Positions 1 through 54,920 of a stretch of 54,920 nt of DNA are shown here, piece by piece. A program made the translations under genes and the position numbers. The notes beneath the pieces are model-generated. The model was not told the origin of the DNA. It did no database searches and saw only the letters and a list, made by a program, of their open reading frames with translations. Numbering within the stretch: position 1 is the first letter of the stretch; every line of letters starts with the position of its first letter. This stretch comes from Thermodesulfobacteriota bacterium (GTDB lineage: Bacteria; Desulfobacterota; Desulfobacteria; Desulfobacterales; C00003060): NCBI GenBank assembly GCA_034189385.1, contig JAXHVD010000028.1, positions 1-54,920 of the forward strand, in the 5' to 3' direction.

Positions 1-121
1 GAGGTCTACTTCGCCCTTCCTCATCCGTTCAAGGAGGCTGCCTGAGGCCTGGTTCTCTAACGCTGGCGGCTCAGAGCTTATTCTGCCTCTCAGGCTGTCC
101 AACTAATTGGGTCCATCGCCA
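1..121 (+). mobile_element. Right end of an IS3-family insertion sequence (transposase C-terminus EVYFALPHPFKEAA* at 1-45 plus terminal inverted repeat ending ...CA at 121)
   Basis: Frame 1 reads EVYFALPHPFKEAA-stop, like an IS3 OrfB tail. The reverse complement of ~95-121, TGGCGATGGACCCAATTAGTTGGACAG, resembles IS3-family IRs (TG...GGACCC....GTTGGACA). Confidence 0.7.
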
Positions 122-122
122 G

Positions 123-364
123 GGTGATTGCTGGGATAATGCTCCAACCGAACGCTTTTTCCGCAGCATAAAACATGAATATCTATTGTCATGCAGACCT
201 GCCACCAGGCAGGCCGCCAAAAGAGAGTCCTTGGAGTATATTACGTTCTACAATGCCTATCGGCTCCACTCCTCGTTGGGCTATCTGAGCCCCATGGAGT
301 TTGAACGAACCAAACAACTGAAAGCTGCTTGATAATTCGTGTCCGTTTTCATTTGACCATTACA
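123..364 (+). mobile_element. IS3-family transposase OrfB C-terminal fragment and right IR, interrupted by the element at 1-121
   Basis: 123-332 translates GDCWDNAPTERFFRSIKHEY...LEYITFYNAYRLHSSLGYLSPMEFE...AA*, the IS3 DDE C-terminal motifs. It is followed by GTGTCCGTTTTCATTTGACCATTACA, ending in CA at 364. Confidence 0.88.
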
Positions 365-498
365 CTTCTCCCTCGTCCAAGTCCGCTAATAGGCAGCCCG
401 CTCCGATCTTTCTTGCTTGTCTCGCTCATAGGCTAGCTTGTCTGAACTTATCTTCTTCAGTACTTGGAAATGTGTTCTTTAAGAAGCTTTGTGTTCAT
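365..498 (-). pseudogene. Degraded 5' gene fragment cut by the IS3 end
   Basis: ATG at 498, then MNTKLLKEHISKY, a frameshift, KKISSDKLAYERDKQERSERAAY*RTWTREK, ending exactly at the IS3 IR (364). Confidence 0.35.
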
Positions 499-578
499 AA
501 GCGGTCCGATCCTTATTAGTGCTCATATCACCTTACGTCGTTGCGATCCGCTGAGCCCAAACAGCGAATAGTTAATAT

Positions 579-1337
579 TTAAGATGCGACCCCTGGACCC
601 CTCCGGTGGACAGTATTTGAGCGCACTTGGTAGTAATACCGAAGTGATTTCTCTGGATCACTTGGATCAAGCGTGTACTTGTCTTTTGGATCAATTGTGC
701 TGAACACCTCTCTCTTGTCCTTGTCTTGGACTATTCTCTGTAAGGCATCTGCAAAGCATTTTTCCTTGGCAATATTGAGCACCTTTTGGGTGGGTTCCTG
801 TTTGAGGCTGTACTTCAAGCCTGCATATCTCTCAATGGCAGACCAAAGCAACGTGTAGGCCATTTGTAGGCGGAGCAGAGCTCTATACTCCCCGTCGAAG
901 CTTATGTTTTCTCTCAGCATCTTTTCTACTTCCTCCAGACCCTCTTTGAAAAAGGGGTCAGTCTGCCCATCCCATTCATCAAAATGTTCAAGGTCGAAAC
1001 TACCACGGTTCGCTCGCCTCCCAACAAGTACATTAGCGTCTGAATTACTTACTTTAATAACCCCCCAGCTATATACTCTATCAGGCTCAATAAGCATTAT
1101 ACGGTCATATGCCTCATCTTCTTTCCCGGGGCGGAACCGAATTAAGTACCCTTTAATTCTGGAATAATTGTTTCCCAATACCAGAAGAGGTATTCCGTCT
1201 CTTTCCTTTAGAAAGCCGCCAACTGTACATTCCAAGGTTTCCTCCACTAGGTCGCGTATGCGAAAAAAGCACAATTGTCCAGGTTTGAAAATGCCGTAAG
1301 CAAAAAAAGGCAAAGCGATATTATTGGGGCGCTTCAT
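579..1337 (-). CDS. Gamma-glutamylcyclotransferase-like domain fused to a HEPN-like domain; probably truncated at the C-terminus
   Basis: N-terminal FFAYGIFKPG resembles the GGCT F-x-Y-G loop. The C-terminal half has YTLLWSAIERY and RSNTVH (R-x4-H HEPN motif). The ORF ends 8 codons later in unrelated sequence. Start taken at MKRPNN (1337); the ORF track opens at 1361. Confidence 0.6.
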   Translation of the reverse strand: MKRPNNIALPFFAYGIFKPGQLCFFRIRDLVEETLECTVGGFLKERDGIPLLVLGNNYSRIKGYLIRFRPGKEDEAYDRIMLIEPDRVYSWGVIKVSNSDANVLVGRRANRGSFDLEHFDEWDGQTDPFFKEGLEEVEKMLRENISFDGEYRALLRLQMAYTLLWSAIERYAGLKYSLKQEPTQKVLNIAKEKCFADALQRIVQDKDKREVFSTIDPKDKYTLDPSDPEKSLRYYYQVRSNTVHRRGPGVAS

Positions 1338-1749
1338 CGTCGCAAAATCCTTTCGCTGCATTTAGAACTTCAAGAAGCAACCCCTTGGGGTCTTGGGGTC
1401 CTTCATTATTCGCGAGGGAGTCGATAGCTGACTGGGCAAGTAGACCATAAAAATCATATTTGGATACGTAATCGATCTGATCAGAAAAGAGGTCCTTTAA
1501 CTGATGGAAGAGCCAGCTCAATTCCTTGGAATGTTCAGTAATAACGGCCCTTCGTGTTGCTTTAGTGTTCTGGAAACTGGCTACCAATGGCTGGCCACCA
1601 AGCCACTTCTTCGTATCTGTATCCATTCTCCTTTTAATTAGCACATCAGCGCCAGCCCATTCCTTTACTGATCTTGATTCCATGGAAATATCAGTATTCT
1701 CGATTCTGTTTTTCAGCTTCTTCATCTGCCTCGCTAAGTCATGTTTCAT
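1321..1749 (-). CDS. Hypothetical protein (~142 aa)
   Basis: ATG at 1749 with GAGGG upstream; overlaps the start of the GGCT-HEPN gene. No recognisable motif. Confidence 0.6.
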   Translation of the reverse strand: MKHDLARQMKKLKNRIENTDISMESRSVKEWAGADVLIKRRMDTDTKKWLGGQPLVASFQNTKATRRAVITEHSKELSWLFHQLKDLFSDQIDYVSKYDFYGLLAQSAIDSLANNEGPQDPKGLLLEVLNAAKGFCDDEAPQ

Positions 1750-1757
1750 CTCATCCC

Positions 1758-2023
1758 TCACGTTTCGGCGTTGACAATACACAATAAGGTCTGCGTGCTT
1801 TTCAGCAATCCTTCGTTTTTGTAGTTTTGAGCCCCACAGTCCACACATTGCCAGATGGGAGCATGGTCAGCGACAACACATCCACCCAGGACGATTTTTC
1901 CGGCATGAAGGTCTCTTTCGAGCCTGGCATCCATGGACGGCACACCATAGGGATTTCCGCAATGGGCCATGAGGCGCATTTTGAGCATTTATCTGGTTTC
2001 TTATTGGGCCTGATCGTGTTCAT
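1758..2023 (-). pseudogene. Small Cys-rich Zn-ribbon protein, frameshifted (copy 1)
   Basis: MNTIRPNKKPDKCSKCASWPIAEI, then a 1-nt deletion near 1951, then YGVPSMDARLERDLHAGKIVLGGCVVADHAPIWQCVDCG. The two halves lie in two different ORF-track frames. Confidence 0.7.
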
Positions 2024-2211
2024 CAAGAAAGAGGCCTGAAACATTTCAACCTTACAACAGCTTCCCCAAGATTTCCCTCGTCCATGTCAGATCCGAATGC
2101 AAAGTAATGTTCGATTTCCATCCCTCGCTTTCTATTCAATGACGGAGATGGTAGGCGCGACCCCGTTCTGTTTCCTTACACAGGCCAGCGCCTTACGAGA
2201 TATTTACTTAT

Positions 2212-2364
2212 TTACGGACGTCCCCATTCGTCCCCCTCAACGACGTGTCCATTCGGCTCACGAACGAGAATGCAACCCTCGGGGGTAATTTCGGGGAGAA
2301 TCACAGACTGGAATATGCCTGCAACATGGAAAGCGAGGTTCTCGACTTCAACTTTGTTCAGCAT
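2212..2364 (-). CDS. Short or truncated ORF (50 aa) starting right after the attC core site
   Basis: GTTGGGT-GAAAGGA-AATTAA-ATG (core site, RBS, ATG); MLNKVEVENLAFHVAGIFQSVILPEITPEGCILVREPNGHVVEGDEWGRP*. Confidence 0.45.
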   Translation of the reverse strand: MLNKVEVENLAFHVAGIFQSVILPEITPEGCILVREPNGHVVEGDEWGRP

Positions 2365-2377
2365 TTAATTTCCTTTC

Positions 2378-2447
2378 ACCCAACGTGGCCATCACCGGCG
2401 GAAGTGGAACGCACCGGAATTCCGCCTGTGTGATGGCCTTGTTAGCA
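2378..2447 (-). other. attC: Integron attC recombination site (70 bp)
   Basis: Minus strand: R'' TGCTAAC, 5 nt, L'' CATCACAC ... L' GGTGATG, 5 nt, R' GTTGGGT. Arms CATCAC[A]C[A]GGCGGAA and TTCCGCCGGTGATG pair with two extrahelical bases. Only 5 nt separate it from the AIPR stop. Confidence 0.8.
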
Positions 2448-2452
2448 TATCC

Positions 2453-4150
2453 CTATTGTTGTATGTGCTTCCTTAGAGCAGCCGTGAATGGCTCCGTCCG
2501 GATGTTATCCCGATGGAGATTACCAGCCGCAACGGCCCGAACACAAGCTTCCGCCTCCTCGAATAGAGCTTTGGCCCGAGCATCATCCCACAGTACCTCC
2601 ATCAGACCCTCTCCGTACCGCCGCATTTCATGTGAGTTCATCGTGGGCAGCGGATCTGTCGAGTAGAGAAGGCGGGACGCGAACAGCAAGTGATAGCGGG
2701 CGGCCTTGAGTTCTGCCGCCATTTGCTGGTTCCTGAAGAGAAACTCCAACCGATAGTGTGCATAGCCGGCAACGTAGTAGGGCTCGAGGCGGTGGCTCGG
2801 GTTGAAGATATCCGTGCCGACAGTTTTGAGCAGGGCTTTGTAGTTTTTTGTCGTCCGATGGGGCATCTCAAGGAACATTGACGCGAAGGCTCGGACCAAA
2901 GCCCGCATGTCCAGAACGCGAACTTTCTCGATACCATCAACTGCGTTGTATTGCCGTGATCTACGCTCATAGTACAGCTTTTTCCTGCCAACGAAGGTTG
3001 GGAAAAAAGCCTCTAGATTCTTGGGAAAATCAGACAAGGCAAAGAGTTGATCTTCTGTGACCTGTGTCTGGCGATTGGTCGCCTTGATAATCGCATTGCG
3101 GATGTCCACGTCTTCCGTCGCGATTAGGCGTATCGGAACAGCGACATCGTCCAGTTCATTACCTTTTTCGTGCAGAACATAGCTTGTTTGACAACCGTTC
3201 ACGACCGTATAGTCCTCGACCACGAACTTGTTGGCCGTCGGTGCGACTCGCTTCGCGACGATCGTCACCCCGTTGTTCATCAGCGGAAAGTAGATCCGTC
3301 GTTCAGGATCATCAAGGGTTTCCTTCATTTCCTTATTCACGGGGTTCCATTCCTGCCAGTGACGAACATTGTCGTAGAAAAGCGTCGTCAGTACCTCCTG
3401 ATTCTCGTTCTCAATTAGCTTCATGAACTCCCTAGCCGGAAGAACTCCAATATATGCCTGCTCTACGCCAGGCAAGTCAGGAAGAACAGTACGATCGGTA
3501 AATGTGATTTCGGTGCAGATCGCATTCTTGGAATGGCGATAAAGCCCTTGCAGTTCCTCTGCCCCCAAGCAGACAAATCTGACCTTCCTAAAGAGACCGA
3601 GGTCTTCTACATCACGGGCGACGGCATCCCTCCGTGCGGTGAGGTTCTGATCGTCACTCCACCTTCCCGTGGTTGTGTAGTAGAGGAAGCACTGGGGATT
3701 GCCCTTTGTGAATCTGGCGCTCCGGTCGAATATCTCGTTGACTATGCGGTATGCCAACTGCACATCGTCGTTCTGCGGCAGTGAGGGTGACTCAGACAGA
3801 AAATCGGCGACACCGAAGCCGAACTGTCCAATCTTCGCGGTCTCGAATGAAGAGGACCTCTCTGCTTGAACGAAGACCAATGTCACGTCGAGGTACCCAT
3901 TTGTCTGCTCGAGATCTTCGATTTCCTCTGGATCGGTGACCAGGCAGCCGTTGACTATTACCGTGATGCAGTCTATTCCGCAGTCTCCGCCAGCGCCAAC
4001 CGATATGTCCTCACTCGAGAAAGATTCAGAGAAATGGCTTGCGGTAACGAGAAAGCCGCAAAAATGCTCAAAGGCTGTTTCCTCTGGGAGGGTGCCGAGG
4101 CTGTTGTCATTAACAAACTCGTCGAGGAGAGATTTCGTTATTCTATCCAT
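2453..4150 (-). CDS. AIPR family (abortive infection phage resistance) protein
   Basis: Motifs LFYDNVR, MNNGVTIVA, VVNGCQTS and IIKATNRQT; N-terminal GGDCGID motif; 565 aa. Confidence 0.88.
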   Translation of the reverse strand: MDRITKSLLDEFVNDNSLGTLPEETAFEHFCGFLVTASHFSESFSSEDISVGAGGDCGIDCITVIVNGCLVTDPEEIEDLEQTNGYLDVTLVFVQAERSSSFETAKIGQFGFGVADFLSESPSLPQNDDVQLAYRIVNEIFDRSARFTKGNPQCFLYYTTTGRWSDDQNLTARRDAVARDVEDLGLFRKVRFVCLGAEELQGLYRHSKNAICTEITFTDRTVLPDLPGVEQAYIGVLPAREFMKLIENENQEVLTTLFYDNVRHWQEWNPVNKEMKETLDDPERRIYFPLMNNGVTIVAKRVAPTANKFVVEDYTVVNGCQTSYVLHEKGNELDDVAVPIRLIATEDVDIRNAIIKATNRQTQVTEDQLFALSDFPKNLEAFFPTFVGRKKLYYERRSRQYNAVDGIEKVRVLDMRALVRAFASMFLEMPHRTTKNYKALLKTVGTDIFNPSHRLEPYYVAGYAHYRLEFLFRNQQMAAELKAARYHLLFASRLLYSTDPLPTMNSHEMRRYGEGLMEVLWDDARAKALFEEAEACVRAVAAGNLHRDNIRTEPFTAALRKHIQQ

Positions 4151-4329
4151 TTGACCTAGTCCTTCATATTCATCGCGAATTTTGAAATAGGCTGGCTAAA
4201 CACAGATATAAGCAGCCAGTGTGAAAAATATTGTTGACAAGAATGACACATAGCTCAGCTCCAAAGAAGGGTCTTGGCGGTGTTTAATGGGCGCTGGGGA
4301 AAAAACTGTCTACCTAGCGTATCCCTTGC

Positions 4330-4989
4330 TCACGTATGCGGACGACCTTGTCGGATGAACTTGTCCACTCGCTTGATAAGCGAGTCCAGATATGCTCCCA
4401 CCATGCTGACTCCTTCTAGTTCAAGCCTTAATAACTCAAAACTCCTGTAAAGATCATCATAAAAGGGTTTCAACTGATCCTCAGAGTGCCCAAGAACCCT
4501 CCCAGCTTCCGGAGGTAGAGTATTCCTCAACCATCGGTCCCATATTTCCACAAATTCAACCAGGGCGCCGAAGTATTGAAGGGTTGATGCCTTGGCCAGT
4601 CCCATGTTGGAAGCAAAATGGTTAACCATTTCCCTATAGAGAGGCATAATTTCTTCGACAAATTGCCGGTTGCTGTCTTCTATTACTTTTTCAAAATCGG
4701 GAAAACGCTGTTCCGTCTGCCTTAGGGACTCACTGTCACGCACCGCGCTAAGACGAGATCTGCTTACGAGTTCCCCCCACGCTTTACTAGTCGCACCTTC
4801 CACCTTCAGACGCACCTCGCTCTTGGCCAATATTTGCGCACGCAATCCGAGTAGATGACCATAGAAATTGTCAAGTTGTTCTCGAATCCGACGATGAACC
4901 CGCTCTTTACGTTGATTTTGGGCCGAAATGTAGCCTCCAATTACAACACCTAGCAGCCCTGAAAGCGCAGAAATGATAGCATACCCCAT
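4330..4989 (-). CDS. Hypothetical protein with N-terminal transmembrane helix
   Basis: MGYAIISALSGLLGVVIGGYIS hydrophobic segment, then a basic stretch and a helical soluble domain. The ORF track opens at 5004. Confidence 0.7.
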   Translation of the reverse strand: MGYAIISALSGLLGVVIGGYISAQNQRKERVHRRIREQLDNFYGHLLGLRAQILAKSEVRLKVEGATSKAWGELVSRSRLSAVRDSESLRQTEQRFPDFEKVIEDSNRQFVEEIMPLYREMVNHFASNMGLAKASTLQYFGALVEFVEIWDRWLRNTLPPEAGRVLGHSEDQLKPFYDDLYRSFELLRLELEGVSMVGAYLDSLIKRVDKFIRQGRPHT

Positions 4990-5109
4990 GTCAAAGGCTC
5001 CCAAGATACACGTTCATTTGCATTATGGCATGCAATATCGGATTCAATCTGTGATCAACCTCCTTGTACTACGAAAAACTAGATTCTTAAGAACCGGCTT
5101 GTCAATACC

Positions 5110-5315
5110 TTGCCAAGACCATGCCGAAGCCCGTCCATCAAAAATCTAAGATACTTGAAGATTATCCGCCAGGGAAACTCGGAAACCGGTCGAACCAGGT
5201 GTTTGATTGCCTGCCCTTATCAGGGTCGGTCCCCGCAATCCACCCCGAGCGGACAACTTGCCAAGAGCACGCCGAAAACCGTTGCTCAAAAATCAAAGAT
5301 ATTCGACGATTATCC
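5110..5315. repeat. Imperfect 58-bp direct repeat pair (5110-5167 and 5258-5315)
   Basis: TTGCCAAGACCATGCCGAAGCCCGTCCATCAAAAATCTAAGATACTTGAAGATTATCC aligns without gaps to TTGCCAAGAGCACGCCGAAAACCGTTGCTCAAAAATCAAAGATATTCGACGATTATCC. Confidence 0.8.
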
Positions 5316-5528
5316 CAACGCCGGGCAGAACACAGATTGCCTGTCCCAACCTACACATTGCCATGTAGGAGAATTGTCAGTGACAACGCATCCGCCAAGG
5401 ACAATTCTTCCTGCCTCAAGGTCTCTTTCGAGTCTGGCACTATAGGCATGCTCGCCATAGAGAATTCCGGCAATACGCTATGACCCACACTCCGGGCCTT
5501 TGTGGGGTTTCTTCCTCGCCTTGTGCAT
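5310..5528 (-). pseudogene. Small Zn-ribbon protein with an in-frame stop (copy 2)
   Basis: MHKARKKPHKGPECGS*RIAGILYGEHAYSARLERDLEAGRIVLGGCVVTDNSPTWQCVGW... is clearly homologous to 1758-2023. Absent from the ORF track. Confidence 0.75.
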
Positions 5529-5605
5529 GTTCAGCGCAACGGTCTCTTGTGCATGGTGAAACAGCTCGCTCTTCCTTGACGGAACTCTCAGTCAGTTCCC
5601 CATGC

Positions 5606-6028
5606 TCACTCGAAAAGCTCTGGATAACTCAGCTGTAGGCGACGCCAAAACTCACAAAACGATTCTGCATCGAGCTCTCCCTTCAGCCTGGCTGCTTGCA
5701 AGATTTCCTCTTCATTCCAAATATTTCTCAGCGGCTTGTTAAGAAGTTTTACAGCTAACGCGCAGATCGCTCCCCCCACCCCGCTTTGTCTAGAGTTGGG
5801 TTCCACCCAGATATTTTGGATATCTGCGTTCCTGTCACCGCCTTCGAAATTAGCATATCCAATGTGATTGCCTGCTAATGTCACCCTAATAGTCAATTCA
5901 TCATCTTCTGTCTGATACCAGAGTTCGAACCCAGCCTCAATAACTCTTGTGAGAGCTGAGTGGGGGCTGTTTTCGATGGTATCTGATGCGGCCACAAATT
6001 TGTCGTCAGTTGGCATTGAATCTCTCAT
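5606..6028 (-). CDS. GNAT-fold acetyltransferase-like protein
   Basis: HIGYANF strand and IQNIWVEPNSRQSGVGGAI (acetyl-CoA-binding motif A, R-x-x-G-x-G). The start overlaps the stop of the upstream large gene; alternative start at 6016. Confidence 0.65.
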   Translation of the reverse strand: MRDSMPTDDKFVAASDTIENSPHSALTRVIEAGFELWYQTEDDELTIRVTLAGNHIGYANFEGGDRNADIQNIWVEPNSRQSGVGGAICALAVKLLNKPLRNIWNEEEILQAARLKGELDAESFCEFWRRLQLSYPELFE

Positions 6029-8948
6029 TCAACAGCGGTCTGAATTGTAGGTAGCCGCGACTTCCTAAATGATGAATCAAAGCCCTGGCCAACTCCGCTG
6101 GCTTGCCCCCACATTGCAGTGCGTTTGACAGGATGGTTTGGGCTTCCTCGATCCACCCATGTATGCTCCAACCTTCCTCGTCACCTTTGGCAAGGTATTC
6201 CAAACACTGGACCGCTTCCAAAGGCATTTTTTCAGAAATTGCTGCAAGCCTGTCCACAACAAGATGGACTGGATCAGTCTTTTTCATTAGTCTCAAAGTT
6301 TCCAGGAGCTGCTTTATCGCCCATTCATCATCAATTTTGCCAGAGGCAAACCACGACCCAAAAGCTCGCATTTCAGATAGATTCTCTTGTCTGTTAGAAG
6401 CAGTCTGGGCTTCACTGAAACGGGTCTTCCAGAGCTGCTTAAGACAATCTAGAACCTCGGTTGCAACATCTCCTTCTGTGTTTCGAAGACTCCGCCCTAC
6501 GAATTCCAGAGCGCTCCCCCTGACGGCAGGTGAGGCCTTTTCCCAAAACCTACTCAAGAAGCCGTTGGGCTCGTCCAGACTGAGTCTTCCTCTCCAGTAG
6601 AAGACCATCAGATGCTGCCCAAGCCTCACCTGCGGACTTTCATACTCATCAGTTTCCTCGCTTGGTTCGTCTAATCGATCAATTGCGAGAGCGTATTGAT
6701 CTTGAAGTGCTTCGAATACGTAATTATACGCATAGCAATGGGTGACATACGTGTCCCACGCGGCATGCCATAATGGTCTCTCCTTTTCTGATAAGGGAAA
6801 AATCCTATTTGCATTCTCGTGGGACCAAGTAGAATCGAGTGAAACAAGCCAAGGAAAGGACTGGCCATAGACTGCTCGAATAGCCAAAGAAGACTCAACT
6901 GAAGTGTTTAGACGGGTTTCTAGAACATGCTGCACCTCACGCATCTCACCAAATCCCCGAGCCAATCGTTCTTCTGAATCGGGTTCTTTCTTCAAATGAC
7001 GTCTTACCCACAATGCATATCTAATGACCGCGTGCATTGCCGCCCCGCGCGTTGTGTTGAAAGAAGCTGTTATCGGATCCAAATCGGTTCCACCGCTCTC
7101 TGCTTCATATTCCGGTGTGGGTTCAGGATCCTCGGTCAGGGTTTGAAGTACTCTCCAAACTTCTTCTCGGTATTCGTAGGTGAGAGGGCTCTCATCTTCT
7201 TTGAGTGCCAGAGAGAGAAAATCTACAATTGCTTTCCGCGTCCAGCCCCAATGAGGGTCTTCGTCCCTTCCGTTGTCTTCTGTGACCTGCATATCCCTCT
7301 TTTGTTCCAGGACCCAATTACAAAGACCCAAGACCGGTTTCCATGTGAAAGCCTTGTCTTTTCCGACGGCATCCCTCAACCCTACAAGCAATGCACGCAC
7401 ATACGTTGGATGCAACTCTTGAAATCTGGCTGCTTCATCGGAGAAGACATGTGGTCTCTCGCTCACAACAGAGGATAACACTCTTCCCAATCCTTCGCGA
7501 GACGGGGCCATTGGCTCGCCGGATGGTTTCCACGTTCTGAGAAACGATACCACCTCCGGCAAGGTCATATTCTGAAGCTCATCTGCGCTTTTAGGGCTGG
7601 CTGGTCCAACCCAACTCCTCGAATAACTGGGGAATGCTGGATGCTCTGGCTCACCGCCCTCGGCCACAAGTTCTTCGTAACGATCCTTCCACTCTCTGGG
7701 AAGCGCTTCTTTAAACCATGCAAGCCGAAGTCTCTGCCAGCCCTTTCTATAGCGGTCAGCATCATCATCCGTCTGTGGAACACCCGTAAACTCTTCCTCC
7801 CGCTTCTTGAATTCTTCAAGATTAGGGCCTTCTTCTATCCATCCGAGGATAATTTTCTGCTGTTGATCCGGCAGCAATCCAAAGCAATCATTCAACAGCA
7901 TTGCGTATTCGTGTTGGTAGGCTGCACCATCAAAGAGGGCACGATTCGTCAGGCGTTGGGCGATCAAATCAAGGGCAGAATGCGGAAATAGCCTTAGAAG
8001 ATGGAGAGCGATACGCTGAAATACTGGCCAGGGGTACCTATCACTTTCGAGTATCCCTATTAGGTTTACAACGTTTATAGATCGTGCTCGAATGAGCGAT
8101 TTGCATGCGTCGCGTACTGAGGTAACTAGCAGGTCCCTCAACCCATGATGTCGGTTTTGCGGATGATCCTCTATGGAAGGGCGCCAGATCCACGAATAGT
8201 CCAAGGGCAAAGTCCCAATAGCCTCTCTTCGAGAATATTGGAGTGCACTTCCCAACAGATCACAAAGCAGTTCAATCGCCCGGGTGCCAGCCACCTTCAC
8301 TAGTTCTGGAACATTCTTGTCAAGGATTTCCTTGTATTCCCATTGATCGAATCGGGGAGTTGGTTGCGGAGATAGATGTTCTTTCACTCTTTGTCGGCTT
8401 TTCGGATCAGGCAAGGCCTCAAGAAGCGTTCTGGTAAGCCGAAGCGCAGCATCGACCTGTCCGCCACGGGCAAAATGCTCGACTAGAATACCGAGTTTTC
8501 GTGGCAACAGGAACTGATGTGACGACTTCGCCCAACTCACTGCTTTTTCTGTCAGCTTTGCCGAGAGCTCGGCTGGCATGGCTGTTGCCGCATCAGCCAA
8601 ATCCTCATAAACAAGGACATTTCCAACGTCAGGGAGACACGATATCACATCTGCGACTTCTTCCGGTCTTGACTGTGCGACCCGCGCCAAATAGCCAGAC
8701 TGAGGCCATATAGGAAAACTTACCACGCCTCTTTCAGGATCTATGTGAGGTGGTGGAACACGACTGAACCTGCCTCCGCGAATTAGCAGGTCAAGCCACC
8801 GTACGTCTCGCAGGGAGCTGTAAAAATATCGAACGGAGGCTTCTTCTTGAAGCAAAGGATCCACATCCCTTTCCAGGTCACAGATTGCGGGTCCTCTTTT
8901 CACGACATCATCTATTCTTGCCAGCCTGTCAAAAAAGGGCTCTTTCAT
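6006..8948 (-). CDS. Large (980 aa) predicted all-alpha protein, partner of SIR2; no NTPase motif seen
   Basis: ATG 8948 overlaps the SIR2 stop (ATGA), with AGGTG upstream. Leu/Trp-rich helical composition; no Walker A found by eye. The ORF track opens at 9014. Confidence 0.8.
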   Translation of the reverse strand: MKEPFFDRLARIDDVVKRGPAICDLERDVDPLLQEEASVRYFYSSLRDVRWLDLLIRGGRFSRVPPPHIDPERGVVSFPIWPQSGYLARVAQSRPEEVADVISCLPDVGNVLVYEDLADAATAMPAELSAKLTEKAVSWAKSSHQFLLPRKLGILVEHFARGGQVDAALRLTRTLLEALPDPKSRQRVKEHLSPQPTPRFDQWEYKEILDKNVPELVKVAGTRAIELLCDLLGSALQYSRREAIGTLPLDYSWIWRPSIEDHPQNRHHGLRDLLVTSVRDACKSLIRARSINVVNLIGILESDRYPWPVFQRIALHLLRLFPHSALDLIAQRLTNRALFDGAAYQHEYAMLLNDCFGLLPDQQQKIILGWIEEGPNLEEFKKREEEFTGVPQTDDDADRYRKGWQRLRLAWFKEALPREWKDRYEELVAEGGEPEHPAFPSYSRSWVGPASPKSADELQNMTLPEVVSFLRTWKPSGEPMAPSREGLGRVLSSVVSERPHVFSDEAARFQELHPTYVRALLVGLRDAVGKDKAFTWKPVLGLCNWVLEQKRDMQVTEDNGRDEDPHWGWTRKAIVDFLSLALKEDESPLTYEYREEVWRVLQTLTEDPEPTPEYEAESGGTDLDPITASFNTTRGAAMHAVIRYALWVRRHLKKEPDSEERLARGFGEMREVQHVLETRLNTSVESSLAIRAVYGQSFPWLVSLDSTWSHENANRIFPLSEKERPLWHAAWDTYVTHCYAYNYVFEALQDQYALAIDRLDEPSEETDEYESPQVRLGQHLMVFYWRGRLSLDEPNGFLSRFWEKASPAVRGSALEFVGRSLRNTEGDVATEVLDCLKQLWKTRFSEAQTASNRQENLSEMRAFGSWFASGKIDDEWAIKQLLETLRLMKKTDPVHLVVDRLAAISEKMPLEAVQCLEYLAKGDEEGWSIHGWIEEAQTILSNALQCGGKPAELARALIHHLGSRGYLQFRPLLNERFNAN

Positions 8949-9916
8949 GGAAACACCTTTTGACTCAGACCATGTCTGACTTCTGACGAAACCTGGATAT
9001 GAGCTCTGTTGCATAGCTGTTCAAGAAGTTCTTCGACCTCGCTATGTCGGTCGTCAGTTGGTTCATATCTTACCACTTCAATCTCCATTTCCCCAAATCG
9101 AACATCCTCGGCCTGTTCAGCCTGATAGTCACGTTCAATGCCTTTTCCAGCAGAAGCGATTCTGATTTCATCGCTCCCAGAATATAGCGTGGGGCGGAGT
9201 ACAAATCTCTGAGGTGTACGTGCCCCTGGCTGCGAACGTTGGATCTGAAGATGGATTGTGTGGACTCTCGCAAAAGCCTCGTACATGGCAGGTTCAGCCA
9301 GACTGCAGCCTATGAACAACACATCATAATATAGCAGCAGTTGGGTTAAGAAGTCCGCAACGGGGCCGGTATTGCCGTAGGCCAGATCATACTCACTCGT
9401 CGATAGGACGAGCCCCTCTCCTCTCGGCATGTTATTCTGTCTTGCCAGACCGTGAAGATGGAAAATCGAACCAGGATTCCTCTCGATGATAGGAATTGGA
9501 AGTGCTGGATATGTACAGACCGTCCTTTTTCCATGGGCTCCTGCGGCATCGTCAAGAAGAGGATCGAAATTTGTAGTGACATAAGCCCTGAAAGGCAATT
9601 TCATTAGCAGGTGAAACGCACGCCGCGTTGTCACAACGGGGCCGCCAAAGAGTTGGCCTAGCGACGTATTGTAGGCCGTAAGATTGGCTTGTTTGCACTC
9701 ATCAGCCTTGTCCATGAGCTCATCGGCAGATGGGTAGTGCTCTGGAGGCAGAGGTGTCACCTGACAGGCTTTGCATAGGTGACGAACAGTCTCCTGCCAG
9801 CCAGGATAGTCGGCCACTTCCGAAAGCCCCGCTCCCACCCAGGCAACGCAGTTACCGTTCTTGATTATTGGCCAGAGCTTCACTGATAGCCGCGTTAAGT
9901 CGTCAAGGCTCAACAT
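8945..9916 (-). CDS. SIR2-like (SIR2_2, defence-type NADase) protein
   Basis: WVGAGLS, YVTTNFD, IFHLHG and VLFIGCSL motifs; AAGGAG RBS before the ATG. Confidence 0.88.
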   Translation of the reverse strand: MLSLDDLTRLSVKLWPIIKNGNCVAWVGAGLSEVADYPGWQETVRHLCKACQVTPLPPEHYPSADELMDKADECKQANLTAYNTSLGQLFGGPVVTTRRAFHLLMKLPFRAYVTTNFDPLLDDAAGAHGKRTVCTYPALPIPIIERNPGSIFHLHGLARQNNMPRGEGLVLSTSEYDLAYGNTGPVADFLTQLLLYYDVLFIGCSLAEPAMYEAFARVHTIHLQIQRSQPGARTPQRFVLRPTLYSGSDEIRIASAGKGIERDYQAEQAEDVRFGEMEIEVVRYEPTDDRHSEVEELLEQLCNRAHIQVSSEVRHGLSQKVFP

Positions 9917-10269
9917 GTCTCCTTTGCAGATTCACCATCTCCAGTCAAAACTCTGAAATAGGCGTGCCCCTCCCAAAAGACATGTTTGACTCGCCGTTGT
10001 TTCAGCCACTCCCCAGCTGGCAGACGTGAGGACGGGGTTTCTGTTGACTCACGATTTCCTTCTCCGTTCAAACTGGAAGACAGCGCAGCCTTCGGCGTAT
10101 CGAATACCATGGCTGTTTCTCAAACGCCGGCAAAACGGGAGCTCTTTCAATGCATATATTCGTTCCGTCCCCGAATGCCTTCTCGGAGCCATGGAAAACG
10201 CCCAACAACCAACTCTTCCCTATTCCAAGGCTCTGGCAAGTGTCAGACCGCGCTCGCCAAAAATCACCC

Positions 10270-13200
10270 TCAGGCAGCGGCTGAACTGCCACTCTCATAC
10301 GTCAGCGTAAAGACCGAATCGGCGAGCCACTTCCTAAAGCTCGGGTTGTCGCTGAACTGTTTGAAAAGCTCCGTGTCGTCGGCCAGGAGTTCCAAGACAG
10401 CCCTTTCGAGTGCCCTGTCATGCTCAATTCGCGCGTTCTGTTTGTCTGAGTTTTTAATAGCATTCTGGTAGGCCCTATCCGCTGCCACTTTCTGGGGGAT
10501 CTCCTTGCTTACCATCTGCTCTATTCTGTCTCTGTCCCTCCAGTCTATGTTGCCAAACTGGTCGTTAAATGCCTTAATAATGTTGCTGAGAAGGTCTAGT
10601 TCCACCTCAGGCTTTCTACCGCCGCCGTCCGTGGGGACCGGCCCAATTTCAGCATCTTGGTCCGCGAGAGAGATCTCCACAGATGCCTTGACTTCCACTC
10701 GGTAACTGTCCATATCGATGGCTTCCAAGATCCCCTTTGAAAGGTCTTCTTCAATGGGTGCAGGCAACTTCGGAATCAGGAAGTTCAAGAAGATGGAAAG
10801 CTTCTCCCACTCTGCATTGGTATATGGCAGAATCGAAGCCAAGAAGTTGTAAGCCCGGACGAAGGCCTTGGCCTTGCCTTTGAAGTCTACCTGCCCGTCC
10901 TCGTCAAGGTCGGCTTTATACACTGCCACACAGGCGTCGAGGATGGGATCAAGCCGATCCCGGTCGGCGCCACCGAGATACAGCTCCGCCAGACTATCGA
11001 CTTGTTCTTGCCCGTAGACCTGATACCGGTCAAGCGTGGCCTTTAGGTCATGCAGCTTGTTCGGATCAGTCTCTTCGCTCAGGATCGTGGTGCGGTAGTA
11101 TTCGGAAAAGGCATCCTGTATGGTATCCACGTCGTTCACAAAGTCGAGCACAAAGGTGTCGTGTTTGCGAGGATCGGCCCGGTTCAGGCGGGAGAGGGTT
11201 TGCACCGCCTTGATATCTGTTAGCACCTTGTCTACGTACATGGTGTGAAGTAGTGGTTCGTCATAGCCGGTCTGAAACTTCTCCGCCACAATCAGAAAAC
11301 GATACGGATCTTTCTGACGGATTCCCTTGACCTGCTCGGCTTTGAAATAATGCGGAATTTGGGAGCTCGGGAAGCCGTTCAGGGAGGCCTCAGTTACCTT
11401 CCTGCCGACGTATTCATGTTCCCCAGAAAAGGCCACAATAGGCCGGTACGGGCTCTTCCGCTCCCGAAGGTAGTCAAGAAAGGCATGATAGTATTGAATC
11501 GCCCTTTCAATCCTGCCTGTAACCACCATGGCCCGAGCCTGGCCGCCAATCTTGCGCCGGGCAAGCACGTGGTCGTGGAAGTGGTCCACCATGATTTCAG
11601 CCTTCTGCCGGATGGCGTGTTCGTGCGATTCAATATAACGGCGAAGCTTCTTCCTGGCCCTCTTAGAGTCAAACACGGGATCGTCGGGGATCGTCTTCAT
11701 CAGGCGATAGTAGCTTTCCACCGGGGTGAAGTTCTTGAGCACGTCCATAATGAAGCCTTCCTGGATGGCTTGCTTCATTGTGTAGGAGTGAAAGGGGCGA
11801 TGCTTGACCTTGTCACCAGCCGGATAAGGCTCTCCGAAGATCTCCAAGGTTTTGTTCTTGGGCGTCGCGGTGAAGGCAAAGTAGCTCGCGTTTGAAAGCA
11901 TCTTACGTGCTTCCATAATCCTGTTGATCCGGTCCTCGAAGGTCTCCTCCTCTTCTTCGACGCCTTGCTCGGAAAGGGCGATGTTCATCTTGGCAGAGGT
12001 GCGCCCGCCTTGGCTGGAGTGGGCTTCGTCGATGATGATGGCGAAGTTCCGGCTCCGATGTTCATCTCCAATCTCGTCCAAGATGAAGGGGAACTTCTGT
12101 ACCGTGGAAATGATGATCTTCTTGCCCTCTTTGATAAAGCGTCGCAGGTCGCCCGAGCGTTCGGCATGGCCCACCGTGGCCGAGACCTGGGCGAATTGCT
12201 TGATGGTGTCCTTGATTTGCTTGTCCAACACAAGGCGGTCCGTCACCACGATAATCGAGTCAAAGACCATCTTGTCGTTTCTTGAAAGACCAATGAGCTG
12301 GTGAGCCAACCAGGCAATGGAGTTGGACTTGCCGCTGCCAGCCGAGTGCTGGATCAGGTAGCGCTTGCCTGCTCCCTTTTCCTTAGCATCGGCAAGAAGC
12401 CCTCGCACCACGTCAAGCTGGTGATAGCGCGGGAAGATCTGTTTTCGCTTCTTCTTTCCTGTCTTGGCGTCCTTTTCCTCCACGATTTGGGCGTAGTTTT
12501 CGAGGATGTCTGACAGGCCCCACCGCGTCAGAACCTCCTTCCACAGATAATCCGTCTTGATGCCACCTGGGTTTGGAGGATTGCCCGCCCCGTCGTTGAA
12601 GCCCTTGTCAAAGGGCAGAAACCAGGAGTGCTTGCCTTTGAGATGCGTACACATGCGAACTTCTTGATCGTCCACTGCAAAGTGCACCGCACAGCGGCTG
12701 AACTGAAAAAGAAGCTCCCTGGGATCCCGCTCCCGCTTGTATTGTTGGACGGCGTCCGCCACGGTTTGTTTCGTCAGATTGTTCTTTAACTCGAAGGTCG
12801 CAAAAGGCAGGCCGTTAATAAAAAGGGCCATATCGAGGGCAAGCAGGGTTTCGTCCCGGCTATAACGCAACTGACGGGTAACGCTGAATATGTTCGCCCG
12901 GAATAGCTCCTCTGCCTTAGTGTTTCCCGGCGTTGGCGTGGCGTAGAAAAGGTCAACAGAGGCCGGGCCGTGTTTGACGCCGTTCCTTAGCACGTCAATG
13001 ACGCCCCGCTTTGCGGTCTCACCTTGAAGGCGATGCAGGAACTGCTGACGCCTCGGTCCGTCCTCACCAAGGCCAAGCACCTCGACCGCCTTGGGTTGAG
13101 TCGTGATCAAGAAGTCCAGCAGCTTGGCCAGGTCCACCGCATGCTCACGGTCATAGTCACTCGGATCACCGCATATCCAGCCACCGCCACCGTAGGCCGG

Positions 13201-13308
13201 TGTCGGCTCCCGCACGTCACCCGGTCGGGGCGGGTCACAGGGGCGTCCGGTGAGGGCCGTGCAGATCAGCCGTTCAAGGCCGCGTTCGGTGGTATCAGAA
13301 ACGGTCAT
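10270..13308 (-). CDS. hsdR: Type I restriction enzyme R subunit
   Basis: D..ELK nuclease motif (LDMALFINGLPFATFELKN), QHSAGSGKS Walker A, IIDEAH, FTATP, QTLSRLNR. ATG 13308 has a GGAGG RBS and overlaps the upstream stop (ATGA). Confidence 0.95.
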   Translation of the reverse strand: MTVSDTTERGLERLICTALTGRPCDPPRPGDVREPTPAYGGGGWICGDPSDYDREHAVDLAKLLDFLITTQPKAVEVLGLGEDGPRRQQFLHRLQGETAKRGVIDVLRNGVKHGPASVDLFYATPTPGNTKAEELFRANIFSVTRQLRYSRDETLLALDMALFINGLPFATFELKNNLTKQTVADAVQQYKRERDPRELLFQFSRCAVHFAVDDQEVRMCTHLKGKHSWFLPFDKGFNDGAGNPPNPGGIKTDYLWKEVLTRWGLSDILENYAQIVEEKDAKTGKKKRKQIFPRYHQLDVVRGLLADAKEKGAGKRYLIQHSAGSGKSNSIAWLAHQLIGLSRNDKMVFDSIIVVTDRLVLDKQIKDTIKQFAQVSATVGHAERSGDLRRFIKEGKKIIISTVQKFPFILDEIGDEHRSRNFAIIIDEAHSSQGGRTSAKMNIALSEQGVEEEEETFEDRINRIMEARKMLSNASYFAFTATPKNKTLEIFGEPYPAGDKVKHRPFHSYTMKQAIQEGFIMDVLKNFTPVESYYRLMKTIPDDPVFDSKRARKKLRRYIESHEHAIRQKAEIMVDHFHDHVLARRKIGGQARAMVVTGRIERAIQYYHAFLDYLRERKSPYRPIVAFSGEHEYVGRKVTEASLNGFPSSQIPHYFKAEQVKGIRQKDPYRFLIVAEKFQTGYDEPLLHTMYVDKVLTDIKAVQTLSRLNRADPRKHDTFVLDFVNDVDTIQDAFSEYYRTTILSEETDPNKLHDLKATLDRYQVYGQEQVDSLAELYLGGADRDRLDPILDACVAVYKADLDEDGQVDFKGKAKAFVRAYNFLASILPYTNAEWEKLSIFLNFLIPKLPAPIEEDLSKGILEAIDMDSYRVEVKASVEISLADQDAEIGPVPTDGGGRKPEVELDLLSNIIKAFNDQFGNIDWRDRDRIEQMVSKEIPQKVAADRAYQNAIKNSDKQNARIEHDRALERAVLELLADDTELFKQFSDNPSFRKWLADSVFTLTYESGSSAAA

Positions 13309-14093
13309 TTCTTTCCTCCGGCGTGTCCCGCAAATACCCGCCACTCCAAATCGAGCGAGCGGATGATGGGGCGAAAGGGCGTGCCGCAAACCATTACCTT
13401 GCTCTCCCAAACACCGTCAGGAACAATACCCTTTGAGTACTTATAGACCGCATTGCTCCAGGCTTCTGCAGACGGAAATGGGCTGGACATTTCATCCGCA
13501 TTCAGGAAGCCCAGGTACACAAGTATAACTGGAATGCCCATGGAGGCCAGCTTCCAGCTCCACGCGAAACGATTACAGAGCTGGTAGTGCGCATCACGGG
13601 AAAGCGCCCAGCCGGAATGGTAGCTCTTCAGATCATTATTCGCGTCCTCAATTGCCAAACCGATCTGCTCATGATTCTTCTTACCATTCTCCGTTGTCGG
13701 TTCTGTTTTCCCGGCAATGGCCAACTCATTCATATGGGCTTTCGCCTCGACAAGAATCAGGCCTCTTCTCCCTTCAATGCTGCAGTCTGCGACAAGATCC
13801 CAGTTGGGTGTGTTGGCCCTTGGCTTCACCTCCAACCACCAATCCATAACGGTCTCTCGGTCTTTCGGTTTAAGGAACAGCTGCGCTTCACCCAGACGCG
13901 CCTCTGCTGGTTCCAGAAGGCCTTTTGGCATCCACTCGTCTTTCTCGCTGTGAACCACACCATAGGGCTGAACAAGCTCAGAAAGACACAAGGCAATCTG
14001 CTTTCGTGGCAGACTGGTCAGCATCAGACACCGCAGCCTGCTGCCCTTGAGATCCGTCTTCTGGAGAGTCACAGTCTTCTCACCCGTGAGCAT
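13305..14093 (-). CDS. PD-(D/E)XK nuclease-like protein embedded in the hsd operon
   Basis: NWDL...LILVEAKAH (D...E-x-K) and a downstream YQL motif; overlaps both hsdS and hsdR. Confidence 0.65.
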   Translation of the reverse strand: MLTGEKTVTLQKTDLKGSRLRCLMLTSLPRKQIALCLSELVQPYGVVHSEKDEWMPKGLLEPAEARLGEAQLFLKPKDRETVMDWWLEVKPRANTPNWDLVADCSIEGRRGLILVEAKAHMNELAIAGKTEPTTENGKKNHEQIGLAIEDANNDLKSYHSGWALSRDAHYQLCNRFAWSWKLASMGIPVILVYLGFLNADEMSSPFPSAEAWSNAVYKYSKGIVPDGVWESKVMVCGTPFRPIIRSLDLEWRVFAGHAGGKK

Positions 14094-15498
14094 CTACAGC
14101 CTCCATGGAAGTTCCTTCCAAATCGTCTGTCAGGGTCTCGCCGTCGTCCATCAAGTCTTCGGCATCCTCCAGCCGGTCGAGCTCATCGGTTTCTTCGGGC
14201 AGCTTTGCCGCCGCTTCGCGCACGTCCAACTTACCGGTTACCACGTCGGCAATCAGTCGGGTCCGGTATTCGCGGCGGAGTTCGATTTCGCGTTTGACGC
14301 GCTCTTCGGTGCGTTCTAGCTCCTGTATGCTTGCAGCTATGCCCCGAACGATGCGTCTCTGCTCCTCTTCCGGCGGTAAAGGCAGCTTGATTGTCCCAAA
14401 TCGATCCGTATATAGCCGCATGAAGCCGGAAGATCCAGTGCCAAGCCCTTTGGACTCGATGCGGAAAACGCTGCTAGCGGCTTGAGTTTTGAACAGCCGT
14501 AAGAAATACATTGGGTCGACGTTTTCAATCGGCTCAAAGACCGCGTAATCGGGACTAACAAGTCCAGCTTGATTTGCGATACCGAACATACCAATTGCGG
14601 CCCGCATCCGGTTCATTACAATCTGCCCGGGCTCAACCTTCTTGAAACCAACCAACGCTTGAACTGTGATCGGAATGGTTGATACTTCATTGTGAGGCAC
14701 GAGTCCTTGGTACATGCGTAGCGATAGCAACAGCTCCGAACCTGTCCTGGACCGATGATCCACCTCGCGAAATAGATACTTTGCTCTGCGCACCTCCCAA
14801 TGCTCAGGCACCTCCCCCAGCCATTCGACGCCTGAGGGCTTGAAGGGAACGTTGGGGTCGAGGCCCCGGGTGACTGCGTGGTGGATGATAGTTTGCTTTT
14901 GCTCCTCCAGCAGCTTGTTCAGCTTCCGCTTGGCCCGCACATATCGCCGCAAACGCTGATCCACGTAATCCAGCAAGCGCACAATTGCGGCTTGTTCCGA
15001 TTGTTCGGGAACAACAATCGGTAGCTCCAACAAGTCCTTTGGGCCGAGTGTTGCCCGAACGCCTCCGCCGAGTCGATTGAACACCTCGCGCTGATAAAGG
15101 TCAAAGTACTGATGGAAGAAGAAACGCTGCACTCCATTGTGTGTCGCCACCAAGCGAACATATGCGGGACTCATAATGCCATCCTGGTGCACAAGCCCAA
15201 CTCGACTTGTACGCAGGTTTTCCAAGTCAATAAGTTTGAAAACCAAATCCCCCTTTGCAAAAAACTGATACGTCGCGTAGTCCTTTGGAACCAACCCCTC
15301 TGGATTGTTGGGGTCGTTGTTGACCACGCCGCGGAGGGTCAGAGACAAGACATTTGTGTGTTGCCCCCCAGCATTGATTTCCTTCTTGTGGCGGAACAGC
15401 CATTTGCCTCGCAACACATCCCAATGCTCCGGTACCTCCCCGAGCCAGGGCACGCGTGAGTCCTTCATCTGAGGATAGGGCTTGAGGTCGGTAATCAT
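14080..15498 (-). CDS. hsdS: Type I restriction-modification specificity subunit
   Basis: Two repeats starting WLGEVPEHW, P..EQ..IV conserved spacers, LIADVVTGKLDV; acidic tail. Confidence 0.93.
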   Translation of the reverse strand: MITDLKPYPQMKDSRVPWLGEVPEHWDVLRGKWLFRHKKEINAGGQHTNVLSLTLRGVVNNDPNNPEGLVPKDYATYQFFAKGDLVFKLIDLENLRTSRVGLVHQDGIMSPAYVRLVATHNGVQRFFFHQYFDLYQREVFNRLGGGVRATLGPKDLLELPIVVPEQSEQAAIVRLLDYVDQRLRRYVRAKRKLNKLLEEQKQTIIHHAVTRGLDPNVPFKPSGVEWLGEVPEHWEVRRAKYLFREVDHRSRTGSELLLSLRMYQGLVPHNEVSTIPITVQALVGFKKVEPGQIVMNRMRAAIGMFGIANQAGLVSPDYAVFEPIENVDPMYFLRLFKTQAASSVFRIESKGLGTGSSGFMRLYTDRFGTIKLPLPPEEEQRRIVRGIAASIQELERTEERVKREIELRREYRTRLIADVVTGKLDVREAAAKLPEETDELDRLEDAEDLMDDGETLTDDLEGTSMEAVDAHG

Positions 15499-17816
15499 CC
15501 GCTTGTCTGCCTCCGTCCAACGATCCCATCTAGAAGCCCCTCGGTTTCCTTTCCCAGCGCCAAGATGTCTGCCCGGATCTCTTCCAGGCCGCGCATCGGC
15601 TGTGGTTTGTAGAAATAGCGCGTGAATGAAATCTCGTAGCCAATCTTCGTCTTACTGTCATCAATCCAGGCGTCGAAAACATAGGGCAGCACTTCGCAGC
15701 GAAAAAAAGATTCAATTCCACCATCTTGGAGCAGCGGCACTTGTTCGGTGTCGCGCAGTTGTGTGTCAGGCTCGTATGTAACGATCGAAGTCTTGCCGTG
15801 TATATCAACTTCGTAGCGGCCGAGGAGCGCATCGGCCTCCGCTGTCCCTGGTTTATACACCTTCTTGACAACTGGAGGTGCCTCAGCCTCCGTCCAGCTC
15901 ACCGCGCGCTGAATGATTTTCTTTTCTGCAGCTGTCAGCTTCAGTCCGATGTTCTTGAGTTCAGCATCGAAGCGGCTGCGAAATTCGTTGTGATCCGGGA
16001 AGTATTCGTCTCCTAACACCGTGTGTAGCTCTCGAGCCGCTTCTAGCAGTTTGACATCTCGTGCCCATGTTTGAGGCTTCAGCAACTTTTCTTTCTTCTT
16101 GTCTGTCAGGTTATGCTTACTTGACTTCTGATCCTCCTCGTCGGCGTCTCCCTTCAGGAATTCCAGTACTTGCTGGCGAATGCCCGGGAGGTCGCGGTAT
16201 ATCTCCTGGCCGAATTCCATGAAAATGTCCCTGCGGACCCCATCGTCACCGGAAGCATAGCGCAACCCCTCGACCGCTTTCTTTGTGAACTGGCTTCGAA
16301 GCCGAAGTGGGCGCTCCACTGTGATCTTCCAGTAGCCAAAGGCGGCGTTGTCAAAAATCTTTGACTGCTCAGTCTCCTTGAATGCGAGAGACGTCTCGCA
16401 GATGCGCTGGATGTCCTCTTCCGACATCTCGCAGTTCTTCTTGCCAAGGTTCTTCCGCCGCGGCCTAAACCACTGTGTAGCGTCTATCAGCTGCACCTTG
16501 CCCTTACGATGTCCGGGCTTTCTGTTGGTCAATACCCAAATGTAGGTAGCAATGCCGGTGTTGTAGAACATGTTCAGCGGCAGCGCGACGATGGCCTCCA
16601 GCCAGTCGTTCTCGATGATCCAGCGACGGATATTGCTCTCGCCTTGGCCGGCGTCGCCGGTAAACAGGGAACTGCCGTTGTGCACCTCGGCTATGCGACT
16701 GCCCAGCTTGGTGCTCTGCTTCATCTTACTGAGCTTGTTCACTAGGAACATAAGCTGACCATCATTGGAACGGGTGACAAGACTGAATTCGGGATCTCCA
16801 GTGTGCTCTATGACAAACCGAGGATCTGACAGGTCCCTTTTTCCGCCCATGCGCTCAAGATCGGTCTTCCAGCTTTTACCATAAGGCGGATTGGAGAGCA
16901 TAAAGTCGAATTCCCGAGCAGGAAAGCCGTCGGTGGACAGTGTCGAGCCGTACACCAGGTTGTCGGCTTCAGTACCTTCACCCTTTAGGAGCAGATCGGC
17001 CTTGCTGATAGCGAAAGTTTCCGGGTTGATCTCCTGGCCGTAGAGATGGATCGACACATCCTTGCCGTGTGCCACTGCCAGTTCTGAGAGCCGTTGCTCA
17101 GCCACTGTCAGCATACCGCCAGTACCACAGGCCCCGTCATAAACAAGATAGGTCCCTGATTCCACCTGGTTGGCAATAGGTAGGAAGACCAGCTCGGCCA
17201 TAAGCCTGACCACATCTCGGGGTGTAAAGTGCTCTCCTGCCTCCTCGTTGTTCTCCTCGTTGAACCGGCGGATCAACTCCTCGAAGATCGTGCCCATGGC
17301 GTGGTTGTCCAGGGCAGGCAGCTTTTCGTTCCCGTCGGAGTCGTAGACCGGTTTCGGGCTCAGATTAATGGACGGGTTGACGAACTTCTCGATCAGATGA
17401 CCTAGGATGTCTGCTTCCACCAGCGTGGGTATTTGATTGCGGAACTTGAATTTGTCGAGAATCTCCTGGACGTTTGGGGAAAATCCATCAAGATAGGCCT
17501 CAAAGTCGGCTTTGAGCTGCTGCTGTTTGGCACGGGCCTTCAGATCTCGCAGGGTGAACGGCGAGGTGTTGTAGAATGATTGCCCCGAGGCCTGGCAAAG
17601 CGCTGCGTCTTGGTTGCTAATGCTTGCCCTGTCGAGCTGTTCCTTCATCTTGAGGACAGCGTCCTTGGTCTCTTCGAGGACCCCATCCACCCGACGAATC
17701 ACTGTCATCGGCAAAATGACGTCCCGATACTTGCCCCTCACATACACGTCCCTGAGAACGTCGTCAGCAATGCCCCAAATGAAGTTTACGATACCGTTGT
17801 GCAGAGCATAATCCAT
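15495..17816 (-). CDS. hsdM: Type I restriction-modification methyltransferase
   Basis: AGEHFTPRDVV, YDGACGTGGML, NPPY (N6-adenine MTase), GYEISFTRYFY. Confidence 0.95.
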   Translation of the reverse strand: MDYALHNGIVNFIWGIADDVLRDVYVRGKYRDVILPMTVIRRVDGVLEETKDAVLKMKEQLDRASISNQDAALCQASGQSFYNTSPFTLRDLKARAKQQQLKADFEAYLDGFSPNVQEILDKFKFRNQIPTLVEADILGHLIEKFVNPSINLSPKPVYDSDGNEKLPALDNHAMGTIFEELIRRFNEENNEEAGEHFTPRDVVRLMAELVFLPIANQVESGTYLVYDGACGTGGMLTVAEQRLSELAVAHGKDVSIHLYGQEINPETFAISKADLLLKGEGTEADNLVYGSTLSTDGFPAREFDFMLSNPPYGKSWKTDLERMGGKRDLSDPRFVIEHTGDPEFSLVTRSNDGQLMFLVNKLSKMKQSTKLGSRIAEVHNGSSLFTGDAGQGESNIRRWIIENDWLEAIVALPLNMFYNTGIATYIWVLTNRKPGHRKGKVQLIDATQWFRPRRKNLGKKNCEMSEEDIQRICETSLAFKETEQSKIFDNAAFGYWKITVERPLRLRSQFTKKAVEGLRYASGDDGVRRDIFMEFGQEIYRDLPGIRQQVLEFLKGDADEEDQKSSKHNLTDKKKEKLLKPQTWARDVKLLEAARELHTVLGDEYFPDHNEFRSRFDAELKNIGLKLTAAEKKIIQRAVSWTEAEAPPVVKKVYKPGTAEADALLGRYEVDIHGKTSIVTYEPDTQLRDTEQVPLLQDGGIESFFRCEVLPYVFDAWIDDSKTKIGYEISFTRYFYKPQPMRGLEEIRADILALGKETEGLLDGIVGRRQTSG

Positions 17817-17909
17817 GCCTTAAAGATCCTATTCTCGTTGAGCCTCAAAGTTCTCGCTCCGGGTTGTGACTACCATGTGCACGTCTGTTCGAGGCCAGTC
17901 TAGAGTACA

Positions 17910-18983
17910 TCATTTTGGTTTTGGTTCCAGGCCGGTGATTTTCTTGAACTTTGAAGGCCTAGTGAATTCTCGGGCTAACTTCTCAATCCAGGCCTGGGTG
18001 TACAGATAGTCTCCATGGGGTTCGTCGTAGATACAGAACTCGGAACGGGTACGTTTCGGATTGGCGTCCCCCGCTTCTGGACGAACCTGGTAATACTTCC
18101 ATGCCGCTGTGTGTGTAGACATAGATATGCGATAGGGAAGCCGTTTTTTCAGCTCTTCGACGACCTTCCCAGGTCGGTAGTGGTCAAGGTTGACTATGGG
18201 AATGTGTTTTTCCCGAATGAGAACGTTGAGTTTTTCGAGCCGAGACAGTTCTTCATTACTCGCCTCGTCAGCGTGAACAAACGTAATCGCCGCCTCTGCC
18301 GCGCTTTGCCGGTTAGCCACTTTGGGTACAAGAAAGACATTGAAAGAATACTTCATGCTGTTCAAGACGGTTGACGGCAGACTGCCACGAAATCTTTCAA
18401 CATATTCCTTAACGGTCTTTGCTGTCGCAGATGCTAATATCCTGGCGGCTTTCCTCTTTTCAGCTGGAATTGTCCTCGAAAACTGAAGCGAAACGGCAAG
18501 CTGCTCAGCAAGAACATACTTTTGACCAAATTCCCTGACAATTAGTTCCTCAAAATTGAGTAGTGCAGCTTGACATTCCCCGTACAAGGAGGCGTCCAGC
18601 TCTGGCAAATGCCTGTGCTCTATCTTGTTTCTGAGTCCAAGGAGGAACTCTAGATTTCTTCGCTCCGGGGGATTCCTTTCTTGGTAGTGTTTCTTGAGAC
18701 AACTCGCCAGGTCCCAATGCTTTGGCTCGCCATCGACCTTACGGTACCTCACACCCGTCCCTTTTCCTGACGTTTTCTTTCGGTACCAAGGACGGCGCCC
18801 CCGCCGATAGAAGATTGCATGAAACAGTGCGGTCCAGGCAATCACAATCATCACCAGGTATTGCGCCGTGCGAAAGCGCGGACCAGGACGGTTGTAAGCC
18901 TCTACCGCAGCAACTGCTGCCCACCGGGCCTTTTCCAGATTGTCTTTGACGACGAGTGGTAAACCCTTCGGCAAGGAGATCAC
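17910..18983 (-). CDS. DUF3644-like protein with a HEPN-type R-x4-H motif
   Basis: AAVEAYNRP...IAWTALFHA N-terminus and LRNKIEH; C-terminal YCIYD-like (FCIYDEPHGDYLY) region. Confidence 0.7.
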   Translation of the reverse strand: MISLPKGLPLVVKDNLEKARWAAVAAVEAYNRPGPRFRTAQYLVMIVIAWTALFHAIFYRRGRRPWYRKKTSGKGTGVRYRKVDGEPKHWDLASCLKKHYQERNPPERRNLEFLLGLRNKIEHRHLPELDASLYGECQAALLNFEELIVREFGQKYVLAEQLAVSLQFSRTIPAEKRKAARILASATAKTVKEYVERFRGSLPSTVLNSMKYSFNVFLVPKVANRQSAAEAAITFVHADEASNEELSRLEKLNVLIREKHIPIVNLDHYRPGKVVEELKKRLPYRISMSTHTAAWKYYQVRPEAGDANPKRTRSEFCIYDEPHGDYLYTQAWIEKLAREFTRPSKFKKITGLEPKPK

Positions 18984-19105
18984 CCCCCAATAGTGGCATC
19001 CGGTCTATTTCGTCTTACAGAAGGCAAGCTGTTGATTCTTCAAATCAGAGTCGCCCATTTTAAACGGTTCCAAGACCTGCCACCGATTCTTTGAGAAAGG
19101 CCCCT

Positions 19106-19148
19106 AAAAGACAAAAACCCCGCTCTCTTTGCGAGAAACGGGGTTTTT
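19106..19148 (-). terminator. Intrinsic terminator-like hairpin upstream of the DUF3644-hsd operon (possibly bidirectional)
   Basis: Minus strand AAAAACCCCGTTTCTC-GCAA-AGAGAGCGGGGTTTTTGTCTTTT. Confidence 0.65.
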
Positions 19149-19209
19149 CTATCGTAGTGCATGGCACTCTCTTTGTTGGAGTTGTGGGATTGTTGGAACA
19201 AACGGACTT

Positions 19210-19249
19210 TGGCTATCACCCTGAGGGGCCTTTGTCAAGGATTTGTCAA
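19210..19249 (-). promoter_or_regulatory. Candidate sigma70 promoter with a duplicated TTGACA
   Basis: Tandem 11-mer TTTGTCAAGGA (19231-19252) gives two TTGACA on the minus strand; one is 17 bp from a weak -10, TAGCCA. Confidence 0.35.
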
Positions 19250-19608
19250 GGATTCTCATGGGTAACCAATCATAGAAATACGCCCTTGGATGCAAAAACT
19301 ACGTAGTTTTGGATGGCAGAAATGTGTAGGTATGATCGTAGGTAGAACTACGACATTTGTATGGAAAAGCGACGATAATCCGCGCGTAGAACGACCATGT
19401 TTCCATGCAAACATTGCAGGGACCTATCTCTCGCCCGCTCCCCCTTCGACTGCGCTCAGGGTCGCTCGAGTCCGCAGAGACGCTGAGTTCTTGATCTGAA
19501 TCGCTGAGGGGGCGATTCACATCAACCGGCCTTTCCGCTGAAGCGGAAAATCTATGAAACGCCGGCCAGATCAGGGGGCGGAAAACTGGCGAGCCGGAGA
19601 ACCGGAGA

Positions 19609-19725
19609 CTACTTGATGAGCCATTTGTCCGATTTCCTAATCATGTTCACCATAATCTTCATAGCAGCGTCCAGGGCATTTTGAAAAACCCGAAGCTCCT
19701 TATAGCTGTCTATTCGTTCTCCCAT
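19609..19725 (-). pseudogene. Internally deleted four-helix-bundle (IVS-type) protein gene
   Basis: MGERIDSYKELRVFQNALDAAMKI is joined directly to MVNMIRKSDKWLIK*, i.e. the family's N- and C-termini with no core. Flanked by short CGGTGA / TCTCCGG-type repeats. Confidence 0.6.
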
Positions 19726-19829
19726 TCACCGTCACTCCGCTTCACCGAGTTCCAGGCTGTCGCCACGACCCCGGTCGCGCCCTTCGGGCAGGTTTGGAAA
19801 GACTGGACCGTTCCTACTTGGTCTTCTGA

Positions 19830-20120
19830 TTACTTCCTATGGAGCCAGTAGTCTGGACGACGTCGTAGATCGGCAACTGCGATGATGCGCACAGAGTCCG
19901 ACTTGACTTGATAAATGACGCCAAAAGGGAAGCGGTTCACAAGGCAGCGGCGGGTATTCTTGGATATTGGCGACCATGCCTCAGGGTATTGGATAATGCG
20001 GTGAATTGTCGCGTAGACTTCTTGGGCAAACTCTATACCCAGGCCATGCCGGCAGTCTTCGTAGTACTCGACAGCTCTGTCAAGCTCCGATGCGGCATGT
20101 TCATGGAAATAGTACCTCAT
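19830..20120 (-). CDS. Type II TA toxin, RelE/ParE family
   Basis: FHEHAASELDRAVEYY...RRCLVNRFPFGVIY...IIAVADLRRRPDYW. Confidence 0.9.
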   Translation of the reverse strand: MRYYFHEHAASELDRAVEYYEDCRHGLGIEFAQEVYATIHRIIQYPEAWSPISKNTRRCLVNRFPFGVIYQVKSDSVRIIAVADLRRRPDYWLHRK

Positions 20121-20350
20121 TTCCCATGCTTTACTCGGATTCTGGTGAAGACTTCATCACCGGGGACCAGCTTGGTCTTGCCTTCCTCAATTTGCGACAC
20201 GCGACGTTCTGCTTCTTCTGCCCAAAGGCGATCGATTTCCTCATCGATTGGAAGGTTGAGGCTTGTCAAAAGCTTCTCAACCAAGTTTAGACGGACGTCT
20301 GCCGGAAGGGATAGGGCTTCTTCCATAACCCTGTCATTTGTTGTCGCCAT
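20117..20350 (-). CDS. Addiction-module antitoxin (TIGR02574-like)
   Basis: ALSLP..RLNLVEKLLTSL...WAEEAERR....EEGK..LVPGDEVF; ATGA overlap with the toxin. Start MATT at 20350 after GGAGG. Confidence 0.85.
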   Translation of the reverse strand: MATTNDRVMEEALSLPADVRLNLVEKLLTSLNLPIDEEIDRLWAEEAERRVSQIEEGKTKLVPGDEVFTRIRVKHGK

Positions 20351-20935
20351 AGCCTTCCTCCTCCCTGGACTATTCAAACACATATTCTAAAATTAGGCAA
20401 TAAAGGTTCATGAGCACAACATTCTATGGCTTCCGGACATCTCCCCTGGCCCGTCTCTAAATGTGTCATATACCTATATGTCTTTTATAAATAAATGAAA
20501 TGGTCTTCGACCTATTTGTAATGTATATGCTATTAAATTATGTTTAAATAGTAGTCACTTTTGACCCTTCTATCTGTGGCTTTTGTAACAACATCGAAGG
20601 GTTATATCCCAAATAGGGATTGAAAGGGCTTCGGCAAAGACTGGGGCGGGTGTTGGTGACACGCCGCAGGGTCTGATCCTTGAAGATAGGGCTGACAGAC
20701 AGCATTTGGAAACCAGTGAGGCTTCTGAAATCCTTGATAACAGGGGCCACTTACTTGACGCCTTAGTGCTTTCCTCCCCACTACGATGGGTCCCACCTAC
20801 GGGGCAGGCAGAGACAGGTCTCTCTCAGAACCTGCGGAGCCCCAGAGGCTCTTAGGTCCGCCGGAGGGGGACTGAGAGGGCGATAAGGGTTTGCCGCAGA
20901 ATTAGATTAGGAGGCGGACAGAAGAGCTCCCGCAA

Positions 20936-21167
20936 CTATTTGCATTCTCCCAGGAGCCTGAAATACGTTTGCCGAGACATCCCAGCGGTGCGCATATTGG
21001 ATCTAATTATCTCCGTGTCTATTTTTCTCTATAGCCATGACGACCGGTCTGCCGATTCCCTCTTTGACATAGCAGCGATGGGCTCCTGTTTGCCGATCAA
21101 AGACGAAACCGTCTTTTGTGAAGATACACTCAAGGGTCTTCCAATGGACTGGAGCTAAACGTGGCAT
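20936..21167 (-). pseudogene. hicA: HicA toxin, frameshifted
   Basis: MPRLAPVHWKTLECIFTKDGFVFDRQTGAHRCYVKEGIGRPVV, then a frameshift near GAGAAAAATA, then IDTEIIRSNMRTAGMSRQTYFRLLGECK*. The span of 232 bp is 3n+1. Confidence 0.8.
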
Positions 21168-21490
21168 GCACGCTGCGGGCTGCGACTCACGAGAAGTGGA
21201 ATAGGAACATCAATGAAGTCTTCCTGTGAAGCAGTGCCCTTTTTCCGAATGGGTTCTAATGAGCGGGCAACTGTCAAGCCACACTCCTTCAGGACATCAT
21301 CCAGGGTGTTTCTTTCAAGGCAAGAGAAGAAAAACAAAGAAAGGGCTTCTACCAAATTTCTTCTTGCCTGCTCTGCGCTCTCGCCCTGGGAATGGACGTC
21401 CACAATAGGGCAAGAAGCCAGGTACCACTTCTTTCTCTTGGTAATCTTTAATGGCAATTTGAAATTGACAGAAGCTCGCAACCGCGCCAT
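21155..21490 (-). CDS. hicB: HicB-family antitoxin
   Basis: WYLASCPIVDVHSQGESAEQARRNLVEAL. Start at 21490, because the ORF-track extension runs into the tRNA. Confidence 0.8.
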   Translation of the reverse strand: MARLRASVNFKLPLKITKRKKWYLASCPIVDVHSQGESAEQARRNLVEALSLFFFSCLERNTLDDVLKECGLTVARSLEPIRKKGTASQEDFIDVPIPLLVSRSPQRACHV

Positions 21491-21552
21491 GGGATAGAAT
21501 CCCTTCCTTCTGTTTTTTCTACCGTAACTAGCGTGGAAAAGAGCTTTTTGAA

Positions 21553-21639
21553 TGGTGCCGAAGGCGGGATTTGAACCCGCACGGGCGTAACCCACTGCCC
21601 CCTCAAGACAGCGTGTCTACCAGCTTCCACCACTTCGGC
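21553..21639 (-). tRNA. tRNA-Leu(GAG)
   Basis: GCCGAAG...CTTCGGCACCA acceptor stem with encoded CCA; anticodon arm CTGTC-TTGAGGG-GGCAG; long variable arm; GGTTCAAATCC T-loop; lies just after secG. Confidence 0.97.
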
Positions 21640-21648
21640 ACAAAAGGC

Positions 21649-22038
21649 TCATTTTGTTTCAGGCTCAGGCGCAGGCTGTTCGGCCTCCGGGCCAGGGATG
21701 GCAGCGGGCGCCTCGTGCCCAGATGGGACAGGACTCTCCGGTAGCGTGGGCACCTCCTGTGCCTCTTCCGCCACAGGAACGGCGTCGGACATGATGGAAC
21801 TGGTGGCCCCTCGGCCTGAAAGATAGGCCAGACCCAGGGACGTGAGCATAAACACGATGGCAGCAACCGTTGTCATCCTACTCAAGAACGTCGAAGCCCC
21901 CGTGCTCCCAAATAAGGTTTGACTAGATCCTCCCCCAAATGCAGCCCCCATGTCTGCCCCTTTTCCTGTTTGTAGAAGCACAATGAGGATGAGAGCCACA
22001 GAAACGATGACATGAATCAAAATAATAAAAGTTGACAT
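21649..22038 (-). CDS. secG: Preprotein translocase subunit SecG
   Basis: VLLQTGKGADMGAAFGGGSSQTLFGS; two TM helices. Confidence 0.97.
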   Translation of the reverse strand: MSTFIILIHVIVSVALILIVLLQTGKGADMGAAFGGGSSQTLFGSTGASTFLSRMTTVAAIVFMLTSLGLAYLSGRGATSSIMSDAVPVAEEAQEVPTLPESPVPSGHEAPAAIPGPEAEQPAPEPETK

Positions 22039-22057
22039 AACAACAGGGTACCCCTTC

Positions 22058-22840
22058 CTAAGCTTCCTGTTCGGTGGCGCCTAAAGACCCGCGAACGATC
22101 CCTGCAAAGGACTCGGCATCCAGGCTGGCGCCGCCCACCAATGCGCCGTCAATGTCCTCCATGGCCATAAGCCCTGCGATATTTCCGGGTTTTACGCTGC
22201 CACCATACAATATGCGAAGTGTCTTTGCAATCGAATTCCCGCTGACCTTTTCCGTCCAATCTCGTATGAACTGGTGGACCTCTTGGGCCTGCTCGGTCGT
22301 GGCTGTCTTTCCTGTGCCGATGGCCCACACCGGTTCATAGGCAATGATGAGCCTTGCCAAGCCGCCAGCGTCTACACCCTCAAGGCCCTTTTCCAACTGC
22401 TCTTTGACAACATAAAAGGTCTCTTGAGCCTCTCTTTCGGCTTCAGATTCGCCCACGCACAGGATCGGAACGAGCTCCCCTTGAAGGGCTGCCTTGATTT
22501 TTCCATTCACAGTCTCGTTGGTCTCACCAAAGTATTGGCGTCGCTCTGAATGGCCCACAATGACGTGGGTGCATCCTGCGGCCTTTAACATGGGTGCCGA
22601 TACTTGGCCCGTATAGGCCCCCTCCGTTTCCCAAAAGAGATCCTGCCCTGCCACGTCTATTGCCGATCCTTTTAAGGTGTCGGCCACCACGGAAATGGCC
22701 GTAAACGCAGGCGCCACCAGGACATCCACATCAGAAATATCGGACACCAGCACCTTCAACCGATCGGCAAGCGCTGCAGCCTCGGGTCCGGTCTTGAACA
22801 TCTTCCAGTTTCCAGCAATCAACGGTCTGCGCTTTGCCAT
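22058..22840 (-). CDS. tpiA: Triosephosphate isomerase
   Basis: IAGNWKM, GHSERR, AYEPVWAIGTG, YGGSVK, LVGGASL. Confidence 0.98.
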   Translation of the reverse strand: MAKRRPLIAGNWKMFKTGPEAAALADRLKVLVSDISDVDVLVAPAFTAISVVADTLKGSAIDVAGQDLFWETEGAYTGQVSAPMLKAAGCTHVIVGHSERRQYFGETNETVNGKIKAALQGELVPILCVGESEAEREAQETFYVVKEQLEKGLEGVDAGGLARLIIAYEPVWAIGTGKTATTEQAQEVHQFIRDWTEKVSGNSIAKTLRILYGGSVKPGNIAGLMAMEDIDGALVGGASLDAESFAGIVRGSLGATEQEA

Positions 22841-22893
22841 CGCCTATCCCTCCCTCACACACCAACACCATCATCGAGCAGCCCTCACATGGG

Positions 22894-23313
22894 TCAACTT
22901 CGGCTCCTCTTATTGCCCTTGAGCACTCCGCTGGCAAGCGAGATGCTCTTTTTTCCGTAAGTTTGTATGCTCTCGGCCAACTTACTCAGGCCACTGTCCT
23001 TGCGCATCTTTGCCGCCCGGATCAACACAGGCAAATTCACGCCGGTCAAGACGTCGATGCGTCCCTCCTCAAGGAACGAAAGGCTCAAATTCGAGGGGGT
23101 CCCACCAAACATGTCCGTCAGGATGAGGACGCCGTCACCCTCATCGACCCTCTTGATGCCAGCGCCGATCTTCTTTCTCAGTTTGTCTGCGCTCTCCTTC
23201 AGATCCACAGAAACAGCCGTGGTCGCCTCCAGAGGCTGTTCCAAGACGGACTCAGCCGTCTGAATAAGGGCTTCTCCCAAACCGCTATGGGTCACAATGA
23301 CAATGCCGATCAT
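22894..23313 (-). CDS. PTS EIIA component, mannose/fructose type
   Basis: IGIVIVTH, LTDMFGGTPSN, TGVNLPVL. Confidence 0.92.
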   Translation of the reverse strand: MIGIVIVTHSGLGEALIQTAESVLEQPLEATTAVSVDLKESADKLRKKIGAGIKRVDEGDGVLILTDMFGGTPSNLSLSFLEEGRIDVLTGVNLPVLIRAAKMRKDSGLSKLAESIQTYGKKSISLASGVLKGNKRSRS

Positions 23314-23367
23314 AAAACGAACCACCTCAAACCTGTCATGGTAGCAGGGGGGATGCAGCGCCCTCGG

Positions 23368-24240
23368 CTAACCTAACGCAATATCTCTGTGTGTCAAGTG
23401 TACGGAGCCAACCTTTTTTTCTAGATACTCGAAGATCTCTTGGGCCATCACAATGGAACGGTGCCTTCCGCCCGTACAACCCACGGCAATGGTCAAATAT
23501 GATTTTCCTTCCTTCTCGTAGAGCGGTATAAGAAAATCAAGCAAACCCAAATACTTGTTCAAAAAAACGCCGCTCATCTCCGACCCTTTTACAAAGGCCT
23601 TCACCTCTGGAGAGGTTCCGTCAAGGTCCATCAATTCAGACACAAAATAAGGATTTGGCAAAAACCGAACGTCTACGACCAGGTCTGCTTCGTAGGGAAT
23701 GCCGTATTTGAAGCCAAAGGACAGGACGTGTATTTCAACTTGCCCCCCATGCGCCGCCTTTGACGCATGTCTCAATATGACACCCTTGAGTTCATGGACA
23801 TTGTAATGGGACGTGTCAATCACCTTGTCAGCAATACCCCTAAGGCCCTTCAGCTGTTCCCTCTCTGCCCCTATCCTGTCAGCAAGACCCATTTGTCCAC
23901 CCAAGGGGTGAAGCCTTCTGGTCTCACTGAAGCGTCTCAAGAGGACTGCTTCTGATGCCTCCAGAAACAGAATCTCAAAACGATACCCCTTGGCCCTAAG
24001 GCTAGCAAACACATCTGCATAGCTGGCGAGAAAAGCCTTCTCCCTGATGTCCATCACCAGGGCCAGCCTTAAAATCTCCGAAGAATCCCCGATCCGCAGT
24101 TCCAAGAACCTCGCTAGAAGGACGACCGGCAGGTTATCGACACAGAAAAACCCAACGTCTTCTAATGCCTTGATGGCCGTACTTTTTCCGGAACCTGAAA
24201 GCCCGGTGATAATAATGATCTTCTGCCCTTCCAATTGCAT
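23368..24240 (-). CDS. rapZ: RNase adapter / P-loop protein RapZ
   Basis: GLSGSGKS, CVDNLP, SFGFKYG, DVRFLPNP, GCTGGRHRS; start taken at MQLEG. Confidence 0.95.
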   Translation of the reverse strand: MQLEGQKIIIITGLSGSGKSTAIKALEDVGFFCVDNLPVVLLARFLELRIGDSSEILRLALVMDIREKAFLASYADVFASLRAKGYRFEILFLEASEAVLLRRFSETRRLHPLGGQMGLADRIGAEREQLKGLRGIADKVIDTSHYNVHELKGVILRHASKAAHGGQVEIHVLSFGFKYGIPYEADLVVDVRFLPNPYFVSELMDLDGTSPEVKAFVKGSEMSGVFLNKYLGLLDFLIPLYEKEGKSYLTIAVGCTGGRHRSIVMAQEIFEYLEKKVGSVHLTHRDIALG

Positions 24241-24486
24241 CTCTACCGCCCGCACCCACTGGCTGGCCAGCCGCAGACAACCATGAGGGAAACCTGAGAC
24301 CACTTGAGTCAAACAAGAACGAACGCCCTGACAAAAAGGCTGTTGCCAGCAGTATTGAGTTTGCCGTGGCTGAGGGGAAAACCACTTAAAAATGCTCGAT
24401 ACTCAAAAAACGCCCGGCGAGAGGAAAGGTCTTGAGCGCACCTAACATGCCCGAAGAGAGACCCAAATGGGCTTCTTGCCAATCGA

Positions 24487-24954
24487 TCAGAACTCCTCGT
24501 CTTCCTCTCCGATGACGGCGTAAAGCTCCCGCCAGTCAGCAGCGTTCATAAGCCTTTCTTTAAATACACTGTTCTTGAGTAGCCCGGATATCCTGGCAAG
24601 CATTTTTAGATGAGCGCCTGTGGAGTCTTCGGAGGCCAACAATAGAAAAAATAGGTGGGCAGGTTTTCCATCCATGGCCTCAAAGTCGACTCCCTTGAGG
24701 CTCCGCCCGAACCCGACTAACAAAGACTTGAGGGACTTTGATTTTCCGTGAGGGATAGCAATGCCGCCGCCAATGCCGGTGCTACCGAGGCGTTCCCTCT
24801 CAAGGAGCACACGAACCATTTCCTCGTGGCTAACCCCCGAAGCCTCGGCAATGGGGGCTGTCAGTTCCTCCAACACCCCCTTCTTGTCGGTGGCATTCAG
24901 CTCCGCGATCACAGCCCCTTCTGTCAGGGAGTCCAAGATTCTCATGGCAGGCAC
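24487..24954 (-). CDS. ptsN: PTS EIIA-Ntr
   Basis: RERLGSTGIGGGIAIPH; position after hpf. Confidence 0.92.
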   Translation of the reverse strand: MPAMRILDSLTEGAVIAELNATDKKGVLEELTAPIAEASGVSHEEMVRVLLERERLGSTGIGGGIAIPHGKSKSLKSLLVGFGRSLKGVDFEAMDGKPAHLFFLLLASEDSTGAHLKMLARISGLLKNSVFKERLMNAADWRELYAVIGEEDEEF

Positions 24955-24957
24955 CTG

Positions 24958-25503
24958 TTACAAACTTGGTTCGATGAGGCCGAAGTTGCCGTCTTTTAAC
25001 CGATACAGAACGTTGACCTGCTGACTCTGAGAATTGGTAAAAACCAAGAAGTTGCCATTAATGAGCCGCATTTGGAGCACGGCTTCCTCCACATCCATGG
25101 GTTTGTATTCGATACTCCTGACCCTGGCAATTCCGGGCATCGCCTCTTCGCTTATCTCCCCTGATGTATCAGAGGACTGCTCGTAGGCGAAAGTCTTGGA
25201 TCTGGCAGCTTCTGAACGACGTTTCTTGAACTTCTTCTTGTTCTTCCTGATCTGCTTGTCGAGTTTATCCAGAGCCATGTCGATGGCCGAATACATGTCA
25301 GAGGTTTCCTCATGGGCATTGACCATGAATCCGTCTGCGCTGATACTGATTTCAGCGATATGCCGAAATTTCTCCACCGTCAAGACAACGTTGGCCCTGG
25401 CAGGATTATCAAGGAACTTGTCAAATCGATCGAGTTTTTCTGACGCATAGGCCTTTAGAGTATCTGATGGATCAAGGTTTATGAAGCTTATTGATTTTTG
25501 CAT
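24958..25503 (-). CDS. hpf: Ribosome hibernation promoting factor (long HPF)
   Basis: DMYSAID..DKL.KQIRK and C-terminal KPMDVEEAVLQM...NVLYR.KDGNFGLI. Confidence 0.93.
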   Translation of the reverse strand: MQKSISFINLDPSDTLKAYASEKLDRFDKFLDNPARANVVLTVEKFRHIAEISISADGFMVNAHEETSDMYSAIDMALDKLDKQIRKNKKKFKKRRSEAARSKTFAYEQSSDTSGEISEEAMPGIARVRSIEYKPMDVEEAVLQMRLINGNFLVFTNSQSQQVNVLYRLKDGNFGLIEPSL

Positions 25504-26957
25504 GTAGACGATCCTCCGTGTATTCTTTTTCGTTTGCTGGACGGCAACACCCCCAGCATCTCCCGATACTTTGCCACCGTTCTACGGGCCACATTGATGT
25601 TTGCCGCTTCTAGGATTTCAACCATCTCCCTGTCGCTATAAGGCTTGCTTAGGTCTTCACTTTGAATGATCTGACGAATCTTTTCCTTTACACTGGCCGA
25701 AGCAATGGCTTCTCCGTGAACGCGGCTAATGGAACTGTTAAAGAAGAACTTCAGTTCAAAGGTTCCTTGTGGGGTATGGACGTACTTGTTCGTGGTAACG
25801 CGACTCACTGTGGACTCGTGCATGCCAATGTCCTCAGCCACGTCCCTAAGGACCATTGGCTTCATCCGGGTAATTCCCTTTTCCAGAAAATCATGTTGAA
25901 ATCGAACAATGCTTTCCACCACCTTATAGATGGTTCTTTGACGCTGGTGAATGCTGCGGATCAACCAGACAGCAGATCTGAGTTTGTTCTGGATATAATC
26001 CTTGGTTTGGGCGCCAGCTGTCTTTGCCTTCTGAAGGGTATCCCTGTAAAAGGGGCTCACGCGTAACTTAGGCATCCCATCTTCGTTTAAGACGATGACA
26101 AACTCATTACCTATTTTATAGACAAAAACGTCAGGCGTGACATACTGAGGTTCTTCCTCACTGAACTCGCGACCGGGCTTCGGCTCCATTCCAACAATAA
26201 CATCTACGGCGGCTAGCACTTCATCCAAGGAAGCGTGCAAGGCTTGACAGATAGCCTTGTAATTCCTGTTCTCCAGGTGTTTGAACTGGCTCTGGATGAT
26301 TTGAGCCACCAGCGAGTTCTCCAGCCCAAGGCGTTTGCTCTGAATCATCAAACACTCTCTGATGTCTCTGGAACAAACCCCTAGGGGGTCAAAAGTCTGG
26401 AGCTTCTTGAGGACTTCTTCGACCTGTGAGGGGCTCACTCCGACCAGGCTGGCGATCTCATCCACAGTGGCCTGAAGATAGCCGTCAGCATTAAGATTGC
26501 CAATAACAGCACTGCCAACCCTCTCTTCAGTGTCATCGGGAAGGGACAAAAGAAGTTGCCACCTCAAATGGTCTGCCAAGGACTCTCGTCGGACCAGGAG
26601 GTTCTCATATTCCGGCGTCTCCCTTACCTCTGGCTCATAATGCACAGGTCCTGACGCATTATACTCGTCCAAATAGTTGGTCCAATCAATATCGTCCCGC
26701 GCTGTCTCCTTAATGGTGACAGGTTCCATCGATTCCTGTGCCTCTGCAGGCGCAGGCGCAGGCTCATCGACGGGCCTATCCTCAGGGGTCTGCTCGGGGG
26801 AGGTCTCCTCAAGTAATGGATTCTCCACCATCTCTTCATTGATCACGTCCAACAGTTCCAGTCTGGAAAGCTGTAATAGCTTGATGGCCTGCTGGAGCTG
26901 AGGCGTCATGACCAACTGTTGGGTCAGGCGCAGCTGTTGTCGGAGTTCTAGTGCCAT
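25488..26957 (-). CDS. rpoN: RNA polymerase sigma-54 factor
   Basis: MTPQLQQAIKLLQL, HESTVSR, RpoN box ARRTVAKYRE. Confidence 0.98.
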   Translation of the reverse strand: MALELRQQLRLTQQLVMTPQLQQAIKLLQLSRLELLDVINEEMVENPLLEETSPEQTPEDRPVDEPAPAPAEAQESMEPVTIKETARDDIDWTNYLDEYNASGPVHYEPEVRETPEYENLLVRRESLADHLRWQLLLSLPDDTEERVGSAVIGNLNADGYLQATVDEIASLVGVSPSQVEEVLKKLQTFDPLGVCSRDIRECLMIQSKRLGLENSLVAQIIQSQFKHLENRNYKAICQALHASLDEVLAAVDVIVGMEPKPGREFSEEEPQYVTPDVFVYKIGNEFVIVLNEDGMPKLRVSPFYRDTLQKAKTAGAQTKDYIQNKLRSAVWLIRSIHQRQRTIYKVVESIVRFQHDFLEKGITRMKPMVLRDVAEDIGMHESTVSRVTTNKYVHTPQGTFELKFFFNSSISRVHGEAIASASVKEKIRQIIQSEDLSKPYSDREMVEILEAANINVARRTVAKYREMLGVLPSSKRKRIHGGSSTCKNQ

Positions 26958-26966
26958 GTTAAGTCG

Positions 26967-27698
26967 TCATAGTTGAAAACGTTCACCCAAATAGATTTCC
27001 CGGGCCACTTTGCTGGAAGCAATGACCTCAGGAGGCCCAGATTCAAGCAATGCTCCGTCGCTTAGGATATAGGCGGAGTCACAAACGCCCAACGTCTCTC
27101 GCACATTGTGGTCTGATATGACCACACCGATCCCTCGCGCTTTGAGCTGTTCTATGATCTTCTGTATATCAATGACGGCAATGGGGTCAATCCCGGCAAA
27201 GGGTTCGTCAAGAAGGATGAATAAGGGCGCTCTTACCAGGGCCCGCGTAATCTCTACACGGCGGCGCTCCCCTCCTGACAAGGCATAGGCCTTCTGTGTG
27301 GCCAGGTGCGCAATATTCAACTCCTCGAGGAGCTTTCTTAGACGCGCGTCCCGTTCTGATCTGGAAATGGCAAGGGTCTCCAGAATGGCCAAGATGTTCT
27401 CTTCCACCGTAAGCTTTCTAAAGACGGAAGCCTCTTGTGGAAGATACCCCACCCCCTTGCGCGCCCGAACGTACATGGGCAAAGAGGTGATGTCCTCTCC
27501 GTTAAGGATGACGCGTCCACTTTCAGGAGGGATAAGTCCTGTGATCATGTAGAAAGTCGTCGTTTTACCCGCCCCGTTTGGACCGAGAAGCCCCACCACA
27601 CTTCCACTGTCTACCTCCAGACGGACACCGTCAACGACACGTCTGCCGTTGTAGATCTTGACTAAGTCTTCTGCAATCAACGTAGCCACTTGTCCCAA
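26967..27698 (-). CDS. lptB: LPS export ABC ATPase LptB
   Basis: GPNGAGKTT, YLPQEASVFRKL, LSGGERRRVEI, DEPFAGIDP. Confidence 0.97.
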   Translation of the reverse strand: MGQVATLIAEDLVKIYNGRRVVDGVRLEVDSGSVVGLLGPNGAGKTTTFYMITGLIPPESGRVILNGEDITSLPMYVRARKGVGYLPQEASVFRKLTVEENILAILETLAISRSERDARLRKLLEELNIAHLATQKAYALSGGERRRVEITRALVRAPLFILLDEPFAGIDPIAVIDIQKIIEQLKARGIGVVISDHNVRETLGVCDSAYILSDGALLESGPPEVIASSKVAREIYLGERFQL

Positions 27699-27733
27699 TC
27701 CCGATACATCCTCCCGATCTGCAAAGCGGCCAC

Positions 27734-28339
27734 CTACTCTGCCAACCCCTTTTCACCTTCGGCAAAAAAAGTGGCATCCACTGGTGTGCCTTCTCCGCCC
27801 TCCACCAATGTCCGATCTTCAGCCAGAAAGAGGGTGATCTTTTCTCCTCGGATGACGTTGTCCCCTGACCACACCGTTGGCCCGCCACCACTTAAAACCA
27901 GGACCTTTGGATCTGCAGTGTAGATAGCCTTTTCTGCCACTGCTGTTTTGGACTTACCGCCCAGGACAATCTTCACGTTCCCTTCAGAAATGATCTTTTC
28001 CACTGTGGTGGCCATCCCTGACCGACGGCCATGGGATTTGTAAAAAACCTTGATCCGATCAGCCGTAATGACCCCATTCTCTTGGGTAGCCCTCACGTTG
28101 CCAGTGAACTCAAGCCACTTCATTTGGTGGTCCGACTCAACGGCGTCCGATGTAATCCGTATGGATGAGCCAAGGTCCCCTTGTTGCCCCGCCCCTTTTC
28201 CAGGAAGCTCCGATAGCGCAGGGCTTCTGCCCCCCCACGCCAAGAGCAAGCACATGGCCAAAAGCGCCACCTTCACGAGGCCCTTTGTGTCATATCCTCC
28301 ATACTCCTGCATCTTACAACCCCACCAGTGCTTTCTCAC
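27734..28339 (-). CDS. lptA: LPS transport periplasmic protein LptA
   Basis: Signal peptide; ITSD..., FTGNVRATQ, A.KAIY, GEKI; located between lptC and lptB. True start probably ~28312. Confidence 0.85.
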   Translation of the reverse strand: MRKHWWGCKMQEYGGYDTKGLVKVALLAMCLLLAWGGRSPALSELPGKGAGQQGDLGSSIRITSDAVESDHQMKWLEFTGNVRATQENGVITADRIKVFYKSHGRRSGMATTVEKIISEGNVKIVLGGKSKTAVAEKAIYTADPKVLVLSGGGPTVWSGDNVIRGEKITLFLAEDRTLVEGGEGTPVDATFFAEGEKGLAE

Positions 28340-28956
28340 AACAGCCTCACGTCCTTGAGCACGGCCTCCACATCATCCTTGATGATGGCTCTTTCTGTGT
28401 GGAGGGAAAAGACCAAGCCCTTTCCTGTAAGGTCAACCCCCCGGCCTTTCATCACGACTCGTCCATCTGTAGAAATGGATCGGTTCTGGTGGTCATAGTG
28501 CAGCCTCTCCGTCTTCAACTCATAAGGGCCGCTTCGCACGACCACACCGCCAGAAACCTCTAAATCCTTGGACTCCGTCAGAAGTGTGCCGTCACGGCTG
28601 GTGAGATGAATCGTCTTGCTATCTCTGAGAAAAAACGTGGCAGAAATATGTTTTAGGACCGTTTTGTTCTCCGTCCTTTGATACTGTGCAGACTCAGCGT
28701 CCAATATCCACTCCTTGATCCCGTCTCTGGATGCAATATGGTGAATGTGATTGAGGCTTATGTCCCCTCCTTGGTCTTTGGGCAAGCTCTTCACCATGGT
28801 CTCCGGCTCTTGCCTGAAACCGTAGTAAGCGGCCCAGGTGCCCCCAAGCACGACAAGCATAAGGCCAATGAGGCCATAGCGGCTAGCACCTATCCTTAAT
28901 AGACATCCTATAACAGCACCATCTTTTCTGCAAACCCTATGATGACGACAGGGCAC
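28336..28956 (-). CDS. lptC: LPS export protein LptC
   Basis: N-terminal TM, EWILDAESA, LKTERLHYD; synteny. True start probably downstream of 28956. Confidence 0.85.
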   Translation of the reverse strand: MPCRHHRVCRKDGAVIGCLLRIGASRYGLIGLMLVVLGGTWAAYYGFRQEPETMVKSLPKDQGGDISLNHIHHIASRDGIKEWILDAESAQYQRTENKTVLKHISATFFLRDSKTIHLTSRDGTLLTESKDLEVSGGVVVRSGPYELKTERLHYDHQNRSISTDGRVVMKGRGVDLTGKGLVFSLHTERAIIKDDVEAVLKDVRLL

Positions 28957-29761
28957 TTCTTATGATCTTTAGCTGTTTCAGAAAGGCTCCCAACCCTTTC
29001 AAGGGCAGCGAGTTGGGGCCATCACAGAGGGCCCGATCTGGGTCCTTGTAGACCTCTATGAAAATGCCATCCACGCCCGCGGCAGTTGCCGCCTTGGCCA
29101 TCATGGGCACAAACTGCCGCTGCCCTCCAGAGCTTTTTCCTGCACCTCCCGGAAGCTGGACGCTGTGTGTGGCGTCGAATACCACAGGCCAACCCAGATC
29201 CTGCATCACAGCTAGGCTGCGAAAGTCAACGACCAGATTATTGTAACCAAAAGTTGTTCCTCGCTCGGTCATGATCACTTGGCGATTACCCGTGGACAAC
29301 ACCTTTTCTATGACGTGCGCTACATCCCATGGGGCCAGAAATTGCCCCTTCTTGACATTGATCGGCCTTCCTGTTTCCGAAGCTGCCACAATGAAATCTG
29401 TCTGTCGGCACAAAAAAGCAGGTATCTGAAGGACATCCAGTACTTGGGCTGCAGGACCAATCTCACTGAAGCGATGCACGTCGGAAAGGACGGGGACACC
29501 GATCTTGTCCTTAATAGCCGAGATGATGTCCAATCCTTTGGAAAGCCCTGGCCCCCGGTAGGAGCTCAATGAGGTTCGATTGGCCTTGTCGTATGAGGTC
29601 TTAAATATGAAAGGGATCTCCAGTTCGTCTGTAAGGTCCTTGAGGAAAGCGGCCACCTCCATGGCCGATTCACGAGTCTCAATAACGCATGGGCCAGCAA
29701 TCAAGAAGAGTTCCTCTCCAGCCCCGATGGTTATTCCTGCGACGTTCACCTTGTGTTGCAT
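28937..29761 (-). CDS. kdsA: KDO-8-phosphate synthase
   Basis: IAGPCVIE, SYDKANRTS, QIPAFLCRQTD, KKGQFLAP, DATHSVQ. Confidence 0.97.
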   Translation of the reverse strand: MQHKVNVAGITIGAGEELFLIAGPCVIETRESAMEVAAFLKDLTDELEIPFIFKTSYDKANRTSLSSYRGPGLSKGLDIISAIKDKIGVPVLSDVHRFSEIGPAAQVLDVLQIPAFLCRQTDFIVAASETGRPINVKKGQFLAPWDVAHVIEKVLSTGNRQVIMTERGTTFGYNNLVVDFRSLAVMQDLGWPVVFDATHSVQLPGGAGKSSGGQRQFVPMMAKAATAAGVDGIFIEVYKDPDRALCDGPNSLPLKGLGAFLKQLKIIRSALSSS

Positions 29762-29829
29762 GCCATATCTGTGCCAACAAGCGCGGTTATTAACAAACAA
29801 GTGCCCCGAAATAGACGGAGATAACCATT

Positions 29830-29858
29830 TTTTTAGCGTACAGAGCCCTAAATGTCAA
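29830..29858 (-). promoter_or_regulatory. Candidate sigma70 promoter of the kdsA operon
   Basis: TTGACA, 17 bp, TAAAAA on the minus strand. A divergent TTGACA at ~29891 faces the YqgE gene. Confidence 0.5.
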
Positions 29859-29985
29859 GCATGACCGAACCACCCCAGACCTAAGGCATCTTGACATCAG
29901 GGTGTGGCTGAATTAGTAGTGTCTATGGTGTTAGAGGGCATCCCTTGGGCCCTCGCATTTGTTAGAAGGGACTGCGGGAGGATCT

Positions 29986-30561
29986 ATGACCCAGGAGTTG
30001 GAGTTTCAGGAATCCCTTAAAGGGCACTTCCTTATTGCCATGCCCAGCTTGGCTGATCCGAATTTTAGCCAAACAGTCACCTATCTATGCGAACACACCT
30101 CAGAAGGAGCCGTAGGTCTTGTCATTAATCGGGTCCATACTGAATTGACCCTGGGAGCGGTCTTCAGGGAATTGGACCTGGAGTCTCCGCCCGAAACCGA
30201 TACCCTCCCCCTTAATCTGGGTGGTCCTGTGCATGTGGGACAGATTTTTGTCCTCCATGGCCCTCCTTTTGGCTGGGAGGGGTGCCGCCCCGTTACCCCT
30301 TCTATTGCCTTGAGCAATTCGCGGGATCTTCTGGAGATTCTGGCCAAAGGACAAGGGCCCAAATCCTTTATTCTCACGCTGGGTTGTGCAGGCTGGGGGC
30401 CGGGCCAGTTGGAGGCAGAGATCATGGCCAATACCTGGCTGACGTGCCAGGCCAGCGAAACCGTTCTCTTCGACATCCCCGTTCAGGACCGGTGGGAGCA
30501 GGCGGCCAGGCTCATGGGGATCGACCCGGCCCAGCTCACAGACACAGTGGGACGTGCCTAA
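29986..30561 (+). CDS. YqgE/AlgH family protein
   Basis: FLIAMPSLADPNFSQTVTYLCEH, GGPV, GWGPGQLEAEI. Confidence 0.93.
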   Translation: MTQELEFQESLKGHFLIAMPSLADPNFSQTVTYLCEHTSEGAVGLVINRVHTELTLGAVFRELDLESPPETDTLPLNLGGPVHVGQIFVLHGPPFGWEGCRPVTPSIALSNSRDLLEILAKGQGPKSFILTLGCAGWGPGQLEAEIMANTWLTCQASETVLFDIPVQDRWEQAARLMGIDPAQLTDTVGRA

Positions 30562-30757
30562 GGGGCTTGCCTCCATCCATGGAGCTGTTCACCGCCTTGC
30601 CGATTTTCCCCATCTCTTTTGCCCCTAAACTGTTTCCCGGACAGCCCTGAATGTTGGGCCTGAGGGCTTCGTCCCATGGTTGTGGGCGCGTCTCCTGTCT
30701 CGCTGTTTGCAAGATCATCAAATCTGAAATTGTAGAAGACACGAGGGGTCATCAGAC

Positions 30758-31975
30758 ATGTTTAGACAGATAACCCTCCTAGCCGTCGTTGCCTTGATCT
30801 TGCCTTTTTGGTCGTGGCCGCCTTTGGTGGCATGGGCCGGCCATAAAGCTTCTTTGTTAGAGGGCCTTTCGGCAAACGATGTGCTCTTGGTCGCCCACCC
30901 CGATGGCCGGATCGTCTATAACAAGAATGCATCCAAGAAATACGCTCCTGCCTCCACCTTGAAACTCCTCACCTCCCTGGCGGCTATACATCACCTGGGA
31001 CTGGACTATCGATTCCAGACCGAGTTTTATGAAGACGGTGCCCATAACGTGACGATCAAGGGCTATGGAGACCCCCTCCTTATCTCGGAAGTATGGCAAG
31101 AGATTGCCCACAGGCTTGCCCCTCGCCTCAAGGGGTGTAAGGATCTGATTCTCGATGACTCGCATTTCGAACGTGGGATCCGTATCCCGGGGGTGAATCG
31201 TTCTACGAACCCCTATGATGCCCCTGTTGGGGCCCTTTGTGCCAATTTCAACACGGTCTTCTTGGAGCAGGACGCCACTGGAAAGATAGTCTCGGCTGAA
31301 CCCCAAACCCCCATTACCCCCCTGGTCCGCAGGCATCAGGGCCTCCAGGAAGAGGGGAAGGGTCGTTATGCTTTTACCCACCGCAGTGAGGAAGGGGCCC
31401 TCTATGCCGGGGAGCTCTTTGTCCACTTCATGGGGAAAAACGGCACTCATTGTCAGGGCAACATACGCTTGGGGGCCATAGGCCCTGGAGACCGCCTACT
31501 CTACACATACAAATCTCTATTCCCGTTGGAGGAAGGCCTCCGCAGGATGCTAAAGTTTTCCAACAACTTCATGGCTAATCAGATACTGATTGCCCTGGGC
31601 GCCCACGTTTACGGCCCCCCTGGCACGCTGGACAAGGGGACCCAGGTCCTGAATGGGTTTGCAGAAAAGGTGCTCTGCTTGCATCACATCTCACTTGTGG
31701 AAGGATCTGGCATCTCGAGGAAAAACCGCCTATCAGCCATGGACATGCTGGCAGTGCTAGAGGCCTTTGCCCCTTATCGGTCCCTTCTGAGCCACAGAGG
31801 CCACGTATGGCATAAAGGAGGCACACTAAAGGGTTTAAGAACGGGCGCCGGTTTTGTGGAATGTGAAAAGGGTAAATCCTACGCCTTTGTTGTCTATATG
31901 GAGGGCCGTGATCGGGACATAGAGACCTTCATCGATGATCTGGCAGATGACCTGGATAAGTGTATGAATAAATAA
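30758..31975 (+). CDS. dacB: D-Ala-D-Ala carboxypeptidase/endopeptidase (peptidase S13, PBP4)
   Basis: PASTLK (SxxK), GYGDP, SNN, GSGISR; KGGTL in place of KTGTL. Confidence 0.88.
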   Translation: MFRQITLLAVVALILPFWSWPPLVAWAGHKASLLEGLSANDVLLVAHPDGRIVYNKNASKKYAPASTLKLLTSLAAIHHLGLDYRFQTEFYEDGAHNVTIKGYGDPLLISEVWQEIAHRLAPRLKGCKDLILDDSHFERGIRIPGVNRSTNPYDAPVGALCANFNTVFLEQDATGKIVSAEPQTPITPLVRRHQGLQEEGKGRYAFTHRSEEGALYAGELFVHFMGKNGTHCQGNIRLGAIGPGDRLLYTYKSLFPLEEGLRRMLKFSNNFMANQILIALGAHVYGPPGTLDKGTQVLNGFAEKVLCLHHISLVEGSGISRKNRLSAMDMLAVLEAFAPYRSLLSHRGHVWHKGGTLKGLRTGAGFVECEKGKSYAFVVYMEGRDRDIETFIDDLADDLDKCMNK

Positions 31976-32083
31976 TATATTTCTGTAGATCTGGGCCAGC
32001 CTTGTGAAATCTCCCCAAAAAAGGTATAGGAGAGTCCGTGCATAGGTGGCCGCAGGGGGGCCTGGCTCTGCTCGAGTTGGTTT

Positions 32084-32286
32084 TTAACGGGCTGTCGCCC
32101 AAACCGAAACTCCTTTGAGCAGGCATTAAAGCGTTTTTTGCTAATACATCTTGGCGAAGTGTAAGACGAGCGATGTCAACTGTTTGAGCCCGCAGGGCGA
32201 GTTTTGGCATCGCCTGGAACGAGCCCTAGATGTGTCAAAAAGCGTTTTAGCCCAAGCGAAAAGGTATTTGGGCAACAGCCCGTTAA
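32084..32286. mobile_element. MITE-like ~200-bp element with 20-bp terminal inverted repeats
   Basis: TTAACGGGCTGTCGCCCAAA (32084-32103) and TTTGGGCAACAGCCCGTTAA (32267-32286) are 19/20 complementary. Internal inverted segments are also present (AAAGCGTTTTTTG / CAAAAAGCGTTTT; CGATGTCAA / TTGGCATCG). Confidence 0.75.
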
Positions 32287-32343
32287 GAAACGATCTTCGG
32301 GCCTTAACAAGGTTGTCCCAAGCTCATTAGTGGCGTTACTGCT

Positions 32344-33117
32344 GTGGAAGACAATATCCTTAAAATAGGCAATGTGACAAAAAATTTCGGGGGGTTGACT
32401 GCCCTTGCACATGTCTCTTTTTCAGTGAAAAAGGGCCACATCAAGGCATTGATTGGCCCAAATGGTGCGGGCAAGACAACGCTGTACAATATTGTCACCG
32501 GTATACATCCCATCACCGATGGGGCTGTCTGGTTCCTTGGCGAAAGGATTGACGGTTTGAAGCCCCACGTCATCGCCAGAAAAGGGATTGCACGCACCTT
32601 TCAGAATGTGGAGCTCTTTGAGAACATGTCTGTCATCGAGAATGTGATGATGGGTCGCCATGTGAGGACGAAAACAGGCGTTTTTGGAGGGGCCTTAAGG
32701 GTGCAGGCCGCTCGCCAAGAAGAGCTGGCCATCCTGGATCGATCAATGGAGCTCCTTGACTTTGTCGGTCTGAAGGATCGGGCCGGTGAAGACGCCTCTG
32801 GGCTTCCTTTTGGGCTTCAACGCTATTTGGAGATTGCCAGGGCCCTTGCCACGGACCCAGAACTGCTCTTACTGGATGAACCTGCTTCTGGCCTTGACCC
32901 CACGGAAAGTCAATCCTTGTGCGGACTTATCTCGAAGATAAAGGAGAGAAATGTAACGGTTCTGCTGGTGGAACACAATATGGAAGTGGCCATGGAGATC
33001 TCCGATGATATTGTCGTTCTCAACCATGGAATGAAGATCGCAGAAGGGACCCCGCGGCAGATTCAGAATCACCCGGAGGTGATATCAGCCTACTTGGGGG
33101 ACGAAGCCTATGCTTAA
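32344..33117 (+). CDS. Branched-chain amino acid-type ABC ATPase (LivG-like)
   Basis: FGGLTAL, GPNGAGKTT, RTFQN, DEPASG, V..AYLG. Confidence 0.92.
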   Translation: MEDNILKIGNVTKNFGGLTALAHVSFSVKKGHIKALIGPNGAGKTTLYNIVTGIHPITDGAVWFLGERIDGLKPHVIARKGIARTFQNVELFENMSVIENVMMGRHVRTKTGVFGGALRVQAARQEELAILDRSMELLDFVGLKDRAGEDASGLPFGLQRYLEIARALATDPELLLLDEPASGLDPTESQSLCGLISKIKERNVTVLLVEHNMEVAMEISDDIVVLNHGMKIAEGTPRQIQNHPEVISAYLGDEAYA

Positions 33118-33859
33118 GATTAAGAATCTTCACGCCTACTACGGGCGGATCAAAGCCCTTGACAATGTCTCCCTCCATGTTCGAGCCGGTGAGATTGTCT
33201 GCCTGATTGGTGCCAACGGGGCGGGAAAGACCACCATCTTGAACACGATTTCCGGGCTCATTCCCCGTGCACAGGGCGATATCTTTCTGAAAGAGATCAA
33301 CATCAATGGCCTTCCCCCCGAGAAGGTGGTCGCCGCAGGCATCAGTCAGGTACCTGAAGGGCGGCAGATCTTCGGTCCCTTGACGGTCCTTGAGAATCTG
33401 GAGCTGGGAGCCTATCTGCGCTTTAAGAAGAAGGAAAAGGAGCCGATTAAAAAGGATTTGGAGTGGGTCTTTGAGCTTTTTCCCAGACTCCAAGAGCGCA
33501 TGAAGCAGATTGCAGGCACCCTGTCCGGCGGTGAACAGCAAATGCTCGCTATAGGGCGGGCCCTGATGGCGCGACCAAAGCTTCTGCTATTGGACGAACC
33601 ATCCATGGGTCTTGCCCCCCTCGTCGTCAAGGATATCATGAATACCGTATCTGCACTCCGTGACAGCGGCGTCACCATTCTCATGGTGGAACAAAATGCC
33701 CGTGCCTCTCTTAAGATTTCGGACCGGGGCTACGTGTTGGAAACGGGCAGGATTGTCCTTCAGGGAAACTCAGAAGACCTTCTGAATGACAACGATGTCA
33801 AGCGGGCCTATCTTGGGAAGGATTACAAGACATTCTGGGAGGGGAGGGATCTAGCTTGA
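33110..33859 (+). CDS. ABC ATPase (LivF-like)
   Basis: GANGAGKTT, VPEGRQIF, LSGGEQQMLAIGRALM. Confidence 0.92.
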   Translation: MLKIKNLHAYYGRIKALDNVSLHVRAGEIVCLIGANGAGKTTILNTISGLIPRAQGDIFLKEININGLPPEKVVAAGISQVPEGRQIFGPLTVLENLELGAYLRFKKKEKEPIKKDLEWVFELFPRLQERMKQIAGTLSGGEQQMLAIGRALMARPKLLLLDEPSMGLAPLVVKDIMNTVSALRDSGVTILMVEQNARASLKISDRGYVLETGRIVLQGNSEDLLNDNDVKRAYLGKDYKTFWEGRDLA

Positions 33860-35154
33860 GGTTCTGGAATGGTGACAATGAGCAAATGGACAGAGCTGAT
33901 CTGGAACAGCTTCAGCTCGAACGGCTCCAGAGTACACTGAATAGGGCATACAAGAACGTTCCGTTTTACAGAGAGCAGTTTGATTCCCTAGGGTTACATC
34001 CCAGCGTCATCGCCTCCGTTGAGGATATTGCCAGACTCCCTTTTACGACCCGGGTAGATTTGGGCGACAACTACCCCTATGGTCTCTTTGCAGTGCCCCT
34101 TCGTGACATTGTTAGAATCAGCTCTTCGGCCGGGACGACTGTCAAACCGGTGGTAGTGGGTTATACCAAGAGTGATCTTAAGGCGAGGTACACACTGACG
34201 GCCAGGTTCCTGACAGCAGGGGGTGTCGTGGATACGGATGTGGTTCAGATCTGTCTGAATCCCGGCTTGTCGAATTGGGGCCGCGCGTTAAAGGAGGGGG
34301 CAGAGAATATTGGTGCTTCGGTCATGCCTATGTCGCACATGAGCACCTGGAAACAGCTCATGGCCATGCAAGACTACAGGACCTCGGTGCTGCTCACGAC
34401 CCCTTCCTATGCCATGCACATATTGGAAGCCATGAAGTCCATGGACATGGAGTCCCACAGCCTGGCCCTTAAGGCGATCCTTGTGGTGGGAGAAGTCTTG
34501 ACAGAGGACAGCCGTCGCGTGTTGGAGTCGGCCTTCCATATTGACGTCACCGCCGGATATGGACCAAGCGACGTGATGGGCCCTGGCATTGCCTTTGAGT
34601 GTCAAGAGAAGAAGGGGCTCCACGTCAGCGAAGACCATTTCGTGGTGGAGATTGTTCGGCCCGAGAATGGAGAGCCGCTCCCACCAGGTGAAATAGGAGA
34701 GGTGGTGTTGACCACGCTTACGGCCAGGGCCTTTCCCCTGATTCGCTTCCGTACGGGAGACCTCGCTTGTGCCATGGAGGAGAGCTGCCCCTGCGGTCGG
34801 AGCCTTGCCAGAATGTCTCAAATCACAGGGCGCACAGGAGAGGTCCTCACCATTCGCGGGGTGAAGGTACACCCTGTCCAGATTGAACGCATCCTAAAGG
34901 GGGCAAGGGAGGATACGTCTCCCCGTTTCTTGCTCCACCTTTACAAGGAGAACTATCTGGACATGGTTGAAATATGGCTTCAGATGGAGGACAATATCTT
35001 TTCAGATGAAGTAAAAGTGGTTGAGAATACCCTGCGAGGGTTGCGGCAACGGATTTTTCAGACACTTGGCCTTGACGTCACCATCAAACTCATGGAGGCA
35101 TCCACGTTGGACCAATATGCCGTGCCCACAGGGGGCGTCATAGATGATCGATGA
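33856..35154 (+). CDS. Phenylacetate-CoA ligase family protein (divergent)
   Basis: YPYGLFAVP, SSSAGTTVKP, YGPSDVMGPG, EDHF, RFRTGD. Confidence 0.88.
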   Translation: MRFWNGDNEQMDRADLEQLQLERLQSTLNRAYKNVPFYREQFDSLGLHPSVIASVEDIARLPFTTRVDLGDNYPYGLFAVPLRDIVRISSSAGTTVKPVVVGYTKSDLKARYTLTARFLTAGGVVDTDVVQICLNPGLSNWGRALKEGAENIGASVMPMSHMSTWKQLMAMQDYRTSVLLTTPSYAMHILEAMKSMDMESHSLALKAILVVGEVLTEDSRRVLESAFHIDVTAGYGPSDVMGPGIAFECQEKKGLHVSEDHFVVEIVRPENGEPLPPGEIGEVVLTTLTARAFPLIRFRTGDLACAMEESCPCGRSLARMSQITGRTGEVLTIRGVKVHPVQIERILKGAREDTSPRFLLHLYKENYLDMVEIWLQMEDNIFSDEVKVVENTLRGLRQRIFQTLGLDVTIKLMEASTLDQYAVPTGGVIDDR

Positions 35155-35311
35155 GATGCTTTCACGGGCTTTGATGAGCTGTTTGATGAATGGGCTTGAA
35201 AAGCTCGGGGCGGGTTTTCTGCCCTGTGGCTTTTCCAGGCCACGGGGTGACGCCAGGGAATCTGGTCAGAGAAAGGGTTCCCTTCGCCTGGGGCCATAAA
35301 CGAGTAGCCAT

Positions 35312-36037
35312 TTGTTACGTCTTAAGAGCGTCCATACTTATTACAGCAACATTCATGTCCTTAAGGGGATATCGCTCCACGTCCGCCCTGGAGAGCTTGT
35401 CGCCTTGATTGGGGCCAATGGGGCTGGAAAGACGACGACCCTCAGGACCATCTCAGGGCTTCTTAAGCCCGGCAAAGGCAAGACAGAGTTTCTCGGGGCT
35501 GATATTGCCGGCCTGGCACCGAACAAGATTGTTCGAAAAGGGGTTTGCCATGTGCCGGAGGGGCGCCAGGTCTTTGCAAAAATGACGGTCAGGGCCAACC
35601 TGGAGATGGGAGGATACCTTTTAAAAGACGCAAAGAGGATAAAGAAGAGAATCCAGGAGTTGGCATCCCTGTTTCCCATATTGGATGAGCGGAAAGATCA
35701 GCTTGCGGGCACCCTTTCAGGTGGGGAACAGCAGATGCTTGCCATTGGTCGGGCCCTCATGGGACAGCCGAGACTCTTGCTGTTGGATGAGCCGTCTCTG
35801 GGCCTTGCCCCCATTATGGCCCATACGGTATTTAAGTCTATCGCCCGGCTCAGGGATGAAGGGATGACGATCTTGTTGGTTGAGCAAAATGCGCGGGCGG
35901 CACTTAATATTTCCGACCGCGCTTATGTGATGGAAACGGGCAAGATCATCATGCAGGGGGCCTCGGAGGAGCTATTGAACCATAACCAGATCAAGCGGGC
36001 GTATCTTGGTAAGGGATATCGGGAGGTCTGGGAGTGA
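35312..36037 (+). CDS. Second LivF-like ABC ATPase
   Basis: GANGAGKTT, VPEGRQVF, LSGGEQQMLA. Confidence 0.9.
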   Translation: MLRLKSVHTYYSNIHVLKGISLHVRPGELVALIGANGAGKTTTLRTISGLLKPGKGKTEFLGADIAGLAPNKIVRKGVCHVPEGRQVFAKMTVRANLEMGGYLLKDAKRIKKRIQELASLFPILDERKDQLAGTLSGGEQQMLAIGRALMGQPRLLLLDEPSLGLAPIMAHTVFKSIARLRDEGMTILLVEQNARAALNISDRAYVMETGKIIMQGASEELLNHNQIKRAYLGKGYREVWE

Positions 36038-36106
36038 GTTGTAGTACTACTGAATGTGAGCTCAAGTGGGGTGCTGGCAGTGAATCCCGAAGGATAAGGA
36101 GTTAGG

Positions 36107-37420
36107 ATGACGATCTGGGAGCGGTCCCATGAGTGTATGGCCCGGGAGGAGCTTGAACAGCTCCAACTAGAACGGTTGCAGGCCACCTTGAATCGTGCCT
36201 ATCGTAATGTGCATTTCTACAAGAAGTCTTTTGACGCCATCGGCTTTGTACCTGAAGACCTTGATGATCTGGCAGTGCTATCTCGTTTGCCCCTTATCAC
36301 TCGTGAGGACCTCAGCAGGGCCTACCCCTATGAGATGTTTGCTGTCCCTCTGAGGGAGGTGGTGCGAATACACTCTTCTTCCGGTACCTCCAAGAACCCC
36401 AGTATTGTTGGATACACGGCGAACGATCTGAAACACTGGGGGGGGCTGGTAGCGAGGCTGCTGACAGCGGCAGGGGTAACGAGAGAAGACGTCGTACAGA
36501 TTGCCTTCAACTATGGGCTGTTCACTGGAGCCTTCGGGTTTCACTACGGGGCAGAACAGATCGGCGCTTCCGTGGTCCCGACGTCAGTGGGCAATACAGG
36601 ACGCCAGGTGACGATTTTGAGAGACTTCAGAACCACGGCCCTTGTTTGCACGCCCTCCTATGCCTTGAGGATTGCCAGGGTCTTAGAGGAGGCCGACATT
36701 GATCCCAAGACGCTGTCGCTGAAACTGGGGCTTTTTGGTGGAGAGTGCTGGGACGAGGAGATTCGTAAAGCCATAGAGGAAAGACTTTATATCAAGGCCC
36801 ATGATAACTATGGCCTCAGTGAGGTGATAGGGCCTGGCGTTGCAGGGGAGTGCTCCCAGAAAACGGGCATGCATGTGTCAGAGGACCATTTTGTGGCTGA
36901 GATCATTGACCCCGACAGCGGTGAAAACCTGCCCAAGGGCCGTTCGGGCGAACTAGTGTTGACCTCCATCACCAAGGAGGCCTTCCCCGTGATCCGGTTT
37001 CGCACCGGGGACGTGACTTCTTTGGATGATGCCCCCTGTCCCTGCGGTCGGACCCTTGCCCGGATATCGAGAATCTCTGGTCGTTGCGACGATATCGTCA
37101 TCGTAAAGGGCGTAAATATATATCCAAGACGGGTCGGCCCCATACTCAAGGCCGTGACAGGTATAGAGCCAACCTATCAGTTGGTCATTGACAGGGAAAA
37201 GGACATGGATTCTTTGGGGATTAGGGTCGAGGTCTCTGAGGCGATGTTTTTCGACAAAATGCAAAGACAGCGGGCGCTGGTGGACGGGCTGCGCAAGAAG
37301 GTACGAGACACCCTTGGGCTGACTCCGCAGATTTGGCTTGTTGAGGCTGGCTCCATCCGACGGGAAGAGGAGACTGCCCCCATGGTAGTGGACACTAGAA
37401 AGGGGCCCTCCCACAGGTAA
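36107..37420 (+). CDS. Phenylacetate-CoA ligase family protein
   Basis: HSSSGTS, YGLFTGAFG, CTPSYA, YGLSEVIGPG, RFRTGD. Confidence 0.92.
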   Translation: MTIWERSHECMAREELEQLQLERLQATLNRAYRNVHFYKKSFDAIGFVPEDLDDLAVLSRLPLITREDLSRAYPYEMFAVPLREVVRIHSSSGTSKNPSIVGYTANDLKHWGGLVARLLTAAGVTREDVVQIAFNYGLFTGAFGFHYGAEQIGASVVPTSVGNTGRQVTILRDFRTTALVCTPSYALRIARVLEEADIDPKTLSLKLGLFGGECWDEEIRKAIEERLYIKAHDNYGLSEVIGPGVAGECSQKTGMHVSEDHFVAEIIDPDSGENLPKGRSGELVLTSITKEAFPVIRFRTGDVTSLDDAPCPCGRTLARISRISGRCDDIVIVKGVNIYPRRVGPILKAVTGIEPTYQLVIDREKDMDSLGIRVEVSEAMFFDKMQRQRALVDGLRKKVRDTLGLTPQIWLVEAGSIRREEETAPMVVDTRKGPSHR

Positions 37421-37429
37421 GGTTATCCG

Positions 37430-37987
37430 ATGACACAAAAGGTAAAGGCTATGTATGTTCTTGTTCGGGCGTTTCTCGTTGGCATCGTTGCCTTGCTGCT
37501 GGTGTGCGGGTGCACCGGTAAAGGAGACGATGACAAACAGGCCACTCACAACCGTGCCCCCCATTTTGTTGTTCAAGATCTTAGAGGAAAGACCTTGCGC
37601 CTAGAAGATCTAAGAGGCAAGGTGGTTCTCTTGAACTTTTTTGCCACATGGTGCGGACCCTGTCGTCGGGAGATTGGAGAACTTGTCAAGCTCTACGAAA
37701 AGTTCAGGGAGAGAGGCCTTGAAGTCGTCGGGGTCTCCTTGGACATGGAAGGGGCTGCCGTACTTCCCCCTTTTGTGAAGCATTACAACATTACCTATCC
37801 CGTTGTCATTGGGACCAGAAAAATGGTGGTGGACTACGGGGGTATCAGTGGCGTTCCCACGAGTTTCATTATTGACCGTGACGGCATGATTGCCGAGCAT
37901 TTCGTGGGCTTGCGTCCAGCCCAGGTCTTAGAGGCCTCTGTAGTAGAGCTGTTGAAAGCAAAGGTAGCAAGGGCCCAAGAGTCCTAG
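37430..37987 (+). CDS. TlpA-family thiol-disulfide oxidoreductase, probable lipoprotein
   Basis: LNFFATWCGPC; lipobox-like LLVCGC. Confidence 0.9.
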   Translation: MTQKVKAMYVLVRAFLVGIVALLLVCGCTGKGDDDKQATHNRAPHFVVQDLRGKTLRLEDLRGKVVLLNFFATWCGPCRREIGELVKLYEKFRERGLEVVGVSLDMEGAAVLPPFVKHYNITYPVVIGTRKMVVDYGGISGVPTSFIIDRDGMIAEHFVGLRPAQVLEASVVELLKAKVARAQES

Positions 37988-38006
37988 CGGCGCTAGTCAT
38001 GCGGTT

Positions 38007-39881
38007 TTGACCATAATGCGGGAAAGGCCTTTCTCACAGCCCTTCCGACAGAAGAGACGAGTCATGACTGGGGATGACAATCCAAAAAGACCAGAGCCTT
38101 TTGTCGACGATCAGCCTTACCAGCAAGGTCAAGACCCTGCTGCAGATGCTTGGTACACGGCCTTCTTTCTAGAAAACCACCTGGACTACTATGCCTATCC
38201 AGAACACGTGGCCACGGAGGAGCAGGTTCGTTTCATGGTGTACACCGAAGAAAACGAGCGTTACTACCCCTGTTCAGATCGCATGTTCTGGACCATCATG
38301 AGGAGGGAATACCCTTCATTTCTAAAGAAAAAATACGAGGAAGTGCTGGGCCATGTCCTCGAATTGATTGAACGCCAGATTGAGGACCCTTGGGAGAAGC
38401 GTTATCTGAAGGCCCTGATCAACACGAAATTTGAACACGAAACGCGTGATGGCATGATGATTCCATCGCGTATTGAGAAACGTCTCCTCAAAATCTACCT
38501 CAACCGGACGCAAATAGAAGACCCCTACTTGTGTGAAAAGGCCCAGCGCAATGTACAAGCCTCCATGGTGCTCAAATCCGATACATTCAAGAAGGCTCTG
38601 GATTGTGTTGACGATTCCGTTCTCCTTTCTTCGCCCGTTAGTCTCCAGCAAATCAAGGAACGGGTAGACTACCTGAAGCTTCGTCGCCTCTTCGCCCTTT
38701 CCGTTGAGACTGGGTTGTGGGAAACGGAGGAGATGTCCCGATACACGGAAGATGACTACTTGAGGCTCTTCAACCGGCCCCTGACAGGAGATGGTGAAGA
38801 AGGCCTCTGGGACTTCCTGAATGTCCGAAAGGCAAGTAATGCCACAACAGACATGAAGCCGAAAAGAATCCTTTGGCTTGCCAACGAAGCAGGCGAAATC
38901 GTCGTCGACCTTGCTATTATACGATACTTGGCCAGGCTGGGGCACAAGATCATTATCGCCTTTAAAGATGAACCTTTGTTTACCAAGGTTGACTTTCTGG
39001 ATGCCCAGGAAGACAAAGCAGTCTCCAGTGAACTGGAGAGCGGTCTTGTGATAAAGAAAAAGGATATGGGCAAAAACGAGTTGGTCAATACGCTTAAGAG
39101 TGACAAGTCGATCATGGCCATATCAGACGGCACTCGTGAGAATCTCAATCTGCTTCTTTCCTCTACAACCTTTGCACGGGTCTTCAAGGAGGTTGACGGC
39201 GTGATTTCAAAAGGGCCTGAGCAAAGGCGGCGGTTTTTTGACACCCATTTTCGCTTTACTCAAGATATCTACAGCATTGCAAAAGATGAAAAGGGCTTGC
39301 CGTCCATCTGGTTCAAGGCCAGGCATCCTGCCGTCATCAAGTTTACTCACCAGGACCTGGAACAGAAAGCCCAAGCCATCATCTCCAAGATGGAGGAGGC
39401 CAAAAAGGACGGCATGACAGTCGTCTTTTACAGCGGCATTATCGGTTCGATCCCCGGCAAGGTAGCCATGGCCAAGAAGATCATGTCAACCCACGTGAAG
39501 TTTCTTAAAGAGCAATTTGCCGAGACCTTTATTATCAACCCCTCGGAATACTTCGAGCCCGGCATGGACGCCGACGATCTCATGTTCATGTGGGAAATCG
39601 TGCAGCGGAGCGGATTCATAGATATATGGCGGTTTCAGACCTACGATGACATCGTCCAGGCCTTTGGAATCATGAACACCAAGGTCCCTCCTGAGTGGGT
39701 GGGCAAAGACGCCACGTTCAGCACTGGTTGTACCAAGGAAATGAGAATTGCCCTTGATGTTCAGACGGAGCACCCTGAAATGCAGATCATCGGGCCGTCA
39801 CAAGAGAAATTCCTAAGACGGAAGGAGTATGGAATTGGAAAGATGTATGATCGCCGTTTGAGCGAGATCTGCGCCTCCTAA
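38007..39881 (+). CDS. DUF89/ARMT1-like phosphatase domain plus a C-terminal nucleoside-deoxyribosyltransferase-like domain
   Basis: DPY..EK..N, WLANEAGEIVVD and ISKG (DUF89-like); C-terminal FYSGIIG...IINP...STGCTKE. Start possibly 38064. Confidence 0.6.
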   Translation: MTIMRERPFSQPFRQKRRVMTGDDNPKRPEPFVDDQPYQQGQDPAADAWYTAFFLENHLDYYAYPEHVATEEQVRFMVYTEENERYYPCSDRMFWTIMRREYPSFLKKKYEEVLGHVLELIERQIEDPWEKRYLKALINTKFEHETRDGMMIPSRIEKRLLKIYLNRTQIEDPYLCEKAQRNVQASMVLKSDTFKKALDCVDDSVLLSSPVSLQQIKERVDYLKLRRLFALSVETGLWETEEMSRYTEDDYLRLFNRPLTGDGEEGLWDFLNVRKASNATTDMKPKRILWLANEAGEIVVDLAIIRYLARLGHKIIIAFKDEPLFTKVDFLDAQEDKAVSSELESGLVIKKKDMGKNELVNTLKSDKSIMAISDGTRENLNLLLSSTTFARVFKEVDGVISKGPEQRRRFFDTHFRFTQDIYSIAKDEKGLPSIWFKARHPAVIKFTHQDLEQKAQAIISKMEEAKKDGMTVVFYSGIIGSIPGKVAMAKKIMSTHVKFLKEQFAETFIINPSEYFEPGMDADDLMFMWEIVQRSGFIDIWRFQTYDDIVQAFGIMNTKVPPEWVGKDATFSTGCTKEMRIALDVQTEHPEMQIIGPSQEKFLRRKEYGIGKMYDRRLSEICAS

Positions 39882-39922
39882 CCCCCTTTCTTGGTGACAG
39901 TCCTTTTTTTAGCCCAGGGCGG

Positions 39923-40360
39923 TCAATACCCCCAGACCAGGGACTGATGGATCCAGCCCACTTCGCCGTCCTGATGCTGGACCTTGAACCAAGTCCCCTT
40001 TCTGTCAAGGCGCTTGAAACTGACCCCTTTTTCCGCCTGCAACAGCACTCGAAAGGTCGTTCCCGGCCCCTCCCGAACGTTCACCAGAGGCGCTTTCACG
40101 GTGACCGCTGGGATCTTTTCTACAAGCGAACGATGAATCCATCCTTCGTCGTCCTCAAAGTCCCTTACCTTGTACCAGCTGCCCGATTTCTTAAGGACGT
40201 CCAAGGGGTAATACTTGCCCACAGACCACATGATGTCGTGATTGGTGCCAGGGCCTGAGCGGACATTGGCTTTGCCAACGTTGACGGCGAGTCGTTTGGC
40301 GCTCGCCTGCCCGGTCCAGAGCACGATGGCAAGCACCACAAAAAAGGGGATTCTTCTCAT
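39923..40360 (-). CDS. Secreted double bacterial SH3 domain protein
   Basis: Signal peptide; two repeats of NVR.GPGT...W.KV...GWIH.SL. Confidence 0.9.
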   Translation of the reverse strand: MRRIPFFVVLAIVLWTGQASAKRLAVNVGKANVRSGPGTNHDIMWSVGKYYPLDVLKKSGSWYKVRDFEDDEGWIHRSLVEKIPAVTVKAPLVNVREGPGTTFRVLLQAEKGVSFKRLDRKGTWFKVQHQDGEVGWIHQSLVWGY

Positions 40361-40986
40361 GACTCTAGCACCACCACCTCACAGGTTCCACGGAGGGCCT
40401 CCGCAAAACGCTGGGCATCGTCCGTTGACCCCACAATGGCCCCATAGTGCATGGGGATGACGACCTTTGGCTTGATCTTTTTTGTCGCTTCCACGGCCTC
40501 TTCTGCTGTCATGACATAGGTCCCAGATACAGGCAGCAAGGCAATGTCCACCTGAAAAGACGCCATCTCGGGTATGTCGTCCGTATCGCCAGCATGGTAG
40601 ATCCTCACCCCGTCTACGGTTAGAATAAACCCCAGCCAGCCATTTTCTTTGGGATGAAACGCTTTGTTCGTATTGTAGGCCGGTACAGCTTCAATGGGAA
40701 TCCCTGAAACCGTTATCTTGTCCCCGGGCTTCATGGTCTTCACGTCACCACTGAGTTTTTTCGCTGAATCTGCTTCTGTCACAATGATCGTGGAATCCTT
40801 CTGGATCTTCTTAACGTCAGCAGGTGAGCAGTGATCGTAATGCTCATGGCTGACAAGGATGACGTCTGCCAACTCGCATTCCTGGATCTGAAAGGGATCG
40901 ATGACGATCACCTTGCCCTCTGCCTTTATGAGAAAACCATCGTGCCCCAGCCATCTGATGTTCTTGACCACATCCTTTACACTCAT
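40357..40986 (-). CDS. Metallo-beta-lactamase-fold hydrolase
   Basis: WLGH, SHEHYDH, YHAGDT, IPMHY. Confidence 0.92.
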   Translation of the reverse strand: MSVKDVVKNIRWLGHDGFLIKAEGKVIVIDPFQIQECELADVILVSHEHYDHCSPADVKKIQKDSTIIVTEADSAKKLSGDVKTMKPGDKITVSGIPIEAVPAYNTNKAFHPKENGWLGFILTVDGVRIYHAGDTDDIPEMASFQVDIALLPVSGTYVMTAEEAVEATKKIKPKVVIPMHYGAIVGSTDDAQRFAEALRGTCEVVVLES

Positions 40987-41190
40987 GATCAGTGCCTCCT
41001 CCATTCCCAGACGCTTCGGGTAAGCGCCCCTCTACCTGCCTCGTGCATTCCATCACATAGGGTTTTCTCCCCATGAGATGAACCATGATCATCATACCAA
41101 TTCTTTTTAGGATAATCCAATATCATAAACGGGCTGATCTACTCGACCAAACATTCCGAAACCGGCCCTTCCACTGTGATGACTTATCGT

Positions 41191-41292
41191 TGACGAGCTG
41201 TTGGCCCAATGTCATCTCTCGTCGTTCTGAGCTGCCTTTTCATACCTCTATGGACCGTTCCAAGAAATTTCGGTTCGGCCAACAGCCCGTTG
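41191..41292. repeat. Short element with inverted ends related to the MITE at 32084
   Basis: TGACGAGCTGTTGGCCCAA ... TTCGGCCAACAGCCCGTTG. Confidence 0.5.
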
Positions 41293-41355
41293 AAACACAA
41301 CTCTACACTGGGCGGTGTTTTCTCTTTCAGGATCCAGTCACGGCGACGAGCATTT

Positions 41356-41991
41356 TTACACGCTGAAGAACCGCACTGCCGGCAGTTCGACACAGGTCAA
41401 CTTGTTGCCGTATACCGCCCCCGTGTCTATACCAATCTTGTTGTCGAGGACCAGCGGTTCGCGAAAAGGGGTGTGGCCAAAGATGACGCGCTTGCCAAAA
41501 TCAAAATCAGAGGAAATAAACTCATCTCGGATCCACAGCATGTCCCATTCTTCTTGTTGATGAAGGGGTACGCCCGGTTTCAGCCCCCCATGGACAAATA
41601 TGTAGTTCTTTGTCTCATAATATAGCCGAAGGTTGTCGAAGAACTCAAGGTGTCCGGGGGGCACAAAGGATGGGGCGCTCTGATCCTTGCTTTTCAGGTA
41701 ACTTTCCAATGTGGCCCCCCCACCGTTATATAAGAATCCGAGCCTGTCGGTGCCACTCAAGTAGTCCTGTAACATCTGTTCGTGATTCCCTTTCAGGAAA
41801 ACCAAGCGGCTCTCCCGCTGAGCCAGATCGATCAGATAGTCCACGACTTCCTTGGAACGGGGGCCACGGTCCACATAGTCCCCTATGAAGACAAGGGTCT
41901 CTCGCTTCAGGTCAACGTCAATGATCTTCATCAACGAGACCAACTTGTCAAGACAGCCATGTATATCTCCTATTGCAAAGACCCTCTCCAT
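41356..41991 (-). CDS. Calcineurin-like metallophosphoesterase (PrpA/ApaH-like Ser/Thr phosphatase)
   Basis: GDIHG, GDYVDRG, GNHE, FGHT, IDTG. Confidence 0.93.
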   Translation of the reverse strand: MERVFAIGDIHGCLDKLVSLMKIIDVDLKRETLVFIGDYVDRGPRSKEVVDYLIDLAQRESRLVFLKGNHEQMLQDYLSGTDRLGFLYNGGGATLESYLKSKDQSAPSFVPPGHLEFFDNLRLYYETKNYIFVHGGLKPGVPLHQQEEWDMLWIRDEFISSDFDFGKRVIFGHTPFREPLVLDNKIGIDTGAVYGNKLTCVELPAVRFFSV

Positions 41992-42038
41992 CAGTCAACT
42001 TGCATCACATGCTCTTTGGTTCTCTTTGTGAATAAGCC

Positions 42039-43016
42039 CTAAAACCACCGTAGGACAAAGGCGCGCTTTCTTTCATCCAACCGAGTCATCCCCTCTTCCA
42101 TGGCCATGTCTGTGGCCTCGTGATACTCATCGTCCGTTATAGACCTGTGTAAGGGCGGCACTTGGGCAGCTCGACCACAAGGTCTGTACTGGGCCATGAT
42201 ATTCACATAGGTGTTGGTAGAGATCTCTGTGGCCAAAAACCGCATCACGTCCCGAGTTCCTGCTCGGCCCTCTGGAAGAACCAGGTGACGCACCAACAGA
42301 CCCCTTTGAGCAACACCCAGTTCATCCAGCACCAAATCGCCTACCTGCCGATGCATTTCCCTGAGGGCTGCGCGAGCCACCTCTGGATAATCTGGCGCAT
42401 CGCAGAACTGCTCGGCAACCTTGGGATCCCAGAACTTGAAGTCAGGCATGTAGATGTCAAAGACGCCTTCGAGCACCGCCAGCGTTTCAGCCCTGTCATA
42501 CCCACTGGTATTGTAGACCAGTGGGATGCGAAGGCCATCTTCAGCGGCCTTGTCAACTGCTGCCAAAATCTGCGGGACCACGTGAGAGGGGGTGACAAAA
42601 TTGATATTCTCACATCCCCGGTCCTGGAGAAAAAGCATGGCCTTTGCAAGGTCCAGGGCAGAGAAGGCAACCCCTGCCCCTTCATGGCTGATGTCGTAGT
42701 TCTGACAAAAGAGGCAAAGAAGGTTACACCGTGCAAAGAATATCGTACCTGATCCGTTTTGTCCTACGAGGGGACTTTCCTCTCCAAAATGGGGGTTGTA
42801 GCTTGCTACGATGGCCAGCTCCCCAGTTTGGCAAATCCCCATCTCACCCGAGAGACGATCTACTCCACAGACCCGAGGACAGAGGGTACAGGCCTTAAGC
42901 CTTTCATACGTTTGGTCTATCTTTTCCCGTAGGAGGCCACGTTTGCGGGTGTTTATGTATGCCGGGAGAAAGGAACCCATACTTTTGGGGCTGTTTTTCG
43001 GCCTAGGCTGAAGCAC
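42039..43016 (-). CDS. Radical SAM protein, PflX-like
   Basis: CTLCPRVC, CNLLCLFCQN (CxxxCxxC), DIYMPDFKF, VRHLVLP, NIMAQYRP. Confidence 0.9.
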   Translation of the reverse strand: MLQPRPKNSPKSMGSFLPAYINTRKRGLLREKIDQTYERLKACTLCPRVCGVDRLSGEMGICQTGELAIVASYNPHFGEESPLVGQNGSGTIFFARCNLLCLFCQNYDISHEGAGVAFSALDLAKAMLFLQDRGCENINFVTPSHVVPQILAAVDKAAEDGLRIPLVYNTSGYDRAETLAVLEGVFDIYMPDFKFWDPKVAEQFCDAPDYPEVARAALREMHRQVGDLVLDELGVAQRGLLVRHLVLPEGRAGTRDVMRFLATEISTNTYVNIMAQYRPCGRAAQVPPLHRSITDDEYHEATDMAMEEGMTRLDERKRAFVLRWF

Positions 43017-43454
43017 CTCTGTCTCATTCCAGTCACATGTGGACCCTTTGCCAGGGGGGCATCGCTCGCCCTAGGCCTCTAAAGAAGGACGCCCTTCTTC
43101 TAAAGTCCTCAAAATTGTTCACAAAAGCCTTTTATGATTTCATCAAAGATCGGCATCAATGTCAATTGATTATTCCATGGCGAGACTGTCTCTCCTGGAG
43201 ACAATCTTTCTTTTGGGGGTCCCCGTGGCGGTCGGGCCATCGGGTTGAAAACGCACGGGTCATTGGTGTATAAGATAAGCGGATGGACATAGGCCCTGTC
43301 CAGGCATGACCAAGCCGGACGGGGAATCACGCCGAAGCTGTCTAGAGCCCGCGCATTGGACTTGGGCAGCATGTTGCTCTGATTCATTCCGTGTAACTGG
43401 CCCCCTGAGCGATGCAACACCAGTTCAAGGCCCATGCCCCAGGAGTCGGGAGAT

Positions 43455-45338
43455 ATGTCAAAGAGAAGCATTCTGATAGCCGATGATGAAGAGGCCGTCC
43501 GTACTCTGTTTGAAAAAATGCTGGAGGATGAAGGCTATCGCCTCTTTGTGGCCTCAAACGGAAAAGAGGCTGTGGAGATTTCAAGAACCAACGCCATCGA
43601 TCTCGCCATCTTGGACCTGGTGATGCCCGAGATGGACGGGATCGAGGCGCTGAAGCGGATCAAGGAGATTGATAACACCACAGAAGTCCTGATCATGACG
43701 GGGTATGGGGATCTCAACGATGTTGAGAAGACGATCATCGGCTATGAAGCCTTTGATTACCTTCTCAAGCCATTTGACATCAGGGAAACGGTGCGGACCA
43801 TTCAAAGAGCCCTTCAGAAACGGGAATTGTTCCTGAAGGATCGTTATGTAGGCAAGGAACTTCGGCATCGGATCGTTGCACTGGAAAGGGATTTCAAGGA
43901 GAAGACCCTTCAACTGAGGAAATCCCAAGTCAAATATGAGAATATCATTGAAGGCTCTGATGACATGATCGTCGTCATTCAAGAAGGCACGACCAAATAT
44001 GTGAACTTAAAGACCCTTGAATTGACTGGCCGGACAAAGGAGGAGACCCTGGACACGCCCTTCATTGAAATGGTTCATCCTGAAGACCGCGGCATCGTGA
44101 CAGAAATGTATGAAAAATGGCCGGAGAGGGCCAGGGGCGCCCCTGGCCTATGTACCTTTAGGATATTGAAAAAGGACGGAGCCTCCATCTGGTCTGAGGC
44201 CAAGGCTGTGGTGACAGAGTGGGAAGAAGAAACGGCCTTGCTGAACATTGTCAGGGATATCTCCGAGCGCAAGCGGGTCGAGGAGTCGCTTAGAATCAAG
44301 GATGCGGCGTTGGCGTCGTCTATCAATGGCGTTGCCTTGGCAGACCTTGAGGGCCATCTGACATATGTAAACAATGCTTTTCTCAAGCTATGGGGCTACG
44401 ATTCTGCCGAAGAGCTCATGGGGAAACCAGTTCAAGATTTATGGAAGTCCAGGAAAGAGGCTCTAGAGGCAGTGAGGACCTTACGCAAGAGCGGCGGCTG
44501 GAGAGGTGAGATGAGTGGCGTGAGACGAGATGGGTCCTTGTTTATCCTTCAAATCTCAGCGAGTATGGTCAGCAATGCGGAGGGCAAACCCCTTTCCATG
44601 ATGGCTTCGTTTGTTGACATTACGGAGAAAAAGGAAATGGAGGAAGCCATGTTGCGTTCGGAAAAGCTTTCCTCCATAGGGCAGTTGGCAGCAGGGCTCG
44701 CCCACGAGCTGCGGAATCCTCTAGCAGTGATCAGCTCATGTGCTCAGTTTTGCACGGAGAACATGGAGCTTGAACCCACAGTAAGTGAAAACCTTGAGAT
44801 GATTTCCAGGAGTGTGCAAAGGGCGAACAAGCTCATAAACGATCTATTGGCCTTTGCCAGGCCATCGCGTTTGGAATGGAAAGACGTAGATGTCAACGAT
44901 CTTGTTTCCAGAACATGGAATATGGCCAAGCTTGAGGCAAGTCCTTTCGACACCGAGTTTGTCCTCCAATTGGAGGAAAGACTTCCCAAAATCGTGGGGG
45001 ACGAAGAGAAGCTCGGGCAGGTCTTCATCAACCTCATCCAGAACGCAGTTCAGGCCATTTCTGCCAAGGGAAAAATCACAGTGCGAACCCATGTTCTTGG
45101 GCAGCAGGACCAGGTGGAGGTAAATGTGATCGATAACGGACCTGGTGTGCCGGAAGACTACCGTCACAAGATTTTTGATCCCTTTTTCACTACCAAAGAC
45201 GCGGGCACCGGGTTGGGACTGAGCATATGCCACAGTATCGTCCAACAGCATAAAGGCAGTATGAGCATGGAGTGCGATGATCTGAGTGGGACCAAGTTCT
45301 GCGTGCGACTGCCCTTTAAGGCCGACGGAAAGGAGTAA
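43455..45338 (+). CDS. Cytoplasmic hybrid histidine kinase (REC-PAS-PAS-HisKA-HATPase)
   Basis: ILIADDE / ILDLVMP; two PAS regions; AHELRNPL; NLIQNA, DNGPG, FDPFFTTK, GTGLGL. Confidence 0.93.
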   Translation: MSKRSILIADDEEAVRTLFEKMLEDEGYRLFVASNGKEAVEISRTNAIDLAILDLVMPEMDGIEALKRIKEIDNTTEVLIMTGYGDLNDVEKTIIGYEAFDYLLKPFDIRETVRTIQRALQKRELFLKDRYVGKELRHRIVALERDFKEKTLQLRKSQVKYENIIEGSDDMIVVIQEGTTKYVNLKTLELTGRTKEETLDTPFIEMVHPEDRGIVTEMYEKWPERARGAPGLCTFRILKKDGASIWSEAKAVVTEWEEETALLNIVRDISERKRVEESLRIKDAALASSINGVALADLEGHLTYVNNAFLKLWGYDSAEELMGKPVQDLWKSRKEALEAVRTLRKSGGWRGEMSGVRRDGSLFILQISASMVSNAEGKPLSMMASFVDITEKKEMEEAMLRSEKLSSIGQLAAGLAHELRNPLAVISSCAQFCTENMELEPTVSENLEMISRSVQRANKLINDLLAFARPSRLEWKDVDVNDLVSRTWNMAKLEASPFDTEFVLQLEERLPKIVGDEEKLGQVFINLIQNAVQAISAKGKITVRTHVLGQQDQVEVNVIDNGPGVPEDYRHKIFDPFFTTKDAGTGLGLSICHSIVQQHKGSMSMECDDLSGTKFCVRLPFKADGKE

Positions 45339-45342
45339 GACA

Positions 45343-46761
45343 ATGAGTGCCGAACAAGCAAAGTCATCTGCAAGAAAAATACTGCTGGTCGATGACGATC
45401 ATGACTTTCGCTGGGCAGTGGCCAATGTGCTGAAAGCGGCAGGCTACGACATCATTCAAGCGCAAGACGGTGAAGAAGCATTGAATATATTGGAAGAGGA
45501 CATTCCCAGCCTTGTCCTCCTGGACTACCGCATGCCTGGACCTGACGGGCTGGAGGTGGCGGCAGAAGTGAGGCATCGGATTCCGGCCGTGCCCATTGTC
45601 ATGATTACGGCCTACGCCGAAGTCAAATCAGCGGTGGCGGCTATGAAAATGGGCGTGTATGATTACATTACAAAACCGGTAGACAACAATGACCTTCTCT
45701 TTACGGTTAAACGGGCCATGGAAAAGCAGGATCTCGAACATGAGATTGAGCATTTGAAGGACCTTCTGAGTGAGCGCACCTCTCTTTTTGAACTCATGGG
45801 AAAGAGCGACGAGATCAAGAAGCTTGTCCAGCTCGTGGAGAAGGTTGCCCCCACTCCGTTTACCACCTTGATAGAAGGCGAGAGCGGTACGGGAAAAGAA
45901 CTGGTGGCCCGTGCCATTCACAATTTGAGTGAGAGTAGAGATGGCCCCTTTGTGGCAGTGGATTGTGGCGCGATCCCCGAAACCCTTATTGAGAGCGAGC
46001 TCTTTGGCTACATGAAGGGCGCTTTTACCGGTGCTCATGCCGATAAGCCTGGGCAGTTTGAATTGGCCCAGGGTGGAACTCTGTTTTTGGATGAGGTGGG
46101 CAATCTTTCCTACACGGCGCAACAGAAGCTCCTTCGGGCCATGCAGGAGCGCTGTATCCAAAGATTGGGGGCAAATGAACCTCGGCCCGTTCAGGTCCGG
46201 ATCATTGCAGCCACAAACCAATCTCTGGAAAAGGACGTAGACTCTGGAAGCTTCCGGTCTGACCTGTACTTCCGGCTAAAGGAATTTGTGATTAGAATCC
46301 CTGCGCTGAAAGACAGAAAAGAAGACATCCCCTACTTGACCAAAAAGTTCACGGACGAAGTGCAGGGAGAGCTTGAGAAAAAATGTCGAGGATTCACCAA
46401 AGAGGCCCTTGGCTCTTTGGTGGCATATCCATGGCCAGGGAACGTACGGGAGCTTCGAAACGTCATCCGCCAAGCTGTCCTCTTATCCGAGGAGGATGGC
46501 TTTGTGCAACCAGAGCACCTCATGGTGAACACCAGTTTAATACCTGACACGAGGGATCCAGACACGGGCCTTTCGCCCAAGATAGATTATCGTCACAGGT
46601 CCTTAAAGGAGATGGTCAAGTCAGTAACTGATAGCCTTGAAAGAAAGGCCATCGAGGAGGCACTCGATGAAGCAGCTGGAAACAAAAGTGAGGTGGCCAG
46701 AATCCTTGGCATGGATTACAAGACCTTGCTTAGAAAAATCAAGGCATATCACATCACGTGA
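45343..46761 (+). CDS. Sigma54-dependent response regulator (NtrC/AtoC type)
   Basis: REC domain with LLDY; GESGTGKE, GAFTGA, WPGNVREL; Fis-type HTH. Confidence 0.95.
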   Translation: MSAEQAKSSARKILLVDDDHDFRWAVANVLKAAGYDIIQAQDGEEALNILEEDIPSLVLLDYRMPGPDGLEVAAEVRHRIPAVPIVMITAYAEVKSAVAAMKMGVYDYITKPVDNNDLLFTVKRAMEKQDLEHEIEHLKDLLSERTSLFELMGKSDEIKKLVQLVEKVAPTPFTTLIEGESGTGKELVARAIHNLSESRDGPFVAVDCGAIPETLIESELFGYMKGAFTGAHADKPGQFELAQGGTLFLDEVGNLSYTAQQKLLRAMQERCIQRLGANEPRPVQVRIIAATNQSLEKDVDSGSFRSDLYFRLKEFVIRIPALKDRKEDIPYLTKKFTDEVQGELEKKCRGFTKEALGSLVAYPWPGNVRELRNVIRQAVLLSEEDGFVQPEHLMVNTSLIPDTRDPDTGLSPKIDYRHRSLKEMVKSVTDSLERKAIEEALDEAAGNKSEVARILGMDYKTLLRKIKAYHIT

Positions 46762-46971
46762 ACTGTTTTGTCGGCAGGTCTGCATGTTCAGTTCGTGAGG
46801 ATGCCTTCATCCCCATTGTAATCCCCACCCAAGCCGTTTCCCAGAGAAGACACACTCCCCCTGCCTTTCTTTCTGGCTGCCGGCCAAAGGCGCTTACGGC
46901 ATCCCCTGAAAGTGATGGAAGCATCGTGGGTAAAGGCGAGACCACCAGGCAAGGAAGCCGTTGTGTGTGGA

Positions 46972-47113
46972 GTATGGCATGAGCGCCATAATTGGGGTGG
47001 CAATGCCATACCACGGGCACCCCAAAACCCCTGTTTTCATGGTTCTCCTGATTTAGATATAGTAACAATATCAAGATGATGTAAAGATATCACTTTTTGG
47101 CATGATAAGTGCT
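46972..47113 (+). promoter_or_regulatory. Sigma54 promoter (-24/-12 at 47097-47113) with upstream palindromic enhancer-like sites
   Basis: TTGGCATGATAAGTGCT (GG-N10-GC); GTATGGCAT...ATGCCATAC inverted repeats at 46972-47011; AT-rich stretch between them. Confidence 0.65.
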
Positions 47114-47133
47114 CCATTCATCTTGCTGGCCCA

Positions 47134-47610
47134 GTGAATGTAAGAAGAAGAACGGGTATTAGGGACGTGAATAACCAAAATGACGTGCTCATTGTCGATG
47201 ATTCTCAAGACATGCTGAGGACAATGGCCAATGTGCTCGAAACGGCTGGCTTTACCGTTGATTCGGTGATGACTGGCGGGGGCGCTATCAAGAGACTTAG
47301 GCAATCACCGGAAATAAAACTAGTGATTCTCAACTTCTTGCTTCCGGACGCGAGCGGCCTGAGTGTGTTGAGGCAACTACGAGCAGATGGCTGCAAGGCC
47401 GCAGTCATAGGTACTTCCGCCTTGGATGTGGGGGAAGGCTTTGTGAAGGCCGGGGCCTTCGCATTTATGGAAAAACCTTTTGACATCAAAGAGCTTGTGA
47501 GACTTTGCAGGCAGGTGATGGCCTCCATAACGAAAACAAGACCAACGGGCAAGCACCCGACGGCCAACAGGCAAGGTCTTGATCCCGGCACAACGAAACT
47601 CCAAGGCTGA
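47134..47610 (+). CDS. Single-domain receiver protein lacking the phosphoacceptor Asp
   Basis: VLIVDD and KPF are present, but LVILNFLLP has Asn at the Asp position. Start probably ~47167. Confidence 0.8.
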   Translation: MNVRRRTGIRDVNNQNDVLIVDDSQDMLRTMANVLETAGFTVDSVMTGGGAIKRLRQSPEIKLVILNFLLPDASGLSVLRQLRADGCKAAVIGTSALDVGEGFVKAGAFAFMEKPFDIKELVRLCRQVMASITKTRPTGKHPTANRQGLDPGTTKLQG

Positions 47611-47633
47611 AGAACTGCTGGCCGATAAGGGCA

Positions 47634-48317
47634 TTGGAAACGATGAAGCGAGAAGACTTATCTCAAGCCCAAAAGGGCGAGCAACGTCGCCTGCTGATCG
47701 TAGACGATGACAAGGACTCTGCCGTCAGTGTCTTGAATATCCTCCAGTCCCGCGCCTACCAGGTTGAAATGTCCCACAGCGCCAAAGAGGCCCTGGAAAA
47801 GGTCAAGGGCTTCGATGCGCAGATAGTGCTTTTGTGTATGGGCCTGGGGCCCTCAGGCGGCATTTACCTCATGGACAAACTGAAGAAACTGCGTCCTGAG
47901 ATCGTCTGTGTGATGATGACCTCCCATGGGGCCACTGACGGAGCCATGGAAGCCCTTGAGAAGGGGGCTTATGAATGCCTCGAGAAGCCGGTGAATTCCA
48001 AAGCGTTGTTGGTGACCCTTGACAGGTGTTTTGAGAAGATACGGTTGACAAGGGAAAAAATAGAAGCAGAACAAGGGCTGAGGATCAGCAACCAGGAGCT
48101 GGAGGCCATGGGGACCACAGCCCGAGGCATTGTCCATGACTTCAACAACATCCTCAGCATTATTGTAGGAAATACAGAAATGGCCATGGGCGAGATTGCC
48201 GGGCATCATCCAGCCCAAGACAACCTAAAAAAAGTGTATGGGGCATGCCTGGAAGCAAGGGATTTGGTGGGACAGATAGCCAGTTTCAGCCACCTATCCT
48301 TTCCTCACGGCCCTTGA
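47634..48317 (+). CDS. Atypical receiver domain + HisKA (H-box) with no ATPase domain
   Basis: LLIVDDD; IVLLCMGL has Cys at the Asp position; GIVHDFNNILSII H-box; stop right after the dimerisation helices. Confidence 0.7.
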   Translation: METMKREDLSQAQKGEQRRLLIVDDDKDSAVSVLNILQSRAYQVEMSHSAKEALEKVKGFDAQIVLLCMGLGPSGGIYLMDKLKKLRPEIVCVMMTSHGATDGAMEALEKGAYECLEKPVNSKALLVTLDRCFEKIRLTREKIEAEQGLRISNQELEAMGTTARGIVHDFNNILSIIVGNTEMAMGEIAGHHPAQDNLKKVYGACLEARDLVGQIASFSHLSFPHGP

Positions 48318-48463
48318 TAAAGGCGCTCTCTTTACCTGCTGACCTTCCATCTCAATGGGTTGTTGCCCAAATCCCTTTTCGCTTGTTCTGAACCATCTTG
48401 GCAATTGGGGCAGCGACCAATAAACGAAGACACGAATGCTGTATCACCGATGGTTTAAAAGGC

Positions 48464-49996
48464 TCATGTGTCAAGTTCGGCCCGGTCGGTGGCACCGTGA
48501 GAGCCGTCCGTGGCCTCATCAAAGAGCCTAACGGCCTGCTGCAGGCGCTCTACCACGCGATCCTGCCCCACGGCGATCAGCACATCAAACAGCCCCGGGC
48601 CCTTGGGCTGACCTGTCACCGCCGCTCGGATGCCGTTGATCAGTATCCCGGCCTTCACGTCTAGTGCTTCGGCCAGATCGCGAATAACCCCCTCCGTTTC
48701 CTCAATGGTGAACACCTTTATGGCTTGCAGGCGGTCTGCCAGCAGAGGAAACCACTCTTTGAGCCCCTCGTGCTTCAGGATGTTCTTTTTTAAGGCCTTT
48801 GGGTCTATGGGGTAGTCGTCGGAAAAATAGGCCCTACCAAGGGTCACAAAATCGGTGGTCACATGATACCTGCTGCGAATAAGGTCCACTGTACTGAGAA
48901 ACCAGTCGCGCTTTGCCTCCTCAAAGGCGGGGTCCCATATCCCGGCTTTCTCCATCTCTTCCTTCACATACGGCTCGAGCTCCTCCAGAGGAAGGCTCCG
49001 CAGGTAATGGGTATTGATGCTGATAGCCTTTGGATCAGTAAAAAACTTTGGATCGTTTTTTCTCACATCAAAGACGGCATTTGCCCGATTGATCCCCTCT
49101 AGAGAAAACTGCTCGATCAATTCCTCCTTGGAAAAGATCTCCCGTGCATCAGGCGTGGACCATCCCAAAAGGGTCAGAAAATTCACAAATGCCCATGGTA
49201 GAAAACCGTGCTCCTTGTAGAAATGGACCGCAACCATTTCTCCGTGAGTCCGCTTGGAGATCTTGGCCTTCTTGGGATCCAAGGTAAGGGACATATGTGC
49301 AAACTTTGGAATCGGTGCGCCAAGGGCCTTGTATATCAGAATCTGTTTCGGAGTGTTTGCCAACCCATCCTGTCCGCGGATGACATGCGTAATCCTGTCT
49401 CGGATATCATCTACTGCATTGGAAAGGACATAGAGCGGCTGGCCATTGGACCGGACGATGACAAAATCCTCTATATCTTCATATCTCTTCTCAATAATGC
49501 CATACACCATGTCCTCGAAACTGACAAATCCTTCCCCTCGAGGGACCTTCAGACGGATCGTGTACGGCATGCCAGCCCCTTCCTTCTGGGCAATCTCCTC
49601 GGCGCTGAGGTGACGGCAAGTACCGTCGTACTGCAATGCAGCCTTCTTCTTACGAGCCTCGTTTCGCTTACGCTCAAGTTCGTCTTTCGTGCAGAAGCAC
49701 TTATATGCATGCCCCGATGCTACGAGCTCTTGAGCCGCTGCCACATGGTCTTTGATGAAGTGGGACTGGAAATAGGGACCTTCGTCCCAGCTGATCCCCA
49801 ACCATTTCAGCCCGTCAATGATCCCCTGGATCATTTCTTCAGACGACCGTTCTGCGTCCGTATCCTCAATTCTGAGGATGAATTTGCCTCCTGTTTTCTG
49901 AGCAAAAAGCCAATTATATATGGCTGTCCGGGCACCGCCAATATGAAGATATCCTGTGGGGCTTGGTGGAAAGCGAACGACTACTTCTTGTCCCAT
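48464..49996 (-). CDS. gltX: Glutamate--tRNA ligase
   Basis: RFPPSPTGYLHIGG, LRIEDTD, ITHVIRG, KISKR. Confidence 0.95.
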   Translation of the reverse strand: MGQEVVVRFPPSPTGYLHIGGARTAIYNWLFAQKTGGKFILRIEDTDAERSSEEMIQGIIDGLKWLGISWDEGPYFQSHFIKDHVAAAQELVASGHAYKCFCTKDELERKRNEARKKKAALQYDGTCRHLSAEEIAQKEGAGMPYTIRLKVPRGEGFVSFEDMVYGIIEKRYEDIEDFVIVRSNGQPLYVLSNAVDDIRDRITHVIRGQDGLANTPKQILIYKALGAPIPKFAHMSLTLDPKKAKISKRTHGEMVAVHFYKEHGFLPWAFVNFLTLLGWSTPDAREIFSKEELIEQFSLEGINRANAVFDVRKNDPKFFTDPKAISINTHYLRSLPLEELEPYVKEEMEKAGIWDPAFEEAKRDWFLSTVDLIRSRYHVTTDFVTLGRAYFSDDYPIDPKALKKNILKHEGLKEWFPLLADRLQAIKVFTIEETEGVIRDLAEALDVKAGILINGIRAAVTGQPKGPGLFDVLIAVGQDRVVERLQQAVRLFDEATDGSHGATDRAELDT

Positions 49997-50440
49997 CTAT
50001 TTATACCCTCTTGTCTGTCAGATTTTTTCTAAAAACGCCCTCATGTCCTGTCTCAGAAGCCCCTTCAAACAGTACGGTGTCGCCATCAAGCCATTTTCGG
50101 GACATCAGCTTCGCTCCACTGAATCACGAAATCGGGTTACCCCCCCAAACAGTTCATGATTCTTGGCACTTCACTCAGCTCACCCCTGATTCCGAACATG
50201 GGCAATGTGGCGCGGAAAAGGCTTTTGGCTACACACTGACTCATGACAGTTGTTTCTTTGACATGACACGAGTGCCATCTTCTTTCATTTCATCATAATC
50301 ACCGGTCATTCATTGCCTCTTGACTCCATGAGTCAGCATAGCATGTGTATGACGCAGGAGCAAACGCATTAATCCATCGTCTACGCCACATTTCTGGATG
50401 CCAAAAAGGAGAATCCGGCAGGAAGAAAATCATGGCGGGA

Positions 50441-50487
50441 AGAAAAAGAGACAGGCCCCTAGTGCGCACCCGCACACCAGGGGCCTG
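50441..50487 (-). terminator. Intrinsic terminator after the Lys-rich protein gene
   Basis: CAGGCCCCT...AGGGGCCTG stem followed by a TCTCTTTTTC run on the minus strand. Confidence 0.6.
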
Positions 50488-50557
50488 AGTTCAACAGCTG
50501 ACGAAGATGACCCCTCGTCTTTTTGTGTTATTTTCCAAAACCTAAAAAGTCACAACC

Positions 50558-50956
50558 TCAAGCGCCTATGTAAGCACCCCTGCCGGCCCTTTTGATCTTT
50601 CCCTGCTTAAAGGCTCTAAAGACAATATTCCTGATTTGCTTGTCTTCAAGCCCCGTCTTCTTGATGAGCGTGGGAACATCAATGCCTTTCTTCGACTTCT
50701 TGATAACCCCCAGCACTTGAGCAGTGGCTGTGGGCGCAGCCTTTTTCTTGGCCCCGACTTTCTTGGCCACCCTCTTGGCCGGCGCTTTCTTCGTCGGAGC
50801 CTTTCTTTTTGTTTTGGCCTTGGCTGCTGTTTTTCGCTTCTTGGCCCCTTGGGCCTTTTCCAGCTTGTCCACAGCCTTAATCAATTGGTCCGTCTTTTTT
50901 GCCAGACCCTTCAATTCCTTGGATACAGTCTGAAGCGCCTTTTTCACGATGGTCAT
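50558..50956 (-). CDS. Lys/Ala-rich basic protein with a C-terminal winged-helix-like domain (nucleoid-associated candidate)
   Basis: N-terminal coiled coil, KKAPAK-type linker, VLGVIKKSKKGIDVPTLIKKTGL...GKIKRAGRGAY. Confidence 0.75.
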   Translation of the reverse strand: MTIVKKALQTVSKELKGLAKKTDQLIKAVDKLEKAQGAKKRKTAAKAKTKRKAPTKKAPAKRVAKKVGAKKKAAPTATAQVLGVIKKSKKGIDVPTLIKKTGLEDKQIRNIVFRAFKQGKIKRAGRGAYIGA

Positions 50957-51527
50957 TCTGACTTCCTCCTCTTTTTTATTGTCTTAAAGCTCTTGTTTCT
51001 GTCTGCCTGCCTCTGGTCTCACGGCATCATAGGCACACTTTTTCCCTCTCGGTCTTGATGCAGTGCTGGCGTCATCTCACACAGTTTTCCCATAGGGCCG
51101 AGAGCTCTTATCACCTGGTCAACATCACCTGGACCCCACTGGCTTCAATTTTTGAAAAAGCGAGACGATGCCAAGGGGTCGCGCTTTTAAAAAGCGAGAG
51201 ACCCCTATCGATCTTTAATGGGCTCCGAATCATGAAGCACAGCATTAGGCACCTGTCACCATCAAAAGGCATTTGCATCTTATCTACTTGTTGACAGATC
51301 ACATTGCATAATGTGGTGACAGTTGCTGTTAAGTAAAATATTATAAACGATTTTGGAGGAAATGTCAACGAACCTTTGAGGTATCCATCTCGCTACTGGT
51401 GTCACCATCTGTCTGTAACACACTCGTGCCATCACAAGAGGAAGATGAAGCAATCAGCATTCTTAGTATACTCCGGCATGTCACCTTAACAACATGTGAC
51501 AGCTGGACCCTCGCTGCAATAGTTTTG

Positions 51528-52868
51528 TCATGTTCCGTCACTCTTTTTTAGAATGACAAAGTAGAGAGTCCCTTCACGCTTCATGTGACCCGCCGCGGTC
51601 TCAGCCGCTGAACCACTTCCCCAAAAAAGATCCACCCGACTAGGGCCTCTGATGGCTTCGCCTGTATCCTGATTGAGAACAAACCGACCAAAGGTCTGCC
51701 AAGACCGGATCGTGCCGTCTTCACTCACCAAAGGCTTCTGCGTCTGTATATAGGCAAGCCCAGCCTTGGGAAATAGCTGCGGATCAGTTGCCACAGAGCG
51801 ACCCGGTGTGAGTGGCACTTCAATGGCCCCTAAGGGACCTTGATCAACGATTCTAAAGAAGATATATCTTTGATTATGATTGAACACTCGCTCCATGTCC
51901 CGGGGGTGGCTTCTCAAATGTGCTGCTATCTGCTGCATGGACATGTCTTGCCTGGAAATGCTACCTTCGTCAATAAGCAACCTGCCAATGCTACGGTAAG
52001 GGCGTCCGTTGCTGCACTCGTAATTGATGTGCAATACCTTACCATTTTCGAGTAACACGCGGCCAGATCCCTGAATGTGGAGAAAGAAGAGGTCTATCTG
52101 ATCAGACACCCAAAGCAATTCCCCTCCCTTGTTGAGAAGACGGCCCTTGGCGTCAATATCTTCCCTTGTAAAATACGGTATGACGGTTTGATTGATATAT
52201 CGACCGACGATGCTGCGGTTTTTGTATTCGGGATTGAACAGGCCCAGATCAACGCGCACCCAATCGTCAGGCTTCCTGTAAACCGGATACGGATAATGAG
52301 GCGACGGTTGCAAACTGCCCTTAAGTGTGGGCTCGTAATATCCTGTGAACAAGGTCTGGCCACTGCCGTCACGTCCTCCAGCCCTATAGACAGAAAAAGA
52401 CTTTTCCATCGCTTCTCCAAACGAACTGGGGGACAAATCTTGTCCAGCAAGCTCAAGAAAGGCCTCCATTGAAGCACAGAGATGGGAGGCGGTGTATGTG
52501 TCTGGGCCAAAGCAGAAGGACGTTGAGGGCTGAAGACGCTTCACATAGTTGAGACTGCCATCAACGGCTCTTTTTAGAGAGCTGTACGACATATCGTCTG
52601 AGAAGTCTGGGAACTCATCAGGTCGAATTTTCACCAAGGTCTCTGGAATTGCCACGGGGGGCCTGATCTTCGGGGCGCAAGCGGTAAGAAGCAACAAGCA
52701 ACTTACCGCGACTAAATAGGCAGGCCAAAGGGCGGCAAAGGGATTTGACAGCCGCTTCTTACGCCCAGTCAACGACGCAAATGACCTCACTGCGCCCATG
52801 AGTGTCTTTAACATCCTTTTGCCTCCTTTATCTGCGGCCTTCTTGTCAAAAGGAGTTAACTCGAACAC
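51528..52868 (-). CDS. mltA: Membrane-bound lytic murein transglycosylase A
   Basis: FTGYYEP, FFLHIQGSG, QDTG.AI.G..RVDLFWG; lipobox LTAC. True start probably downstream of 52868. Confidence 0.93.
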   Translation of the reverse strand: MFELTPFDKKAADKGGKRMLKTLMGAVRSFASLTGRKKRLSNPFAALWPAYLVAVSCLLLLTACAPKIRPPVAIPETLVKIRPDEFPDFSDDMSYSSLKRAVDGSLNYVKRLQPSTSFCFGPDTYTASHLCASMEAFLELAGQDLSPSSFGEAMEKSFSVYRAGGRDGSGQTLFTGYYEPTLKGSLQPSPHYPYPVYRKPDDWVRVDLGLFNPEYKNRSIVGRYINQTVIPYFTREDIDAKGRLLNKGGELLWVSDQIDLFFLHIQGSGRVLLENGKVLHINYECSNGRPYRSIGRLLIDEGSISRQDMSMQQIAAHLRSHPRDMERVFNHNQRYIFFRIVDQGPLGAIEVPLTPGRSVATDPQLFPKAGLAYIQTQKPLVSEDGTIRSWQTFGRFVLNQDTGEAIRGPSRVDLFWGSGSAAETAAGHMKREGTLYFVILKKSDGT

Positions 52869-54494
52869 CTATCCCACAAAGGGGCGACGCAGAATCGTGT
52901 CTTTGAGCCAGAACCGGTCATCCTTTTCAGGGTATTGGATATTATAGTGGAGACCCCGGCTTTCCTTCCTCAGTATGGCACCTTGGATGATAAGCTCGGC
53001 CAACGTGGCAATGTTTCGGAGTTCAATCAAATCCGAGGTGATTCTGAAATCCCAATAGTATTCATGAATCTCTTTTTGGATATTCTCTATGCGGTGCTGT
53101 GCCCTCAACAGGCGTCTGTTAGATCGCACGATTCCCACGTAGTTCCACATGAACCGTCGAATCTCATCCCAGTTGTGGGAAACGACAATGGCTTCATCGC
53201 TGTCTGCGGTGCCCATAGGGTCCCAGGGAGGCAAATCACCGCAAACCTCGATGTCCGTTGACTGTAGCTCCCTGACAGCCTTCTGTGCTGCACGGTGTGC
53301 ATAGACCAAGGCCTCTAATAAGGAATTGCTGGCCAGCCGGTTTGCACCATGGAGTCCAGTGCATGCCGTCTCTCCAACGGCATAAAGCCTTTTTATGTCT
53401 GTCTTGCCGTCCATGTCCACCAGCACCCCGCCACAGATATAGTGTGCTGCAGGAACGACAGGGATCGGCTCCTTGGTCATGTCTATGCCAAAAGAAAGGC
53501 ATTTTTGATAGATATTGGGAAACCGCTCTCTCACAAGGTCAGCCTCTTTGTGGGTAATGTCCAGAAACACGCAGTCGGCTCCACTCTTTTTCAGCTCGTG
53601 ATCGATGGCGCGTGCCACCACATCCCGACAGGCCAAGTCTTCTTTGCTGTCATAGTCCTTCATGAAGGCGCGGCCTTTGAGATCAATCAGGACCCCACCT
53701 TCTCCCCTGACTGCCTCTGAAATAAGAAAGTTCTTTGCCTCAGGATGATAAAGGCACGTTGGATGAAATTGGACAAATTCCAGATTGGCCACCAACGCCC
53801 CCGCCCTGTAAGCCATAGAAATGCCGTCGCCTGTGGCGACGTCGGGATTGCTGGTGTAAAGATAGACCTTGCCTGCCCCTCCTGTGGCCAGCAAAGTGAG
53901 TTTGGTACGGAAGGTGTGAACCTCGTTGGTTTCGGAAGACAGCACGTATGCACCGCAACACAGGTCCTCATGGGCTGCTGTTACGACCCCCCGCTTGACC
54001 CTAGTAGAGTAGGTAATCAAATCAACGGCAATGTGGTTTTCGAAAAGGCCGATGTTCCCATGACTTCTCACGCGTTCCAAGAGCACCTGCTCGATCACCT
54101 GGCCGGTGAAGTCGCCGGCATGGACAATCCTTTTCTGGGAATGTCCCCCCTCAAGTCCGAGATCAAGCTCCAGGTTGCCGGTATGATCGCGACTGAAAGC
54201 AACGCCCCAGTCCATGAGTTCTCGTATGCGTGCTGGCCCGTCCCTTATCACCATTTCCACAACGTCTCGCTTGCACAAGCCATCACCAGACTGCAAGGTG
54301 TCGCGCACGTGAAGCTCAAAGGAATCGTACTTCCCTAGGACAGAGGCAATCCCTCCCTGTGCATAGTTGGTATTGGTTTCGGCGGCTTCCTTTTTGGTGA
54401 TGATGGCCACCTGCCCAAACTCGGCCACTTTAAGGGCAAAGGTCAAACCTGCGATGCCAGTCCCTATGACCAGAAAATCAACGTCATATTGCAT
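52869..54494 (-). CDS. nadB: L-aspartate oxidase
   Basis: IGTGIAGL, AQGGIA, EGGHS, QFHPT, SEAVRGEG, HGANRLASNSLLE, ESRGLH. Confidence 0.96.
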   Translation of the reverse strand: MQYDVDFLVIGTGIAGLTFALKVAEFGQVAIITKKEAAETNTNYAQGGIASVLGKYDSFELHVRDTLQSGDGLCKRDVVEMVIRDGPARIRELMDWGVAFSRDHTGNLELDLGLEGGHSQKRIVHAGDFTGQVIEQVLLERVRSHGNIGLFENHIAVDLITYSTRVKRGVVTAAHEDLCCGAYVLSSETNEVHTFRTKLTLLATGGAGKVYLYTSNPDVATGDGISMAYRAGALVANLEFVQFHPTCLYHPEAKNFLISEAVRGEGGVLIDLKGRAFMKDYDSKEDLACRDVVARAIDHELKKSGADCVFLDITHKEADLVRERFPNIYQKCLSFGIDMTKEPIPVVPAAHYICGGVLVDMDGKTDIKRLYAVGETACTGLHGANRLASNSLLEALVYAHRAAQKAVRELQSTDIEVCGDLPPWDPMGTADSDEAIVVSHNWDEIRRFMWNYVGIVRSNRRLLRAQHRIENIQKEIHEYYWDFRITSDLIELRNIATLAELIIQGAILRKESRGLHYNIQYPEKDDRFWLKDTILRRPFVG

Positions 54495-54920
54495 GGTTCA
54501 TTCCTTTGATATGATTCATTGTTGTCTTTTTCCCTCAGAGCCCCCCAAATAAAATGGCGCCCCTTCCGTCCCCATGGTGACCGTGGCCCAGCCCCGTCCA
54601 CTTAGAAGGAACCTAGGGTCATTATGGATGGAGACTATGCCGAAGGGCTTTGGACATTAGCTCATTGATGTCTTGTGGCCGAGGAACAAGTCACAGAGAC
54701 TTGCACGTTATCTGGGGAAGAGTCTACTTCACATGAATCGTGTCTTGGGGCGAATCCTGCTCAAAGAATAAGATTATTGAAATCACCGGTTAAATGTTAG
54801 TGGCTCTTCTCCGATTTAGTTGTAGCTAATAAGGGAAAAATGCTGTGAGATCAAACAGAATGGACATCCGGTATCTCCAAGGGTATGAGTTCGTCTGCGA
54901 AGAAAAACCATATCCAAAGG

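Follow-up and report, generated by a model that had tools for sequence, protein, structure and literature searches.

A probable two-gene version of the Dsr1 anti-phage system in a Thermodesulfobacteriota bacterium

Two overlapping genes in a 54,920-nucleotide stretch of a Thermodesulfobacteriota genome (hereafter the window) form, we conclude with high confidence, a split defence module of the Dsr1 type. One gene encodes a stand-alone SIR2 protein and the other a large helical sensor, and together they are probably a two-gene version of the Dsr1 anti-phage system. As sequence profiles show, each protein is homologous to one half of Dsr1, and the pair tile it between them. The preliminary description of this DNA had proposed a split DSR-like architecture, which PADLOC and the profile tiling now allow us to name as split Dsr1. 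It had also called the module undescribed, and this was too strong. The sensor matches the PADLOC Dsr1 model PDLC04166 (E 2.7e-52), the sensor family and its trigger have been published, and the methods of Lee et al. (Nature 2026, PMC13581612) name ‘split proteins’. With such proteins analysed there, the basic idea of split forms is not new. Beyond that paper, a literature search with few subscription journals in its scope returned no dedicated account of a two-gene Dsr1.

Table 1. Features of the module and its surroundings in the window.
Feature	Position	Strand	Basis or remark
AIPR/AbiU gene	2453..4150	(-)	downstream of module; PADLOC AbiU E 7e-126; Pfam AIPR
GNAT-fold ORF, 140 aa (136 from second ATG)	5606..6028	(-)	apparent adjacent passenger; Pfam/Atlas
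Dsr1/Avs7-type helical (alpha-solenoid) sensor, free-standing, 980 aa	6006..8948	(-)	predicted phage major capsid protein detector
Sensor N-terminal helix, about residues 1-18, FF motif	8895..8948	(-)	typical of SIR2-coupled sensors
ATGA stop/start overlap and AGGTG ribosome-binding site	8945..8958	(-)	sequence; translational coupling of SIR2 and sensor
Stand-alone SIR2 (SIR2_2) protein, 323 aa	8945..9916	(-)	predicted NADase effector; catalytic N116 and H155
Type I R-M operon: hsdM, hsdS, 262-aa unknown ORF, hsdR	10270..17816	(-)	Pfam, PADLOC; upstream of module

The tiling is nearly end to end. Our comparison profile was built from eight single-chain Dsr1-like proteins, four of them annotated as Dsr1. 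The SIR2 protein aligned to positions 6-267 of its 1208 positions (99.7%), and sensor residues 20-969 aligned to positions 290-1198 (hhalign 99.7%, 848 columns). As in Dsr1, a SIR2 domain is followed by the same helical sensor, in the same order and with no NTPase, and the combined length (323 + 980 aa) compares with about 1200-1280 aa for Dsr1. Dsr1, however, is one polypeptide whereas here there are two, and the nearest relatives of the window sensor mostly carry HEPN-like effectors. Homology to the canonical E. coli-type Dsr1 is also remote: 13% of the columns in the sensor match are identical, and the window proteins score 48.9 and 31.1 bits against NCBIfam NF041818, short of its cut-off of 1400.

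The SIR2 gene is as first described, a SIR2_2 protein with intact GAGLS, TTNFD and HLHG motifs; Pfam SIR2_2 matches it above cut-off (E 6e-16). Residues N116, H155, G28 and G30 are invariant in all 34 paired relatives, and H155 aligns with the KomC position that is changed in the H146N structure. The solved folds nearest to the SIR2 model are those of ThsA (Z 24.1), KomC (Z 21.3) and Avs5 (Z 18.9), whereas deacetylase folds reach Z 12.7 or less. The modelled fold is of the defence-NADase type rather than the deacetylase type, and an NADase output of the module is very probable. The window SIR2 also differs from Dsr1 in its relationships, because it belongs to a clade of its own, distinct from the SIR2 domains of fused Dsr1. 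Its stand-alone relatives score 152-324 bits, against 71 bits for the best longer protein, and no close fused relative appeared among the matches.

The partner protein was described as helical and devoid of a Walker A motif, and both points were confirmed. Its model is almost entirely helical (mean pLDDT 89.5, with a low-confidence linker at residues 441-447). Neither a Walker A pattern nor a Pfam family was found in it, and neither ORF has space for an NTPase. A fold search with the model returned HEAT/ARM/TPR-type folds, importin solenoids and Avs4 only, Avs4 giving the top Foldseek TM-score (0.40); Dsr1, DSR2 and Avs7 entries were not among these matches, which excludes nothing. PDB sequence searches with the sensor or its profile gave nothing meaningful and matched no solved structure, and there was no sensor match in the phage collection. 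The sensor begins with a helix (residues 5-18 in the model) carrying an FF motif. This motif, which was picked after alignment, is present in 29 of 29 SIR2-coupled sensors versus 1 of 31 split HEPN-coupled sensors. When helix and effector type were compared in independent pairs, all five pairs pointed in the same direction (p 0.0625, not significant). The helix is a candidate effector-docking element.

The two genes are tightly joined. As the preliminary description had it, the sensor ATG overlaps the SIR2 TGA as ATGA and is preceded by AGGTG; the spacing is 5 nt. The ORFs lie in different frames, and two polypeptides are predicted. An ATGA or GTGA overlap recurs at 36 of 48 SIR2-sensor loci; counted over distinct SIR2 sequences, the figure is 30 of 40. 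Moreover, among metagenome relatives, wherever the 3' end of the SIR2 gene is intact (43 of 43) a separate sensor gene follows it. The split into separate coupled genes is conserved across many lineages.

The module had been placed directly downstream of a type I R-M operon, and indeed 353 nt on the same strand separate the hsdR stop from the SIR2 start. The AIPR/AbiU neighbour on the other side supports a defence-island setting. By our reading of the neighbours, 10 of 28 split loci have a defence-island context; at the other 18, several of them on short contigs, no recognizable defence gene lies within two ORFs of the module in either direction. A promoter and terminator scan of positions 4900-10500 found sites no commoner than in shuffled sequence, and on the minus strand no promoter-like site.

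Other SIR2 systems resemble the module in part. According to PMC13581612, the sensor family is shared with Avs7; no SeAvs7 entry appeared in our sequence or fold searches. The sensor is close in length to the TPR deletion of SeAvs7 reported there (residues 561-1523, 963 aa), and an AAA-ATPase-fused relative of the window sensor exists. Membership of Avs7 was nevertheless rejected, because the module has no STAND NTPase, the partner has no Walker A motif and the effector lies on a separate gene. ThsA, KomC and Avs5 share the SIR2 fold and, for KomC, the aligned catalytic histidine. The window SIR2, however, lacks the C-terminal SLOG/macro part of ThsA, matching positions 16-217 of a 478-position model. 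The module also has no neighbouring TIR protein ThsB and no STAND domain, the partner being a Dsr1-type sensor. Thoeris was therefore rejected: the match to the ThsA models is confined to their SIR2 part, and no TIR domain was present among the 13 window proteins scanned. DSR2 likewise pairs SIR2 with a large helical sensor, and the window SIR2 bears a weak resemblance to DSR2 chains (E 2.5e-05), but DSR2 was set aside because the sensor matched Dsr1 models and no Dsr2 model in PADLOC or NCBIfam. SIR2-HerA and SPARSA (SIR2-pAgo) were rejected because the same 13 proteins include no HerA ATPase and no short Argonaute; the sole HerA match was trivial (E 0.008) and fell within HsdR.

How might such a module work? 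Dsr1 depletes NAD+ during infection, according to Garb et al. (10.1101/2021.12.14.472415). PMC13581612 reports the phage major capsid protein (MCP) as the trigger of the Dsr1/Avs7 sensor, and the structures given there are of Avs7. We propose that SIR2 and sensor would be made in about equal amounts through translational coupling and would associate non-covalently. The bilobed sensor would wrap newly made MCP and then change shape or oligomerize, which would activate the separate SIR2; the active SIR2 would hydrolyse NAD+, and phage replication would stall. A direct SIR2-sensor complex is reasonably likely. A complex prediction of SIR2 with sensor residues 1-660 gave a median score of 0.22 against a mark of 0.32, which we count neither for nor against binding. 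As to the trigger, we lean towards MCP.

The trigger could have changed, because homology to canonical Dsr1 is so remote. The same architecture might then detect some other protein of a phage or mobile element, as the low identity to the tested sensors would allow and as might be suggested by Avs4, a related fold that binds portal. In PMC13581612, by contrast, SeAvs7 and EcDsr1, whose sensors belong to distinct clades, responded to MCP alone among 73 ZL19 genes, and a different trigger is a possibility that we regard as rather less probable. The wiring might also be inverted, as in a toxin-antitoxin pair, with a constitutively active SIR2 held inactive by the helical protein until a phage protein releases it. 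Separate chains with tight translational coupling (36/48 loci) would suit this arrangement, as would the observation that every SIR2 gene in the clade whose 3' end is intact comes with the sensor (43/43). The effector gene comes first in the window locus, however, whereas in toxin-antitoxin loci the antitoxin gene usually does, and most defence SIR2 domains require oligomerization to be active. In fused Dsr1 and Avs7, moreover, MCP binding makes the sensor activate, according to PMC13581612, and we consider inverted wiring unlikely.

Two further readings concern the genes themselves. The split could be the product of faulty assembly or of a frameshift, programmed or not, within a single-chain Dsr1, given that two ORFs cover Dsr1 end to end and that 39 of 48 junctions share a single frame offset. 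But the remaining nine fall in the other two offsets, some leaving as many as 32 nt between the genes; in a second sample, a 209-nt contig spans the SIR2-sensor junction with zero differences; and the SIR2 clade stands apart from fused Dsr1 and is without close long relatives. We therefore reject an artefact, which is largely refuted; the homologues are not always one fused ORF, the pattern that had been named as a possible refutation. Alternatively, the GNAT-fold ORF could be a third, regulatory component that acetylates SIR2 or the sensor, or whose acetylation the sirtuin reverses. Atlas backs the GNAT fold (TM 0.63), although the best Pfam match, Acetyltransf_1 (E 0.0031), falls below all Pfam cut-offs. 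The ORF does overlap the sensor end on the same strand, by 23 nt from the first ATG or 11 nt from the second. It does so without the ATGA-type junction of SIR2 and sensor. Against a third component, no relative of the GNAT turned up in 160 related loci or in 300 further genomes of the class, the 91 ORFs that flank the 28 split loci gave no GNAT family match, and the SIR2 fold is NADase-like rather than deacetylase-like. We rejected the three-component reading as very improbable; the GNAT gene appears to be a bystander rather than a conserved component.

Effectors other than SIR2 are found with this sensor. A HEPN-like module, fused or split, accompanies the same sensor at 63 of 80 genome loci and is commoner than SIR2; the stand-alone HEPN-like partner matched no PADLOC model in four of four examples. 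Fusion partners of sensor relatives are an AAA ATPase in Haloferax and a HEPN-like N-terminus in Streptomyces, both architectures described in PMC13581612. These arrangements allow a tentative and, taken as a whole, doubtful proposal: the capsid sensor may be a plug-in platform that activates separate effectors in trans, exchanged as cassettes, with neither an NTPase nor a second messenger involved. SIR2 (in at least two independent clades) and the HEPN-like module would alternate on one sensor tree with an effector-specific break point, the helix being N-terminal in SIR2-coupled sensors and C-terminal on HEPN-like partners. If this is true, the N-terminal helix would be a docking code, and a helix swap should re-wire sensor to effector.

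One-gene Dsr1 models match each half only partly, so split Dsr1 loci are probably under-counted; the sensor family, with 4127 clusters at E up to 1e-30, is a large one. A two-chain Dsr1 also lends itself better to experiment, since either protein, sensor or enzyme, can be expressed, purified, deleted or swapped independently of the other. It would ease the study of how capsid binding leads to NADase activation without an NTPase.

The SIR2-sensor pair in the window is a variant of the single-chain anti-phage protein Dsr1, not a member of that family. The preliminary description had claimed a split DSR-like architecture, and profile comparisons bear this out. The PADLOC Dsr1 model PDLC04166 matches the helical partner with E 2.7e-52, and close partner relatives span its positions 290 to ~1216 of 1227, that is, all but the SIR2 part. 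Against a Dsr1-like profile made from 8 single-chain proteins (four carry the annotation 'anti-phage defense-associated sirtuin Dsr1', an E. coli protein among them), residues 20-969 of the partner family align with positions 290-1198 of 1208 (99.7%, E 1.3e-26, 13% identical columns) and the SIR2 family with positions 6-267 (probability 99.7%). Together, the pair thus tiles Dsr1. The kinship is remote: the two proteins score 31 and 49 bits against the NCBIfam Dsr1 equivalog, which has a cut-off of 1400. The locus would work like Dsr1, but it is not a single chain and scores below that cut-off. The partner has no match among Pfam families; its closest relative among the matches listed, at 64% identity, comes from a Thermodesulfobacteriota MAG. 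Its AlphaFold2 model is a high-confidence alpha-solenoid (pLDDT 89.5) in which residues 441-447 form a flexible linker, and fold searches with the model returned generic solenoids and Avs4.

Features of the locus and its surroundings
Feature	Positions	Strand	Length
SIR2 ORF	8945-9916	-	323 aa
Helical partner (sensor) ORF	6006-8948	-	980 aa
GNAT-motif ORF	5606-6028	-	140 aa
ORF between hsdS and hsdR	13305-14093	-	262 aa
Further island gene	579-1361	-	
Further island gene	1321-1848	-	
Further island gene	4330-5004	-	
Shared stretch 3' of GNAT	5400-5483		

The three ORFs originally described are all present, the SIR2_2 identity holds (Pfam, E 6e-16), and the SIR2 stop overlaps the partner start in ATGA, with AGGTG 5 bases 5' of the ATG. 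The ATGA claimed for the partner/GNAT junction is instead a plain 23-nt overlap (11 nt counted from the second GNAT ATG). According to Pfam and PADLOC, hsdM, hsdS and hsdR of a type I R-M system do lie upstream, as does a DUF3644/PDC-S19 gene, and an AIPR/AbiU gene lies downstream, which places the module in a defence island. Inside the R-M operon, the 262-aa ORF has no match in Pfam, PADLOC or NCBIfam; by eye it carries a candidate PD-(D/E)XK-like motif. Of three island genes with no family assignment, the 260-aa one, again by eye, begins like a gamma-glutamylcyclotransferase and contains a putative RxxxxH motif, and the 224-aa one starts with a hydrophobic helix. The stretch 3' of GNAT is common to several unrelated contigs, which suggests a small repeat or mobile-element end.

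A split of this kind could arise from a frameshift or an assembly error. A metagenome scan with the SIR2 profile gave 80 loci, 52 of them above 130 bits; the remaining 28, which represent different SIR2 families, were not considered further. Of the 52, nine were excluded, with SIR2 off the contig end in two and truncated in seven (in one of these, L111, only a C-terminal sensor fragment follows). All 43 loci kept, several of them near-identical copies, have a separate sensor gene 3' of SIR2 (39 by profile, 4 by the first codons before the contig end). Across both scans, 36 of 48 SIR2-sensor loci (40 distinct SIR2 sequences) have an ATGA/GTGA overlap, and the use of three frame offsets at the junction (39, 7 and 2 of the 48) argues against programmed frameshifting. 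Moreover, the junction is spanned without any difference by a 209-nt contig that the same study obtained from a second sample; its other run may be where the window came from. Together, the separate sensors, varied offsets and identical second junction argue strongly against both explanations: the split is real and conserved. Stand-alone relatives of SIR2 number 26 (152-324 bits); longer relatives comprise eight weak matches (best 71 bits), a blank of a sort that is weak evidence.

A quick IQ-TREE phylogeny of 57 SIR2 domains, partly circular because the sequences had been grouped by score, unites the 35 stand-alone members (SH-aLRT 99) and sets them apart from 8 fused domains of the Dsr1 type (100) and from another stand-alone group, with three members (100). 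Each of these three (loci L181, L182 and L194, the last on a plasmid of cultured Vibrio coralliilyticus, WP_040122581/2) is coupled to a sensor gene distant from the window type, so no fewer than two SIR2 lineages contain SIR2-sensor splits. Matches to the L182 sensor include SIR2-family proteins encoded on plasmids of the Bacillus cereus group, pXO1-type records among them; from the listing alone, these seem to be Dsr1-like relatives in one chain. Occurrence across genomes is patchy: a sensor match of any kind turned up in 14 of 301 genomes from the phylum, and a close SIR2 in none of 18 other genomes from the genus.

By its residues and fold, SIR2 resembles the NADases of defence systems. 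Residues G28, G30, T114, N116, H155 and G156 are invariant in 34/34 paired sequences, and H155 aligns with the KomC histidine altered in the H146N structure. The predicted model (pLDDT 90.8) is nearest ThsA (Z 24.1, rmsd 3.1, 267 aligned), followed by KomC (Z 21.3) and Avs5 (Z 18.9), versus Z <=12.7 for deacetylase sirtuins; this argues against the suggestion of a sirtuin opposing GNAT acetylation. Cysteines C48, C51 and C74 in a small helical domain of the clade (conserved in 27/34, 34/34 and 28/34) are a possible metal site or redox switch.

GNAT had also been suggested as a third component. Its Pfam Acetyltransf_1 match (E 0.0031) is below cut-off; the Atlas supports the GNAT fold, and several nearest clusters are mainly viral. 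Only the window's own copy was found by phmmer against all ORFs of 161 loci and, likewise, in 301 class genomes. Next to 28 split loci, 91 neighbouring ORFs (<=2 ORFs of >=90 aa per side) gave no match to a GNAT family at E <=0.005, a threshold near which a GNAT this divergent would lie. On these scans GNAT is not a conserved part of the module, and we take it to be a passenger acquired locally.

The sensor itself has other partners. Among its best 80 genome loci, 36 have a separate upstream HEPN-like gene, 27 a fused HEPN-like module and 8 a separate SIR2; 9 are unclassifiable. The HEPN-like module (150-250 aa, split or fused) is the commonest partner (63/80, L001-L080), its family is larger than the SIR2 form, and none of four stand-alone examples matched PADLOC. 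The label HEPN-like is a lead, drawn from sub-threshold Pfam pP_pnuc_1 matches, a weak link between two profiles (probability 80%) and the name that Lee et al. give to a similar Streptomyces protein. In a FastTree phylogeny of 99 sensors (short or broken pieces were dropped at 34 loci), whose branch support is weak evidence, the SIR2-coupled label changes 11 times, with starred branches forcing no fewer than 6 of these changes, which suggests that effectors have repeatedly been exchanged. An N-terminal helix with an aromatic pair, a motif picked after the alignment was seen, is present in 29/29 SIR2-coupled sensors versus 1/31 split HEPN-coupled ones. By eye, the sensor N-terminal helix matches the helix that closes the HEPN-like module, fused and split. 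All five independent pairs that exist point the same way (p 0.0625, not significant). We hypothesize that the helix is a docking element.

Variant architectures were also seen. In L087:6960-11813 and L089 (also P0285, 1617 aa) pyruvate kinase (Pfam PK, PK_C) forms the C-terminus of a SIR2-coupled sensor, possibly through a lost stop or as a real fusion. L185 (G144:C53:1-4298) has the 3' end of a SIR2 gene and then a sensor with a TIR-like N-terminus, two NAD-targeting modules in one locus if the TIR, judged by eye, is accepted. Nostoc locus L047:4135-8982 combines AAA_35, HEPN-like and sensor; L031, L046 and L048 are further variants, and in this set DUF4062 is fused to a separate HEPN-like gene in Pyrinomonadaceae.

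A bilobed TPR sensor is described as common to the STAND receptor Avs7 and Dsr1; of 73 ZL19 genes, only that for the major capsid protein (MCP) is reported to have triggered SeAvs7 and EcDsr1, and sensor relatives that lack the NTPase are reported to carry diverse effectors (Lee et al., Nature 2026, PMC13581612; preprint PMC12803255). DSR1 is reported to deplete NAD+ during infection, for phi29 transiently and without culture collapse (Garb et al., 10.1101/2021.12.14.472415). By analogy, the window sensor would bind MCP and, once bound, would switch on its associated SIR2, which would destroy NAD+.

We found no literature study devoted to two-gene Dsr1 forms, and Supplementary Table 8 of PMC13581612 may list them; the accessible part of PMC10952713 catalogues SIR2 systems without any split form. 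The locus adds a large SIR2 clade found solely as stand-alone proteins, evidence of effector swapping on the sensor, and the testable idea of a docking helix.
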